In this document: positions 1 to 64,000 of the stretch, in pieces | Position numbering within the stretch: position 1 is the stretch's first letter | Layout: every line of letters starts with the position of its first letter | Assembly (NCBI GenBank): GCA_963674745.2 | Contig: CAXXDV010000001.1 | Location: 2,112,001 to 2,176,000, forward strand | Reading direction: 5' to 3' | DNA from: Desulfosudaceae bacterium | Lineage (GTDB): Bacteria; Desulfobacterota; Desulfobacteria; Desulfobacterales; Desulfosudaceae | DNA length: 64,000 bases | Notes under the pieces: generated by a model | What the model saw: only the letters and a program-made list of their open reading frames with translations | Databases searched by the model: none | What the model was told of the DNA's origin: nothing | Position numbers and translations under genes: made by a program

Positions 1-119
1 ATTACAATTTACCTTTACTGGCCGAAAAATTCAACTTGGTGACAATTACCATTTTGGCAACGAATGTCGATTTCAGCCAAAATTCTTTTTTTTATTTTTT
101 TCCCGTACAGAATCAGTGC
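1..119 (-). other. Partial ORF-less gene cassette (cassette 10), homologous to the cassette at 850-1127
   Basis: 1-126 aligns with ~1010-1134 (shared ctttactg, tggtgacaatt, tggcaacgaa, caaaattc(T)8a(T)6-7cccgtacaga, agtgcacttaac). Confidence 0.85.
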
Positions 120-246
120 ACTTAACGGCGGCAGCCAAAGCAGCCAGGGCTTCCACCGCCTTTATTAAAGTTGTTTGCTATTTAAGTCCCCCGGCTGTTC
201 AGAAACGCGCCCGCCCTGGCTGTCGTTTTGCGCTGCCTTGTTGGGA
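120..246 (-). repeat. attC site, family A (cassette 9)
   Basis: acttaac...cagccaaagcagccagggc...gccctggctgtcgttttgcgctg...gttggga, an imperfect palindrome. Confidence 0.93.
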
Positions 247-719
247 AATCTCCTTTTTAAACCAATTCGAATGCATACGACCAAGAGGTATGCAACCCCA
301 AAAACGAATATGAGCCATGCAAACTGGAGCCCGACGATAGTCCACATGCCAACTCCGGGGACGAGTGTCGCATTACTTGCGTTTGTAGGATCGTAGAAGA
401 CGACAACATATTCGTCAATTTTGTACTTCCGAAAAATATCCTTGGCGTCCATGTCATCGCCAAAAGAACGCACGCTTGACACATAAGAGTGGCCATCGAT
501 AGTGTAGCGGTAGGTGACGATTGGAGAGTTACTAATCGGCCTTCCTTGTGACGTCCGTTCATAATCAACACGAAGAATGGTTCCCTCAGTCTTAATCCAT
601 GATTCGCTTGCTTGCGCCTTGTGTAGGTTCTCGTATTCCAGGCACAGCAGAACGCCGCCCAACGCGATAAAGAAAACCGCCAAGGCAACTGCACGCAATG
701 CTGATGGTTGTTCCTTCAT
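165..719 (-). CDS. Cassette gene: DUF3592-like two-TM membrane protein; its 3' end runs into the attC
   Basis: N-terminal TM, W-x-x-T-x-G-x-I, 'VTYRYTIDGHSY', 'VFYDPTNASNATL', C-terminal TM. Confidence 0.8.
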   Translation of the reverse strand: MKEQPSALRAVALAVFFIALGGVLLCLEYENLHKAQASESWIKTEGTILRVDYERTSQGRPISNSPIVTYRYTIDGHSYVSSVRSFGDDMDAKDIFRKYKIDEYVVVFYDPTNASNATLVPGVGMWTIVGLQFAWLIFVFGVAYLLVVCIRIGLKRRFPNKAAQNDSQGGRVSEQPGDLNSKQL

Positions 720-723
720 TCAT

Positions 724-849
724 TCCCAACGTCTGCAGCCAAAGTAGCCAGGGCTTCCAGTGACTGACTTTAAGGTGGTTGATGTTCAATTTCCCCCGAA
801 TGTTCAAAAGCCGAATGCCCTGGCTATCATTTGGGCTGCTTGGTTAAGT
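724..849 (-). repeat. attC site, family A (cassette 8)
   Basis: tcccaac...gcagccaaagtagccagggc...gccctggctatcatttgggctgc...gttaagt. Confidence 0.95.
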
Positions 850-1127
850 GCCCGCATAATTCTGAAAGACTTTAACGACAGCATGGGCAAATAAATGAAA
901 ATGATATTTTTCTTTTTACGCCTTGTCCATCATGAACTTATGAAAACGGGCAGGTCTCTTTTCATCCGGACAAATATAGGCGCAAAATCAAACAGTCCCG
1001 CCAGATCAAAATACAGCTTATCTTTACTGATTAAAAATATCAATCTGGTGACAATTTCCATAGTGGCAACGAAGATCATTTTTCGTCAAAATTCTTTTTT
1101 TTATTTTTTCCCGTACAGATTAAGTGC
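850..1127 (-). other. ORF-less gene cassette (cassette 8); candidate promoter or structured-RNA cassette
   Basis: Bounded by complementary cores gttaagtgc (843-851) and gcacttaac (1126-1134). Only a ~49-codon minus-strand ORF is present, and it is interrupted in the homologue. Contains nested inverted repeats. Confidence 0.8.
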
Positions 1128-1251
1128 ACTTAACGTCCGCCACCACCGGCGAGCAGGGTTTGCGGACTTCGCTAAAGTGAGTTCAACTCCAAACTACGCC
1201 AAAACCAAAGCCGGCCGCCCCTGCGAGTCTGCGTGGGTGGTGTTGTTATAT
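1128..1251 (-). repeat. attC site, family B (cassette 7)
   Basis: acttaacgtccgccaccaccggcgagcaggg...ccctgcgagtctgcgtgggtgg...gttatat; closely similar to 2460-2584. Confidence 0.92.
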
Positions 1252-1686
1252 TTAAAAAAAATCTAATTGCGATATTACAGCCGCCAAAATAATTGCAATA
1301 ATAATTGCGCCTAATGCAAGTGCCAAAAACTGGAAGGCTATTGCCCCGCCTCCAAGAACTGCGGCCCCTCCGGCAACTCTGAGAGATTCGTTTTTAATAA
1401 AAGCCACAACTGCAATGATAATCGCTATGCCACCCAAGAGCGCTGTGATCACATCAATTATTTTGTCTGCATCCCATTTCGACGACCATTTTTCTTCTTT
1501 CACTTCTTTACCTTTGAGGGCAGCAACTGTCGCATCTCTTATGGCAACTGCTTTTTCAGCAATGGTTTGCTCTAACTTCGGCTGTGGTGCGAAAGGTCCT
1601 GCGTAAAAATGGAATAAAGCCAACAGCAAAGCAATTGACCCGATAATAACACCGATAATTCCGATCTTTGATTTCTCTTCGTCCAT
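1252..1686 (-). CDS. Cassette gene: YidI-like inner membrane protein (start moved to the ATG at 1686, inside the cassette)
   Basis: 'GSIALLLALFHFYAGPFAPQP..EQTIAEKA..IR...A.LKGK...D.DKI...GGGAIAF' matches my recollection of E. coli YidI. The longer ORF-track start lies inside an attC. Confidence 0.75.
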   Translation of the reverse strand: MDEEKSKIGIIGVIIGSIALLLALFHFYAGPFAPQPKLEQTIAEKAVAIRDATVAALKGKEVKEEKWSSKWDADKIIDVITALLGGIAIIIAVVAFIKNESLRVAGGAAVLGGGAIAFQFLALALGAIIIAIILAAVISQLDFF

Positions 1687-1699
1687 TGTTGTCCCTAAA

Positions 1700-1826
1700 A
1701 TATAACGTCTGAAGCCAATGGCAGCCAGGGCTTCCACTAACTTGGTTAAGGATTTTGGTTGTTCAACTTCCCCGGCTGTTCAAAACCCGGGTGCCCTGGC
1801 TGTCCACTTGAGCTTCGTTGTTATGT
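1700..1826 (-). repeat. attC site, family A (cassette 6)
   Basis: atataac...gaagccaatggcagccagggc...gccctggctgtccacttgagcttc...gttatgt. Confidence 0.94.
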
Positions 1827-1831
1827 CAAAA

Positions 1832-2446
1832 TCATTTATTTGTTTTTTCGGTCTCTTCAATATTTTCTGGTTTAACTTTAATATTCATAATTCGGTTCAT
1901 TTCTTTTGCAATTTTCTTGTCTTGACGTTTATGTTTGTTCGCTTTTAATTTGTCGTTAACATAATCGCGAATGACGTCCAAAATTCTCCACGCCTTTGCA
2001 CCGTCTAAGGGTTCGATTGGCATAAGATTAAATAGAATCATCCATAGGTTTGCACCTATGAAAGCATGATAGATTTGGAAAGTATATATATTCGTTGGGG
2101 GGCCGAAAATCATGATCGCAATTTGTGCGAGAGCCATTAAAACCAATTGTGCAAGTATGCCACCCCAAGATATGATGGTTTCTTGCATTTCAGTAGCTTC
2201 GCCGGCCCATCTGCAATACCCGCCAATGCCCTGAAGAACAATTTCTTCAACCCAGAAACCGAATTTTCGTATTATGATTGCATGACCAAATTCATGAGCT
2301 ATAACTAAGAAGAGAAAAGCAATCCAGAAGATTGGCATAAAATCGAGCCTGCCAAATAAAAATGCACATAGGATTACTGTCCAATGTATCCTAATCGGGG
2401 CATCGTTCCATTCGCCAATTATTAAAGAGTCTTTTGTAAGTTCCAT
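1832..2446 (-). CDS. Cassette gene: peptidase M50 (site-2 protease) family intramembrane metalloprotease
   Basis: HEFGH zinc motif, NLMPIEPLDG motif, 'IRIHWT' N-terminus, multiple TMs. Confidence 0.92.
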   Translation of the reverse strand: MELTKDSLIIGEWNDAPIRIHWTVILCAFLFGRLDFMPIFWIAFLFLVIAHEFGHAIIIRKFGFWVEEIVLQGIGGYCRWAGEATEMQETIISWGGILAQLVLMALAQIAIMIFGPPTNIYTFQIYHAFIGANLWMILFNLMPIEPLDGAKAWRILDVIRDYVNDKLKANKHKRQDKKIAKEMNRIMNIKVKPENIEETEKTNK

Positions 2447-2459
2447 GTTTTCTGTAGTG

Positions 2460-2584
2460 ACATAACGTCCGCCACCACCGGCGAGCAGGGATTGCGGACT
2501 TCGCTAAAGTGAGTTTTAACTCCGAATTATGCCAAAACCAAGGCCGCGCGCCCCTGCGAGTCCGGGTGAGTGGCATTGTTATCT
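2460..2584 (-). repeat. attC site, family B (cassette 5)
   Basis: acataacgtccgccaccaccggcgagcaggg...cccctgcgagtccgggtgagtggc...gttatct. Confidence 0.93.
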
Positions 2585-2923
2585 GTTTATTATTTTTCCT
2601 GTTTGCCCATCAATTTTAACGCCAAGGCTCGCCGAGGATGAATTTGACCCCCAAAAAGCATCATGAACATAATAATACCTTGAGTCAGCATAAAGATGCC
2701 AAACATGTTTCATTGAAAGCATCGGAGGTTTTTTGTGTAGTACAATCATATATGCCTCCTCAGGTGTAATTTTAAAACCATTTGGTGGTTCAATATTTTC
2801 AGTTGGAAAGTTTTTCTCAGTCCAAACCGGATAAATATCATCGTAGTAGGAGCAAATGGACGATAAGCACCCAGTTCCAAACAGTAAAACTAATAAAAAA
2901 AATAATATTCTATATTTCTTCAT
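2579..2923 (-). CDS. Cassette gene: hypothetical lipoprotein
   Basis: MKK, hydrophobic stretch and FGTGC lipobox. The stop TAA overlaps the attC R'' box, as is typical for cassettes. Confidence 0.75.
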   Translation of the reverse strand: MKKYRILFFLLVLLFGTGCLSSICSYYDDIYPVWTEKNFPTENIEPPNGFKITPEEAYMIVLHKKPPMLSMKHVWHLYADSRYYYVHDAFWGSNSSSASLGVKIDGQTGKIINR

Positions 2924-2927
2924 ATAC

Positions 2928-3052
2928 AGATAACGGCGGCAGCCAAAGTAGCCAGGGCTTTCTCCGACTGCCTTAAAGATGGTTAATGTTCAATTTTCCC
3001 CGAATTTTCGAACCCGAGTGCCCTGGCTGTCATTTGGGCTGCTTGGTTGTGC
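2928..3052 (-). repeat. attC site, family A (cassette 4)
   Basis: agataac...gcagccaaagtagccagggc...gccctggctgtcatttgggctgc...gttgtgc. Confidence 0.95.
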
Positions 3053-3319
3053 GAAAATATATTTTATAGTGATTCACAAAAATTTGCAGGGCTTTTCGTT
3101 ACAAAGTTTTGCAAAAAAGTACAGAAACCGTTTTTCATCTTTTCCGGATTGACTGGCGAATTCAAAAAATCCATTTTCCGGCTGATCAGAAACGCATGAT
3201 CTGATCGATGCCGGTGGTTCATTCGCAAAGATGAAAAATATATCTTTTTTCCCCTTTGTTTCAAATTCATCCTGCCAAAAATTATCGAGTAGCTCGATTT
3301 TCCAAAAAGCGTTTTATAC
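3053..3319 (-). other. Probably ORF-less gene cassette (cassette 4) with a multi-stem fold; the 68-aa ORF 3064-3270 is doubtful
   Basis: Cores gttgtgcg and cgcacaac. A perfect 12-bp inverted repeat (3131-3142/3227-3238) encloses two hairpins. Confidence 0.7.
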
Positions 3320-3447
3320 GCACAACGCCTTCAGCCAAAGGGCGCCAGGGCTTTCTCTGACTGACTTAAAGATGGATAATGTTCAATTCAGCACGGCTGT
3401 TCAAAATCCTAATGCCCTGGCGATCCTTTTGCGCTGAATTGTTATCC
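3320..3447 (-). repeat. attC site, family A (cassette 3)
   Basis: gcacaac...tcagccaaagggcgccagggc...gccctggcgatccttttgcgctga...gttatcc. Confidence 0.95.
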
Positions 3448-3873
3448 CTTCATTTGTTTATATAAATTATTATCCCATGGGTGTCCCCAAGGCCCATCTA
3501 CTTTTATTGCTTTCGAATACCCGTATTTTTGTCCCTTGATGATCATTGAAAAGGGTTCGTCATCAAGAAGTGCTAATGGGGATGCACCATCATTATGCCA
3601 TAGGACTTCTAATTGGCGATTGGCTATGTCAGAGATGACTGCACTTTCATGCGAATATCCAGAAACGAGGGGAGGGGCGCCTTGGCCATTATAAAGTTTT
3701 TTAAATTCTGATAATTCCATTAACTCCTGTAGGCTGCAAATTGGAGATGTTGCAATAACTTGCTTCTCTTGAATGTCATGAAGATACATCCAAACAGTTC
3801 TTTCGTCGCTTTCAATAATACAGTAATAATTACCATCGGGACTGTACGATTCTATGTAAATTTTTTCATTCAT
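3442..3873 (-). CDS. Cassette gene: hypothetical protein resembling DUF2251 or the N-terminal domain of SuFu-type immunity proteins
   Basis: 'SPDG..CIIESDERTVWMYL', 'LEVLWHNDG', 'GYSK', 'WGHPWD'. The family link is from memory only. Confidence 0.6.
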   Translation of the reverse strand: MNEKIYIESYSPDGNYYCIIESDERTVWMYLHDIQEKQVIATSPICSLQELMELSEFKKLYNGQGAPPLVSGYSHESAVISDIANRQLEVLWHNDGASPLALLDDEPFSMIIKGQKYGYSKAIKVDGPWGHPWDNNLYKQMKG

Positions 3874-3880
3874 TGTGTAG

Positions 3881-4008
3881 GGATAACGTCTTCAGCCAGA
3901 GGGCGCCAGGGCTTACTCCGACTGACTTATAGATGGTTTATGTTCAATTCAGCACAGCTGTTCAAAACCCGAGTGCCCTGGCGATCCTACTGGGCTGAAT
4001 TGTTCGAC
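3881..4008 (-). repeat. attC site, family A (cassette 2)
   Basis: ggataac...tcagccagagggcgccagggc...gccctggcgatcctactgggctga...gttcgac; the extra unpaired bases lie on the R''-L'' arm. Confidence 0.95.
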
Positions 4009-4017
4009 CAGAAAAAT

Positions 4018-4278
4018 TTATTGAATTCGCCGTATTGCAGCATCACGGACTTGCCGAAACAGTAGCTTTGCTCGATCGATAAAAAACAAATATGTTCCTG
4101 CTAACACAATTGCTGTAACGATGGCAGTTCCAATAAATATCCAAATTGGTCCTTTCTCAATCACAAATTGCTCGAATCCCAACGCGGCTAATCCTGCGAG
4201 CCACATAAGAACGAATACGCGCCTCATTAGCCGTGCAAAATCGTCCTCATCATTTATTTTGATTCGTTTCAGTCCCAT
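4018..4278 (-). CDS. Cassette gene: small two-TM hypothetical protein
   Basis: An 86-aa ORF that fills the cassette and has two hydrophobic segments. Confidence 0.75.
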   Translation of the reverse strand: MGLKRIKINDEDDFARLMRRVFVLMWLAGLAALGFEQFVIEKGPIWIFIGTAIVTAIVLAGTYLFFIDRAKLLFRQVRDAAIRRIQ

Positions 4279-4293
4279 TGTTTATTCTTGTAG

Positions 4294-4423
4294 GTCGAAC
4301 GTCTTCAGCCAAAGGGCGCCAGGGCTTACTCTGACTGATTTAAAAGTCGATTAATATTCAACTCAGCACGGCTGATCAAAAACCCGAATGCCCTGGCGAT
4401 CCTCTTGCGCTGAATTGTTCTGC
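4294..4423 (-). repeat. attC site, family A (cassette 1)
   Basis: gtcgaac...tcagccaaagggcgccagggc...gccctggcgatcctcttgcgctga...gttctgc. Confidence 0.95.
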
Positions 4424-4427
4424 GCCC

Positions 4428-4841
4428 TTATTTCCAGAATTGCCACCTCGTTCTGATCATTGCTGAGTGGACTATCTTCTCTGCTTGCATACGTGCCTCA
4501 ACAGAATCCGCTTTATAGCCAATATAGTTTCCTTTGATGCCTACAGCTTTTGGCTCAAGGCTATAAACACCTTTTCGTTCTGTTCGAATAACTTGGCGCA
4601 CATCAGTTGTGATCGTCGTGAGTGATATTATCTGTTCGACCCCAAGATTGGAAAGGGTGTACTTAATCTGTTCGTGGGCCAATTCCTCGGTTTCTGCCAG
4701 GGTCCGGCACCATATTACGAAATTAAGTTCAGCTGTATCTGGTTCGTGATCCTCATCAAAACCAATGGCTAATACAATTCCAGTGTCAGGGAATTCGTCG
4801 CTGATGTCATTAATTATAGCCGTACAATAAAATGGATGCAT
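4428..4841 (-). CDS. First (attI-proximal) cassette gene: hypothetical protein with a C-terminal RWQFWK tail
   Basis: A 137-aa ORF that fills the cassette, with an aromatic/basic C-terminal tail. Confidence 0.75.
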   Translation of the reverse strand: MHPFYCTAIINDISDEFPDTGIVLAIGFDEDHEPDTAELNFVIWCRTLAETEELAHEQIKYTLSNLGVEQIISLTTITTDVRQVIRTERKGVYSLEPKAVGIKGNYIGYKADSVEARMQAEKIVHSAMIRTRWQFWK

Positions 4842-4854
4842 AATGTTACAATTC

Positions 4855-4885
4855 GCAGAACAATGTTATTAGATAGAATTTCTCG
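4855..4885 (-). other. attI site (crossover G|TT at 4861/4860)
   Basis: The minus strand reads ...ttctatctaataacattG|TTCTGCG. The core matches the first cassette's R'' (gttctgcg, 4417-4424), and there is no attC palindrome upstream. Confidence 0.85.
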
Positions 4886-4937
4886 ATTACATCCCCTTTG
4901 GATATAATTAGCTATAATTTTTATTAATTACAAGCGA

Positions 4938-4966
4938 ATTGTATTTAGACCTATTTTCATAGACAA
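4938..4966 (-). promoter_or_regulatory. Candidate Pc cassette promoter TTGTCT-N17-TACAAT
   Basis: Plus-strand attgta (4938-4943) and agacaa (4961-4966) with a 17-nt spacer, pointing into attI about 75 nt downstream. Confidence 0.6.
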
Positions 4967-5115
4967 ATAAATAAAAATCAAATTATTATGTTAGATATTG
5001 CCAAATCATAATAATTTTGCGATTCTTGATTTCGTGCCATATGGGCGTCTTAGTCGGAAATTCTCGATAAAAAATTTTTTACTTATCAATTCATTTTCAG
5101 GTTCAGGGAGGAACT

Positions 5116-6447
5116 ATGGATGAATTCACCAACTATCTGTTATCAAAAGCAATAGTCCCCCAGAAGCAGGTCCGGTATTATGTGAGCTGGTTAAAAACGT
5201 TTTTTCGTTTAATCGGTAAAGACCCGTCCGAGAATGTGTCTTCTGAAGAAATTAATCAGTTCTTAAAAAACCTGGCTAAAAGATCAGAGGGCTGGCAGGT
5301 AAAGCAGGCCGAACAGGCGATTCGAATTTTTCGTTATTACCAGGGCCGGCAGAAGGCGCCGGCTATTCCTGATGGCAGTGCGCATCAGCAGTGGAAAATT
5401 GCGTCACAAGAGATGAGAAATATGATCCGTTTGAAGCAGTTATCCTTGAAAACGGAAAAAACGTATTTCTCCTGGTTGAGACAGTTTTATGGCTATCTGA
5501 AAGGGGCTTCTCCGTATTCCCTTGACGACACCCACATTACAAATTTTCTGACGCATCTGGCAGTTGAAAGGAATATTGCGGCTTCCACTCAGGATCAGGC
5601 ATTTAACGCCCTGTTGTTTTTCTACCGGCATGTACTGGATAAAGAAGTCAGTCATCTGGGTGACGTGGTGCGATCAAAAAAAAGAAAGTGGCTTCCGGTG
5701 GTACTGACAAGGGATGAAGTGTCTCGTTTGTTTGAAAATATGCAGGGTGTAAGCCGGCTGATGGCGAAGGTAATTTATAGCGGCGGATTGCGACTTCAGG
5801 AATGCGTCAGGTTGAGAGTCAAGGATATTGATTTTGAACGCGACACGTTGGTGATCAAATTTGCCAAGGGCAATAAAGACAGAGAAACCTTGCTCGCAGG
5901 ATCCATAAGGGAAGACCTGAAAAACCACCTTGAAAAAGTGAAGGCGCTTTATGACCTGGACAGGGAAAATGACACACCGGGCGTGGAAATGCCCAACGCT
6001 CTGGATCGGAAGTATCCCAATGCCGGAAAAGAATGGCCCTGGCAATGGGTGTTCCCCTCGCAAACCTTGTCCAAAGACCCCCGTTCAAAAATTATCAGGC
6101 GGCATCATGTGCATTCGTCAAATTTGCAGAAACAGATCAAAACCGCCGCATTCAAGGCGGGTATCGCAAAACGGGTAACAACGCATACATTGCGGCACAG
6201 CTTTGCCACCCATTTACTGGAAGACGGTTATGATATCCGAACCATTCAGGAATTGTTAGGCCATGCCAGCCTGAAAACCACCATGATATATACCCATGTG
6301 GCCCAAAAAAACCGGCTGGGTGTGAGAAGCCCGCTGGATTCAATCCGGGAAAGCCCGGGATACAACTGCGCTAAGAGCGCCATGGTTTATATCCATGCAG
6401 ACCGGAAAAACCGGTTGTACGTGAAAAGTCCGCTGGACCGGTTGTAA
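5116..6447 (+). CDS. intI: Integron integrase, long form with an extra N-terminal SAM-like domain and a duplicated C-terminal segment
   Basis: R (GLRLQE), K (KGNKDR), HTLRHSFATHLL, LGH...TTMIYTH, and the integron-specific insert 'PNALDRKYPNAGKEWPWQWVFPS...DPRS...RRHH'. RBS GGAGG. Confidence 0.97.
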   Translation: MDEFTNYLLSKAIVPQKQVRYYVSWLKTFFRLIGKDPSENVSSEEINQFLKNLAKRSEGWQVKQAEQAIRIFRYYQGRQKAPAIPDGSAHQQWKIASQEMRNMIRLKQLSLKTEKTYFSWLRQFYGYLKGASPYSLDDTHITNFLTHLAVERNIAASTQDQAFNALLFFYRHVLDKEVSHLGDVVRSKKRKWLPVVLTRDEVSRLFENMQGVSRLMAKVIYSGGLRLQECVRLRVKDIDFERDTLVIKFAKGNKDRETLLAGSIREDLKNHLEKVKALYDLDRENDTPGVEMPNALDRKYPNAGKEWPWQWVFPSQTLSKDPRSKIIRRHHVHSSNLQKQIKTAAFKAGIAKRVTTHTLRHSFATHLLEDGYDIRTIQELLGHASLKTTMIYTHVAQKNRLGVRSPLDSIRESPGYNCAKSAMVYIHADRKNRLYVKSPLDRL

Positions 6448-6556
6448 CGGCTCAGTGTGTTTTCCTGTTGACACCCGCGTAGGTGTTTAATAATTTTGTC
6501 CTTTACCCGTCGGCAGGGAGGCTGACGCGACGGGCCGATAAGAATAACTTTTCAAG

Positions 6557-8764
6557 ATGATCGGTCAGGTTATGGATAACCGGAAAATTGATGTAAACGG
6601 TCGCAGGATGCGGCATGCGCCATGGACGGTGGATTCACAGGGGCTCTACCGGTCCCCATCCCCCAAAGAAATTTCGGAAACCTACGGCATCTCGGGTGTG
6701 GCAATCCGGGAGACGCTGATTTATTTTGAGCAATGCCGGGGCGACACGGCCGTGCTGGTTGATCGTTTGAACGATCATGTGGCCGGAGACCGGCATTATG
6801 TCACCCGCCTTCATCTGCTGGATGAAAGCCGCTGGTATACCAACGAGTATTATTTTTACCTGGTCATGTTCTGCAAGGACCTGATCGGTCGCTTTGACTG
6901 GCATTTCGGGGAGTTCTCAACGGCCCAGTTGCCCGAACATCACAAGATATGGGAAAAAGGGCCGTTGCGGTTCGTGCCCTATGCCGGCCCGGAAAAGGAC
7001 TCCACCTTCAGCATGATCAAGGCCATGCTGGATAATTATACCGCCCGGGGCATCGATTTTACAGATTTGTATGACTGGGCCGACTGTCTTTGCCTGGCAA
7101 AGACCGGCATCGGCTTCAAGGACGAGGTCGTTCATATCAAGAACACCTGGCTTTGTTCCGAGTTCTGGTATTACCTGATCGAGTTCATCAAGATTATAAC
7201 CAACATCAACAGCCCCGGCCGGATTGTGGCCGAAAGTTTCGACTATTATGAGCTGGAGGGGTTTTCTTTCGCGCCCGAAGGTATGCTGCTGCACGTGCTG
7301 ACTTACATGCTCAACAAGTCGACCCGGGCTTACCGGGTGAGTGCCGATTATGACGGCGGCAACAAGGCCGCCTTCCGGCTGACCCGTCGTCCGGAGTGGA
7401 ACGCCGGCAAGTGCGATAAGTATTTCGCGTCCACGACCCAAAACGGCGACGAGGCCATCATCACCGCCTATCAACTGATCATCATGAAGTTTTTCGGTCT
7501 GGACGTGGTGCCGGAGGTGTCGAATGTGTCCGGGGTCGGCTCGGGCACGGTCAGCTTTACCATTTCCTGGCCCCGCCGGGTGTTGCCGATTCCGTTTTTG
7601 CCCATGCTGCTTGGCAGTACCGGGTGGGCCGGGGTTTATTATCTGGCCGGCATCAACCATCCCGCCTGGCTGGCGGCCGGTCTGGCCGGAATCAATATCG
7701 GCATCGGGTTTACCCGGTATGTCAAATACGCACACAACCGGATATCCATTTTGAAAAGACAGCTGGCCCGGACCATTACCGCCAACGAGGCCAAGATCGA
7801 ACAGGCTGAAAAGATCACCCGGGATCTGCTGGAAGAAAAAAAACGGCTGCTCAAGGAGCGCCGGGAGACGATCCGCCGGTTGAAGATCACCCAGGTCTAT
7901 ACCCGCAAATCCCTGGTGGATATTATCACCGCCGGCGAGGACCCGACCTGTTTCCCTTCCACCTACCGCATGGTGTCGGTTCTGTTTGCGGATATTTATG
8001 ATTTTACCCGGTGGTCGGAGGACAGGCCGTCCATGGAAATCGTGAACATGCTCAACGGGTATTTCAATAAGATGAACCGGCATATCATGCGCGAGAATGG
8101 AGAAATCGACAAACTGATCGGTGACGGGCTCATGGCCGTGTTTGCCGACCCCGACCGGTGCCTGCGGGCCGCCATTCGCATGAGCCGCAGCCTGCGGTCA
8201 TTTAAAAACAACGGTGGGAGTGAAGGCGGCCCGGTATTCAACAGCGGTATCGGCATCAATTACGGTCAGGTGGTGGTAGGCAACATCGGTTCGGAAAGCA
8301 AGATGGATTATACCGTTATCGGTGATATCGTCAATGCCGCCAGCCGGCTGGAGGCCCTTACCCGCCATTATCGTACGGATATTATCGTCTCCGAAGCCTT
8401 TTACCGCCAGTTGACCGGTAATTATCAAATTCAGTTCCTGGATGTCGTCCAGGTCAAAGGAAGCCAGAGACCCACCCGGATTTATGAAGTCTACGATCAC
8501 CTGGACGGTAACAGCATCAGCCGCAAACAGAAAATCGGCCCTGATCTAGAAATCGCCTTTGGCTGCTATCAGGAGGGCGATTTCAGACAGGCCCTGATGA
8601 TTTATTCCGCGGTCCAGTCAAAAGCGGCCGCCTGGGGCAAAAACGGCCTGGCCCTGATGTCGACCCTGGCCTTTTACAGCGATCGCTGCCGGCACCTGCT
8701 GCGGCAGCAGCAGGCCGGGCGGTTGAGGGGATGGAAGGGGGTGTATGATTTCACCATCAAATAA
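6557..8764 (+). CDS. Class III adenylate/guanylate cyclase with N-terminal sensor-like repeats and two TMs
   Basis: VLFADIYDFT, DKLIGDGLM, YTVIGDIVNAASRLE, VKG. The Lys and Thr specificity residues point to ATP. Confidence 0.9.
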   Translation: MIGQVMDNRKIDVNGRRMRHAPWTVDSQGLYRSPSPKEISETYGISGVAIRETLIYFEQCRGDTAVLVDRLNDHVAGDRHYVTRLHLLDESRWYTNEYYFYLVMFCKDLIGRFDWHFGEFSTAQLPEHHKIWEKGPLRFVPYAGPEKDSTFSMIKAMLDNYTARGIDFTDLYDWADCLCLAKTGIGFKDEVVHIKNTWLCSEFWYYLIEFIKIITNINSPGRIVAESFDYYELEGFSFAPEGMLLHVLTYMLNKSTRAYRVSADYDGGNKAAFRLTRRPEWNAGKCDKYFASTTQNGDEAIITAYQLIIMKFFGLDVVPEVSNVSGVGSGTVSFTISWPRRVLPIPFLPMLLGSTGWAGVYYLAGINHPAWLAAGLAGINIGIGFTRYVKYAHNRISILKRQLARTITANEAKIEQAEKITRDLLEEKKRLLKERRETIRRLKITQVYTRKSLVDIITAGEDPTCFPSTYRMVSVLFADIYDFTRWSEDRPSMEIVNMLNGYFNKMNRHIMRENGEIDKLIGDGLMAVFADPDRCLRAAIRMSRSLRSFKNNGGSEGGPVFNSGIGINYGQVVVGNIGSESKMDYTVIGDIVNAASRLEALTRHYRTDIIVSEAFYRQLTGNYQIQFLDVVQVKGSQRPTRIYEVYDHLDGNSISRKQKIGPDLEIAFGCYQEGDFRQALMIYSAVQSKAAAWGKNGLALMSTLAFYSDRCRHLLRQQQAGRLRGWKGVYDFTIK

Positions 8765-8857
8765 TAGCGATCCCGGATCAAAGCTCTCTCTGCGTTGGCT
8801 GTAAATGTTGTGTTGCATGACGTTCGTAAATTCATGCGGGGCATGCACGGTAACCAT

Positions 8858-8964
8858 GTAGGGGCACCCCCCCGTGGTTGACCTTTTGGTGGGCGGCCAC
8901 AGGGGGCCGCCCCTACAATGCGCATGATCGGTACCCATGTAGGGGCAACCCCCCGTGGTTGCCC
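8858..8964. repeat. GTAG-type REP/REPIN cluster 1
   Basis: GTAGGGGCA(A/C)CCCCCCGTGGTTG(C/A)CC units plus an inverted ...GGCCGCCCCTAC unit, between convergent genes. Confidence 0.9.
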
Positions 8965-10065
8965 TTAAATCGCGTGAAGTGTAATCCGCAGAATCTCCCC
9001 CGGTTTCCAGAGGCGCATGCGGGGACCCCAGGTGCCGGTGCCGCGGCAGACGATCAGGGTCATGCCGTTGATTTTGTAACGGCCGGACATCATGGGGTAG
9101 CGGAGTCTGACCAGATAGTTGAAAGGCCAGATCTGGCCGCCGTGGGTGTGGCCGCAGAGCATGAGCCCGGCACCGCGCCGGGCGGCTTTTTCATATTCCA
9201 GGGGCGAGTGGGAAAGCAGGATGGCCGCGCCCGGTGGCCGATCAGCCAGTGCCCGGCTAACCAGGTCGGCGGTGTTGCTCTGGCGCTGGTGGTGGCTCAG
9301 GTCATCCACCCCGGCCATGATCAGGCCGGGTTTTATTTCCGTCCATTGGTTGCGCAGGAGGGTGAAACCCGCTTTTTCCATGCGTTTGATACCGCTGCCC
9401 CCAGGGCTGTAAAATTCGTGGTTGCCGGTAACGGCATAAATCCCCAGGGGCGGTTTCAGCTGTTTAAAGGAAGCGGTCAGCCTGTCTTTTTCGGCGCCGT
9501 GTCCTTCAAAGATATCACCCAGCAGGACGATGATGTCCGGATTTAAGGCCCGGATCTGTTTGATGCGTTTTGACAGCCAGCGCTGGCCGATCAGGGAACC
9601 CAGGTGCGTGTCGGATACGGCCACCAGCACGGTGCCGTCCAATTCGGCCGGCAGTCCCGGCAGGCCCACGTCATATTCTGTAATTACCGGTGGACGCAGG
9701 CCCTGGGCCAGGGCGGCCAGGGAAAGAAATGCGGCAAACGCCAGTGCCCATCCCCGCAGGCGGGGGGCAAGCTGTTTCAGGAGCAGGCCGAACAGGGTGA
9801 CCAGGTCAACCGCCAGCAGAAAGGTAAAGGCGAGTAAGACGGCGGCCATCCAGTTCATGCCGCAGAATTCCAGTATAACGGCAACCGGCCCGGTGCCGTG
9901 GTGGCCGTAAACACGGCCGGCAACAAATATGGCCCAGGTGACAACGGCGGTTATCACCAGGGCCCGCCGGGAAACATGGCGTCTGACAAAAGGGACTGTG
10001 GCCGTCCGCCAGAAGACAAAGGCCTGCATCAGGGTGGTGATGGTGATCAGTATGGTTCCAAACAT
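8965..10065 (-). CDS. Membrane-anchored metallophosphoesterase (YkuE/YaeI-like); start moved to the ATG at 10065
   Basis: SDTHLG, GDIFE, GNHE, LLSH, GHTHGGQ motifs; N-terminal TMs; RBS AAGGA just after the upstream gene's stop. Confidence 0.9.
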   Translation of the reverse strand: MFGTILITITTLMQAFVFWRTATVPFVRRHVSRRALVITAVVTWAIFVAGRVYGHHGTGPVAVILEFCGMNWMAAVLLAFTFLLAVDLVTLFGLLLKQLAPRLRGWALAFAAFLSLAALAQGLRPPVITEYDVGLPGLPAELDGTVLVAVSDTHLGSLIGQRWLSKRIKQIRALNPDIIVLLGDIFEGHGAEKDRLTASFKQLKPPLGIYAVTGNHEFYSPGGSGIKRMEKAGFTLLRNQWTEIKPGLIMAGVDDLSHHQRQSNTADLVSRALADRPPGAAILLSHSPLEYEKAARRGAGLMLCGHTHGGQIWPFNYLVRLRYPMMSGRYKINGMTLIVCRGTGTWGPRMRLWKPGEILRITLHAI

Positions 10066-10073
10066 GGCAGTCC

Positions 10074-11918
10074 TTAACGCAGCGGTCGCAGAAGGGTGGA
10101 CCCGGATTTTTTGGTCAGGGCCTGGCAGGGGCCGTTTTCCGAATCGCCGATCAAAAAAACACGGCCCATCAGGGCGTAGTATTTTTCTCTGGCCAGGGCG
10201 GTATCGGCCTGTTCCCGGGCTTGATACTCCGATCCGCGGAATACGGCGGTAATGACGATCCGATGCCCCTGACCGGCGGAAGGCGCGTGGCACATGACCA
10301 CATAGTCATCCGCTCTTAAGTCATAGGCCGCCGGCGTGGGCGGCGGTATTTGATTGATGCAGGAAAACCGGGCCCGGTTGATGCCCAGCAACTGGATGGC
10401 CAGCCCGGGATGGCGCTGACCGGCGTTCATCAGCGCCTCCTCGACCGCCGGCATGTTTTCATCGCAGCCAACCACGCACAGGCCGCTGTCCGGATTGTTG
10501 GGGTGGGAAAAATCCTGGATAAAGGCCAGGTACAGCTCTTTCTCCTCCGGGTTAACGGCCCGCAGGTCCTTGAAGCGCGTCTCCAGGGAGGAACCTGGCG
10601 GTGCCTCTTCAATGACAGGCTCAGGGGACTGAAACGGCGCTTCCAGCGGATGCAAGATCTGCTCACTGATTTCCGCTGCCCCCTTTTTCCTTTTTGACGG
10701 GTCAGGTTCAGATGGTTTTTTGGCCGAAGGCTTTTGAACCGATGAAGCGGGTTTTGGTGCTTCGGGCGGCGCCGGCTGCTCCGGTTCTTGAGGTACCGGT
10801 TCGATATCCGCCAGTTTCGATTTCCGTTTACTGCGCCTGGGCGGATCCATCCCCACTTGTTTCCAGGCCTGTTGCCAGGCGCCGTAAATCAGTCCGGGCG
10901 CCAGAACATAAAGGGTGATGCCGGCCAGCCCCAGGACCGTCCAGAGAAGGCCGAAAACAAGGAATATCCCCGCATATCCGGACAGCTTGTCATTATACGC
11001 TTGGGCCGTGGCATATTTGATAATCCCGATGCGTTCCGGCAGGGCATGGCCGACGACCGTTTCAAAATGGGCGTAGCACCGGTTCCGGGCGTCATAATCG
11101 TCGAGGCTCATGGGCTGCAGTACGCCGGTGATGGTCTGCCCGTAGCCGGCTTCCTGGTCGGCCGTGGTCCATAAAAATATGCGGTCACTGCCGTTGACCG
11201 GCACCCAGAAGTGGGTGGAAAAAAAATCCATGGATTCCCCGGTGTAGGGCTCGTCCGGAAAGACCATAAAGGCGTCGGGCCTGGCCGGCAGCATCTGCCG
11301 GGCATATTCATAAAAACCCGAAGGCAGGGTGGCCAGGGCCTGGTCATAGGTGGCCAGCAGGCCGGTCACGGACCGGCTTGTCTGCCAGTCGGAAAGATTT
11401 ATGGACGGGCCTTCGGCAATCGTTGATTTGACCCAGATCCGTTCATCGGTGCCGGAGACGGGCGCGATGGACACGGTCCTGATTTTATCGGCCGTGGCCT
11501 GCGGCGGCCAGCGGATCGTACGGGCCTCGGCGATATCGATCCGGCCATAGAGGTTGACCGCGCATCCCAACAGTCCCCGCAGGTCTTCGGCATCGGCCTG
11601 GTCGGCGCTGATATCCCAGATTTCATCCGGCGGACAGTTTCCCCAGAAAGGCGACCAGGCACCGGTACGGTAAATTTTCCGGGTAAAGTCCGGTTCGGCC
11701 GCCAGATCAATGTAAGACGGGTCGGTTCCTTCCACCCGTTCATGGGCAATGGCAAGATCGACGGTTTCGGGTGTCGGGGGCAGGCGGTGGCGGGTGCCGT
11801 AATAGGCGGCCCCGAACAGGAAGAACAGCCCGCCCACGAAGATAAACAGCACCTGGCCCAGGTTGCGCAGGTTCCAGACATACCAGATGGTGGAAAAAAA
11901 GCGTTTAAATGATGCCAT
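10074..11918 (-). CDS. Hypothetical membrane protein (TM, exported domain, TM, Pro/Lys-rich linker, cytoplasmic domain)
   Basis: A 614-aa ORF with GC-rich codon usage like its neighbours, whose stop lies 8 nt before the next gene. Confidence 0.75.
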   Translation of the reverse strand: MASFKRFFSTIWYVWNLRNLGQVLFIFVGGLFFLFGAAYYGTRHRLPPTPETVDLAIAHERVEGTDPSYIDLAAEPDFTRKIYRTGAWSPFWGNCPPDEIWDISADQADAEDLRGLLGCAVNLYGRIDIAEARTIRWPPQATADKIRTVSIAPVSGTDERIWVKSTIAEGPSINLSDWQTSRSVTGLLATYDQALATLPSGFYEYARQMLPARPDAFMVFPDEPYTGESMDFFSTHFWVPVNGSDRIFLWTTADQEAGYGQTITGVLQPMSLDDYDARNRCYAHFETVVGHALPERIGIIKYATAQAYNDKLSGYAGIFLVFGLLWTVLGLAGITLYVLAPGLIYGAWQQAWKQVGMDPPRRSKRKSKLADIEPVPQEPEQPAPPEAPKPASSVQKPSAKKPSEPDPSKRKKGAAEISEQILHPLEAPFQSPEPVIEEAPPGSSLETRFKDLRAVNPEEKELYLAFIQDFSHPNNPDSGLCVVGCDENMPAVEEALMNAGQRHPGLAIQLLGINRARFSCINQIPPPTPAAYDLRADDYVVMCHAPSAGQGHRIVITAVFRGSEYQAREQADTALAREKYYALMGRVFLIGDSENGPCQALTKKSGSTLLRPLR

Positions 11919-12081
11919 TTATACCCCGAAAAGCCGGCTCGCAAAGACCCCGGCATTTTATGATAAATGGTAAATACGGGTAGTTTTTCGCTAATGGATC
12001 AGTATACCGGCTGCGGCACAAAAATTCAATAACCGTCACGACGGACACCGGAGGATGTGCCGTGATCCGTTGGGCGAAAAT

Positions 12082-12296
12082 GCGACCCGCCGGGTCGCCC
12101 CTTGCTCGGGCGGTTGTGATGAGTTACTCCTGCCTGATCGCAGGCCATATGGATGTGGCCGTAGGGGCAACCCCCTGTGGTTGCGCTTCCATTGGGCGGC
12201 CGCCTCTCTACAACACCCATGAACGTTTACCCCGGCCCGTAGGGGCAACCCCCTGTGGTTGCCCTTCCCCGGGCAGGCACAGGGGCCTGCCCCTAC
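12082..12296. repeat. GTAG-type REP/REPIN cluster 2
   Basis: GTAGGGGCAACCCCCTGTGGTTGC at 12161 and 12239, with inverted units ending at 12210 and 12296. Confidence 0.9.
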
Positions 12297-12330
12297 AACA
12301 ATTGCGAACGTCCTCAAACCCCGTCCACCT

Positions 12331-12434
12331 AACCACTTAATCACCTAATCACCTAATCACCTAACCACTTAATCACTTAATCACTTAATCACTTAATCAC
12401 CTAATCACCTAAAACTTTAAAACCCTAAAACCTT
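12331..12434. repeat. 8-mer tandem repeat (AAYCACYT)x10 followed by (AAAACYYT)x3
   Basis: Directly readable 8-nt period. Confidence 0.95.
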
Positions 12435-12509
12435 TACCCCCTTTCGATGGCATGATATATCCGGTAACTGAATGACATCCCGGACAACGCTTACAAAACA
12501 AGAAAAATC

Positions 12510-13229
12510 ATGACACGCGGCCTGACCTTATCAGATCTCCACCTGTTCACCCGGAGATCGGGGATGACGGATTTAATCCACCTGCTCCCCGACGATATGC
12601 ATGAAATCCGCTATCTGGTGTTGAACGGTGATATTGTTGATTTCAAATGGACGGCCCTGCCGGATGTCGAAACAACGATTGAGAAGGCAGTCGACTGCGT
12701 AACGGATGTAATGGCGCGTTACCCGCATCTTGACGTTCATTATATTCTCGGCAATCATGACTGCCATCAAGCGTTTATCGAGAGGCTCCGGGAACTTGAG
12801 GACAACAGGCCGTCTTTTTTTCTGCATCCGTATTTTCTGCGGATGGGCGACCTGTTTTTTCTGCACGGGGACTGTACCAATTATTATACCCGGCATGCGG
12901 ATCTGGTGAAAAAGAGAGCATCATGGCAGAAGGTGTCAAAAAGGCATACACGTCAGGCCATGGTGTACGAAATGGCCGACAAATCAGGCATGGTCCGCCT
13001 GTTTCACCATCTCTATTTTCCGAAAAAAGCGGTGGCCAGAAGGGCGTTATATTATCTCGGGAGTCTGCCCGGGGGAATGCCCGAAGGGGTCAGGGAAATT
13101 TTTATTGGTCATTCCCATATCCCGTTTACCCGGTTTGAATATAAAAATTATTGTTTCCACAACAGTGGTTGTGGGATTAATGGGATGCGTCTGAATCCCG
13201 TTTATTTTGTGACTGAAACGAACCCGTAA
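12510..13229 (+). CDS. Calcineurin-like metallophosphoesterase (LpxH-like family)
   Basis: SDLH, NGDIVDF, GNHD, HGD, GHSH, NSG motifs. Confidence 0.85.
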   Translation: MTRGLTLSDLHLFTRRSGMTDLIHLLPDDMHEIRYLVLNGDIVDFKWTALPDVETTIEKAVDCVTDVMARYPHLDVHYILGNHDCHQAFIERLRELEDNRPSFFLHPYFLRMGDLFFLHGDCTNYYTRHADLVKKRASWQKVSKRHTRQAMVYEMADKSGMVRLFHHLYFPKKAVARRALYYLGSLPGGMPEGVREIFIGHSHIPFTRFEYKNYCFHNSGCGINGMRLNPVYFVTETNP

Positions 13230-13244
13230 AAGAGAAAACCGCCA

Positions 13245-13871
13245 ATGAAAGAAGATCATTCTACAGACGAGGCCGGGAAAAAGGTCACCTGCTATTCTGA
13301 AGGTGAACAGAAAATGATGGATGAATCCCAGAAGATCAGGGGTGCGATGTTCGGTCCCTTGCTTCGGTTTCTGGACAGATACGGCGTCAGCCCGAATCAC
13401 CTCACCTTCCTTTCGCTGCTTTCCGGGCTGGTTTTCTGCTTTGTTTTTCAATCCAGCCATGTGATTGCGATGATTTTTCTGCTCCTGCATGTACTGCTGG
13501 ACGGGTTGGATGGTCCATTGGCCCGGTACACCGGCCGGGCTTCCAACCGGGGATCTTTTACCGACACGACTTCGGATCAGATAATCGTTGCCGTATCGAC
13601 GCTGACGCTCATATATTTCGGTTATATCGGCATCATCCCCGGAGGGCTTTATATCTTTTTCTATACCATTGTCGTCATCTTTGCCATGGTCCGGAGCAGC
13701 CTTTCCATTCCCTATTCCTGGGTGGTCAGGCCGCGGTTTTATGTATATGCCTGGATTCCGGTTGAAATTTATTTTCTGCCGGGCACCATGAATTATGTGG
13801 TATGGTTTTTTACCGTTCTGCTGGCGCTGAAGATGCTGACAGGATTTATCCGGATCCGCAAAAAAATATAA
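13245..13871 (+). CDS. CDP-alcohol phosphatidyltransferase family protein
   Basis: SPNHLT and DGLDGPLAR...G...D..SD motif. Confidence 0.9.
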   Translation: MKEDHSTDEAGKKVTCYSEGEQKMMDESQKIRGAMFGPLLRFLDRYGVSPNHLTFLSLLSGLVFCFVFQSSHVIAMIFLLLHVLLDGLDGPLARYTGRASNRGSFTDTTSDQIIVAVSTLTLIYFGYIGIIPGGLYIFFYTIVVIFAMVRSSLSIPYSWVVRPRFYVYAWIPVEIYFLPGTMNYVVWFFTVLLALKMLTGFIRIRKKI

Positions 13872-13902
13872 ATAGTGTCCTGACAACCCGGGAGCCTTTA
13901 TT

Positions 13903-16580
13903 ATGTCAAAAAATCGCGTCGTCTATCTGATCGACGGTACCGCTTATATCCACCGCGGCTATCATGCCGTGCGCAGTCTGTCCAACTCTCAGGGGCTGCC
14001 TACCAACGCCGCTTTTTCATTTACCCGCATGCTGCAGAAATTCATGAAGGAGCGTCAGCCGGAATACGCGGTGGTGCTGTTTGACGCCAAGGGGCCCACC
14101 TTCCGCCATGAGATATACCAGGAATATAAGGCCAACCGGTCCGCCATGCCCGAAGACATGGCCGTCCAGATTCCTTACATTAAGAAAATCGTGGATGCCT
14201 TCCGGGTGCCCATGCTGGAGATGCCGGGATATGAAGCCGACGACCTGATCGGAACCCTGGCCCGTCAGGCGGTGGACGGGGGCTTTGACGTGGTCATCGT
14301 GTCCGGTGACAAGGATTTCGCCCAGCTGGTGAGCGACCGGGTTACCATCTGGGACCCCATGAAAGAGGTGAGTGTCGACCCGGCCGCGGTTCGTGAAAAA
14401 TTCGGTATTGAACCGGAGCAGGTCATTGACGCCATGGCCCTGTCAGGCGACAGTTCCGATAATATTCCCGGTATTCCCGGCATCGGCCCCAAGACCGCTT
14501 TTTCCCTGATCCGGGAATTCGGATCTTTGGATAAAATTTACGATCAGGTGGATACCATTACCAAAAAGAAGCAGAAGGAGAACCTGGTCAACTTCAAGGA
14601 CCAGGCTTACCTGAGCCGTCAGCTGGTCACCATCGACACCGGGGCGCCGGTGGATTATGACGCGGCAAAATTCCAGGTGGCCGGGCCGGACAACAACGCC
14701 CTGTCGGACCTGTTCGGAGAGCTGGAGTTTTCCGCGCTGCAAAAAGAGTTCCCCAAAAAAAGCGACCTGTCGGGGAAAACATACGCGGCCGTGCTTACCA
14801 TGGACGACCTGGAGCGGCTGGTTGACCGTCTGGGCAGCGTGTCCTGCTTTGCGCTGGATACGGAAACCACCGGCCTTGATCCCATGCGGGCGGAACTGGT
14901 GGGCATGTCTTTTGCCATGGCCGCGGACGAAGCGTTTTATATTCCCCTGGGACATGATTATGAGGGGGTGCCGCAACAGCTTGATCTGAAGGCCGTGTTG
15001 GACAGGCTGCAACCGGTTCTGGACGACGCCGGTATTGTGAAGATCGGTCAGAACATCAAGTATGACTGGACCCTGCTTTCGCGTTACGACGTGTCCATCA
15101 AAGGCCCGGTGTTTGACACCATGGTGGCGGCTTACCTGGTCAACCCGGCCCGGCGGGGATACAGTCTGGATCAGATCGCCCTGGATTACCTGGACCATAA
15201 GACCATTTCCTACCAGGAAGTGACCGGCACCGGCAAAAACGCGATCTGTTTTTCACAGGTCAGCATCGAAAATGCCGTGCCATATGCCTGCGAGGATGCC
15301 GATATAACTTTTATGGCCTATGAACTGCTGGCGGAAAAGTTAAAACAGGACGGTCTGATGGAACTGTTTGAGACCATCGAAATGCCCCTGGTGTCGGTGC
15401 TGATGGCCATGGAAATGCGCGGGGTGACCGTGGACAAAGACGCCCTGCAGGCGTTGTCCAAAGATTTCGAGGGGCAGCTGGCCAACCTGGAAAAAGAAAT
15501 TTACAGCCTGGCCGGCGAGGAATTCAACATCAATTCCCCCCAGCAGCTGGGTGTTATTCTGTTGAGAAGCTGGGGCTGCCGACCCAGAAGAAAACCAAGA
15601 AAAAGACCGGCTACTCTACGGACGCGGACGTGTTGACGGCCCTGGCCGGTCATCATGAACTGCCGGTCATACTGTTGCGTCACCGCACCCTGTCCAAGCT
15701 GAAATCCACCTATGCCGACGCCTTGTTCGGGCTGATCAACCCCGACACCGGCCGCATCCACACCTCGTTCAACCAGACGGCCACGGCCACCGGCCGCCTG
15801 AGCAGCACCGACCCCAACCTGCAGAACATTCCCATCCGCACCGACGAGGGCCGGCAGATCCGGCAGGCCTTTATCCCCCGGCCGGGCTGGACATTCGTGG
15901 CCGCTGACTATTCCCAGATCGAGCTGCGCATCCTGGCCCATTATTCGCAGGATGCCATCCTGATCGAATCGTTTGAAAAGGATGAGGACATTCACACCCG
16001 TACGGCCAGTGAGGTGTTCCAGGTCTTTCCCGAGATGATTACCGAGGATGTGCGGCGGCAGGCCAAGGCCATCAATTTCGGGATCGTTTACGGTATCAGC
16101 CCGTTCGGCCTCTCCCGGGACCTGGGTATCAGCCAGAAGATGGCCAGAAATTATATTGACAGCTATTTTGACCGGTACAGCGGCGTCAAGCGGTTTATGG
16201 ACGAAGCCATCGCTGCGGCCAGGGAGACCAGACAGACCCGGACCCTGTTCGGCCGGGTCCGGTACCTGCCTGATATCGAAAGCCGGAATGCCACCGTGCG
16301 CGGATTTGCCGAGAGGGCGGCCATCAATACGCCCATCCAGGGCACGGCCGCGGATATCATCAAGCTGGCCATGATCGGGGTGGAGAAAGCGCTGGCCGAA
16401 AAGCAGCTGGCCTCTGTCATGCTGCTGTCGGTCCATGATGAACTGGTGCTGGAAAGTCCGCCCGAAGAAATCAAAACGGTTTCCGACCTGGTCCGGGATG
16501 TGATGGAGCACCTCTGCGACCTGGCCGTTCATTTGAAGGTGAATATTGCATCAGGCCCCAACTGGGCGGCCGCCCATTAA
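13903..16580 (+). CDS. polA: DNA polymerase I, split by a 1-nt deletion at ~15562 (ORFs 13903-15636 and 15630-16580)
   Basis: 5'-3' exonuclease (LIDG, YKANR, EADD, GDSSDNIPG), 3'-5' exonuclease (DTETT), and polymerase motifs (TGRLSS, DYSQIELR, KAINFG, VHDE). Restoring one base gives ...VILFEKLGLP...GYSTDADVL. Confidence 0.95.
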
Positions 16581-16618
16581 CAGGCGCCTGCCTGAACACA
16601 GGCCATATCGGTGTGGGC

Positions 16619-16848
16619 GTAGGGGCAACCCCCCGTGGTTGCCCTTTGATCGGGCGGCTGTGATCGATTGCCTTGCCGGATTGCAGGCCATATGAATACG
16701 GGCGTAGGGGCAACCCCCCGTGGTTGCCCAATCGCCGGGCAGGCACAGGGGCCTGCCCCTACATTGTTCATGAACGCCTTACACGGCCCGTAGGGGCAAC
16801 CCCCCGTGGTTGCCCTTCTGCCGGGCGGCCACGGGGGGCCGCCCCTAC
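16619..16848. repeat. GTAG-type REP/REPIN cluster 3
   Basis: GTAGGGGCAACCCCCCGTGGTTGCCC at 16619, 16704 and 16790, with inverted units ending at 16762 and 16848. Confidence 0.92.
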
Positions 16849-16913
16849 AACATTTGCGAGCGGCCTGCAGAACGGAGGAATGAGCCAGGGGGGCGGGTCC
16901 CCCAAATGACATC

Positions 16914-16960
16914 TAACACATAACCACCTGATCACTTAACCACTTAACCACATAATCACC
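16914..16960. repeat. Degenerate (AAYCACYT)n 8-mer tract
   Basis: taaccacctgatcacttaaccacttaaccacataatcacc; same unit as 12331-12410. Confidence 0.8.
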
Positions 16961-17008
16961 GAAATATACGAACAGGTTGAATATTTGACAATTTCATCGA
17001 GGTAGAAG

Positions 17009-18442
17009 ATGGAACTAAGAAAAATCGACGACTACAAATGGGAAATACCCCAAACCGGGGCCATGCGCGTGCCCGGTATCGTCTTTGCCAGTGCGGCCCT
17101 GGTGGATGAACTGCGCCGGGAAGAGGCCTGTCAGCAGGTGGCCAATGTGGCTACCCTGCCGGGTATTCTCAAGGCCTCTCTGGCCATGCCGGATATCCAC
17201 TGGGGTTACGGTTTTCCCATCGGCGGGGTGGCGGCCTTTGATATGGACGAAGGCATTATTTCTCCGGGCGGGGTGGGGTATGATATTAACTGCGGCGTGC
17301 GCCTGGCCGCCAGTCGGCTGGAACCGGACGAGGTTTGCCGAGCGGCTGAACATCTGGCGGACGCCTTGCTGGCGGCCATTCCCTGCGGCATCGGTTCGAC
17401 CGGCGGCCTGAAACTTTCCTACGCCGAGGAACGCCAGGCCATTTCCCGGGGCGCGCCATGGGCGGTCAAACGCGGCCTGGGCGAAGCGGATGATATTGAC
17501 CGGACGGAGGACGGCGGCTGCATGCCCGGAGCGGATCCCGGGACGGTCAGCGAGCGGGCCCTGGAACGGGGTAAAAAACAGCTGGGTACCCTGGGGTCGG
17601 GCAACCATTTTCTGGAAGTGGGCGTGGTCGACGCGGTTTTTGACGATCGGGCGGCCGCCCGCATGGGACTGCATAAAAACCAGATCACATTGATGATTCA
17701 CTCCGGTTCCCGTGGATTGGGGCATCAGGTGTGCGACGATTATCTGGCCGTAATGGCCAAAGCGGCCCGCCAGGCCGGGATCGAACTGGCCGACCGGCAA
17801 CTGGCCTGCGCGCCCATCAAGTCAGCGGCCGGGCAGCGCTATTTCAGCGCCCTGGCCTGTGCCGCCAATTTCGCCTGGATCAACCGCCAGGTGCTGCTTC
17901 ATCAGGCCCGTCAGGTTTTCTCCCGGGTGTTCAAAAAAAGTCCGGCCGAAGTCGGGCTGCGGATGGTATATGATATCTGTCATAATATCGCCAAACAGGA
18001 GGACCATGTGGTGGACGGTGAAAAGCGGCGGGTGTGTGTTCATCGAAAAGGCGCTACCCGGGCCCTGCCCGCCGGTCATCCCGCCCTGGGTGAGACGTAC
18101 CGTGACCTGGGCCAGCCGGTGCTCATCCCCGGTGACATGGGGACCGCCTCCTATGTGCTGCTGGGTGGTGAAAACGCCCTGAGTGAAACCTTTGGCTCGA
18201 CCTGTCATGGTGCCGGACGGGTGTTGAGCCGGACTGCCGCCAGAAAATCGGCCCGGGGCCGGAACCTGTTTGCCGAGATGAGCAAACGAGGCGTTGTGCT
18301 TCGTTGTGCCAAAAAGGCCACGGCCGCCGAAGAGATGCCCGAAGCCTATAAGAATGTGGATGATGTGGTGGAAGTGGTGCACCGGGCCGGAATTTCGACA
18401 AAGGTGGTACGGATAAAACCCCTCATCGTCGTCAAAGGCTGA
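17009..18442 (+). CDS. rtcB: RtcB family RNA ligase
   Basis: MPDIHWGYGFPIGG, GYDINCGVR, GSGNHF, HSGSRG, HN, HRKGAT, PGDMG, HGAGR, EEMPEAYK, terminal VKG. Confidence 0.96.
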   Translation: MELRKIDDYKWEIPQTGAMRVPGIVFASAALVDELRREEACQQVANVATLPGILKASLAMPDIHWGYGFPIGGVAAFDMDEGIISPGGVGYDINCGVRLAASRLEPDEVCRAAEHLADALLAAIPCGIGSTGGLKLSYAEERQAISRGAPWAVKRGLGEADDIDRTEDGGCMPGADPGTVSERALERGKKQLGTLGSGNHFLEVGVVDAVFDDRAAARMGLHKNQITLMIHSGSRGLGHQVCDDYLAVMAKAARQAGIELADRQLACAPIKSAAGQRYFSALACAANFAWINRQVLLHQARQVFSRVFKKSPAEVGLRMVYDICHNIAKQEDHVVDGEKRRVCVHRKGATRALPAGHPALGETYRDLGQPVLIPGDMGTASYVLLGGENALSETFGSTCHGAGRVLSRTAARKSARGRNLFAEMSKRGVVLRCAKKATAAEEMPEAYKNVDDVVEVVHRAGISTKVVRIKPLIVVKG

Positions 18443-18499
18443 TCCGGCTTTATAAAACGCTCAATCTCGGCGTTGCGCTGTCCACCCTCGGATTTTCAA

Positions 18500-18609
18500 G
18501 TAGGGGCACCCCCCTGTTGGTGCCCTTTTACCGGGCAGGCACGGGGGCCTGCCCCTACATTGTTCATGAACGCCCGCCACGACCCGGAGGGGCGACCCGC
18601 CGGTCGCCC
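18500..18609. repeat. GTAG-type REP/REPIN cluster 4
   Basis: GTAGGGGCACCCCCC...GGGCAGGCACGGGGGCCTGCCCCTAC plus GGAGGGGCGACCCGCCGGTCGCCC. Confidence 0.88.
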
Positions 18610-18724
18610 TTTCACCGTGGCGGCCTGAAGGGCGTCGCTTTGTAATAAGATTGACACACATGGGCGGCCTTGCTATTCAGAGTGTTAAAACAAACCCGAA
18701 TCTCTTCCATCAGAGACAGACCAT

Positions 18725-20320
18725 ATGAAAATTCATGGCGCTCACAACTTGTTCGTGTTGTTTTTCGCCGGCTACGCCCTGTTTTTGCTGCTGGCACTTC
18801 CCGGTTATGGCCCGACCTGGGATGTCCCCTTGGAGTTTTCACGTGCTACGGCCTATCTGGATAATGCCCTCGGGAATCCCACCCCTTCGGGAATTTCCCC
18901 CTGGCATCAAATGGGTTATGAACACGCCAGATCCAGTATTTGCGGAAGTTTAAACGGCTGTTTGCCCTCGCTGATAGCGGCGGTCAGCGGCAAGATCCTG
19001 TTCGAAAAAAGCGGCTTGATGGGATATATCGATGCCTACCATTGCGGACTGGTATTTTTGTGGCTTATCTTTTTAATTTATTTCTATCTGATGCTGTCAA
19101 CGCTTCACGACCGGCGTACCGCACTCATCGCAACCATCCTGCTGGCACTTGCGCCCCGCGTATTAGGGCACGTACCGAACAACATGAAAGATATCCCCGC
19201 CCTGGCGTTTGCCAGCTTATCTTTGCTTGAGTTCGCTTTGGCAGTAACCCGTAACCGGCCGCGACGAATTTATCTGGCCGGCATTCTCTTCGCCTGTGCC
19301 ATTTCAAGCAAGTTCACCGCGGCAATAGTGGTGGCCCCGGCAATCGTGATGCTGTACCTGGCTTTTCGAAAGACAGACATCCCCAAATCCTTTCTGCTAC
19401 CGATATTGTCGGTTCCGGTCCTTACCCTTGCGGTACTGATCATCCATTGGCCGTACTTGTGGGTTTTGCCGGCGACTTTATGGGAACGGCTGGTGGACCT
19501 GGCAGCGGCTGCCACTTGTCGAAAGGGCTCCGGCGTGCCCTCTATCTATCCGGTCTTGATGACACTGATAACGACCCCGCCCGTCATGCTTTTCGGTCTT
19601 GTCTGCCTGCCGGTTGCCGCTTTACGCCCCCCACGGTTTAAACGGGAGGAGGCCCTTCTCCTTGGTTTTTATGCCAGCTGGTTGTTTTTCGTTCTTTTCG
19701 TCTTCAGCACGGGAAGAATTGCCCTTTTCGATGGTGTTCGTCATTTTTTGTTGTATATGCCGCCGGCAGCGATTCTGTCCGCCTGGGGAATGGTCAGGAT
19801 GTTTGACATGGCAAAGGGAAAAGTGCGCTTTTTTCGAAATATGCCGGCCCGATGGCGCGAGGCCGTTGCCGGGTCGGTCCTGTTGGGCGCCAGCATACTT
19901 CCCGTTGCATTGTATCACCCCTATGAAGTGACGTATTTCAATTTTTTGGCAGGGGGATTGCCGGGAGCGACTCAAATTCAGTTCGGCCCCGAGGTCCTCG
20001 ACTACGAACCGCGTGATTACTGGGCAACCAGTCTCCGGTCCGCAATGAACTGGGTGAACCAGCATCTGCCCGATGATTCGGAGTTGTGGATCTCCATACC
20101 CCGGCACCTCGGCGCTTTATTTGAGCTTCGCCCCGGTCTGTCTCTTGTCAGGCCGGACGAACGTCAGCCCGGCAAGCCATATTACCTGATTTTTGTTAAC
20201 CGGAAGGATTTCTTCACGCCACTGGAATACTACGCCATGAGTAAAGGAGAGCTTGTTCATAAGGTTGAGATAAAAGGGGTAACCCTTTCCAGCGTGTACA
20301 AAATGCCCGATCTCCTCTAA
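18725..20320 (+). CDS. GT-C fold membrane glycosyltransferase (GT39/ArnT/PMT-like)
   Basis: Multiple TMs; 'GPTWD', 'PRVLGH..NNMKDIP', 'FDGVRHFL', 'HPYEVTYFN', 'DYW'. Confidence 0.8.
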   Translation: MKIHGAHNLFVLFFAGYALFLLLALPGYGPTWDVPLEFSRATAYLDNALGNPTPSGISPWHQMGYEHARSSICGSLNGCLPSLIAAVSGKILFEKSGLMGYIDAYHCGLVFLWLIFLIYFYLMLSTLHDRRTALIATILLALAPRVLGHVPNNMKDIPALAFASLSLLEFALAVTRNRPRRIYLAGILFACAISSKFTAAIVVAPAIVMLYLAFRKTDIPKSFLLPILSVPVLTLAVLIIHWPYLWVLPATLWERLVDLAAAATCRKGSGVPSIYPVLMTLITTPPVMLFGLVCLPVAALRPPRFKREEALLLGFYASWLFFVLFVFSTGRIALFDGVRHFLLYMPPAAILSAWGMVRMFDMAKGKVRFFRNMPARWREAVAGSVLLGASILPVALYHPYEVTYFNFLAGGLPGATQIQFGPEVLDYEPRDYWATSLRSAMNWVNQHLPDDSELWISIPRHLGALFELRPGLSLVRPDERQPGKPYYLIFVNRKDFFTPLEYYAMSKGELVHKVEIKGVTLSSVYKMPDLL

Positions 20321-20540
20321 TATCCGATATCATCCAGTAGCCCCGCTATCATACATAACAATTTGTTATTTAAAGCTTTCCTCTTGTGCTGTAAAAAAAT
20401 CATGAAATACGCAATCAGATGCTTATATTAATAATTTAGATCGGGTGAAAATCGTTCCCTCAGTGTGGGAAAAGGCCTTTTAATGTGTCGAAAAAAGTAA
20501 CCTGCCGCTTTTGTGTGTTTTTTCAGGGTTTGATAAAAAA

Positions 20541-20593
20541 ACACTATATATTGATTTTTTTAGTTGACAAATCACAATATGTTGGGATAGGTT
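20541..20593 (+). promoter_or_regulatory. Two NrdR boxes flanking and overlapping the nrdD promoter (-35 TTGACA at 20564-20569)
   Basis: acactatatattgatt (20541-20556) and tcacaatatgttggga (20572-20587) match acaCwAtATaTwGtgt and start 31 bp apart. Confidence 0.85.
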
Positions 20594-20724
20594 TAATTTC
20601 ATTCCAAGGCAATAAATCAATTTTCATCTGTTTTTTTGGGTTTAAATGATGCAACGTACCTTTGCTGTTGATGGTGGTCGTCACCATTCATGTTTATTAT
20701 CCAGCCGGTTAAAGGAGGCCCCAA

Positions 20725-22896
20725 TTGTTTGAAAGCATAAAGAAACGGGACGGCAGAGTATGTGGGTTTGACTCCCACAAGATTACCGAGGCGATCGCCA
20801 AGGCGGGCAAAGCGACCGGAGAATTCGACCTCCGGGAAGCCAAAAAGCTGACGCTCAAGGTGCTGACGCTGGCCGGCCAGATGGGGCTGGATCTGATTCC
20901 GGAAGTGGAAGAAATCCAGGATATCGTGGAACGGGTGTTGCTGGATTCACCGTTTTACAAGAGTGCCAAGGCCTATATCCTGTACCGGGAACAGCATGCC
21001 CAGATCCGCCAGATCGCCACCCGGGCCAGCGTTAAACTGGTGGAAAGCTATATTGATAATGCCGACTGGAAAATAAAAGAAAACAGCAATATGAGTTATT
21101 CGTTGCAGGGCCTGAACAACTACATCTCCTCTGATGTAACCGCCGAATATTGGCTCAACCGGGTATATCCGCCCAAGGTTCGCAAGGCCCACAAGAGCGG
21201 TGCGATTCATATTCATGACTTGAGCCTGCTGTCCGTCTATTGTGTGGGCTGGGATCTGCAGGACCTGTTGTTTCAGGGCTTTAAAGGCGTTAAAGGAAAG
21301 GTGGAAAGCTCTCCACCCAAGCATTTCCGGTCGGCCCTGGGCCAGATCGTCAACTTTTTTTATACGCTTCAAGGTGAAGCGGCCGGTGCCCAGGCGATTT
21401 CCAATTTTGATACCCTGCTGGCACCCTTTGTCCGGTATGACGGCCTTGACTATGACAATGTTAAACAGGCCCTCCAGGAGTTCGTGTTTAATATCAATAT
21501 TCCCACCCGGGTGGGTTTCCAGACGCCGTTTACCAATATCACCATGGACCTGAAGGTGCCGGTGACGTTGAAAGATCAGCCGGTTATTGTCGGCGGCAAG
21601 TACAGTGATTCCGAAACCTACGCCGATTTCCAGTCGGAAATGGATCTCATCAACCGGGCCTTTGCCGATGTCATGATGGAAGGGGATGCCAAGGGCAGGG
21701 TCTTTACCTTTCCCATTCCCACCTATAATATCACCAAGGACTTTGACTGGGACAACCCCAACCTGGATTCGGTCTGGCGGATGACAGCCAAATACGGCAT
21801 TCCCTATTTTTCAAATTTTGTCAATTCCGATATGTCGCCCGAGGATGCCCGTTCCATGTGTTGCCGCCTGCGGCTGGACAACCGCGAACTGGCCAAGCGA
21901 GGCGGCGGTCTTTTCGGTGCCAACCCGCTGACCGGTTCCATCGGCGTGGTCACTATCAATCTGCCCCGGATCGCTTATGAAGCGGCCACCAGGGAAGCGT
22001 TTTTCGATCGTATCGCCGAACTGGTGACACTTGCCAAAGAGAGCCTGATTATCAAGCGCAAGGTGCTCGAAGCGTTTACCGAAAGTAATTTATACCCCTA
22101 TGCCAAGTTCTATCTGAGTAAGATCAAGGAAACGACCGGATCGTTCTGGAAAAATCATTTTTCCACCATTGGTATTATCGGCATGAATGAAGCCTGCCAG
22201 AATTTTCTCGGCGTGGATATTACCAACGGTGCCGGCCAGGCTTTTGCCCTGGAGGTGATGGATTTTTTGCGGGATCTGCTGACCAGGATACAGGAAGAAA
22301 CCGGTGATATCTTTAACCTGGAAGCCACCCCGGCCGAGGGAACCGCTTTCCGTCTGGCCATGCTGGACAAGGACCGTTATCCGGACATCATCTGTGCCAA
22401 CGAAACCGACGGCCCGAATCGGGCGCCGTTTTACACCAACTCAACCCAGTTGCCGGTGGGTTATACGGACGATATTTACGAGGCCTTGATGTTGCAGGAC
22501 AAGCTGCAGGCCAAGTATACCGGCGGTACGGTTTTCCACGTCTTTTTGGGCGAGCAGGTGGAAGACATCGAAGGCGCCAAGGCCCTGATCCGGAAAATCT
22601 CGGGAAATTTTCATCTGCCCTATTTTACCCTGACGCCGACGTTCAGCATCTGCCCGGAACACGGCTATATCACCGGTGAGCAGCCGTATTGTGCTGCCTG
22701 CGGCTGTGAAACCGAAGTGTATTCCCGGGTAGTGGGGTATCTGCGGCCGGTGGCCCAGTGGAACGACGGAAAACAGGCCGAGTTCACCATGCGGGAGGTG
22801 TTTGACGCCGGTGTCCGGCATGACATGCCCGCCATGTCAATGCCTTCCAAGGATGAAAAGAAGGCTTATGAACAACCTGTTTCCATGGCGCCATAA
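20725..22896 (+). CDS. nrdD: Anaerobic (class III) ribonucleoside-triphosphate reductase with an N-terminal ATP cone
   Basis: IKKRDG cone, SMCCRL, EATPAEG, YSRVVGYLRP glycyl-radical motif; TTG start after AAGGAGG. Confidence 0.96.
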   Translation: MFESIKKRDGRVCGFDSHKITEAIAKAGKATGEFDLREAKKLTLKVLTLAGQMGLDLIPEVEEIQDIVERVLLDSPFYKSAKAYILYREQHAQIRQIATRASVKLVESYIDNADWKIKENSNMSYSLQGLNNYISSDVTAEYWLNRVYPPKVRKAHKSGAIHIHDLSLLSVYCVGWDLQDLLFQGFKGVKGKVESSPPKHFRSALGQIVNFFYTLQGEAAGAQAISNFDTLLAPFVRYDGLDYDNVKQALQEFVFNINIPTRVGFQTPFTNITMDLKVPVTLKDQPVIVGGKYSDSETYADFQSEMDLINRAFADVMMEGDAKGRVFTFPIPTYNITKDFDWDNPNLDSVWRMTAKYGIPYFSNFVNSDMSPEDARSMCCRLRLDNRELAKRGGGLFGANPLTGSIGVVTINLPRIAYEAATREAFFDRIAELVTLAKESLIIKRKVLEAFTESNLYPYAKFYLSKIKETTGSFWKNHFSTIGIIGMNEACQNFLGVDITNGAGQAFALEVMDFLRDLLTRIQEETGDIFNLEATPAEGTAFRLAMLDKDRYPDIICANETDGPNRAPFYTNSTQLPVGYTDDIYEALMLQDKLQAKYTGGTVFHVFLGEQVEDIEGAKALIRKISGNFHLPYFTLTPTFSICPEHGYITGEQPYCAACGCETEVYSRVVGYLRPVAQWNDGKQAEFTMREVFDAGVRHDMPAMSMPSKDEKKAYEQPVSMAP

Positions 22897-22917
22897 ACAA
22901 AATCACGACGGCTGGTC

Positions 22918-23607
22918 ATGATTATCGGCGGCCTTCAGAAGACGTCGGTTATTGATTACCCCGGCAAAGTGAGTTGTGTGCTGTTCTGTGCCGGTTGTAA
23001 TTTCAAATGTCCGTACTGTCACAACCCTGACTTGATTTCCGTGGCCAATCCGCCATTTATGACGGTTGATCAGTTCTTTGATTTTCTTTCACAGCGCCGG
23101 AATTTTTTAGAAGGGGTGGTGGTGACCGGTGGGGAGCCTTCCCTGGACGACAATATCATGTCGTTATGCCGGGGCATCAAAGAAAAAGGGCTGGCCGTAA
23201 AGCTGGATACCAACGGCAGCCGGCCGGCCATGCTTCAGAAGTTGATAGAAGACAAAGTGGTGGATTACCTTGCCATGGATGTCAAAACCCGGCCGGCAAA
23301 TTACACCCTCCTGGCTGGCAAGAATTTCGACACCGACCGCATCCGGTCCAGTATCAGAATCATCAAGCATTCCGGCCTGCCTTATGAGTTCCGAACCACC
23401 TGCGTCCGGCCATTTGTGGATGAGGCCATTATTCAGAAAATTGTCGATCTTGTCTCCGGCGCGCCGCTTTATGTTTTGCAGAAGTGCCGCACCCGGCGGG
23501 TGCTGGCCCCCGATTTTTTCGCGGACAAGGCGCCTTTCACGGACCAGGAGCTTGAACATTTCCAAAAGGTCGCGGCCAGGAAGGTGGATCGTTGTTATAT
23601 TCGATAG
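22918..23607 (+). CDS. nrdG: Anaerobic RNR activating enzyme (radical SAM)
   Basis: CNFKCPYCHN, TGGEP, DTNGS; directly follows nrdD. Confidence 0.92.
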   Translation: MIIGGLQKTSVIDYPGKVSCVLFCAGCNFKCPYCHNPDLISVANPPFMTVDQFFDFLSQRRNFLEGVVVTGGEPSLDDNIMSLCRGIKEKGLAVKLDTNGSRPAMLQKLIEDKVVDYLAMDVKTRPANYTLLAGKNFDTDRIRSSIRIIKHSGLPYEFRTTCVRPFVDEAIIQKIVDLVSGAPLYVLQKCRTRRVLAPDFFADKAPFTDQELEHFQKVAARKVDRCYIR

Positions 23608-24344
23608 ACAAGAACAGAAATGCCAAAGATTATCTGATATTTGCCCTGGATGTGCCCACGGCCGAAGAGGCCCGCAGATATATCGATCTGCTGAACGGCA
23701 GTGTCGGCCTGTTCAAGGTGGGCCTGGAGCTGTTTGTCCGGGAGGGCCGGCAGGTCATCAATGATATCCGGACGGCCGGTGATGCCGGTGTCTTTCTGGA
23801 TTTGAAGCTGCATGATATTCCGGCCACGGTTTTACGGGCCATGAAAAACATTGCCGGCCTCGGCGTAACCTTGACCACGGTGCATTGCGCCGGTCAGCGG
23901 GATATGCTCAAGGCGGCCGTGGAAGGCGCCGGCGGCCGGGTGGGGGTGCTGGGGGTGACCGTGTTGACCAGCGTCAGCGGTCAGGATCTCCGGGACGCAG
24001 GCTTCGCCGCGCCGTACGCCGATGATGTTTCCCGGCTGGTAGCGCTTCGGGCCGCTGCGGCGGCTGAATGCGGGCTGGACGGTGTGGTCTGTTCACCGCT
24101 CGAGGCGCCCATCATCAAACAGGCCCAGGGCGTTGATTTTCTGGCCGTTACACCGGGTATCCGTCCCGCTTCTCAGGCGGTTGCCAAAGACGATCAGCAT
24201 CGGGTCATGACACCGGCCGCAGCCGTCAAAAACGGTGCCGATTATGTGGTTATCGGCCGCCCCATCAGGGACGCCGACGATCCCCGGGCAACAGCCGAAC
24301 AGATTTGCGGTGAAATTGAAAAAACGCTCTTATCCGGAGACTGA
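23592..24344 (+). CDS. pyrF: Orotidine-5'-phosphate decarboxylase
   Basis: FALD, FKVG, DLKLHDIPAT, TPGIRP, GRPI. Confidence 0.96.
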   Translation: MLYSIDKNRNAKDYLIFALDVPTAEEARRYIDLLNGSVGLFKVGLELFVREGRQVINDIRTAGDAGVFLDLKLHDIPATVLRAMKNIAGLGVTLTTVHCAGQRDMLKAAVEGAGGRVGVLGVTVLTSVSGQDLRDAGFAAPYADDVSRLVALRAAAAAECGLDGVVCSPLEAPIIKQAQGVDFLAVTPGIRPASQAVAKDDQHRVMTPAAAVKNGADYVVIGRPIRDADDPRATAEQICGEIEKTLLSGD

Positions 24345-24362
24345 CTTCAATCGAGAAAAAAA

Positions 24363-25298
24363 ATGGCAAAAACAAAACTGGCGGTTTTTATTATGCTGAT
24401 GACCCTTTTGGGCGGTTGTGCCCCGACCGATCTTTATGTTTCCCGTTTGTTCAGCCCCGGTTTGCCGGAATCCGGCGATGTGTGCGTCACCTGGCTGGGG
24501 ACGGCCGGCATGCTGGTTTCCGACGGGCAGACGAATATCCTCATTGATCCGTTTGTCAGTCGCTACGGGTTGCTGCGGGTCGGTCTTGGTTTTTCCCTGC
24601 CGTCCAAACCGGACCTGATCAGTGACTGGTTGAAACGCGTCGGGTGTAACAGCGCGGAGGCTGTTCTGGTCAGCCATTCTCACTTTGATCACGTCCTGGA
24701 TGCGCCTTTTTTTGCCCGCCAGACGGGGGCTGTACTGGTGGGATCCGAAAGTACGCTCAATGTCGGCCGCGGGGCGGGCCTGCCGGAAACACAACTGGTG
24801 AAGGCGCAACCGGGGCAGCCGCTTGAATTCGGGGCGTTTACGCTGCGGTTTATCGAAAGCCGTCACGGTCCGGCCCTGTTCGGTCGTGTGCCTTATCCCG
24901 GCACGATCGATCAGCCGCTGACACCGCCCCAAAAGGCCTCGGCCTACAGGCTCGGGGGGGTCTACGGAATACTTATTGAACATCCGTCCGGCACGATTCT
25001 TCATCACGGCAGCGCCGGTTTTTTACCGGGAATGTATGATGACGTGCGGGCCGACGTTCTTCTTCTGGGCATTACCGGCCGTGAGGACACCATGACCTAT
25101 CTGGCGGCCGTGCCTGACAAGGTCCGGCCGCACCTGTTGATTCCGATCCATTTTGACGATTTTTTCACCCCCCTGGATGACCGGATAGACTTTCTGTATT
25201 CGTCACATTTCCGGGAGTTCATTGATGCGGTAGACGAGCACGGCACTTACATGGTCTATACCCTGCCCATCGGCCAGGCGATGCCCATATTACCGTAG
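24363..25298 (+). CDS. MBL-fold metallo-hydrolase, probable lipoprotein
   Basis: LGGC lipobox, IDPF, SHSHFDHVLD, PIHFD. Confidence 0.88.
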   Translation: MAKTKLAVFIMLMTLLGGCAPTDLYVSRLFSPGLPESGDVCVTWLGTAGMLVSDGQTNILIDPFVSRYGLLRVGLGFSLPSKPDLISDWLKRVGCNSAEAVLVSHSHFDHVLDAPFFARQTGAVLVGSESTLNVGRGAGLPETQLVKAQPGQPLEFGAFTLRFIESRHGPALFGRVPYPGTIDQPLTPPQKASAYRLGGVYGILIEHPSGTILHHGSAGFLPGMYDDVRADVLLLGITGREDTMTYLAAVPDKVRPHLLIPIHFDDFFTPLDDRIDFLYSSHFREFIDAVDEHGTYMVYTLPIGQAMPILP

Positions 25299-25391
25299 GG
25301 GCACGGCGTGCCGTGCCCCCGGCCAGGCGCAGGACGGATAATCACGTAGGGGCACCCCCCTGTGGGTGCCCTTTGAGCGGGCCGCCCCTGC
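25295..25391. repeat. GTAG-type REP cluster 5
   Basis: GTAGGGGCACGGCGTGCCGTGCCC at 25295, GTAGGGGCACCCCCCTGTGGGTGCCC at 25346, and a partial inverted unit. Confidence 0.85.
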
Positions 25392-25420
25392 TAACCCGAA
25401 AATTTCATGAAATATTCGGG

Positions 25421-26416
25421 CTAAATCAACATATGCCTTACATTCGCGGGGGGTATGCCAAGCATGGTGATGGAACGCTTTTGCCCGCCGGTTGTGGCGA
25501 TTACCTGGACCGTTTCATCCTCCGGCGCTTTGCTGTAGCCGGCACAGATACCCGCTGCCAGCATAAGCGCGCTTTCATCCGACGTGCCGGCCAGCAGGCA
25601 GGTCGGCCCTGGCAACGTTTCGGTTTTTAACACGGTCATTGTTCCGGACGCGTTTGTTTCCGCAAGGTTCTTATTGTCCTCCTTGTTTCTCCCGACGATG
25701 AGCTTGCTTTCCGGTGTCAGGCGGAAATGGCGCCCGAATTTTAAAGCGTTCAGGTCGGCCTCCGAACATTCGTCCTGGTGCGCGAACAAATCTTTCAGGC
25801 GCTTGGAAAAACCGCTGTCGGTCAACAGGCATCCGCCCGCCGGGGTTGGATAGTCGGAAATCCCGTAATGCGCGGCCAGTTCCAATTGGCGCTTACGAGA
25901 CCTTCCCGTAATGTCATATAACCGGCTTCTGTCTACCAGGCCCTCTTTTTCCGGGACGGTTTCCGGCAGTGCCCTGGCAGACAAAGGCCGAAGCAGATAG
26001 CCGTCAACACCGGATCGCTTTTCAACATAACGTAACGCATGTTGAACCTGGGACATGGGCCGCTGGCCCATCACTTCACCGCTGAAAATAAAGTCAAAGT
26101 TTTCCTGGCGCATCATCTGTCCGGCCAGATTGACCATCAGGGCATGACAGTCCATGCAGGGATTCATGTTCTGTCCATAACCGCAGGGCGGATCTCTTAA
26201 CATTTTCAGGTATTGGGGGGTAATGTTTTTTACGGTAATGGAAATCCCGATGTCCCGGGCCGCTTTTTTGGCATTATCGGCCGAGAAAAACGGCGTCTCA
26301 AAACAGATCCATTTCACTTTGATATTCTGATCGCGCAGGACCAGGGCCGCCAGCATGCTGTCCAGCCCGCCGGAGGTAAGACCCAGCGCCCGGACTGTTG
26401 TCGGTGTTTTACGCAT
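25421..26416 (-). CDS. ThiI/MnmA-like PP-loop tRNA sulfurtransferase with a C-terminal DUF814-like domain
   Basis: SGGLDS PP-loop, NPCMDCH, GEVMGQRPMSQ, PAGGCLLT, GRHFR, VGRN. Confidence 0.85.
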   Translation of the reverse strand: MRKTPTTVRALGLTSGGLDSMLAALVLRDQNIKVKWICFETPFFSADNAKKAARDIGISITVKNITPQYLKMLRDPPCGYGQNMNPCMDCHALMVNLAGQMMRQENFDFIFSGEVMGQRPMSQVQHALRYVEKRSGVDGYLLRPLSARALPETVPEKEGLVDRSRLYDITGRSRKRQLELAAHYGISDYPTPAGGCLLTDSGFSKRLKDLFAHQDECSEADLNALKFGRHFRLTPESKLIVGRNKEDNKNLAETNASGTMTVLKTETLPGPTCLLAGTSDESALMLAAGICAGYSKAPEDETVQVIATTGGQKRSITMLGIPPANVRHMLI

Positions 26417-26647
26417 ATTTTTCAATTATTAATTTCTGGAAAATTTTTATTTTTAAATTCTGTTGTCATTTTTGACAATGAAAAAAAGAAAAATTTGTGC
26501 TTTTTCCCTTTTTTCCCGCTTCGTCAAACACATGGCCGGTGGGGATAATTTATTAAAAAAATTGTTTATTTCCCACGTTTTTTCTTGACATGACCATATA
26601 TTGTAATAGAGTGGGTATAAACGGGTAGCAAAGTGCAGGCCAGAAGA

Positions 26648-27121
26648 ATGTCCAGACAAGACAAAAAACTACGTGGCACCACCACCAACACCGTTGATTC
26701 CAAGGGGCGGTTGATCATCCCCAAACGGTTTCGGGATTTCTTTGAGGGTTATCCGGGTAACAGTGAAATGCCCCTGATGGTGACTTATTACTCAGGCGCA
26801 CTCTACGCCTATCCGCCGGATGAGTGGGATAAGCGGGAAAGAAAGTTGCTCGATAACGAAACCATGGCCGGGCAGTATCAGCAGCTGATCGACAACTATC
26901 TGGGGCAGGTGTCGGAATGCAAAATCGACAAGCAGTGGCGGGTTTTGATTCCGTCTGAATTGCGAGCCATGGCGGGCTTAAAAGATGAGATTGTTATTGT
27001 CGGCCTGGTATATTACTTCAAAGTCTGGGACCGGGAAAGATACGAAGCGCAACGGATCACTTTTGATAAACAGGTAGACAGCGAGGACTATCAGCGTGTA
27101 ATTCGAGAAATAGGGCTTTGA
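26648..27121 (+). CDS. mraZ: Division/cell-wall cluster repressor MraZ
   Basis: VDSKGRLIIP and IDKQWRVLIP AbrB-like repeats; first gene of the dcw cluster. Confidence 0.88.
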   Translation: MSRQDKKLRGTTTNTVDSKGRLIIPKRFRDFFEGYPGNSEMPLMVTYYSGALYAYPPDEWDKRERKLLDNETMAGQYQQLIDNYLGQVSECKIDKQWRVLIPSELRAMAGLKDEIVIVGLVYYFKVWDRERYEAQRITFDKQVDSEDYQRVIREIGL

Positions 27122-27123
27122 TC

Positions 27124-28065
27124 ATGCAGTTCGGCCATCCACCCGTTATGCTGAAGGAAGCGGTTGACTCCCTCAACTGCAGCAGGGGGATGGCTGTTGC
27201 TGACTGCACGATCGGCGGTGCCGGTCATTCCCGATTGATTGCCGAACGGATCCTGCCCGGCGGCTTTTTAATCGGAATCGACAGGGACGCTGACGCCCTG
27301 ACCGCGGCACGGGAACGGCTGCGGGAATGGGCGCCGGAAGAAGTCTGCCTGGTTCAAGATAATTACGCCAATTTTTCTGACATTCTCTCACGTATCGGTA
27401 TCGAAACCGTTGACGGCGTTCTGGTTGATCTGGGTGTTTCTTCTTATCAGTTAAAGAACAGCGGGCGCGGATTTTCATTCAATCTTGACGAGCCGCTGGA
27501 CATGCGGATGGATGTTCGCCAGCCCTTAACGGCCGAAAAAATCGTCAATAGTGCGAGTGAAGCCGAGCTGGCCGATATTTTTAAAAAATTTGGTGAGGAA
27601 CGATACGCCGTAAAAATCGCCCGCACGATTGTCCGTGCCCGTGAATCCGAAGCGATTAATTCCAGCAGCCGGTTGGCCCGTCTTGTGGAAAAGGCATACC
27701 CGGTCAAGTCCCGTTGGGCACTCAAGATCCATCCGGCGACACGGGTATTTATGGCATTGCGTATCGCCGTAAACGGCGAGCTGGATAATTTGAGCGTTTT
27801 TTTGGATCAGGTCCCGGATTGCCTGAAAAGCGGGGCCAGGCTTTGTATTCTGTCTTTTCATTCTCTGGAGGACAGAATCGTCAAGCAACGGATGCGGTTG
27901 TGGGAAAAAGATTGCCTCTGCCCGTCGGATTTGCCGGTTTGTTGTTGTGACAAGAAAAAAGAGTTTCGTCTTATTACGAGAAAAGCCATGGTGCCCGATG
28001 GGCCGGAAGTGGAAGAAAATCCCATGGCCAGAAGTACCCGCATGAGGGTTGCAGAGAAAATCTGA
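27124..28065 (+). CDS. rsmH: 16S rRNA m4C1402 methyltransferase
   Basis: HPPVM, DCTIGGAGHS, DLGVSSYQ, PLDMRMD, FHSLEDRIVK. Confidence 0.97.
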   Translation: MQFGHPPVMLKEAVDSLNCSRGMAVADCTIGGAGHSRLIAERILPGGFLIGIDRDADALTAARERLREWAPEEVCLVQDNYANFSDILSRIGIETVDGVLVDLGVSSYQLKNSGRGFSFNLDEPLDMRMDVRQPLTAEKIVNSASEAELADIFKKFGEERYAVKIARTIVRARESEAINSSSRLARLVEKAYPVKSRWALKIHPATRVFMALRIAVNGELDNLSVFLDQVPDCLKSGARLCILSFHSLEDRIVKQRMRLWEKDCLCPSDLPVCCCDKKKEFRLITRKAMVPDGPEVEENPMARSTRMRVAEKI

Positions 28066-28089
28066 GGCAAGGGGCACCGGGGTCGGGGA

Positions 28090-28386
28090 ATGAGAAGAAA
28101 AACCAGACATGATCGATACATCGTCAGGGTAACCGCCGTCTGGGTAGCGGTGGTAATGGCCTGTATCGTCGAGATTTTTTTTTATACCTGGTGCAGTGTG
28201 CAATGCACGCGGTTTAGGTATGAAATCGGGCGCCAGGAAAAAACGACGGAAAAGCTTGAGGCGGAAAAAAAAGAGTTGCGAATTGAAATGGCCATGCTCA
28301 AGTCTCCGGCGAGAATTATGGGAATCGCCAGAGACCGGCTCGGCATGGTGGTCCCAAAAACAGATCAGGTGATTATTGTCCCATGA
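28090..28386 (+). CDS. ftsL: Cell division protein FtsL
   Basis: TM, coiled coil and 'SPARI..IAR..LGM..P'; lies between rsmH and ftsI. Confidence 0.88.
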   Translation: MRRKTRHDRYIVRVTAVWVAVVMACIVEIFFYTWCSVQCTRFRYEIGRQEKTTEKLEAEKKELRIEMAMLKSPARIMGIARDRLGMVVPKTDQVIIVP

Positions 28387-30143
28387 AATACAGCCGCAAA
28401 AAAAGAGAACCCGGAAAGATCAAGCTGCGGATCATTCTGGTGGGCGTCTTTTTCAGCCTGCTGTATATCGTCATTGCCGGGCGGGTTGTATATCTGCAGG
28501 TGTTCCGCGGTGAGATGCTGGCCGGCAGGGCATACCGTGAATACTATCGCACCTGTGTAACCTCGGGTAAACGGGGAACTGTTTTTGACAGGAACCACAA
28601 CGAGATGGCGGTCACGGTCGATGCCATGTCCATCGGCCTTCATCCTTCAGAAATTCCTGATGTCAATCAAGTGCTGCCGGAACTGGCCAGGGCGGTAAAC
28701 ATTGGGGTTGATGATCTCGGCAAAAAGTTAAATTCCAACCGATCTTTTGTCTGGTTAAAACGAAAAATGACGGATGATGAGGTCGCCGCAGTCCGACAGA
28801 TCGGTCTGCCGGCCAAAGCGATTGAATATATTCCGGCGCATAAAAGGGTTTATCCGAACAATTCCCTGGCGGCCCAGTTGATCGGATTTACCGGTGTCGA
28901 CGGTATCGGGATGGAAGGCATTGAATATGAATGGGAAAAAGAGCTTTGCGGGAATACCGTCAGCCGAACGGTCTTAATGGATGCCCGCAAGCGCTATCTG
29001 GGTAACGGCGACGAGCAGGCGGGTAAAGCCGATGGTAATGATGTCATTCTTACCATCGACAGTGCCATTCAGTATATTACCGAAGCCGCGCTGGAGGAAG
29101 CCGTGGTTTCGGCCGAAGCGATATCGGGTATGGCCATCGTGATGGACCCTCAAACGGGTGAGATACTGGCCATGGCCAACTACCCTTATTTTAACCTGAA
29201 CAATTACCGCCAATACAGCCGGGATTTATGGCGGAACCGGATTGTGACCGATGCCTTTGAACCGGGATCGATTATGAAGGTTTTTCTGGCGGCCGGGTCA
29301 ATTGAATCGGGCTTGTGCACGCCGGATTCGGTTTTTTTCTGTGAAGAAGGTGAATACCTGATCGACGGCCATTGTATTCATGACTCCCATGAGAACGGGT
29401 GGCTGACGATGCGTGAAATCATAAAAATTTCCAGCAACATCGGCGCCGTAAAAATTAGTGAGCGGATCGGACGCAAGAATTTATGGGAGACGTTGCGGCG
29501 GTTCGGCTTTGATTCCCGGCCGGATATTGCATGCCCCGGTGGAACTGGCGGCTTACTTTCGTTTTACACCCAATGGACGACGGTCGATACCAGCGCGATT
29601 GCTTTTGGCCAGGGCGTATCCGCTTCGGCGGTTCAACTGGTTACGGCTGTTTCCGCGATCGCCAACGGCGGACTGCTGTTGAAACCTTACGTGGTCAGCG
29701 CGACGACAGAACCCGACGGCCGGATTGTTCAATATAGAGAACGTAAAGTTATTCGACGGGTTATTTCCGAACAGACAGCCGCTTGCTTAAAAGAAATGAT
29801 GGCCGAAGTGACAAGCGAGGGCGGTACCGGCGCAAAAGCCGCTATAGACGGCTATACGGTATGCGGAAAAACAGGGACCGCTCAGAAACTGAATGAAGAG
29901 GGGCAATATACCGACAAAGATTACGTGGCTTCATTTCTCGGTTTCGCGCCGTTTAACAATCCCCGGATGGCTGTTCTGGTGGTGGTGAATTCACCCCGAA
30001 AGGGCTATTACGGCGGGATTGTCGCGGCCCCGGCATTCAAAAAAATCGTTCATGAAGCACTTAATTATTTCGGTGTACCGCCGGAGAGGAAAAATACCGG
30101 AGAAAACCTGATGGCGCTGGTCAAACAGGAGGCCAAGCGATGA
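28383..30143 (+). CDS. ftsI: Peptidoglycan transpeptidase FtsI (PBP3)
   Basis: RGTVFDRN, EPGSIMK (SxxK), SSN, KTGTAQK. Confidence 0.95.
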   Translation: MKYSRKKREPGKIKLRIILVGVFFSLLYIVIAGRVVYLQVFRGEMLAGRAYREYYRTCVTSGKRGTVFDRNHNEMAVTVDAMSIGLHPSEIPDVNQVLPELARAVNIGVDDLGKKLNSNRSFVWLKRKMTDDEVAAVRQIGLPAKAIEYIPAHKRVYPNNSLAAQLIGFTGVDGIGMEGIEYEWEKELCGNTVSRTVLMDARKRYLGNGDEQAGKADGNDVILTIDSAIQYITEAALEEAVVSAEAISGMAIVMDPQTGEILAMANYPYFNLNNYRQYSRDLWRNRIVTDAFEPGSIMKVFLAAGSIESGLCTPDSVFFCEEGEYLIDGHCIHDSHENGWLTMREIIKISSNIGAVKISERIGRKNLWETLRRFGFDSRPDIACPGGTGGLLSFYTQWTTVDTSAIAFGQGVSASAVQLVTAVSAIANGGLLLKPYVVSATTEPDGRIVQYRERKVIRRVISEQTAACLKEMMAEVTSEGGTGAKAAIDGYTVCGKTGTAQKLNEEGQYTDKDYVASFLGFAPFNNPRMAVLVVVNSPRKGYYGGIVAAPAFKKIVHEALNYFGVPPERKNTGENLMALVKQEAKR

Positions 30144-31717
30144 GGCTGTCCAGACTGCTCCAGGCTGCCTGTCCTCGACGGGTTATTGGAAATGGACTCG
30201 CCAACGGAGGGGTGTTGTCGGATCCGGAAGTCACGTCGATTCATTGCCGGTCCGATAATGTCCGGCCGGGCGGTGTTTTTGTCGCTCTGACAGGCCAGCA
30301 CGCCGACGGAAATGATTATATCGATGAGGCCCTGGCCAGGGGCGCGGTGGCCGTTGTAACGGAAAAATCGGATATTGATAATGCCATCGTCGCCCAGGTT
30401 GAGAACGCCAGAAAAGCGCTGGCACTGATGTCGGCGACTTTTTACGGAAAGCCCGCCGAAGCGCTGATAATGATTGGTGTAACAGGAACCAACGGGAAAA
30501 CCACCAGCGTCGCTTTGATCGAAAGCATCCTCAGGGCAAAGGGTATTGCTGTCGGCGTTATTGGAACGGAAAATTATCGTTACCACGGAAAAACGTTTGC
30601 CAATCCGTTAACGACGCCGGAATCGATCGACCTCCAAAGGATTCTGGCGGATATGGTTGCGTCGGGAGTTACCCACGTTGTCATGGAAGTGTCGTCCCAT
30701 GCGCTGGCCCAGCAACGGGTCGACGGATGCGCCTATGATGTGGCGGTTTTTACGAACCTGACCCAGGATCATCTGGACTATCATAAAGACATGGAAAATT
30801 ACTGGGTCTGCAAACAACTGTTGTTCACCCACTACCTGGGGCTCAGCTTTAAAAAGGAAAAAACCGCGGCGGTCATCAATTGTAATGACGCCCGGGGACG
30901 GCAGTTGTCAGGACGGTTAAAAGATACCCGTGTGATCTGTGTCGGGGATAACGATGACTGTTCGGTCGCACCGATCGATATCCGGTACACCCCCGACGGT
31001 ATTTTTGGCGATATCAGAACGCCTGTCGGCACGCTGTGTGTCCGGTCACTTTTAGCCGGTCACTATAATCTTGAAAATATTCTGTGCGCAGTCGGCGTGG
31101 CAGTCGCCCTGGGCGTTGAAAACGATATCACCCGTTCCGGTATCGAGGCGTTTTCCGGTGTGCCCGGAAGACTGGAGTCCGTCTCCAATCATCTGGATCG
31201 ATATGTGTATGTGGATTATGCCCACACCCCCGATGCCCTGGCCAATGTGCTGACTACCGTTCGGGCCATTACACCCGACCGGTTGTTTTGTGTTTTCGGC
31301 TGTGGCGGTGACCGGGACAGAAAAAAACGCCCCCAAATGGGAAAGATCGCTGTCGCTATGGCGGACCGGGTGGTGATTACTTCCGATAACCCCCGGTCTG
31401 AAGATCCGGCCGATATTATTAACGATATATTGGTCGGTGTCGAAGAAACCGCTTTACCGGCCATAGATTTTCAGGACCTCGGCCGACCGGATGTTGGTAA
31501 ACGATACCTGGTTGAACCTGACCGGGCCAGGGGCATCGCCGCGGCGATGATGGCATCCCGGCCGGGCGACGCTGTTGTAATTGCCGGAAAGGGCAGCGAA
31601 CCTTACCAGATATTAAAAGACGAAACCATAGATTTTGATGACCGGCTGGAGGCACGAAAAGCCTTGCAGCTGCTTGATGAAAAACGTCAACCGCATATGG
31701 GTATGTGCGCGACATGA
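30140..31717 (+). CDS. murE: UDP-MurNAc-tripeptide synthetase (meso-DAP type)
   Basis: GTNGKTT, MEVSSH, DYAHTPD, DNPR. Confidence 0.97.
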   Translation: MRLSRLLQAACPRRVIGNGLANGGVLSDPEVTSIHCRSDNVRPGGVFVALTGQHADGNDYIDEALARGAVAVVTEKSDIDNAIVAQVENARKALALMSATFYGKPAEALIMIGVTGTNGKTTSVALIESILRAKGIAVGVIGTENYRYHGKTFANPLTTPESIDLQRILADMVASGVTHVVMEVSSHALAQQRVDGCAYDVAVFTNLTQDHLDYHKDMENYWVCKQLLFTHYLGLSFKKEKTAAVINCNDARGRQLSGRLKDTRVICVGDNDDCSVAPIDIRYTPDGIFGDIRTPVGTLCVRSLLAGHYNLENILCAVGVAVALGVENDITRSGIEAFSGVPGRLESVSNHLDRYVYVDYAHTPDALANVLTTVRAITPDRLFCVFGCGGDRDRKKRPQMGKIAVAMADRVVITSDNPRSEDPADIINDILVGVEETALPAIDFQDLGRPDVGKRYLVEPDRARGIAAAMMASRPGDAVVIAGKGSEPYQILKDETIDFDDRLEARKALQLLDEKRQPHMGMCAT

Positions 31718-31739
31718 TGTGTCGTAAGGATGAAGGCAG

Positions 31740-33179
31740 ATGGCGGGAAAAATGGTGTGGACAGGGCCGGACGTACTGGCGGCAATCGGCGGAAAGCTGG
31801 TTAGCGGCACCGGCGACTTTTTTTTCAGCGGGGTGTCGACCGATTCCCGCGCCATTGTCCCGTCTGAGTTGTTTCTGGCGATTAAAGGGCAAACGTATGA
31901 TGCCCATGATTACATAAAAGATGTTCTGGAAAAGGGAGTATCGGGGTTTGTTGTCGCAAAGACATGCCGGCCGGCGACTGTTGGGCGAATCAAGACGGCC
32001 GGCGGTCTTTGCATCGAAGTTGATGATACCGTCCGGGCGCTGGGTGCGCTGGCCCGTTACCGGCGCCGACAGACAGGCCTGATTGTCGTGGCGATTACCG
32101 GCAGTAACGGTAAGACGTCGACCAAGGAGATGACCGCCCGGGTGCTGGAACAGCGATACCGGGTTCTGGCCACGGCAGGTAATTTTAATAACGAAATCGG
32201 CCTGCCGCTGACGCTGTTGCGGCTGGAAGATTCGCATCAGGTGGCCGTGCTGGAGATGGGAATGAACGCACCCGGCGAGATCGCCCGTTTGACCGGTATC
32301 TGCGAACCGGATGTGGGTGTGGTGCTGAATGTCGGGCAGGGACATCTGGCCGGTCTGGGCGATATTGAAAATGTGGCCCGGGCCAAAGGAGAGTTGATCG
32401 AAGTAATGGGTAAAAACGGTGCCTCGGTGCTGAATGCGGATGACCCGCGGGTTATCAGGATGGCTGAACGAGCCGCCGGTCGGGTGGTGACGTTCGGGGT
32501 TGACGCCGACAGCGACGTCAGCGCGCTGAATTGCCGGCCGGAAGGCACGGGTTATGCTTTTGATTTGCTGATGCCCGATGCGGATTCTGCTGTTTCCGTC
32601 CGTCTGACCAGCTGTGGCCGTCATCTGGTATCAGGCGCTCTGGCCGCCGCCGCGGTGGGAAAACTGATGGATGTGCCGACGGCCGATATTGTCAAGGGCC
32701 TGGAACAATTTACCCCCGTCAGCGGGCGCATGACGGTTATCAGGACAAAGGCCGGATTTTACGTGGTGGATGATACCTATAATGCCAATCCCGATTCAAT
32801 GCGGGTTGCGATAGAAACGTTAAAAGGATTAAGCGGACAAAAGGCCGGGTTTCTGGTCCTGGGCGATATGTTTGAACTGGGCGAGCAGGCCGCCTCCATG
32901 CACCGGCTGGTCGGTCAATGGGCGGCCCAAAGCGGTGCGGCCGGGCTTTTTGCCGTCGGTGAGAACGCCAGAAAAATGGCCGAAGGTGCGATCGGTGCGG
33001 GCATGAAAAAAAAGAAAATTTTTACCGGAGAAAAGCAAGAGGTTGCGGCCGCATTGTCGGCTTCTGTAAGTCCGGGGGACTGGATTCTTGTCAAGGGGTC
33101 AAGAGGCATGGCCATGGAAACAGTAGTCGCCGCCATCGTGGAGACCGGCGGCGGAGCAGCGGAAAAGCCGGAGGGGTAA
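31740..33179 (+). CDS. murF: UDP-MurNAc-pentapeptide synthetase
   Basis: GSNGKTSTKE, NNEIGLP, EMGM, DTYNANP, KGSRG. Confidence 0.97.
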   Translation: MAGKMVWTGPDVLAAIGGKLVSGTGDFFFSGVSTDSRAIVPSELFLAIKGQTYDAHDYIKDVLEKGVSGFVVAKTCRPATVGRIKTAGGLCIEVDDTVRALGALARYRRRQTGLIVVAITGSNGKTSTKEMTARVLEQRYRVLATAGNFNNEIGLPLTLLRLEDSHQVAVLEMGMNAPGEIARLTGICEPDVGVVLNVGQGHLAGLGDIENVARAKGELIEVMGKNGASVLNADDPRVIRMAERAAGRVVTFGVDADSDVSALNCRPEGTGYAFDLLMPDADSAVSVRLTSCGRHLVSGALAAAAVGKLMDVPTADIVKGLEQFTPVSGRMTVIRTKAGFYVVDDTYNANPDSMRVAIETLKGLSGQKAGFLVLGDMFELGEQAASMHRLVGQWAAQSGAAGLFAVGENARKMAEGAIGAGMKKKKIFTGEKQEVAAALSASVSPGDWILVKGSRGMAMETVVAAIVETGGGAAEKPEG

Positions 33180-33185
33180 GAAAAT

Positions 33186-34262
33186 ATGTTTTATAATTTG
33201 CTTTATCCGCTCCATGAACACATATCGTTTTTTAATATATTTCAATATATTACATTTCGGACGATATATGCCGCCGTGACCGGATTCATGATCGCTTACC
33301 TTTTTGGTCCGATGGCCATCCGATTGCTGACCCGGATGCAGATCGGCCAGTATATCCGAAAATGCGGTCCGGAAACACATCAGCAGAAGGCCGGAACACC
33401 AACCATGGGCGGCATTCTCATCATTCTGGCCGGTCTGGGGTCGAGTGTCCTCTGGGCCGATTTAACCAACCGCTATGTGCTGATCGTCATTGCGGCCACC
33501 CTGGCTTTCGGGCTGATCGGGTTTGTTGATGATTTTCAGAAAACCGTCAGAAAAAGAAACAAAGGCCTGTCAGGCTGGGCCAAGTTTACGATGCAGTGTG
33601 TGATGGCGCTGCTGGTCTGCCTCGCCATTCTCAAAGTCTCGGGTAATACCCGGCTGCTGGTACCGTTTTTGAAATCTTTTACGCCGGATCTGGGTTTGGC
33701 CTATGTGCTGTTCGGTATGTTTCTGGTCGTCGGATCGTCCAATGCCGTTAATCTGACGGACGGTCTGGACGGCCTGGCCACGGGCCCGCTGATCATATCG
33801 TATGTGGGGTACATGGGTTTTGCCTATGTGGCCGGTCACCTTATGATTTCAGATTACCTGCAGGTGACTTACGTGCCGGGCAGTGGTGAGGTGGCGGTAT
33901 GTTGCGGCGCCATGGCCGGCGCCTTGACCGGCTTTTTATGGTTCAACACCTATCCGGCGGAAATATTTATGGGTGATGTCGGATCTTTGCCCCTGGGTGG
34001 TTCGCTGGGAACGATAGCGGTCATTACCCGGCAGGAACTGCTGCTGGCACTGGTGGGCGGTATATTCGTCTTAGAAGCGCTGTCGGTAATTTTTCAGGTC
34101 GGATTTTTCAAAGCCACGCATGGAAAAAGAATTTTTCGCATGGCACCGTTGCATCACCATTTTGAATTAAAAGGGCTGGCTGAACCTAAAATTATTGTCA
34201 GGTTCTGGATCATCGCCATCGGCCTGGCGCTGGTCGCCTTGAGCACGCTGAAGATAAGGTAA
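33186..34262 (+). CDS. mraY: Phospho-MurNAc-pentapeptide translocase
   Basis: GTPTMGG, NAVNLTDGLDGLA, FMGD, APLHHHFE. Confidence 0.98.
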   Translation: MFYNLLYPLHEHISFFNIFQYITFRTIYAAVTGFMIAYLFGPMAIRLLTRMQIGQYIRKCGPETHQQKAGTPTMGGILIILAGLGSSVLWADLTNRYVLIVIAATLAFGLIGFVDDFQKTVRKRNKGLSGWAKFTMQCVMALLVCLAILKVSGNTRLLVPFLKSFTPDLGLAYVLFGMFLVVGSSNAVNLTDGLDGLATGPLIISYVGYMGFAYVAGHLMISDYLQVTYVPGSGEVAVCCGAMAGALTGFLWFNTYPAEIFMGDVGSLPLGGSLGTIAVITRQELLLALVGGIFVLEALSVIFQVGFFKATHGKRIFRMAPLHHHFELKGLAEPKIIVRFWIIAIGLALVALSTLKIR

Positions 34263-34273
34263 ATGGAGCGTTA

Positions 34274-35653
34274 ATGGAGATAGAGGGCAAAAAATTCCTG
34301 GTGGTCGGTCTGGGTGTATCCGGCTTTGCCGTGGCCCGTTTTTTAAAACGGCGGGGCGGTAATGTCACGATTACCGACAGAGCGCCGGCGAGTGAACTGC
34401 AGCAGTACCTGGCCGATGCCGAGGCGCTGGATGTCGGCCTGGAACTGGGCGGTCACACGGAGCAATCCTTTACAACGGCTGATTTCATAATTGTCAGCCC
34501 CGGTGTGCCGTTGACAATAGCGCCATTAAAGGCGGCCGCGGAAGCGAATGTGCCGATTATGGGAGAGATCGAACTGGCCGCCGGCCTTATCTCTAAACCC
34601 ATTGTGGCGATTACCGGCACCAATGGCAAAACAACCGTGACCACAATGGTGGGGGACATGCTCAAACAGTCCGGAAAACACGTCTTTGTGGGCGGCAATA
34701 TCGGCAAACCCCTGATCAGTTTTGTCGATAAGGGTGAAAACGCCGATGTGGCGGTGGTGGAAATAAGCAGTTTTCAGCTGGATGGCCTTTACGGTTTAAA
34801 GCCGGCCGTTGCCGTTCTGCTGAATATCGCCGAAGACCATCTTGACCGCTATGATGATTTCGATGCCTATATTGAGTCCAAGGGAAAACTTTTCGCCGCC
34901 CAGGAGGAAGGCGACGCGGCTGTCCTGAACGGTTCTGATTTTCATGTGTTAAAGGCGGCAAAAAACGCCAGGAGCAGGAAATTTTATTTTAACAGCGGGC
35001 AGAACATCAGCAACGGGGCAGTGGCTACCGGGGACGGCCTTGATGTTCTGGAGGATGGCAACCTGATTGCCAGGCTGGTCATCCGTCAGCCTTATCTGCG
35101 AGCGCCGCATAATTTTGAGAACGTATCAGCGGCTGTGCTGGCGGCGATTTTGTCCGGCGGGACAGCTGAAGGTATTCAGGCGGCAATAGATGATTTCCGT
35201 GGTCTTCCCCACCGCCTGGAATATGTGGCTTCCGTCGATAAGGTGGCCTACTACAATGATTCCAAGGCGACAAACCCGGATGCCGTCAGGCGGGCGCTGG
35301 AATGGTTTTCCTGCCCGGTTGTGCTGCTGATGGGCGGACTGGACAAGGGGTGTGATTACGGTGTGTTAAGGAATGTCATCCGGGAGCATGCCCGGGCAAT
35401 CGTTCTTTTCGGGTCGGCCCGGGGAAAAATTAAGATGTCACTGAACGGCGCCGTGCCGGTGTGGGCCGAAGACACCCTCGCCAGGGCGGTAAACCGGGCC
35501 AGGTCTGTGGCTGAAGCGGGTGATGTGGTGCTATTGTCTCCGGCCTGTGCCAGTTTTGACGCATATGAAAATTACGCCCGGCGGGGAGACGATTTTCGAC
35601 AAATCGTGAATGATTTAAAAGAGGATAATAATGCAGCTGTCCAGGAAAAGTGA
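34274..35653 (+). CDS. murD: UDP-MurNAc-L-Ala:D-Glu ligase
   Basis: GLGVSG, GTNGKTT, EISSFQL, NDSKATN, SPACASFD. Confidence 0.97.
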   Translation: MEIEGKKFLVVGLGVSGFAVARFLKRRGGNVTITDRAPASELQQYLADAEALDVGLELGGHTEQSFTTADFIIVSPGVPLTIAPLKAAAEANVPIMGEIELAAGLISKPIVAITGTNGKTTVTTMVGDMLKQSGKHVFVGGNIGKPLISFVDKGENADVAVVEISSFQLDGLYGLKPAVAVLLNIAEDHLDRYDDFDAYIESKGKLFAAQEEGDAAVLNGSDFHVLKAAKNARSRKFYFNSGQNISNGAVATGDGLDVLEDGNLIARLVIRQPYLRAPHNFENVSAAVLAAILSGGTAEGIQAAIDDFRGLPHRLEYVASVDKVAYYNDSKATNPDAVRRALEWFSCPVVLLMGGLDKGCDYGVLRNVIREHARAIVLFGSARGKIKMSLNGAVPVWAEDTLARAVNRARSVAEAGDVVLLSPACASFDAYENYARRGDDFRQIVNDLKEDNNAAVQEK

Positions 35654-36746
35654 GCATCCGCTATATTTTGATGCTTTTTTGCTGTTTCCGGTACTGATAC
35701 TGACGGGAATCGGTGTCCTCATGGTGTACAGCGCCAGTTCAAGCATTGCCGCGGACAAATTCGGTGACAGCGCCTATTTTTTAAAAAAGCAGATGCTTTT
35801 TGCCCTGGTCGGGGTCAGCCTGATGATTCTGTTCAGATATTTGAATTATCGCCTGCTGCGTGTTCTGGCCTATGTTATTCTGGCCGGCGCTTTTGCCCTG
35901 CTGGCGGCTGTACATGTCAACGGGGTCGGATTTTCAGCCAACGGTGCCACTCGATGGCTGCGTTTGTTCGGATATTCCTTTCAACCGTCGGTAATGGCCG
36001 AATACGCCCTGATCATATACCTGGCCTATTCGCTGAACAAGAAGCAGGAAAACCTGGATGCGTTTTCCATCGGCTTCCTGCCCCATGTCTTTGTTTTCGG
36101 CGCGCTGGCCGTCTTGATCCTGTCGCAGCCGGATTTCGGTTCGGTGGTCGTTTTCGGGCTGATTACCTGGGTCATGCTGTTTGTGGCCGGAACAAGGCTG
36201 ATGCACTTGTTTACGTCGCTGATCTTTTTATTACCCCCGGCGATTTATTACATGGTTAAGGCGGATTACCGGCTGAGCCGGCTGACAAGTTTTCTTGATC
36301 CCTGGAGATACCAGTATGACAGCGGATACCAGATTGTTCATTCATTCATGGCCTTTGGCACCGGGGGGATATGGGGTACCGGCATCGGTCAGGGGTGCCA
36401 GAAACTTTATTATCTGCCGGAACCGCATACGGATTTTATTTTTTCGGTTATCGGTGAAGAACTGGGGTTATGGGGCGTGATGTTGATTCTGATTCTGTTT
36501 ATGACGCTTTTGTGGCGCGGCATCGTCATCTCCGGATCGGCGGCCGACCGGTTTGGCACCCTGTTGGCCCTGGGGTTAACGGCCGCCATCAGCTTCCAGG
36601 TGTTTGTCAACACCGGTGTGGCCGTCGGCATTTTACCCACAAAAGGCATAACATTACCCTTTCTCAGTTACGGGGGGACGTCACTGGTTTTTAACCTGGC
36701 GGCCGTCGGCGTGCTGATGAACATCGGACATAAGCGTGATGCGTGA
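35631..36746 (+). CDS. ftsW: SEDS glycosyltransferase FtsW
   Basis: MVYSAS, QPDFG, LPEPHTDFIF, PFLSYGGTS. Confidence 0.96.
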   Translation: MQLSRKSEHPLYFDAFLLFPVLILTGIGVLMVYSASSSIAADKFGDSAYFLKKQMLFALVGVSLMILFRYLNYRLLRVLAYVILAGAFALLAAVHVNGVGFSANGATRWLRLFGYSFQPSVMAEYALIIYLAYSLNKKQENLDAFSIGFLPHVFVFGALAVLILSQPDFGSVVVFGLITWVMLFVAGTRLMHLFTSLIFLLPPAIYYMVKADYRLSRLTSFLDPWRYQYDSGYQIVHSFMAFGTGGIWGTGIGQGCQKLYYLPEPHTDFIFSVIGEELGLWGVMLILILFMTLLWRGIVISGSAADRFGTLLALGLTAAISFQVFVNTGVAVGILPTKGITLPFLSYGGTSLVFNLAAVGVLMNIGHKRDA

Positions 36747-36750
36747 TGAT

Positions 36751-37905
36751 ATGAAAACAAAAAACGTTATGGCGGAAGGGCCGCGGGTAATTATTGCCGG
36801 CGGTGCCACGGGCGGACACCTCTTCCCGGGGATCGCCATAGCCGAACAATTGCGTGAGGCGCGGCCTTCCAGCCGGGTGATGTTTGTCAGTACCGGTACC
36901 GCTATCGAGAAACGTGTTCTGCCGAAGACCGGATTTGACTTTAAACGCATTGCCTCAGAAGGAATAAAAGGCCGGAGCCGGGTCGCCCGGGTGCGCGCCC
37001 TGGCCAAGCTGGCGGTAGGTATCTTTGTCGGGGCCGGATTGATCCGGAAATTCAAACCGGACCTGATTGTCGGGATGGGAAGTTACTCGTCGGCGCCGAT
37101 TGTTATCAGTGGCTGGCTTCTGGGCGTTCCCATCGCACTGCACGAACAGAACGCCCTTCCGGGAATAACCAACCGGATGCTGTCCCGACTGGCCGACAGG
37201 GTGTTTGTTTCTTTTTCGAAATCAGCCGGAATATGGCCCGCGGAAAAAGTAAGAGTCACCGGTAATCCGGTACGAAAGGATATCCTGCTGGCCATGGACA
37301 ACAACAAAACCGGAAAAACCGGCAAAGCGGCGGCGTTTACCGTTATGGTTATCGGCGGCAGTCAGGGCGCCAGTAAAATCAATCAGGCGGTGACCGGTGC
37401 GCTGGCCGGTTTAACGGGAAAAGAGCACCTGTTTTTTATTCATCAGACGGGTGAGGCGGATGAAGCAGCGGTTCGCCTGGCCTATCAGCAGCAAGGCGTT
37501 GCGTGCCTGGTACAGTCCTTTTTTGACGATATGGCTGCCTGCTATACCCGGGCGGATTTTCTTATCTGTCGTGCCGGGGCGACCACGGTGGCTGAAATTG
37601 TCTGCCTGGGTAAACCGGGAATCCTGGTACCGTTCCCTTACGCGGCTGACGATCATCAGACCGAGAACGCCAGGGCGCTGAAAGAAGCCGGCGGCGTGGA
37701 GCTGATCCAGGAAAGCGAGCTAACGGAACAGGTGGTCGCGGAAAAAGTGTCGTACTACGCCGCCCACCGTTCATTGCTAAAGGAAATGGGCGAGAAACTG
37801 AAGGCTATCGGCAAGCCGGAAGCGGGAAAAATCATAGCCGAAGAATGCCTGAACCTGATGGCCAATGTGAAAAAACGGAGGTCGTTTATTTACGCATGTA
37901 TTTAA
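36751..37905 (+). CDS. murG: MurG glycosyltransferase (start uncertain, 36736-36769)
   Basis: GATGGHLFP, HEQN, GNPVR, GGSQGA, RAGATT. Confidence 0.97.
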   Translation: MKTKNVMAEGPRVIIAGGATGGHLFPGIAIAEQLREARPSSRVMFVSTGTAIEKRVLPKTGFDFKRIASEGIKGRSRVARVRALAKLAVGIFVGAGLIRKFKPDLIVGMGSYSSAPIVISGWLLGVPIALHEQNALPGITNRMLSRLADRVFVSFSKSAGIWPAEKVRVTGNPVRKDILLAMDNNKTGKTGKAAAFTVMVIGGSQGASKINQAVTGALAGLTGKEHLFFIHQTGEADEAAVRLAYQQQGVACLVQSFFDDMAACYTRADFLICRAGATTVAEIVCLGKPGILVPFPYAADDHQTENARALKEAGGVELIQESELTEQVVAEKVSYYAAHRSLLKEMGEKLKAIGKPEAGKIIAEECLNLMANVKKRRSFIYACI

Positions 37906-39272
37906 AAGACTATCATATATTTTTTGTCGGTATCGGCGGCATCGGTATGAGCGGCATAGCTGAACTTTTGCTGAATCTGGGATATACCGTATCCGGTTCC
38001 GACGTGCGGTCCAGCAATATAACCAGCCGGCTGACGGACATGGGAGGAACGATTTTCTACCAGCATGACCGGAACAATATCGCCGGTGTCGACGTGGTGG
38101 TCGTTTCATCCGCCATCGGTAAGGACAACCCGGAAGTCGAAGCCGCCCGTGCCGGCAATATTCCGGTGATTCCCCGGGCAGAGATGCTGGCGGAGATCAT
38201 GCGTCTGAAATACAGCATTGTGGTTGCCGGTGCTCACGGCAAAACATCAACGACTTCCATGATCGCCGGTGTTCTGGAAGAGGGAGCGCTTGACCCGACG
38301 GTGGTGGTGGGTGGCCGTCTGATCAGCGCCGGCACGAACGCCCTGCTGGGCAGCGGTGACTATATCGTGGCCGAAGCGGATGAAAGCGACGGCTCGTTTT
38401 TGAAATTTACCCCGTCTATCGCCGTTGTGACCAATATTGACCGGGAGCATCTCGATTACTACGACGGGCTGGAAACAATAAAAGGCGTGTTCCTTGAGTT
38501 TGTGAATCGCATTCCGTTTTATGGCGTGGCGGTGGTCTGCCTTGATAACGAACCGTTGCAGGAAATCCTGCCCACCATACAGAAACGGTGTATTACCTAC
38601 GGTACCAGCAAGCAGGCCGATTTCCAGGCGCGTAAGCTCAAACTGGGAAAGGGAAAAGCCTGCTTCGCCGTTTACCATTCAAACAATAAGTTGGGCGATA
38701 TCTCTCTTAATTCACTGGGGGCGCATAATGTCAGAAATGCCCTGGCGGCGGTGGTGGTCGGGATAGAGCTGGGCATCCCTTTTGAACGGATAAAACGTTC
38801 CCTGGAAACCATGACCGGCGTGCACCGGCGGCTGGAGATTAAAGGAGAGACCGGCGATATAATCGTGGTGGATGATTACGGCCACCATCCCACGGAGATA
38901 AAAGCGACATTGCAGGCGTTACGGGAAAACTGGGAAGAACAGCGCATCCGGGTTATTTTTCAGCCGCACCGGTATAGCCGGACAAAGGCCTTGTTTGATG
39001 ATTTCACACGCGCTTTTTATCAAAGTGATGATCTGATTGTTTTGCCGGTATACCCTGCCGGAGAAAAGGCAATCGAAGGGGCCGACGGGTTGGCTTTAAC
39101 TGAAGGCATTCGCGCCCACGGCCATAAAAGTGTGCGTTACGAAAAAGATCAGGCCGGCGCCTGCGCTTATCTGGAGGAAACACGCCAAAAGGGCGATATT
39201 GTAGTGACACTCGGGGCCGGAGATGTCTGGAAGGCGGGAGAGTTTCTCCTTTCCGGGCAGTGGGGAGAATGA
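37896..39272 (+). CDS. murC: UDP-MurNAc:L-Ala ligase
   Basis: GIGGIGMSG, GAHGKTST, EADESDGSF, DDYGHHPTE, FQPHRYSRT. Confidence 0.97.
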   Translation: MYLKDYHIFFVGIGGIGMSGIAELLLNLGYTVSGSDVRSSNITSRLTDMGGTIFYQHDRNNIAGVDVVVVSSAIGKDNPEVEAARAGNIPVIPRAEMLAEIMRLKYSIVVAGAHGKTSTTSMIAGVLEEGALDPTVVVGGRLISAGTNALLGSGDYIVAEADESDGSFLKFTPSIAVVTNIDREHLDYYDGLETIKGVFLEFVNRIPFYGVAVVCLDNEPLQEILPTIQKRCITYGTSKQADFQARKLKLGKGKACFAVYHSNNKLGDISLNSLGAHNVRNALAAVVVGIELGIPFERIKRSLETMTGVHRRLEIKGETGDIIVVDDYGHHPTEIKATLQALRENWEEQRIRVIFQPHRYSRTKALFDDFTRAFYQSDDLIVLPVYPAGEKAIEGADGLALTEGIRAHGHKSVRYEKDQAGACAYLEETRQKGDIVVTLGAGDVWKAGEFLLSGQWGE

Positions 39273-40222
39273 ACGGGATGTTGAACACGGAATTCAAGGT
39301 CTGGCTGCAGCAGCGTTTGCCGGGACGGGTAAAGCTTGATGAACCCATGTCCAAGCATACCTCGTTCTGTGTCGGCGGCCCCGCCGAAGTTTTCGTGTCA
39401 GTCAAAAATGAAAGGCAGTTGTCGGAACTGATCGTGGCATGTGTGGACGCGGGTATACAATATACACCGGTGGCCGGCGGAACCAACCTTCTGGTCAAAG
39501 ACGAGGGCATTTCCGGTGTGGTTATTAATATGAAGAAAGACTTGAAAGAAATAACGGTTGACCCCGGTGATGATGACAACGTCAGGATTCGGGCCCAGGC
39601 CGGTGTCAATCTGCAGACACTTTGTCGTCAGGCCATTGACAGCGGTTTTGCCGGCTTAAATTTCGCCCTGGGTATTCCCGGGACTGTCGGCGGTGCGGTC
39701 ATTATGAACGCGGGCACGTCACGGGGCGTCATGGCCGATATCCTGGAGACGGTCACCACGCTGACACCGGACGGCCGCCTGGTTGAAAAAACCGGCCGGG
39801 ACCTGGATTTTGGTTATCGCCGTTTTGCGATAAAAGGTGTTTCGCCGAAGGAAAATGAACCGATCCTGGTAACCGCCGTCAATTTGTCCTGTCGGCCTGA
39901 TGATACGAAGAAATTGCGGGAGGAAGCCCGGGATATTTTAAATGAACGTATGCGGAATCATCCCATTGGTGTTCAAAGCGCGGGATGCTTTTTTAAAAAT
40001 CCGGTCGAGGGCGAATCGGCGGGCAAGTTGATCGACCTGGCGGGATTGAAGGGCAGGCGTGTCGGTGGCGCTGTCGTATCGGACAAGCACGCCAACTATA
40101 TTGTTAATACGGGTGGGGCCACTGCCGGGGATATTCTGGAACTGATGGCCATTGTTCAGGAACAGGTAGAAGAACAGTTCGGCGTTGTGCTTGAACCGGA
40201 GGTGAAAATTGTCGGCGAGTAG
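39269..40222 (+). CDS. murB: UDP-N-acetylenolpyruvoylglucosamine reductase
   Basis: GIPGTVGGA..MNAG, SAGCFFKNP, HANY, LEPEV; ATGA overlap with murC. Confidence 0.96.
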   Translation: MNGMLNTEFKVWLQQRLPGRVKLDEPMSKHTSFCVGGPAEVFVSVKNERQLSELIVACVDAGIQYTPVAGGTNLLVKDEGISGVVINMKKDLKEITVDPGDDDNVRIRAQAGVNLQTLCRQAIDSGFAGLNFALGIPGTVGGAVIMNAGTSRGVMADILETVTTLTPDGRLVEKTGRDLDFGYRRFAIKGVSPKENEPILVTAVNLSCRPDDTKKLREEARDILNERMRNHPIGVQSAGCFFKNPVEGESAGKLIDLAGLKGRRVGGAVVSDKHANYIVNTGGATAGDILELMAIVQEQVEEQFGVVLEPEVKIVGE

Positions 40223-40241
40223 ACGCGGTCAGCTGGACTTG

Positions 40242-41111
40242 ATGATGAAGAAAGCACCCCGGAAAAACCGGAAAAAGAATGTTGCCGGTTACGGGCGGTT
40301 TGAAAAGGCCAAACCGGTCTTAAGGGTGATGGCCGTCGTGTCTGTAATGGTGGTGTTAAGTGCGGGATTCGTTTTCGGATATGGCTTCTTTATCTGTTCC
40401 GATTGTCTGCGTGTAACGGACGTCCGGGTTGAAGGCGCTTCGATCCTCAGCCGGTCGGCCATTATCCGGCGAGCGGGGATTAAGCCGGGCGACAATATTC
40501 TGGCGGTTAATCTGTCCGTGGCCAGGCGGCGGTTGCAGGCTGAGCCATGGATCAGGGACGTCCGGATCAGCCGGATATTCCCGTCAACCATCGAGATCGG
40601 GATCCGGGAACATACCCCGGTCGCGATTTTGGATTGTGAAGGCGGCCTGTTGGTTAACAGCCGGCGTCAAATTTTCAAACGTGTTGAAGCGGCAGATCCG
40701 GTATCTCTGCCGGTCATCAGTGGCGTTACACTGAATGATTTCGATAAGACCGGTCGGTCGGCCAGTCCTGCTCTTAACGATGCCTTTGATGTGATAGAAA
40801 ACCGAATGCCGGACATGAATTTTGAAAAAGTACTGGCCGATCCGGATACGGGCCTGACCCTTTATGCCTTTGGGTCCATTGACGAAGTCCGTTTCGGCTT
40901 TGATGACGATAATGATAATTACCGGAACAAGTTTCGACGGTTAAAATGTATGCTGAAGTATTGTTCCAACCGGGGAGACGCCGGTCGTCTGGCCTCCGCC
41001 GGTTTTGAGTATCCGGACCGGGTTGTGGTCAAAACAGCAGCCGGGGATTCATACGCCGCAACACTAAAAGGGGGTAACCATGAAGGAACAGGATATCATC
41101 GTCGGTCTTGA
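40242..41111 (+). CDS. ftsQ: Cell division protein FtsQ (POTRA domain)
   Basis: Basic N-terminus, TM, 'PWIRDVRISRIFPSTIEI.I.E'; lies before ftsA. Confidence 0.85.
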   Translation: MMKKAPRKNRKKNVAGYGRFEKAKPVLRVMAVVSVMVVLSAGFVFGYGFFICSDCLRVTDVRVEGASILSRSAIIRRAGIKPGDNILAVNLSVARRRLQAEPWIRDVRISRIFPSTIEIGIREHTPVAILDCEGGLLVNSRRQIFKRVEAADPVSLPVISGVTLNDFDKTGRSASPALNDAFDVIENRMPDMNFEKVLADPDTGLTLYAFGSIDEVRFGFDDDNDNYRNKFRRLKCMLKYCSNRGDAGRLASAGFEYPDRVVVKTAAGDSYAATLKGGNHEGTGYHRRS

Positions 41112-42303
41112 CATCGGCACCACAAAAATTTGTGCGGTGGTCGGAGAGCGTGAAGGCGACAAGATTAATATAATCGGGATCGGTATGCATCCTTCAGAAG
41201 GGCTGCGTAAAGGCGTGGTTGTGGATATTGAATCAACGGTTTCTTCCATAAAAAAAGCGGTCGAGGAAGCGGAACTCATGGCCGGATGTGAGATTTCCAA
41301 CGCTTATGTCGGTGTCGCCGGCGGCCATATTTCCAGTTTCAACAGCCGGGGCGTGATCGCCATTAAAGGGCGGGAGATCACCCGTGCCGATCTGGAAAGG
41401 GTGAAGGAAGCGGCCAGTGCGGTGGCCATTCCCATGGACCGGGAGATTATTCATATTCTGCCCCAGGAATATATCGTGGACGACGAGCCGGGAATTCAGA
41501 ACCCGGTGGGGATGTCCGGCGTCAGGCTGGAGGTCAAGATCCATATCGTCACCGGAGCGGTGGCTTCGGCCCATAATATTGTCAAGTGCGCCCATAGAGC
41601 CGGATTGGATGTCTGTGACATTGTGCTCGAATCGCTGGCCTCGGGCGAGGCGGTATTGACGGACGAGGAAAAAACGCTGGGCGCCGCATTGATCGATCTA
41701 GGCGGGGGGACCAGCGATCTGGCCATATTCTGCGGCGGTAATATCCGTCACACGTTTGTCCTGTCGCTGGGAGGCAATAACCTGACCAATGATATCGCCA
41801 TCGGGCTGCGGACACCGCATGCCGAAGCCGAAAAAATCAAGAAACGGTTTATCAGTCCGGAATCCGGAAAAGAGGGAAGCGGCGGTGAGATAGAGGTCAA
41901 ACGGACCGGCGGACGGAATTCGGAAATGATACCCGTCCATATCCTTAATGAAATTATTACCCCCCGGGTGGAAGAAATGTTTACGCTGATCAACCGCGAG
42001 ATTATCAGCAAAGGCGCCATAGAAGAAATGACCACCGGTGTGGTCCTGGCCGGAGGGACCGCTCTGCTGGACGGTATCTGCGAGGTGGCCGAATCCATAA
42101 TCAATCAGCCGACCCGTTTGGGACGTCCCGGCGGTATCAGCGGCCTGGTAGACGTGGTCAATAATCCCATGTATGCCACCGGCGTCGGGCTGGTGCTTTA
42201 CGGAGCAAGGAATGAATCGACCCGGAAGTTCCGGATTCGGGATACCAATATATTCAACCGTCTTATCGGCAGAATGAAAAAATGGTTCAAGGAAATTGTA
42301 TAA
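41080..42303 (+). CDS. ftsA: Cell division protein FtsA
   Basis: GLDIGTTKI, DLGGGTSD, C-terminal amphipathic helix. Confidence 0.97.
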   Translation: MKEQDIIVGLDIGTTKICAVVGEREGDKINIIGIGMHPSEGLRKGVVVDIESTVSSIKKAVEEAELMAGCEISNAYVGVAGGHISSFNSRGVIAIKGREITRADLERVKEAASAVAIPMDREIIHILPQEYIVDDEPGIQNPVGMSGVRLEVKIHIVTGAVASAHNIVKCAHRAGLDVCDIVLESLASGEAVLTDEEKTLGAALIDLGGGTSDLAIFCGGNIRHTFVLSLGGNNLTNDIAIGLRTPHAEAEKIKKRFISPESGKEGSGGEIEVKRTGGRNSEMIPVHILNEIITPRVEEMFTLINREIISKGAIEEMTTGVVLAGGTALLDGICEVAESIINQPTRLGRPGGISGLVDVVNNPMYATGVGLVLYGARNESTRKFRIRDTNIFNRLIGRMKKWFKEIV

Positions 42304-42375
42304 ACAGGCCCCAAAAGGGATCGTATTTACGTTGAATAAACATATATTAATCCACATAACCAGGAGGAGGTGCAT

Positions 42376-43551
42376 ATGACATTTTCATATGTTGAAAAAG
42401 AAAGAACGGCAAAAATAAAAGTGATCGGTGTTGGCGGCGCCGGAGGTAACGCCGTTAACAATATGATCCAATCCAATCTGCAGGGTGTTGAGTTTATTGT
42501 CGCCAATACAGATGGCCAGGTTCTCGAATCATCAGACGCTGCGATCAAAATACAGATTGGGGAAACCATCACGGAAGGCCTTGGTGCCGGCGCCAATCCC
42601 GAAGTCGGACGGCAGGCGGCCATGGAAAGTTATGACGCCCTGCGGGATGCTTTAAACGGCGCGCACATGGCATTCATAACCGCGGGTTGCGGCGGGGGAA
42701 CAGGCACCGGGGCGTCACCGGTCATCGCCGAAATCTGCAAGGAACTGGGTATTCTGACAGTGGCGGTCGTGACCAAACCTTTTTCATTTGAAGGTAAAAA
42801 AAGGGCACAGCAGGCCGAAGCCGGGGTGGCGGCCTTAAAAGGTATCGCCGACACGGTGATTACCATCCGTAACGACCGTTTACGCGCACTGGCCTCCAAA
42901 AAAGATAAAATGACCGACATGTTCAAAAAAGCCGATGAAGTATTACATCATTCCGTCCGGGGGATATCCGACCTGATAATGGTTCCCGGGCTGATCAATC
43001 TTGATTTCGCCGATGTCAAAACCATCATGTCAAAAGCCGGAATGGCACTGATGGGGATCGGCGTGGGCAGCGGTGAAAACCGGGCCATCGAAGCGGCGGA
43101 AAAGTCCATCTCCCATCCGCTTCTGGAGGATTGTTCCATTGCCGGCGCCAAGGGCGTTTTATTGAATATTACCGGCTCCAGCGAAATCGGTTTTCAGGAA
43201 GTTGAAGAGGCCTCCGATCGCATTCACGAAGAAGTCGGAGATGACACGGAAATTATCTGGGGGGCGACCATTGATGACACCCTGGGGGATGAAATTAGAA
43301 TAACCGTCATCGCCACGGGAATCGGCAGCGCAACGGATTCGATCGTTGATATCAAACGAGGCCGGGTCAGAGATGTGACCGCGGCGGATCTGGACAACTG
43401 GTCTGTGGCCAAACTCGACCAGCCGACTTTTATCCGCAAGCAGACCAGCGCAGGTGAAGGTTCGGGCGCCGCCTATCGGGGATACAAAGGAGAGGTGCTT
43501 GCCAATGATGATCTGGATGTGCCGACATTCTTAAGAAATCAGGCGGACTAA
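42376..43551 (+). CDS. ftsZ: Cell division GTPase FtsZ
   Basis: GVGGAGGNA, GGGTGTG, INLDFADV, C-terminal DVPTFLR; RBS AGGAGG. Confidence 0.98.
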   Translation: MTFSYVEKERTAKIKVIGVGGAGGNAVNNMIQSNLQGVEFIVANTDGQVLESSDAAIKIQIGETITEGLGAGANPEVGRQAAMESYDALRDALNGAHMAFITAGCGGGTGTGASPVIAEICKELGILTVAVVTKPFSFEGKKRAQQAEAGVAALKGIADTVITIRNDRLRALASKKDKMTDMFKKADEVLHHSVRGISDLIMVPGLINLDFADVKTIMSKAGMALMGIGVGSGENRAIEAAEKSISHPLLEDCSIAGAKGVLLNITGSSEIGFQEVEEASDRIHEEVGDDTEIIWGATIDDTLGDEIRITVIATGIGSATDSIVDIKRGRVRDVTAADLDNWSVAKLDQPTFIRKQTSAGEGSGAAYRGYKGEVLANDDLDVPTFLRNQAD

Positions 43552-43756
43552 GCAGTAAGGCAGTGCCCGGAACCGGTTTGCGGACAGGGTTCCGGGATGG
43601 TATCTCTCTGTTTGCCCGCATTCATTGAGCCGTTTTTCAAAAAGGGCATGCAGGCTTCGTCTGTGCAGTTGTTGTCTGCCGTACCGCACCGCCGCAGTCA
43701 TGGCTTGTGCGGCCGGTATCTGCTTTTTGATGTTAGCTGACGGTGATGTTTCTGCT

Positions 43757-44404
43757 TTATTCTGTTTTTAACTCAACTTGTTTACCGTATCTCTTTTCGA
43801 CCCCGCTGATTACCAGATAGACCGTTATCAGGCCGGCAATGGCCACGATAAACATAACCGGGTTCAGATCGGCCACGGAACTGCCCAGGACCACGGCCGG
43901 GATCGCCATCAACGCCTGGCAAGTCCAGTTCATGGTGATGTATACCGGGAAGGAAATTCCGGCCAGGGGCAGCAGGAAATTTTTGACTGCGTAAGGCAGG
44001 ACCGGGATAGACGCGATGATAAACGTAAAACGGATCTGCCGATCGGCCGGTACCTGAGGGATGGCGTAGTTCCCCCGGGCCAATACGGACCGTATGACGC
44101 CGCCGGCGACTTTTGTCAGTCCAAAGGAAACGATCATGTGGATGGGCATGGTCAAGATCATCAGGGCGATTCCCGCCACGGGTCCGAATTTTATGCCCAG
44201 TACGAGCAGGAACGGACTCAATGGAAATCCGAAGATCGGTAAAACGATCATCAGGATGATGAACAGGGACGTCGGGGTGCTTTCATCCACCATGGATATG
44301 ATTTTAACGAGCATGTCATGGCTGACAGCCGTATAACCTAAAAGCCCCAGCCCGATAATCACGACGCCCGCCAGAATGATTTTAAGGGTGTTTGATCGTT
44401 TCAT
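43757..44404 (-). CDS. VTT/DedA-like (TVP38/TMEM64) membrane protein
   Basis: Multi-TM pattern 'GFPLS...G.KFG...IPVLPYAVKN..L'. Confidence 0.8.
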   Translation of the reverse strand: MKRSNTLKIILAGVVIIGLGLLGYTAVSHDMLVKIISMVDESTPTSLFIILMIVLPIFGFPLSPFLLVLGIKFGPVAGIALMILTMPIHMIVSFGLTKVAGGVIRSVLARGNYAIPQVPADRQIRFTFIIASIPVLPYAVKNFLLPLAGISFPVYITMNWTCQALMAIPAVVLGSSVADLNPVMFIVAIAGLITVYLVISGVEKRYGKQVELKTE

Positions 44405-44574
44405 AATCCCAATGTAAATCAAGTCTCGGCAGTTGCAAAGGATTTTATAGGCAACAATATTGTGCAGACCCTGTTTCTTTAAAAAAAGGGGTCTTGGCCG
44501 TGCCGTATTTTATTGATTTTGACACGGATTACACGGATTTTTTGGATGAAATATTTTTTAAGAAAGGCCCACAT

Positions 44575-44611
44575 AAAACCTTAAAACGCTAAAACATTAA
44601 AACCTTTACCC
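44575..44611. repeat. 8-mer tract (AAAACNYT)x4 + taccc; nearby 9-mer duplication acacggatt x2 (44522-44539)
   Basis: Same unit and same 'aaaacctttaccc' end as 12411-12439. Confidence 0.75.
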
Positions 44612-44798
44612 ACAAAACAGCGCCTGTTAACTGCCGGTTTGGTTATGGGCCGGCCCGGTTGGCTCGCTGATCGGGAGATGCCCCCTTTTTTATAAGGCTG
44701 TTATAATTGACAGATTGTCGGGTTTTTACTATAAACGGCTTTATTGCAAACCAATTAAAGATGACGGGAAAAAATCGGAGGAAAGGCACGGGCATACC

Positions 44799-46025
44799 AT
44801 GATTACGATTAATGAACATTATTTGAAACTTCAGGCATCCTATCTGTTCTCGGAAATCGCTTCGCGGGTCCAAACGTTTCAGCAGGCCAATCCGGACAGG
44901 CGGATCATCAGGCTGGGTATCGGAGACGCTACCATGCCGCTTTGCAAGGCCTGCCTGGACGCTTTTCACAAAGCGGTCGACGAGATGGGCGAAGAAACCA
45001 CCTTCCGCGGTTACGGGCCCGAGCAGGGCTATGCCTTTTTGCGGGAAGCAATCGCGGCAAATGATTTCCAGGCCCGGGGTGCCGATATTAATGCGGATGA
45101 GATTTTTATCAGCGACGGCGCAAAATGCGATACCGGAAATTTTCAGGAGATTTTATCCACCGATGCCAGGGTGGCCATTCCCGATCCGGTTTATCCGGTC
45201 TACCTGGATACCAATGTAATGGCCGGCCGCACCGGTTCTTATGCAGACGGGCGCTACGAGGATATCGTTTACCTTGACTGTACGGCAGAGGACAATTTTC
45301 TGCCGGCCATCCCGGACGAGCCGGTTGATTTGATCTATCTTTGCTTTCCGAACAATCCCACCGGGGTGACCATTACCCGTGATGAACTGGCGAAATGGGT
45401 GGACTTTGCCGATCAATCCGGAGCCCTGATATTGTTCGACGCCGCTTACGAGGCATTTATCCGGGACGACAGCATTCCCCATTCGATTTATGAGGTTGAA
45501 GGGGCCAGAAAGGTGGCCGTTGAATTCAGAAGCTTTTCAAAAACAGCCGGATTTACCGGTACCCGCTGCGCCTTTACGGTGGTGCCCAAAGATTGTCGTG
45601 CCTTTGACGCTCAGGGAAGCACCGTCCTTTTGCACGCCCTGTGGAACCGCCGTCATTCCACCAAATTCAACGGGGTCTCCTATCCTGTCCAGCGGGCCGC
45701 TGAAGCCATATACAGTCAAGAAGGGAAACGGCAATGCCGGGAGACCATTGACTATTACATGAAAAATGCCGATCGCATCAGGCAGGCCATGGATGAGACA
45801 GGTTTCTCCTGTGTCGGCGGCCGGCATTCGCCTTATATCTGGGTTGACGGGAAAATGGATTCGTGGACGTTGTTTGATCGCTTACTGACCGAAGCCGGGG
45901 TGGTCTGCACCCCGGGAGCGGGTTTCGGCCGGTGTGGCGGTCAATATATCCGGTTTTCGGCCTTCAACAGCTATGAAAATGTCGATCAGGCCATGAAGGC
46001 GGTCGAATCCGCGATGCGTGTCTGA
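44799..46025 (+). CDS. dapL: LL-diaminopimelate aminotransferase
   Basis: [44 protein letters not shown]. Confidence 0.95.
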
Positions 46026-46043
46026 GCATCCGGGTAAGGAGGA

Positions 46044-46871
46044 ATGAAAATGTCTCTATTTGAAGTCGATCAGGACAAGTGTAACAAAGACGGAATTTGC
46101 GCCGCCGAATGCCCTTTAAAGATAATCGATATGAAGGCAACCGGCATGCCGGCGCCGGTCTCCGGAGCGGACACCCTGTGTATTAATTGCGGCCATTGCG
46201 TGGCGGTCTGCCCTGCCGGAGCGCTTTCTCACCGATACCTGAAACCGGAAGATTGTCTGCCGCTCAATAAAGAATGGATGCTTTCGCCGGAACAGGTCGA
46301 ACATTTTCTGCGCTGCCGCCGGTCCATCAGGAATTATAAAAAGCAGCCGGTGGACAGGGCCGTTATTGAGCGGCTGATTCATATCGCCCGCTACGCGCCT
46401 TCAGGTCACAACCGGCAGCCGGTCAAATGGCAGGTGATTTACGAAGCAGATGACGTTCGTCGCCTGAGCGGACTGGTCATCGACTGGATGCGGTTTATGA
46501 TTGACAAACAGCCCGGGATAGCTGCCATGATGCATTTCGACCTGGTCGTGGGTGCCTGGGCATTAGGCGTGGATACGGTCAGCCGGGGCGCCCCCCACCT
46601 GGTGCTGGTCAATGCCGAGGCGGCCGATATTTCCGCCCAGAGCGCCTGCACCATTGCCATGACCTGTTTTGAACTGGCCGTGATGGCTTTCGGGCTGGGG
46701 GCCTGCTGGAACGGGTTTTTCAATGCCGCCGCCATGCAATGGAAGCCGCTCAAAGAGGCCCTGGGGCTTGAAAAGGGGCAGGTCAATTTCGGGGCCATGA
46801 TGCTCGGGTACCCGAAGTTCAAGTATCATCGTATGCCGGAAAGAAACGCGCCGGAGATACGTTGGACGTAG
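46044..46871 (+). CDS. Nitroreductase family protein with an N-terminal 4Fe-4S ferredoxin domain
   Basis: CxxDxxCxxxCP, CINCGHCVAVCP, RRSIR, APSGHN, LGACW. Confidence 0.92.
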   Translation: MKMSLFEVDQDKCNKDGICAAECPLKIIDMKATGMPAPVSGADTLCINCGHCVAVCPAGALSHRYLKPEDCLPLNKEWMLSPEQVEHFLRCRRSIRNYKKQPVDRAVIERLIHIARYAPSGHNRQPVKWQVIYEADDVRRLSGLVIDWMRFMIDKQPGIAAMMHFDLVVGAWALGVDTVSRGAPHLVLVNAEAADISAQSACTIAMTCFELAVMAFGLGACWNGFFNAAAMQWKPLKEALGLEKGQVNFGAMMLGYPKFKYHRMPERNAPEIRWT

Positions 46872-46881
46872 GTTTGAGGTT

Positions 46882-47114
46882 TCAGGTATCGGGTTTGGCG
46901 TGCGAGGGGCCGGGGCTCTGGTGCTTATGTGTTTATGTGGTTAGGTGTTTAAGTGATTAAGTGGTCGGGGTTTTTGGGCAGGGGTTTTTAATTTTAAGGA
47001 TTGCGGTTCGCTCATTCGTACGAACGATCCCTGTTCGTTATGCCGAAATCACCTAAACACTTAAACACATAATCACTTAACCACTTAACCACCTCAAAGC
47101 CCCGATAAGCCTGA
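46882..47114. repeat. ~230-bp imperfect palindrome built from inverted 8-mer tandem-repeat arms
   Basis: G-rich arm 46920-46965 and C-rich arm 47047-47094; outer inverted repeat cggggctctg/caaagccccg; lies between convergent genes. Confidence 0.8.
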
Positions 47115-47140
47115 TCCGCAATGCCGTTGTCGCCTGCACG

Positions 47141-48946
47141 TCAACGCTCGGTCTGCCCCCGCATTTCTTCGATCTTTTCATTGTAAAAGCCGATGACTTC
47201 CTTGCGGCGGATCATTCCCAGCAGTTTGTCCGGGGCGTCTTCTTCCACTACCGGCAGGGCGTCGATGTTCTTGATGGTGAATTTTTTCATCACCTCGTTC
47301 AGGTCTTCGTCCAGCGTCGTCCTTATGATATCGGGTGTGGCAATATCGCTGACCACCACCAGGTTATCCATATCGGCATCAAACAGGATTTTGCGGATAT
47401 CCGTGTTGGAGAAAATGCCGGTCAATCGATCATGTTTGTCGACTACCGGAAAATATTGCTGGTTGGTACTGGTGAAAAACATTTTAAAAGCGGCCAGGCT
47501 CATGGACTCCGGCACGGTTAAAACCGGCTTGATCTGATCTCTCATGTCGCTGACTTTGGTCGTCTGGAGAAGATCGACAAAAAATTCTCCGGCATGGGCC
47601 GGTGAAGCGGCTTTGTTTAAAACCTGTTTCTGGTAAATGGTCCATCTCCAGGAAAGCTGGTAACAGAGGATACAGACCAGAAGCGCCGGCAGGAGCATCT
47701 GGTAGGAATTGGTCATTTCCGCCACAAAAATAATGGTTGAAATAGGGGCATTGGAAACAGCGGTGAAAAACCCGGCCATGCCCAGGACGACCATGGTCCC
47801 CGGAACCTGAATCAGGTTGGGGGCGATATTATGAAAAAACTGGCCGACGGCCCCGCCCAACGCGCCGCCGATAACCACCGACGGGCCGAAAACACCGCCA
47901 CTGCCGCCGGAACTGATCGTAAAAGACGTCGTCAGGATTTTGCCGAAGGCGATTGCCAGCAACAAAAAGATGCTGATTTCATTAAACAGGGCCTGCTGTA
48001 AAACGCCATAGCCGAAGGAGAGCGTCTCCGGAAGATAAAAACCGATGATGCCGGTAACCAGGCCGCCGATGGCCGGTTTAAAGTGGTGGGGGATATTGAT
48101 TTTCTGAAAAATACTGCCCACACCGTAAAAACATTTGACGTACAGAAAGCTGACACCGGATAGAATGACCGCCAGAATAATATAGGGGCCCAGTTCGGCC
48201 GGGTTGGTAAAATGATAAGCCGGAGAGGAAAAAAGGGCTCCCCAGCCGAAGACCAGGCAGAACAGGCAGTAGGCGACAACCGAAGCGACGCCGGATGGGA
48301 TCAGCACTTCCCCTTCAAAGTCGGGCCCCCGGTATAATACTTCCGAGGCGAAAAGGGCCCCTGCCAGGGGGGCCCGGAAAATACTGCCGACACCGGCACC
48401 GATACCGGCGGCCAGCATGATACGTCGCTGACGGTCCGAAAGTTTCAGCCGGGTCGCCAGAAAGGAGCCGAAACCGGCTCCGATCTGGGCAATGGGGCCT
48501 TCCCGGCCGCCGGAGCCGCCGGTGGTCAGGGTAATAACAGAGGCGATGGTTTTGACAACCGGTACTCGTTTTCTGATCAAACCGCCTTTATTGTGATAAG
48601 CATCGATGGCGGCGTCGGTTCCGTGGCCTTCGGCTTCAGGTGCGAAGGTGTAAACCACCCAGCCGCTGACGATTCCCCCCAGAGCCGGCAGAAAGAGCAG
48701 CACCCAGCGGTTGAAGGCGGTGGCCGTTTCCGCGAACAGACGCGGCTCATTGGCCGGTCCGGGGGGGTGGTACCCGGCCAGGCCGTCCATAAAAAAATGC
48801 ATACCAAGTTCGCACAGCAGCTGAAAGATGATGGAACCGGTACCGGCGATGAGGCCGATGATGACGAAATAAACCAGGTTGATGGATTTTGATTTTCTCA
48901 AAGAAAACATTGGTTTATTGAGAAATGAGCGAAACGGAGAAGCCAT
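47141..48946 (-). CDS. ClC chloride channel/antiporter with C-terminal CBS domains
   Basis: GHG, GREGP, GVFGP motifs and a CBS pair. Confidence 0.93.
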   Translation of the reverse strand: MASPFRSFLNKPMFSLRKSKSINLVYFVIIGLIAGTGSIIFQLLCELGMHFFMDGLAGYHPPGPANEPRLFAETATAFNRWVLLFLPALGGIVSGWVVYTFAPEAEGHGTDAAIDAYHNKGGLIRKRVPVVKTIASVITLTTGGSGGREGPIAQIGAGFGSFLATRLKLSDRQRRIMLAAGIGAGVGSIFRAPLAGALFASEVLYRGPDFEGEVLIPSGVASVVAYCLFCLVFGWGALFSSPAYHFTNPAELGPYIILAVILSGVSFLYVKCFYGVGSIFQKINIPHHFKPAIGGLVTGIIGFYLPETLSFGYGVLQQALFNEISIFLLLAIAFGKILTTSFTISSGGSGGVFGPSVVIGGALGGAVGQFFHNIAPNLIQVPGTMVVLGMAGFFTAVSNAPISTIIFVAEMTNSYQMLLPALLVCILCYQLSWRWTIYQKQVLNKAASPAHAGEFFVDLLQTTKVSDMRDQIKPVLTVPESMSLAAFKMFFTSTNQQYFPVVDKHDRLTGIFSNTDIRKILFDADMDNLVVVSDIATPDIIRTTLDEDLNEVMKKFTIKNIDALPVVEEDAPDKLLGMIRRKEVIGFYNEKIEEMRGQTER

Positions 48947-48981
48947 TGAATCGGGTCGCGACCTTTTATCGGTTTATCGGG

Positions 48982-49812
48982 TTAATAATTTCTTTTCAGC
49001 TCCGGTCCGGTCAAAAGCAGGCTGTTGGGGAAAGTGGATTGAACATTCTCAGCCGTACTTCCCAGAAGCATGTCTTTAATCGTTTCGTGTCCGTAAATTC
49101 CCATAACAATCAGGGCGTCATGGGGAATGTCATAAAGATTGTCAACAAAGTCGCCCTGATCATAAACGTGCCAGGTCCTAAGGGTTGAATCAAGACGCTG
49201 ACCCAAATCGTGATCTTCGATAATACGCCGGTAATCATTCTGGCCGTTGCTGTTTTCCAACTGCGTGAACATATCCAGGGGGAAGCCGCTGATTTCGGCG
49301 ATTTTGACCGCCATGCGCAATGCCTTGATGCTGCTTTCGGAACTGCCGAAGAGAACCGCCACACTTTTCCATTTTTTAAAAGATTGAGCCGGAATCAGCA
49401 CGGCAAAAGACGCCTGTTTTAATATGGCCCTGACTTTAGAGCCGATGTGTCCCAGGCCGATTTTGGTGGACAGGTCGCTGATAATACGGGGGCAGGTCAT
49501 AAAGGCGAAATCGGTCGAAAGGTCCGGCAGATTGGAGGCGGTATAAGCTTCCGGTTCCAGAAATTGAGCGGTAAAACCGAAATCATCCAGAATCGCCTCG
49601 GCATGTTCTCTGGCGGTTTCCGTTTGCTTGTAGTAAGAGGCATCCATGTCCACTTCGACGCTCGAATGCTCAAAATAAAACAGAAATTTCTTCATTTTTG
49701 GGATATACACATGAAGGTCAAGTTGCATTTTTCTGGCAAAGTAAATGGAATGGAGAAAGGTTTCCCGACCGAAAGGGGTGTTGCGAAAGATATGCAGATG
49801 GCTGTTTTGCAC
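48982..49812 (-). CDS. Universal stress protein family (tandem USP-like), probably co-transcribed with ClC
   Basis: C-terminal 'LIVMGIYGH..IKDMLLGSTAENV'. Confidence 0.8.
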   Translation of the reverse strand: MQNSHLHIFRNTPFGRETFLHSIYFARKMQLDLHVYIPKMKKFLFYFEHSSVEVDMDASYYKQTETAREHAEAILDDFGFTAQFLEPEAYTASNLPDLSTDFAFMTCPRIISDLSTKIGLGHIGSKVRAILKQASFAVLIPAQSFKKWKSVAVLFGSSESSIKALRMAVKIAEISGFPLDMFTQLENSNGQNDYRRIIEDHDLGQRLDSTLRTWHVYDQGDFVDNLYDIPHDALIVMGIYGHETIKDMLLGSTAENVQSTFPNSLLLTGPELKRNY

Positions 49813-50092
49813 GACGCATTCCTTAATAAATCGGTATTTTTTTCTTCCCGGAAGAAGCGGCCGGGTATTTTTGGTGTCAGGTTATTCTTAGCATGATTTT
49901 TGTAAAAATAAAACGGGAAATATGTCCTGCTGCATGGCGCGCGCAAGAATGACGCCGGTTTTCGAAAGTTTTTCCTTGCAAATTCCGGCTGTTTGTTTAA
50001 ATAATAAAAACAAGGGATTCAAAAAAACGGGGCATTCGGGACATTTCTGCTCACGGCGGCAAAAAACAACCGTACCGAGAGGAAACCGGAGA

Positions 50093-50998
50093 ATGCAGGT
50101 AGAAGATTTTAAAAAAGTATTGATTATCGGCGCCGGGACCATGGGGCAGCAGATCGGTTTTTTGTGTGCCATGAAAGGCTTTGATACGATAATATACGAT
50201 CTTTCTCAGGATGTTCTGGATCATTCCCGGACGCGCCTGACGCGTCTGGCGGAAAAGTTTGTCACCCGCCGTCATATCGACGACCGGCAGGCCCGACAGG
50301 CGCTTGACCGCGTTTTTTTCAGTCATGATGCCGCTCAGGCCGCAGACGGTGTTGACTTTGTCAGTGAATCGGTTTACGAGGATGTTGATCTTAAATGCCG
50401 GGTCTTTGAAACGTTTCACCCCTTGTGTCCCCCCGCTGCTGTTTTTACGACCAATTCGTCGTCCCTGATTCCATCCATGATAGCCGATGCCACCGGGCGG
50501 CCGGAAAAATTTGCGGCTTTTCATTTTCATAATACCCTGACCTCTGTGGTGGTGGATATCATGCCCCATCCGGGTACCGCTCCAGAGACCGTAACGCTTA
50601 TCGAGGCATTTGCCCGCCGTCTGGGGCAAAGACCTATTTTAGTGAACAAGGAAAATCATGGTTATGTTTTCAATGCCATGCTGATGAATTTATGTGATAC
50701 CGCACTTTATCTGGCGGCCGGGGGGATCGCGACCATTGAGGATATCGATCGTTCCTGGATGGGCGTCATGAATGCCGGGGTCGGCCCCTTTGGCATTATG
50801 GATTCCATCGGACTGGATACCACTTTGAAGGTCAATGAAGTATGGGCCAGCCAGTTAAATGATCCCCGGGCCATCAGTAACGTGATGTTTTTGAAAAAAT
50901 ATGTCTCTGCGGGAAAATTGGGGACCAAGTCCGGAGAGGGCTTCTACAAGTACCCCGACCCGGCTTTTCAGCGGGCGGATTTTATGTTTCCCGGGTAA
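50093..50998 (+). CDS. 3-hydroxyacyl-CoA dehydrogenase family protein
   Basis: GAGTMG, ESVYE..DLK, NSSS, HF, GPF..MD.IGLD, GKLG.KSGEGFY. Confidence 0.92.
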   Translation: MQVEDFKKVLIIGAGTMGQQIGFLCAMKGFDTIIYDLSQDVLDHSRTRLTRLAEKFVTRRHIDDRQARQALDRVFFSHDAAQAADGVDFVSESVYEDVDLKCRVFETFHPLCPPAAVFTTNSSSLIPSMIADATGRPEKFAAFHFHNTLTSVVVDIMPHPGTAPETVTLIEAFARRLGQRPILVNKENHGYVFNAMLMNLCDTALYLAAGGIATIEDIDRSWMGVMNAGVGPFGIMDSIGLDTTLKVNEVWASQLNDPRAISNVMFLKKYVSAGKLGTKSGEGFYKYPDPAFQRADFMFPG

Positions 50999-51086
50999 AT
51001 GCGTTGTTTTGCCGGACCTGCCGTGTTTGCCGCCGGCGTCAAACCGGTTCAGCTGATAACGGATAATTATATTAACGGATGATGCG

Positions 51087-53357
51087 ATGATGACAAGACG
51101 AATTGATCGGTTAACGGTTTTCTTTCTGTTTCTGGCCGCTATGGCTGCTTGCTTCTGCTGTCTTTCTCCGGTTCAAGCGGCACCGGTTCCCGTTGTACTT
51201 GATGAAAACACCAGTACGGTTTTTTTCGGTGATCAGGCTGAATATTTTGAGGACACGAGCAGAAAGAGGACGTTATCGGATATGCTGAGCAACGAGATCG
51301 AGTGGACGCAATCCGATAAAAAGGCTTTGAATTTCGGTTTTACTTCCTCGGCCTACTGGTTCCGGTTCACGGTTGTCAATACCCTGCAACAGACAGAGAA
51401 CTGGTATTTCACCATCTCTTATCCTCTCTTGAACCATGTTGAAATCTTTGTGCCGCAATCCGGGGGGTTTTATCCCCCGCCCATAAAAGGCGGTACCGGT
51501 TATCCCTTTTACACCCGTGAAGTTCAGGACAAAGATCTTGTCTTCCTCATGAAACAACCGCCCGGTTCCCGGACGTATCTGGTCCGGATAGAAACGGCCA
51601 CCTCCCTGAATTTTGAGCCGACCTTGAAAACACACGGTGCGTATCTGCATAAGATCAACAAGGTTTATCCCGTGTTCTGGCTTTATTACGGTGCCCTGCT
51701 GATCATGATCATCTATAACCTGGTGCTGTTCATCCTGATCAGGGAAAGAAGTTATATTTACCTGGTGCTGTTCATCATTGCTTATATCCTCTTTCAATTC
51801 ACATTAAACGGTTTTTCCATGCAGTATCTCTGGCCCAATGCCGTCTGGTGGGCCAACAACTGCCTGCCGACGTTCATGTGCCTGGCGATTGTGTTCATCA
51901 CCTTGTTTCTGCGGTCTTTTCTTAATATAAGAGAGCTTTATCCGGGGAGCCTGGCAGACAGGACCTGGAAGTACATTATTCTGTGGCCGACGGCCGCTTC
52001 TTCCATTCTTCTGCTTCCCCTCCCCTACAGATTCAGTATCATTGCCGCCATCATCCTGATCATCATCATGACCATCGTCCTTGTTGTCTCGGGGGCCATG
52101 ACCGTTGGTATAACCCGTAATTCCAGGTTTGTCGCCATCAGCTGCGGTTTTTTGTTTATCGGTGTGCTGGTGTACTGTTTTAAAACATTCGGTTTGCTGC
52201 CGGTAAATCCCTTTACGGAATGGAGCGTTATGGTCGGGTCGGCCATGTTTGTGGCCCTGCTTTCGGTCGGGCTGGCCGACCGGATTACCGCTTTAAAAGA
52301 CGAGCTGTTGTCTTCCAACGCCAATATTTCAGTGATGCTGGAAAGTATTTCCCAGGAAGCGGTGGATATAACCGAAGATATCAAGCGCAGCCGGGAGGAG
52401 GAAATCGGCGAGGTGCTGAATATGCGGTTCAGCACGTTCATGAGCAAGTTCAAGGAACTGGTGGATGAAGTGGTCGACAGTATGGGCGCTTTGAATCAGG
52501 CCTCCGGGCATTTATCCGAGCTGTCGGAAAAAATGACCACGCAGACCGGCGAGATGTCCGCTAATGCGGATTCCGTGGCCCTGGCTTCGGAAGAGATGAG
52601 CCGCCGCATGACCAGCATCGCGGGTACCATGGAACAGACGTCTCAGAATGTTTCCCTGATCGCGTCGTCAATAGAAGAAATGACGTCTACGGTCGATGAA
52701 ATCACCAGCAACACGGAAACCGCCAGAAACATTACGGCAAACGCGGTGGGGCAGGCGGGGAATGTTTCGCAGAAGCTGGATACCTTGAACTCGGCGGCCA
52801 GCAGTATTGGATCCGTGACGGAGGTAATTACCGAGATATCCAAAAAAACGAATCTGCTGGCTTTGAATGCCACCATTGAGGCGGCCAGGGCAGGTGAAGC
52901 AGGTAAGGGCTTCGCGGTCGTGGCCAATGAAATCAAGGATCTGGCCAAGCAGACGGCCAGCGCTACTCAGCAGATCATTAAACAGATTGATGATAATAAG
53001 GATATCACCACCGAAGCGGTTGAAGAAATCGGACGTATTATCACCGTCATCAACAGTGTCGATGAGATCGTCTCCACTATTGCCACATCCATCGAGGAAC
53101 AGTCCACATCCACCAGGGAGATCGCCAGCAATGTATCTCAGATATCCCAGGGCGTTTCCGAGGTCAACAAGAGTGTCGCTCAGTACTCGACGGTGTCGAA
53201 GGATGTTTCGAACAAGGTCGTTTCTTTAAGCGGTCATTCCCAGCAGATGAATGAGGACAGTCAACAGGTCAAGGACCGCGCCGATGAGCTGCGTAAAATG
53301 GCGGCGAATATTACAGCGTTGATGGGCCGGTTCAAGATAAAGGAGACTGGCCCATGA
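51087..53357 (+). CDS. Methyl-accepting chemotaxis protein with 7TMR-DISM extracellular and 7TM domains
   Basis: '[13 protein letters not shown]', 'YNLVLF...RERSYIY', 'QYLWPN', 'LADRI', followed by [30 protein letters not shown]. Confidence 0.92.
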
Positions 53358-53884
53358 CGACATCACTGTCACTGATCGAAACACTCAGACAAAGAAGAAG
53401 TATCAGAAGATATCAGGACCAACCGATCCCTCCGGATGCATTGGAGGTACTAAAAGAAGCGCTGTTGCGATCTCCGTCATCCCGGGAGATCCGGCCCTGG
53501 TCATTTGTTCTGGTCGAGGATAAGGATCTGCTGGACAAGTTGTCGAAGGCCAAGCCCCATGGCGCGGGTTTTTTAAAAGGCGCCGGTCTGGGAATCGTTG
53601 TCTGCGGAGACAGCACCCGGTCAGATGTCTGGATCGAAGACTGTTCCATTGCCGCCGTGATCGCGCATCTGACCGCCACTTCGCTGGGGCTGGGAAGCTG
53701 CTGGATCCAGATCCGTGAGCGGCATTATGATGACGCCACGACCGCCGAAGCGTACGTCCGGAAGCTGCTTTCCCTGCCGGAACATATCAACGTCCTGGCG
53801 ATTGTTGCCGTGGGTTACGGGGCGGAAGAAAAAGCCGGCGTGCCTTTTGAAGACCTGCCCACCGATAAATTCACCAACGTTTAG
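53354..53884 (+). CDS. Nitroreductase family protein
   Basis: RRSIRRY, SPSS, LGSCWIQ. Confidence 0.92.
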
Positions 53885-53918
53885 ATTTGTTCAGTCTTTT
53901 ATTGACGAGTGCGCTGGA

Positions 53919-54063
53919 GTAGGGGCACCCCCCTGTGGGTGCCCTCTTGCCGGGCAGGCACGGGGGCCTGCCCCTACATTATTCATGAACATCCTCCACG
54001 ACCCGTAGGGGCACCCCCCTGTGGGTGCCCTCTTGCCCGGCGGCCACAGGGGGCCGCCCCTAC
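53919..54063. repeat. GTAG-type REP/REPIN cluster 6 (two REPIN doublets)
   Basis: GTAGGGGCACCCCCCTGTGGGTGCCCTCTTGCC...GCCCCTAC at 53919-53977 and 54005-54063. Confidence 0.92.
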
Positions 54064-54073
54064 GACAGGCGGG

Positions 54074-56026
<1,953 letters not shown>

Positions 56027-56034
56027 AAATTCAC

Positions 56035-56670
56035 CTATTCGTAGAGCACTGCCAGAATAACCGCCTTGCCATGACTGGCCGTGACCAGATGGGGTACGGT
56101 GGATTTATAATAGACACTGTCTCCCGGCTCCAGTTCGTAAGTCTCGTCGTTGATCAGCAGCCTGACATGGCCTTCCAGTACGTGGATGAATTCTTCGCCG
56201 TCATGCACCGAGGGCTTTCCCAGCGGGCTTTCTTCCAGGTGGACGATCAGGGGCTCCATGTGCCGGTCTTTGACATGACTGCCCAGGCTGGAATAGCTGT
56301 AAACTTTTTTCTGCCCGTCCGTGGCCGAACGTTCCACCGGGGTGCCGGATTTTTTGCGGGTGATCTCAAACGGTTTGTCCCCCTCACCGGAGAGCAGTTT
56401 GCCGAAGACGGTGTCCAGGGCCCGGGAAAGTTTCATTAAAGCCCCGAGCTGGGGCTGAGCGGTCCCGTTTTCATAAGCCGCCAGTTCGTCGCTGGTGCAG
56501 CCGGTAGCTTCAGCCAACGCTTCTAAGGTAACGCCCTTTTCCGTGCGCAGGCGTTTGATACGGTCACCGACCCGGTCTTCTTTTGTGGTCGATCCGTCGT
56601 TATCAATTTCGCCGGTTAAATCTTCAAAATAATCAACGTTGATGTGAGGCGGTTCGTTTGGTTTATCCAT
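56035..56670 (-). CDS. XRE-family HTH-cupin transcriptional regulator
   Basis: HTH 'IKRLR..KGVTLEALA...YENG' and cupin 'HDGEEFIHVLEG...PGDS.Y..S.VPH'. Confidence 0.9.
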   Translation of the reverse strand: MDKPNEPPHINVDYFEDLTGEIDNDGSTTKEDRVGDRIKRLRTEKGVTLEALAEATGCTSDELAAYENGTAQPQLGALMKLSRALDTVFGKLLSGEGDKPFEITRKKSGTPVERSATDGQKKVYSYSSLGSHVKDRHMEPLIVHLEESPLGKPSVHDGEEFIHVLEGHVRLLINDETYELEPGDSVYYKSTVPHLVTASHGKAVILAVLYE

Positions 56671-56774
56671 GGTTCTGGTCCTTTCGTTGCTTCCCGGTGG
56701 AATCGTTTTGATTCATCTCCCGATTGGTTGTGGTAAACAAATTGTATAATGTTCAGCGAAGTCGATAACCAGCA

Positions 56775-56808
56775 CTCGAACCCTCGACACCTTGAATCCT
56801 TGAACCCT
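56775..56808. repeat. 8-mer tract (CTYGAMNC)x4
   Basis: ctcgaacc ctcgacac cttgaatc cttgaacc; same unit as 59417-59474. Confidence 0.8.
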
Positions 56809-56814
56809 GTTTTT

Positions 56815-57963
56815 TTAACACCCGATATAACGGGAGATCACCAGTCTCTGAATTTCCGAAGTGCCTTCTCCGATATCCAGCAGCTTCTGGTCGCGGTAAA
56901 AGCGTTCCACATGATAATCTTTCATCAGGCCGTAGCCGCCGTGAATCTGCACGGCCCGGTCAACCACCCGGCCCATGGTTTCAGAACAGTAGAGCTTGGC
57001 CATGGCCGCTTCCTTGGCGAATGGCAGCTTGTTGTCCCGCAACCAGCAGGCCTTATAGAGCAGGTTCCTGGCGCACTCGATTTCGGTGGCACTGTCCGCC
57101 AGCTTAAAGGCAATGGCCTGGAATTTGCTGATGGGCTGGCCGAATTGATGCCGTTCACGAGCGTATTTCAGGGCCAGTTCATAGGCACCGTCCGCGCCGC
57201 CCAGGCCCATGGCACCGATGGACAACCGCCCCCCGTCCAGGGTGGCCAGCATCTGGTGAAAACCATCTCCTTTTTTACCCAGCAGATTGCCGGCCGGTAC
57301 CCGCACGTCTTTGAAATAGAGCTCGGCCGTGTTGGAGGCGCGCCACATCATTTTACCGTGCATGGGAACGGCCTCAAATCCCGGCGTCCCGTGTTCGACA
57401 ATGAAACAGCTGTATTCGGGCTTGCCGTTGTCGCGGACACCCGTGATGGCCTGAACGGTCACGCCCAGGGACATGTCGCAGGCGGCATTGGTGATAAAAA
57501 TCTTGGACCCGTTGATGACCCACTCGTTACCGTCCTGGACGGCGTTGGTCTTGCTGCCACCGGCGTCCGATCCGGCCGAGGGTTCGGTCAAACCGAATCC
57601 CCATAAACCTTCACCCCGGCACAGTTTGGGCAGGTATTTTTTTTTCTGTTCCTCGCTGCCGAAATAATAAAGCGGGCCGATGCCCAATGAATTCCCGGCG
57701 GCAATGGTGGCCGCCTGGGAGCCGTCCACTTTGGCGATTTCTTCAACGGCAATGATGTAAGAAAGATAGTCCATGGCCTGGCCCTGATACGGGTCGGACA
57801 CAAACATGCCAAGCAGGCCGATCTCACCCATTTTACGGGTCAGCTCCACAGAAAAAGTTTCCTTTTCATCAAGCTCGCCGGCAACCGGCGCGATTTCAGC
57901 CCTGGCAAAGGCGCGGACTTCCTTGCGGATCATTGCCTGTTCTCTGGAAAGTTCGAAATTCAT
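56815..57963 (-). CDS. Acyl-CoA dehydrogenase (short/branched-chain type)
   Basis: LTEPSAGSD, NGSKIFITN, GRLSIG, RHQFG, QIHGGYG, IGEGTSEIQR. Confidence 0.95.
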   Translation of the reverse strand: MNFELSREQAMIRKEVRAFARAEIAPVAGELDEKETFSVELTRKMGEIGLLGMFVSDPYQGQAMDYLSYIIAVEEIAKVDGSQAATIAAGNSLGIGPLYYFGSEEQKKKYLPKLCRGEGLWGFGLTEPSAGSDAGGSKTNAVQDGNEWVINGSKIFITNAACDMSLGVTVQAITGVRDNGKPEYSCFIVEHGTPGFEAVPMHGKMMWRASNTAELYFKDVRVPAGNLLGKKGDGFHQMLATLDGGRLSIGAMGLGGADGAYELALKYARERHQFGQPISKFQAIAFKLADSATEIECARNLLYKACWLRDNKLPFAKEAAMAKLYCSETMGRVVDRAVQIHGGYGLMKDYHVERFYRDQKLLDIGEGTSEIQRLVISRYIGC

Positions 57964-58025
57964 GTTCCCCCGGCTTTCTGTCTGTTGAAAGGCGTTTTAC
58001 GGCTATGCGTTTGAAAGGAGTTCAT

Positions 58026-58074
58026 TTATTGAATCAGATTCAATAATATTAAAAGAGGACCGCTTTTTTGTCAA
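58026..58074 (-). promoter_or_regulatory. Sigma70 promoter TTGACA-N17-TAATAT with a palindromic operator over the start site
   Basis: Plus-strand tgtcaa (58069-58074) and atatta (58046-58051); perfect inverted repeat ttattgaatc-a-gattcaataa (58026-58046). Confidence 0.75.
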
Positions 58075-58179
58075 GATTTTTCATGACATAAGACCTGAAA
58101 ATGACGCGTTGAATTTGTTTGATTGTTTCACCTTATCCCTGCTATTTTATCAGGAAACAAACAAGGGGGAGGGCGAACC

Positions 58180-59292
58180 ATGACGGACAGGATGCGCATA
58201 GCCATTAATACCGGCGGCGGGGACGCGCCGGGCTTGAACGCGGTCATTGAGGCGGTGGTGTTATCGGCCTGGAACCGTAACTGGGAAGTGTACGGTATCC
58301 GCCAGGGATATCACGGCCTGCTCGACACGGACGACATTTTCCAGTTGACCCCGGACAAAGTGAGAAATATTTCCAGTGTCGGCGGCACCATTCTGGGAAC
58401 GACCAACAAGGGTAACCCTTTTGAGATGCCCGTGGAGAATGCGGCCGGAGAAATCGTGCTGCGTGATGTTTCTGATCGGGTGGTGTCTAATTTTAACCGG
58501 CTGGGTTTCGACTGCCTGATTGCCGTTGGCGGAGACGGCAGCCTGGAGATCGCCCATAAATTTTTCCAGAAAGGCATCCCTGTCATTGGTGTGCCAAAGA
58601 CCATCGATAATGATATGGGCGGCACCGTCATTACCTTCGGGTTTGATACGGCTGTCAGCATCGCCACCGAGGCGATTGATCGCCTGCATTCAACGGCCAA
58701 GTCTCACGAACGGGTCATGGTGGTCGAAGTCATGGGACGGCATGCCGGATGGATCGCCTTGAACAGCGGTATCTCGGGCGGTGCCAGGGCCATTCTGATT
58801 CCGGAAATCCCTTTTGATATTGATGTCGTCTGCGAACATATCATGGCCGAAGAACTCCAGGGAACCCGATATGCCATCGTTGTGGTGGCCGAAGGGGCCA
58901 AGCCCGTTGGCGGTAAAATCGTTCATCAGGGCAGTGGTGAAGAAGGCCGGCAGGATGTTTTGCTGGGCGGTATCGGAAAAACAGTGGCCGAAGCCATCAG
59001 CAAAAAAACCGGAAAAGACACCCGATTTCTGGTTCTCGGACATCTTCAGCGGGGCGGCTCCCCCACAACTTTTGACCGTCTGCTGGCGTTGCGGTTCGGT
59101 GCGGCCGCCATCCGGCTGGTCGAGGAGAAAAAATTCGGCCGCATGGTAGCCCTGGCCCCGCCGAATATTGACTCGGTACCGCTGGAAGAGGTCATCGGCG
59201 CCATCCGGGGGGTGCCCCTGGACAGCGACGCCCTTCAGACCGCCCGGGATATCGGTATTACCTTTGGTGAACCCGACCCGGATATTGCATGA
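58180..59292 (+). CDS. pfkA: 6-phosphofructokinase (GGDG + PKTIDND type, probably ATP-dependent)
   Basis: TGGGDAPG, GGTILGT, GGDGS, PKTIDND, EVMGR, LGHLQRGG; RBS GGAGG. Confidence 0.93.
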   Translation: MTDRMRIAINTGGGDAPGLNAVIEAVVLSAWNRNWEVYGIRQGYHGLLDTDDIFQLTPDKVRNISSVGGTILGTTNKGNPFEMPVENAAGEIVLRDVSDRVVSNFNRLGFDCLIAVGGDGSLEIAHKFFQKGIPVIGVPKTIDNDMGGTVITFGFDTAVSIATEAIDRLHSTAKSHERVMVVEVMGRHAGWIALNSGISGGARAILIPEIPFDIDVVCEHIMAEELQGTRYAIVVVAEGAKPVGGKIVHQGSGEEGRQDVLLGGIGKTVAEAISKKTGKDTRFLVLGHLQRGGSPTTFDRLLALRFGAAAIRLVEEKKFGRMVALAPPNIDSVPLEEVIGAIRGVPLDSDALQTARDIGITFGEPDPDIA

Positions 59293-59349
59293 GTTTTTCC
59301 GAGCAAAGAAAATAAAATGATTAGGGCTTTTCTTCAAATTCGTGGGTGC

Positions 59350-59474
59350 CAAGGATTCTAGGATTCAAGGAGGTGTCCATTCAGACGTTCGTCTGGTTTT
59401 TATTTATAGTAGTTTACTTGACCCTTCGACCCTTCGACCCCTCGACCCCTTGAATCCTTGAATCCTTGAACCCT
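59350..59474. repeat. Inverted 8-mer arms: G-rich caaggattctaggattcaagg and C-rich (YTYGAMYC)x7
   Basis: 59350-59370 is complementary to the cttgaatc units in 59417-59474; lies between convergent genes. Confidence 0.82.
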
Positions 59475-59476
59475 TT

Positions 59477-60493
59477 CTATAGGGCATATGCTTCATCCGG
59501 CAAGGTCTCCCCGATGGCCAGCCGGCAAAGGTCTGATATCATGTAGTTGGCCAGACCGTTTTCTACGGCCGGTTTGCCCAGGGCATCCAGGCACAGGGGG
59601 CAGAGGTAGATCATGGCCTCGGCCTCAAAGGCTTTGGCGTCCTTGATGTTGTCTGCTTTAAAGGCCGGGAATTTATCCCCCCGCTTCTGAATGCCGCCCA
59701 TGTCCTGGCCGCAGCACATGGCGTTGTCCCGGTCATATTGGCGGGAAACCCGTTTCACGCCGATCAGGTCAAAAATTTCATCCAGCAACGGCTCTTTCCA
59801 GGGTGTCAGACGTGAAGCGCATGGACGCTGGTAGGCCACCTTCATGTTAAGCGGTTTGATGTCTGCCTTGCGGACGATCAACTGATCTCTTAGATATTCA
59901 AACAGATGAATCGGCTTAAACGGCAGTTCCAGACCGTAACGGGCAACAGCGTCCGTCATAACGGTATAGCAGTCGTCGTGTGCGAAAATGATTTCTTTTG
60001 CCTCAAGCCGGGCATAGTTGTCGATCAGCGGCTGAAGCCGTTCACGCATTAAAGAATCATTACCCATGTGGGGATAGATGAGATTGCAGAAAAAATGGGT
60101 GCCTTTAAGCGGTGTCAATTCATCGAACAGCGCTCCGGAAAAGGCCCAGGGGATAGACGTGTAAATCGTACATAAAGAAAGCGCCTGTTTGCCGGTGGCA
60201 GGAGGGGAAAATGGTTTTTTGGGGGAAAACATATGCTGGGCCATTGTCAGCAGGTCGGGATTGACATAATCGCCTTTTTCTTCCAGACGCTCCAGGATAA
60301 GATCAAACGGTCGGGCGTCGTTGGGGCAGTATTCATTGCAGGCGAAACAGGTGATGCATTTATTCAGCCAGGAAACCGGCTCTCCGTTAACCAGTTTTTT
60401 CCATTCCGCGGCACTGGTCCCCGGTTCATAGTCGATATACAGGCACCGATCACGGCACAATCCGCACAGGACACATTTTTCACGGTCAAACAT
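59477..60493 (-). CDS. Fe-S binding protein with 4Fe-4S motifs and a CCG-type domain
   Basis: CVLCGLCRDRC, CITCFACNEYCP, YQRPC, MCCG, CPLC. Confidence 0.88.
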   Translation of the reverse strand: MFDREKCVLCGLCRDRCLYIDYEPGTSAAEWKKLVNGEPVSWLNKCITCFACNEYCPNDARPFDLILERLEEKGDYVNPDLLTMAQHMFSPKKPFSPPATGKQALSLCTIYTSIPWAFSGALFDELTPLKGTHFFCNLIYPHMGNDSLMRERLQPLIDNYARLEAKEIIFAHDDCYTVMTDAVARYGLELPFKPIHLFEYLRDQLIVRKADIKPLNMKVAYQRPCASRLTPWKEPLLDEIFDLIGVKRVSRQYDRDNAMCCGQDMGGIQKRGDKFPAFKADNIKDAKAFEAEAMIYLCPLCLDALGKPAVENGLANYMISDLCRLAIGETLPDEAYAL

Positions 60494-60831
60494 AAGCCCT
60501 CCTTTATTGATGATGTTCTAAACAGCCCGATTACAGACACGGTTTTTTGCTTTTAAGCCGGAACCGGTCCATTCATTCATTAAGACGCGTGCCCCTTGAA
60601 AGGTGAACCGGGTCCGTGATTTTCGTTTGCCGTTCTGATTTTAATGTTACGCGACAGGCGTTGCAATACTTTCGTGCCTTTCGGCGCTGTCTGAACAGGT
60701 TTTTGAATAACCGGGTTAAAGGTTTTACGTTTAACTTTTAATTTAGTATCGATTTGTATTATTATCAATAAGTACTCATAACTCGAAAAGCGGAAAAACA
60801 TGACGCAAAACCCGATTTAAGGATTTTTTGT

Positions 60832-60875
60832 TTGACATGGGGACAGTGGTTTTATATTATTGTCGACAATCGACA
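60832..60875 (+). promoter_or_regulatory. Sigma70 promoter TTGACA-N17-TATTAT with an overlapping palindrome ATTGTCGACAAT(CGACA)
   Basis: -35 at 60832-60837, -10 at 60855-60860, perfect 12-bp palindrome at 60859-60870. Confidence 0.7.
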
Positions 60876-60918
60876 GCGGGAGTTTAAAAGAACACTTTCA
60901 TTATTGAAGGAGAATTAA

Positions 60919-62223
60919 ATGAGTGGTGCCAGTAAGCAGAAGTATGACGTCATTGTAGCAGGGACCGGGCCCGGAGGGGCGACTGTCGCCAGAGAAATGG
61001 CCTTGGCCGGAAAATCCGTTTTAATGCTGGAGCGTGGCGGATACCCCAGTCTGCGCGGCGTGTTCTGGCAATATGCCTTATACCAGTGTTTCCCGTTTAA
61101 AAGCATGTTGTTTAACAGCCAGCTGGTGGGCATGGTCAGGGGGTTGATAACCGGCGGCAGTTCTGTATTTTATTATGGCACATGCTTTGATATCCCCTTT
61201 GAAATGTTAAAGTCATACGGCATCGATGTCAGCCAGGAGGCTGAAGAGGTAAAGCAGGACGTACCCATCGGTCCGCTGTCTGACGAGGTCATGGGCGCCA
61301 AGGCCAAATTGATCATGAAAAGCGCCCAGGAACTGGGGTATGACTGGAAAAAGCTGAATAAATTCATGTTTCAGGACCGCTGGGACCGGAGTACACAGAA
61401 ATTCGGTAATTTTTATTACGGCGACCCCAATGATGTGAAATGGAGCGCCCGCATATTTGTTGATGATGCCGTAAAAAACGGTGCAGAACTGATTAACAAT
61501 GCCCCGGTCAAGGAGGTCATATTCAAAGACGGGCGAGCAACCGGTGTCCGTTACACTCAGGGCGGCAGTGTGCATGAAGCATATGCTGAAAACGTGGTTG
61601 TCAGCGCCGGCGGTATCGGTTCCCCGATGATTTTAAGACAGAGCGGGCTGAATGAAGCCGGATATGATTTCTTTTTCGACCCCTTGATATCCGTGGCCGG
61701 TTATGTGGAAGGCGCCAAAGACGAGAACGAAATCCCCATGTCGTCCGGGACCCATTTTCATAAAGAAGGGTTTGTGATGACCGATATGGCCCTGCCGCCC
61801 ATGTTGAATACCATTTTCGCCTGCTCCGGTTTTCGGCCGCACCGGGCGTTTTCCCATAAAAACGTGGTCCGCATCATGGTCAAGGTCAGAGATGACCTGG
61901 CCGGCAAGTTGACCAACGGGGAGGGTATTCGTAAACGGATGAGCAAGGGGGATAAGGCAAAGCTAAACATGGGGTATGGACATGCCCGTAAGATCCTGGA
62001 GAATCTCGGTGCAACCGGTATTCACAAAACCTGGGCGCTGGCGGCCCATCCCGGTGGGACCGTTAAAATCGGCGAAATGCTTGATGCCGACCTGAGAGCC
62101 AAAGGATATGATAACCTGTATGTCTGTGACTGCTCGGTTATTCCGGAGCCCTGGGGCCTGCCGCCGACATACACCATTCTTTCTTTGGGAAAACGTCTGG
62201 GAAAACTTCTTATCAATCAGTAA
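60919..62223 (+). CDS. GMC family FAD-dependent oxidoreductase
   Basis: GTGPGG, LERG, SAGGIGSP, HPGGT, NLYVCDCSVIP...PP. Confidence 0.9.
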   Translation: MSGASKQKYDVIVAGTGPGGATVAREMALAGKSVLMLERGGYPSLRGVFWQYALYQCFPFKSMLFNSQLVGMVRGLITGGSSVFYYGTCFDIPFEMLKSYGIDVSQEAEEVKQDVPIGPLSDEVMGAKAKLIMKSAQELGYDWKKLNKFMFQDRWDRSTQKFGNFYYGDPNDVKWSARIFVDDAVKNGAELINNAPVKEVIFKDGRATGVRYTQGGSVHEAYAENVVVSAGGIGSPMILRQSGLNEAGYDFFFDPLISVAGYVEGAKDENEIPMSSGTHFHKEGFVMTDMALPPMLNTIFACSGFRPHRAFSHKNVVRIMVKVRDDLAGKLTNGEGIRKRMSKGDKAKLNMGYGHARKILENLGATGIHKTWALAAHPGGTVKIGEMLDADLRAKGYDNLYVCDCSVIPEPWGLPPTYTILSLGKRLGKLLINQ

Positions 62224-62242
62224 TGCGTAATTCTCCTCCTCT

Positions 62243-62293
62243 ATCAGCGGCGTCCGGGCCTGAAAAGTGACGGTCGTCGCTGATTTGTTTTTG
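62243..62293 (+). terminator. Probable intrinsic terminator after the GMC gene
   Basis: Stem atcagcggcg/cgtcgctgat followed by ttgtttttg. Confidence 0.55.
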
Positions 62294-62464
62294 TTGCCAA
62301 AAGCTGTTTGATCTGAAACGGCGCTTGTGATACCTGTTGGCAGAACAGCCGATTTAAACGTCCGCGGGTTTTTGTGCCCGAAAAACATGCATTGTCCCTG
62401 AATCGCTCAGCGGAATCAGCAGAACAATGAGACAATAACAGGTTAACGGTAGAGTAAAACCAGA

Positions 62465-64000
62465 ATGAATCAAGAGATATCGGGCGTATCGCCCCACACT
62501 TCCTCACCGGTTGAGCGGTTTTATGCTTTATTGTTGAAATATCCATGGACCGTTCTTTTCTGTCTTTTGGCCGGTATCGCCATACTGGGCTACTGTGCCA
62601 AAAATTTTCAGATCGATGCCTCTTCAGACACCCTGGTGAATGAAAGCGACGCGGACATGCAATACGCCCGCCTGGTGTCATCCCGTTATGCGGTCCAGGA
62701 CTTTTTGCTCATCGCCTATACACCCAAAAAAGACCTGCTTTCAGACGAAGTGCTGTCGGATATCGGCCGTTTAAAAGTTGATCTGGAAGAACTGCCGGGC
62801 GTCGATTCAGTGGTCACGCTGCTGGATGTTCCCATGTTGGAAAGTCCGCCCGTGCCGGTCAAGGACCTGGCCGGTGATCTGCCGACCATTCTGTCTGACC
62901 GGGTGGACCGGGCGATGGCCGGGAAAGAGCTGAGCCACAGCCCCCTGTATCGCAACCTGCTGGTCAGTCCTGATCTGAGTACCACCGCCATCCAGATCAA
63001 CATGTCCATCAATCAGCACTATCGTGATATTGTGGCCCAACGGGATGACCTGGTTGATAAGGGCGCGGCCGAGGGCTTTACCGCGGCTGAAGAAGCCGAA
63101 CGCAATCGCCTGGAAACCGAAATTCTGGCCATGCGCAAGGCGTTCAAGGCGCAGAATGAAAAACTGATCGCCGATATCCGCAGTGTTATGAAAAAATACA
63201 GGGGCGATGCCGATCTGTTTCTGGGCGGCGTTGACATGATCGCCAATGACCTCATCCGGTTCATTAAGAATGATCTGGAGACCTTTGGCCTGGGCGTTTT
63301 CATTTTTCTGGTCTTGGCGCTTGGCATCATTTTCCGTAAAATTCGCTGGGTGGCCATTCCCCTGATGTGCTGTTTTTTTTCCGTTATCGCCATGACCGGT
63401 CTTCTGGGGCTGTTCGGGTGGAAAGTGACGGTCATTTCCTCCAATTTTATTTCCCTGCAGTTGATCCTGACCATGTCCCTTTCCATTCACCTGGTCGTCC
63501 GTTACCGGGAGGAAGAGTCGCGGTATCCGGACCACGAGCACCGGGACCTGGTCATTTTTACCATGCGGGAGAAGCTGGTCCCCTGTCTGTATGCCACGTT
63601 GACAACCATGGCCGGTTTCGGGTCCCTGCTGCTGTGCAATCTCAAGCCGGTCATTACCTTCGGCTGGATGATGGTGGGCGGGCTCATCGTTTCGCTTGTG
63701 TTCACGTTTCTGTTTTTCCCGGCGGCCTTGTCGCTGTTGAAGAAAACCCCGCCGCCGCCCGCTGCCGGAGGTGGGGGCTATATGACAAAAATGACCGCGC
63801 ACCTGACTGAATATCACGGCCGGCTGATTGTAATCGCCAGTGTCATCGCCCTGGCTGTCAGCGTCATTGGCATATCGCGTCTGACCGTGGAAAACGCCTT
63901 TGTCAATTATTTCAAGAAATCAACCGAAATATACCAGGGCATGCGGGTAATTGACCAGAAGTTGGGCGGCACCACGCCGTTTGACGTAACGCTCGATTTT
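62465..64000 (+). CDS. MMPL/RND-superfamily exporter, truncated by the window end (absent from the ORF track)
   Basis: Frame from ATG 62465: '..NFQIDASSDTL..', 'LGGVDMIANDLIRFIKNDL', 'VISSNFISLQLILTMSLSIHL', 'TTMAGFGSL', 'YFKKSTEIYQGM..ID..LGGTTP'. Confidence 0.9.
   Translation, partial: MNQEISGVSPHTSSPVERFYALLLKYPWTVLFCLLAGIAILGYCAKNFQIDASSDTLVNESDADMQYARLVSSRYAVQDFLLIAYTPKKDLLSDEVLSDIGRLKVDLEELPGVDSVVTLLDVPMLESPPVPVKDLAGDLPTILSDRVDRAMAGKELSHSPLYRNLLVSPDLSTTAIQINMSINQHYRDIVAQRDDLVDKGAAEGFTAAEEAERNRLETEILAMRKAFKAQNEKLIADIRSVMKKYRGDADLFLGGVDMIANDLIRFIKNDLETFGLGVFIFLVLALGIIFRKIRWVAIPLMCCFFSVIAMTGLLGLFGWKVTVISSNFISLQLILTMSLSIHLVVRYREEESRYPDHEHRDLVIFTMREKLVPCLYATLTTMAGFGSLLLCNLKPVITFGWMMVGGLIVSLVFTFLFFPAALSLLKKTPPPPAAGGGGYMTKMTAHLTEYHGRLIVIASVIALAVSVIGISRLTVENAFVNYFKKSTEIYQGMRVIDQKLGGTTPFDVTLDF

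Follow-up and report, generated by a model that had tools for sequence, protein, structure and literature searches.

The window, a 64,000-nt stretch of the genome of a sulfate-reducer-type bacterium of the Desulfobacterales, carries a cassette array that lies beside an integron integrase gene and an attI site (Table 1). Two homologous cassettes without a gene are located within it, numbered 8 and 10 in a preliminary description of the locus, and these numbers are correct when counted from the attI crossover at 4861|4860. Cassette 8 had been placed at 850-1127; the location was right and the exact limits differ slightly: the body is now set at 1133..852 and the whole cassette at 1133..730, its first letters being the TT of the R' box upstream and its last the G of its own R' box. 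The motif coordinates given earlier, and the core gcacttaac shared by both copies, agreed with the sequence. In the upstream attC, the R' box GTTAAGTGC is complementary to this core (1126-1134 and 118-126). Cassette 10 runs off the window, and its remainder lies to the left (G000 C1:2111833-2112126, followed by its attC). When cassettes 8 and 10 were aligned, 101 of 127 columns were identical.

Alignment of the 27 copies present in the genome showed that similarity begins at G|TTAAGTGC and stops at ...GACG|TT in every copy, with unrelated sequence outside, and the crossover G|TTRRRY is found at both ends of all 27. The cassette has its own 3' attC with complementary R''/R' and L''/L' boxes. 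The bottom strand of this attC was predicted to fold into an imperfect hairpin with a folding energy of -21.4 kcal/mol and a z of -2.27, and the attC is near-identical in 24 of the 27 copies of the family alignment. The bodies contain 35-37% G+C, compared to 50.5% for the genome. The 404-nt unit is a discrete, gene-less integron cassette.

Table 1 Features of the cassettes and of the adjoining integron (positions in the window)
Feature	Position	Strand	Description
Complete gene-less cassette copy (cassette 8, subfamily A)	730..1133	-	404 nt; boundaries common to 27 genomic copies
Non-coding body of cassette 8	852..1133	-	282 nt; without coding signal, without Pfam match
attC of cassette 8	730..851	-	R'' GCACTTAAC at 851..843; R' GTT at 730..728
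First 125 nt of subfamily-B copy (cassette 10)	1..125	-	Runs off the window
Promoter-like site P1	1060..1089	-	TTGACG (1089..1084), 18 nt ending TGC, CACTAT (1065..1060)
P1 equivalent in cassette 10	51-80	-	TTGGCT (80..75), 18 nt, CAAAAT (56..51)
A-tract GGGAAAAAATAAAAAAAAGAATT	1090..1112	-	UP-element position of P1; cassette 10 equivalent at 81-104
Promoter-like site P2	901..929	-	Best consensus match, TGGACA-17 nt-TATCAT, 10/12; near attC
Opposite-strand promoter-like site	875..902	+	ACGACA-16-GAAAAT; TAAAAT in most copies, 9/12; kept in 26/27
Inverted repeat ATGAAAA-N12-TTTTCAT	940..965	.	Centred ~58 nt upstream of predicted P2 start
Integron integrase gene of the array	5116..6447	+	TIGR02249, 434.9 bits (cut-off 265)
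attI crossover of the array	4861|4860		attI end CTATCTAATAACATnG|TT, common to a second integron

Copy number, mobility and distribution of the family

The locus had been described as holding homologous, mobile cassettes without a gene, and this was confirmed by the recovery of 27 full-length copies with exactly shared boundaries, which fall into two subfamilies, A and B (BLAST E 1e-82 to 1e-150). A genome-wide attC search gave ~240 matches that fall in arrays, and the family, spread over six arrays, accounts for ~11% of these ~240 cassettes. Two attC classes were modelled, and of the 224 bodies that they delimit 24 belong to this family, by far the largest; the runner-up has eight, and comparison of the gene-less family with this second-largest one gave only 7-nt chance matches. 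A sense ORF of at least 50 aa was found in 199 of the 224 bodies and was absent in 25, of which 24 belong to the gene-less family.

Each of the 27 copies lies on the strand of its array. Two are joined directly to attI, beside an intI gene or an intI fragment, and of the four arrays adjoining such a gene or fragment, two begin with the family. The genome encodes two full-length IntI proteins. Twenty-one pairs of copies differ at three positions or fewer; both flanks are unrelated in 19 of these pairs and shared in none, and identical copies are present on different contigs. The occurrence of near-identical copies among unrelated neighbours therefore indicates that integrase recombination moves the unit one cassette at a time, also into attI. 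Copies tended toward adjacent pairs and not toward even spacing (five pairs, compared to ~3 expected by arithmetic from the copy and cassette counts), although the excess was not significant. A role in re-seeding transcription along the array, proposed earlier, was not supported by this arrangement, which is unlike regular spacing. The arrays also hold a 2.7-kb family in four copies, which was identified by Pfam as an IS91-family element; this match ruled out a group II intron as its identity.

The search for relatives that had been advised at the outset returned 27 copies in this genome and none in 40 related genomes, where BLAST gave only three matches of 22-24 nt. In 400 genomes of the order, with two candidates scored per genome, none was found at E <= 1e-5, and exact-pattern scans gave 0 matches in genome contigs (one scan, with a 20-mer) and in metagenome contigs (two scans). 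Close copies were present in sediment metagenome contigs (Logan contigs of four runs from three studies), one of which is ~87% identical over 431 nt, and in one run the copies have neighbours different from those seen here. Three other assemblies carry the cassette, as seen through read-through ORF calls. With many paralogues in one genome and homologues in only very close relatives, the family is a paralogous non-coding one in the sense of Boucher et al. (2006).

Promoter-like sites and variation between copies

Six sigma-70-like sites, three per strand, were identified in the cassette, each kept in at least 23 of the 27 copies. P1 had been put forward as an UP-like/extended -10 promoter. The motif is in place and 24 of 27 copies retain it, but its standing as the promoter of the cassette was not established: it matches the consensus at only 8/12 positions, with TG, and retention is equal (23-27 of 27) for five other sites, two of them on the cassette strand and three on the opposite one. 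P1 scored under the threshold of the promoter consensus scan, and its -10 hexamer differs by subfamily (CACTAT, 3/6; CAAAAT, 4/6). The A-tract next to it is present in 27/27 copies, with a length that varies by 1-2 nt, and on the opposite strand forms a T-tract that follows a weak hairpin. P2, for which a start near 894 was predicted, would read through attC into the next cassette (ORF 719..165). It is kept in 24 of 27 copies, in both subfamilies, with the first or third base of the -10 changed in five of those. The P2 -10 is altered or lost in eight of 27 copies, and purifying selection on the promoter is therefore not visible. The full subfamily-B cassette contains four promoter-like sites, compared to 0.7 +/- 0.9 in shuffled sequences, and cassette 8 only two, compared to 0.9 +/- 0.9.

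Pairwise variation in subfamily B was 4-8% in the body and 5-10% in the attC loop. Variation within the cassette was lowest in the attC stems, with a diversity of 0.3-0.6%, and the only other clearly less variable segment is one 20-nt window of the body (alignment columns 161-180), which is as invariant as the stems. The inverted repeat at 940..965 partly overlaps this window, and could conceivably be an operator. Subfamilies A and B differ only within columns 41-160, while the rest of A nests within the diversity of B, a pattern that looks like recombination rather than constraint. Within the diverged segment, the longest conserved runs are 10-12 nt, which is the expectation, by arithmetic, at ~27% random divergence; conservation of the flanks says little because these are shared by recent descent. 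DGR-like variation was considered and rejected, as inspection of the alignment by eye found that the A versus B differences are not restricted to adenines.

Promoter cassette, selfish cassette and other readings

We tentatively favour the reading, to which we give slightly less than even confidence, that this is a gene-less cassette which was amplified by the integron integrase(s) to 27 copies in six arrays and which acts on its host as a promoter cassette. The integron integrase(s) of the Desulfobacterales genome would mobilise and amplify the 282-nt AT-rich body together with its canonical attC, one or more cassette-strand promoters of the sigma-70 type would start transcription inside the array, and this transcription would pass through attC into the downstream cassettes. 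The best promoter candidate is P2 (TGGACA-17-TATCAT, 929..901), and the UP-like/extended -10 site at 1089..1060 is a second possible promoter. As is expected of a promoter cassette, the unit holds no protein gene. The effect on the host is suggested by precedent: in Vibrio, sense-strand promoter activity was reported for 25 of 30 gene-less cassettes, whose promoters, according to the same report, in-silico calls could not predict (PMC11014356), and ORF-less cassettes of Treponema are also reported to drive sense transcription (Tansirichaiya et al. 2019, PMC6557892). By analogy, promoter activity of the present family is plausible.

A strong rival to the promoter cassette, although we judge it somewhat unlikely, is a purely selfish cassette. 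The unit would be a non-coding passenger that multiplied solely through an attC which is a good integrase substrate and through replicative resolution, which can duplicate a cassette once it is excised, and any promoter activity would be an unselected accident of AT-rich DNA. Its abundance (27 copies, ~11% of cassettes) and the identical copies in different arrays and at attI are consistent with this reading, as is a diversity that is lowered at the attC stems (0.3-0.6%) and not generally in the body, where the 20-nt window at columns 161-180, invariant like the stems, is the exception that argues against it. The promoter hexamers are not especially conserved, the A/B difference within columns 41-160 is recombination-like, and the 10-12-nt runs match random divergence of ~27%, all of which fits a passenger; however, with copies as recent as these, a lack of visible selection does not decide the matter. 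These arrays seem to purge useless cassettes, given that 199 of the 224 attC-bounded cassettes have a sense ORF of at least 50 aa, and yet the gene-less one persists, and does so in two diverged subfamilies. A selfish origin is moreover compatible with promoter activity. The same alternative was proposed for the paralogous non-coding cassettes of Vibrio, as reported by Boucher et al. (2006; PMC1382264).

Unlikely, in our estimate, is a true integron parasite, a 'hyper-mobile' cassette under selection only via its recombination site. In this case P2 (929..901) would transcribe attC, favour extrusion of the hairpin and aid spread of the cassette. Such a parasite with a self-promoting P2 would explain why the cassette is the commonest, its attI position in two integrons, and the invariance of the attC stems and of a short block upstream.

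More doubtful is a cassette-borne gene for a small regulatory RNA like sRNA-Xcc1, which would produce either a ~200-nt sense RNA or an antisense RNA with a + strand start near 909 and, behind a hairpin, an end in the T-tract 1095-1109. The preliminary description had suggested a ~200-nt RNA, and as a structured RNA this was not borne out. Neither a conserved structure, nor a terminator, nor an RNA family was identified: Rfam searches with limits of E = 1 and E = 5 were without a match; fold z-scores for both strands of both subfamilies were -0.61, +0.15, +0.50 and -0.15; the alifold consensus of the copies of this genome contained no pair changed on both sides on either strand; and the terminator scan of cassette 8 and of a full subfamily-B cassette found no terminator-like site. 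These results argue against an RNA product, whereas retention of the opposite-strand site ACGACA-16-TAAAAT in 26/27 copies speaks for one. On the same strand, subfamily B has an 8-bp hairpin abutting 8+7 consecutive T; the corresponding place in subfamily A is taken by another hairpin, of 7 bp, but this lies 5-6 nt distant from the T-run. Small RNAs borne on cassettes are known, according to work cited in PMC6557892.

It is improbable that the cassette is a cis-acting DNA element that is not a promoter, for example an antisense transcription stop or insulator, formed by the hairpin and T-tract facing intI, or a protein-binding site, in which the A-tract bend or the ATGAAAA-N12-TTTTCAT repeat would affect how attC folds or how the integrase acts. 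All 27 copies have the A-tract, the repeat at 940-965 shares part of its length with the body's least variable window, and antisense effects of gene-less cassettes are documented in PMC11014356. However, no terminator-like site was called, conservation of the flanks says little given their recent descent, and no binding protein is known.

A small-protein gene is highly improbable, be it the sense ORF (49 aa) found in subfamily A or an opposite-strand ORF of 73-128 aa. An opposite-strand ATG ORF of at least 65 aa is open in 25 of 27 copies and was annotated by gene callers in three other assemblies, but its frame differs between subfamilies and between copies, in subfamily B it exits the cassette into whichever attC is upstream, the sense ORF is restricted to subfamily A, and no Shine-Dalgarno motif was seen by eye before any ATG. 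The earlier statement that the cassettes are not conserved as protein holds across the 27 copies, in which reading frames shift and no single frame is kept with an excess of synonymous changes. In subfamily B, 60 of 77 variant alleles lie inside the long opposite-strand ORF, distributed 23/17/20 over the codon positions, with 16 synonymous and 44 non-synonymous substitutions, and the synonymous fraction is 0.17-0.32 across all six frames. Pfam gave no match for the cassette ORFs, and protein matches were limited to those three other assemblies, where read-through ORFs had been called on this same cassette.

Comparison with known gene-less cassettes

Paralogous non-coding cassettes and promoter cassettes are both kinds that have already been described. 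Like the Vibrio families of Boucher et al. (2006; PMC1382264), as they are presented there, the present family is gene-less, without BLASTX or ORF signal, has many paralogues in arrays and has homologues only in close relatives. Copy numbers given for those families are 45 in V. vulnificus CMCP6 and 34 in YJ016, compared to 27 here, and the same two explanations were offered, a selfish cassette or a promoter or other function useful to the integron (PMC1382264). In contrast to the single superintegron of Vibrio, the host is a Desulfobacterales bacterium with several integrons and integrase-less arrays; the 282-nt body is shorter than those reported for the Vibrio families, to which it is likened by features and not by sequence (PMC1382264). 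Unlike what was reported for Vibrio, one family makes up almost all gene-less cassettes of the two modelled attC classes (PMC1382264).

The promoter cassettes of Vibrionaceae (Blanco et al. 2024, PMC11014356) are, by that account, likewise gene-less, AT-rich and located in long arrays, with sigma-70-like motifs on both strands, and the expected action is the same, namely sense transcription downstream through attC sites that do not terminate it. Their activity was measured (25/30 sense-active, with starts mapped by 5'RACE; PMC11014356), whereas the present family is known from sequence alone. They are 491-666 bp in length (PMC11014356), compared to 404 bp here, and the features described for them in that account include neither a position at attI nor an amplification like the present one, to 27 copies. 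The ORF-less Treponema cassettes came from an oral metagenome, and their promoter activity was assayed in E. coli (PMC6557892). First-position ORF-less cassettes are rare according to the same source (PMC6557892), but here two of four intI-adjoining arrays start with the family. A small RNA that acts in trans, sRNA-Xcc1, carried on a Xanthomonas integron cassette and cited in PMC6557892, is likewise a case of a gene-less cassette, with an RNA product; compared with it, the present cassette has no structure, terminator or Rfam family that would support such a product.

Since 2006 it has been a standing question whether abundant gene-less cassettes are selfish or of use to the array. To our knowledge, only data from Vibrio and Treponema have so far addressed it. 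The present family provides a clean case outside these genera, with ~11% of ~240 cassettes, two subfamilies, copies at attI in two integrons and identical copies across arrays. Should the copies be promoters, transcription of these long arrays, the integrase-less ones included, would in large part start internally; otherwise the family would well illustrate a cassette whose propagation serves itself.

Cassettes and arrays of the window and the genome

The left end of the window lies inside an integron array whose cassettes are ordered leftwards on the minus strand. The NrdD encoded in the window shared 72-82% identity with NrdD proteins of Desulfobacterales MAGs, and the host is judged to be a Desulfobacterales-type bacterium. 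Alignment of cassette 8, a complete gene-less cassette, with cassette 10, a partial copy at the window's left edge, gave 101 identical columns out of 127. The bottom strand of the cassette 8 attC folded into an imperfect hairpin, as expected (-21.4 kcal/mol, z -2.27). Each motif of the preliminary description was found at its assigned position, and the R' box GTTAAGTGC has the 'core' gcacttaac as its complement.

BLAST searches of the genome (5.55 Mb, 3 contigs) bore out the proposed family of homologous ORF-less cassettes and enlarged it to 27 full-length copies. Subfamily A comprises 10 copies including cassette 8 (96.6-100% identity to cassette 8), and subfamily B 17 copies including cassette 10 (83.7-87.4%). 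Similarity began exactly between G and TTAAGTGC and ended after the same attC, between GACG and TT, in 27 of 27 copies, with unrelated DNA outside. The start of subfamily A (window 1121-1134) is a perfect 14-nt palindrome, TTAAGTGCACTTAA, so that an R''-like box directly follows the R' box; subfamily B has TTAAGTGCACTGAA at this position.

Approximately 240 attC sites in 15 clusters were located with two HMMs built from upstream attC sites, the large arrays containing 88, 45, 24 (the window's array), 22, 20 and 16 sites. For these sites tblastn identified just two full-length copies of intI, plus a partial gene and a fragment, and no integrase match (tblastn E <= 1e-10) lay alongside the arrays of 88, 45 and 22 sites. 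Clustering of 224 attC-bounded bodies, a census covering only cassettes bounded by the two modelled attC classes, yielded families of 24, 8, 4, 4, 3, 3 and 3 members, then pairs. The studied family was by far the largest; its total of 27, about 11% of all cassettes, includes three copies with an upstream neighbour other than a modelled attC. A sense ORF of at least 50 aa was lacking from 25 of the 224 bodies, 24 of which belonged to this family; at least one other gene-less repeat, a 219-nt unit, falls outside the census. The second-largest family, unrelated to it in sequence, has eight near-identical genomic copies, a body of 266-268 nt and a 68-aa sense ORF with no Pfam match.

The 219-nt unit was always positioned exactly at the attC crossover, beginning with TTGAGGCTGTAG after GACG and ending with CCTACAGACTCG before the TTA of the next cassette. 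Its terminal inverted repeats are imperfect, GTT stands at both sides, and it adjoins copies of the studied family at two places. The unit would be a micro-cassette whose recombination site is atypical, or else a MITE-like element targeting the attC core. Also within cassette arrays are four copies of an element of ~2.7 kb, which encodes a 251-aa tyrosine recombinase (Phage_int_SAM_4 and Phage_integrase) and an IS91-family Y2 transposase (Y2_Tnp and Zn_Tnp_IS91).

Features of the arrays and cassettes (plain numbers, window positions; C1 and C3, contigs of the genome assembly G000)
Feature	Location	Strand	Remarks
Integron integrase gene	5116-6447	+	TIGR02249 434.9 bits, cut-off 265
attI crossover of the window's integron	between 4861 and 4860		
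Cassette 8, complete	1133 to 730	minus	404 nt
Cassette 8 body	1133..852	minus	282 nt
Cassette 8 own attC	851..730	minus	
Cassette 10	from 125, continues beyond window edge	minus	
P1, promoter-like site	1089..1060		A-tract at UP-element position, TTGACG/TTGGCT, 18 nt ending TGC, CACTAT/CAAAAT
P2, best promoter-like site, near attC	929..901	minus	TGGACA-17-TATCAT, 10/12 match, both subfamilies
Second-largest family, window copy	3056-3323	minus	sense ORF 3270..3064
219-nt unit, four in tandem	C1:1492051-1492925		outside window
219-nt unit, singles	C1:903003-903225, 1484507-1484732, 1489928-1490154, 1502812-1503038, 1506714-1506936, 2275088-2275310		all outside window
~2.7-kb element	C1:2102500-2105400 (L194); C1:1737966-1740628; C1:2280502-2283395; C3:2332171-2334931		
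Integrase-less arrays (88, 45, 22 attC)	C1:1480177-1531334, C3:1821274-1857916, C1:2266562-2289173		
Copies with hybrid attC	C1:1523231-1523521, C1:2106390-2106680, C3:29520-29813		

Mobility and divergence of the family

Twenty-one pairs of copies had three or fewer differences over 292 aligned positions. Both flanks were unrelated in 19 of these pairs and one flank in 2; no near-identical pair had both flanks in common. Identical copies occurred on separate contigs, in separate arrays, and two copies adjoined attI: C3:29520 beside a full-length intI, and C1:906366 beside an intI fragment, where the attI end (CTATCTAATAACATnG followed by TT) is shared with the window's own integron. The unrelated flanks, the identical copies in different arrays and the copies at attI together show that the family spreads as single cassettes through site-specific recombination, with attI x attC insertion as one of its forms, and not by segmental duplication.

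Outside this genome, contigs from four public runs in three studies covered parts of 728-1158; one of these, an 854-nt sediment-metagenome contig, had 57 differences over 431 nt. Three ORF calls in other assemblies were read-throughs of subfamily-B copies. No match longer than 24 nt was obtained in representative genomes of 40 relatives (BLAST), a search of 400 genomes from the order, with two candidates scored per genome, gave none at E <= 1e-5, and exact-pattern scans of large genome and metagenome contig collections gave no match.

Divergence of 15-36% between the subfamilies was confined to columns 41-160 of the alignment. Elsewhere the figure was 0.3-10%, equal to the diversity within B. 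Subfamily A is therefore a recent mosaic, in which a B-type backbone carries a central segment derived from a more distant relative. That the flanks are so sharply conserved reflects recent descent rather than constraint. Within B, pairwise variation was 4-8% in the body and 5-10% in the attC loop, and was clearly lower only in a 20-nt window of the body (columns 161-180) and in the attC stems, both at 0.6%.

Three copies carry a hybrid attC, in which the 5' half is of the family type and the loop and 3' half match the attC type upstream of cassette 10 (window 119-250); the body of one, C3:29520, mixes subfamily-A and subfamily-B blocks. These hybrids and the block mixture suggest that cassettes have exchanged sequence by homologous recombination or gene conversion. 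The subfamily-B body contains CCAAATGATA after GAAC (C1:2111975-2111984, in the copy just left of the window), resembling the R''-L'' start of the family attC (AAC..GCCCAAATGATAGCC, window 816-835). This may represent the remnant of an older attC, the body then being a fusion of two cassettes, or the resemblance may be due to chance (estimated 10-mer match probability about 0.03).

Coding potential, RNA structure and promoter-like sites

A sense ORF of 49 aa was found in subfamily A only. The long opposite-strand ORF, uninterrupted in 25 of 27 copies, changes frame from one subfamily to the other and among some copies; that of subfamily B continues past the cassette edge into the upstream attC, whichever this is. 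Of 77 variant alleles within subfamily B, 60 fell in the opposite-strand ORF, at codon positions 23/17/20, with 16 synonymous and 44 non-synonymous; across all six frames the synonymous fraction was 0.17-0.32. The cassette ORFs had no Pfam match. The inconsistent frames, the lack of synonymous excess and the absence of Pfam matches agree with the earlier view that the cassettes are not conserved as protein.

The ~200-nt RNA that had been postulated found no structural signal. Rfam searches of both strands gave no match, whether for the window copy (up to E = 1) or for a copy of subfamily B (up to E = 5). Fold z-scores on the two strands did not differ from shuffles (cassette 8, -0.61 and +0.15; a subfamily-B copy, +0.50 and -0.15), the alifold consensus of 22 distinct sequences contained no two-sided base-pair changes on either strand, and the terminator scan called no site within the cassette. 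By eye, an opposite-strand hairpin followed by a long T-run was persuasive in subfamily B but weak in subfamily A.

P1, the site on which the proposal of a mobile promoter cassette had centered, was in place in 24 of 27 copies. It matched only 8 of 12 consensus positions and was absent from the consensus-scan listing. Five further promoter-like sites, two of them on the strand of the cassettes and three on the other, were equally kept, in 23-27 copies. Transcription from P2, predicted to start near 894, would cross the attC of its cassette and enter the following one (ORF 719..165). P2 is at least as good a promoter candidate as P1; its -10 was changed in five copies and absent in three. Cassette 8 had 2 promoter-like sites versus 0.9 +/- 0.9 in dinucleotide shuffles, and a B copy 4 versus 0.7 +/- 0.9. 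The choice among these sites is beyond sequence alone, and Blanco et al. (PMC11014356) found that, for gene-less cassettes, predicted promoter strength did not correlate usefully with the measured strength.

Relation to known gene-less cassettes

Highly paralogous non-coding cassettes have been described from Vibrio, two V. vulnificus strains having 45 and 34 copies; such cassettes were reported from close relatives only, and were proposed to be selfish or useful to the integron, e.g. as promoters (Boucher et al. 2006, PMC1382264). Promoter activity was demonstrated for ORF-less Treponema cassettes, and ORF-less cassettes are described as seldom first in the array (Tansirichaiya et al. 2019, PMC6557892). 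Blanco et al. (2024, PMC11014356), who named the category 'promoter cassettes', reported that 25 out of 30 gene-less cassettes of Vibrio were active as promoters on the sense strand.

From this precedent and the motifs, we tentatively propose that the family cassette acts as an internal sense promoter. The main rival is a purely selfish cassette, a reading that fits the diversity pattern rather better than a promoter does and that we consider somewhat unlikely. The selfish and promoter readings are compatible and not mutually exclusive. Less likely are an RNA product, a different role in cis, and a small protein. The element itself is shown to be a non-coding, integrase-mobilised, amplified cassette. 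The family fits a known kind, that of paralogous non-coding or promoter cassettes; compared with those described by the three studies, its particular features are its host group, its spread across several integrons and integrase-less arrays, its near-monopoly among gene-less cassettes in the census of two attC classes, and the presence of two copies at attI.
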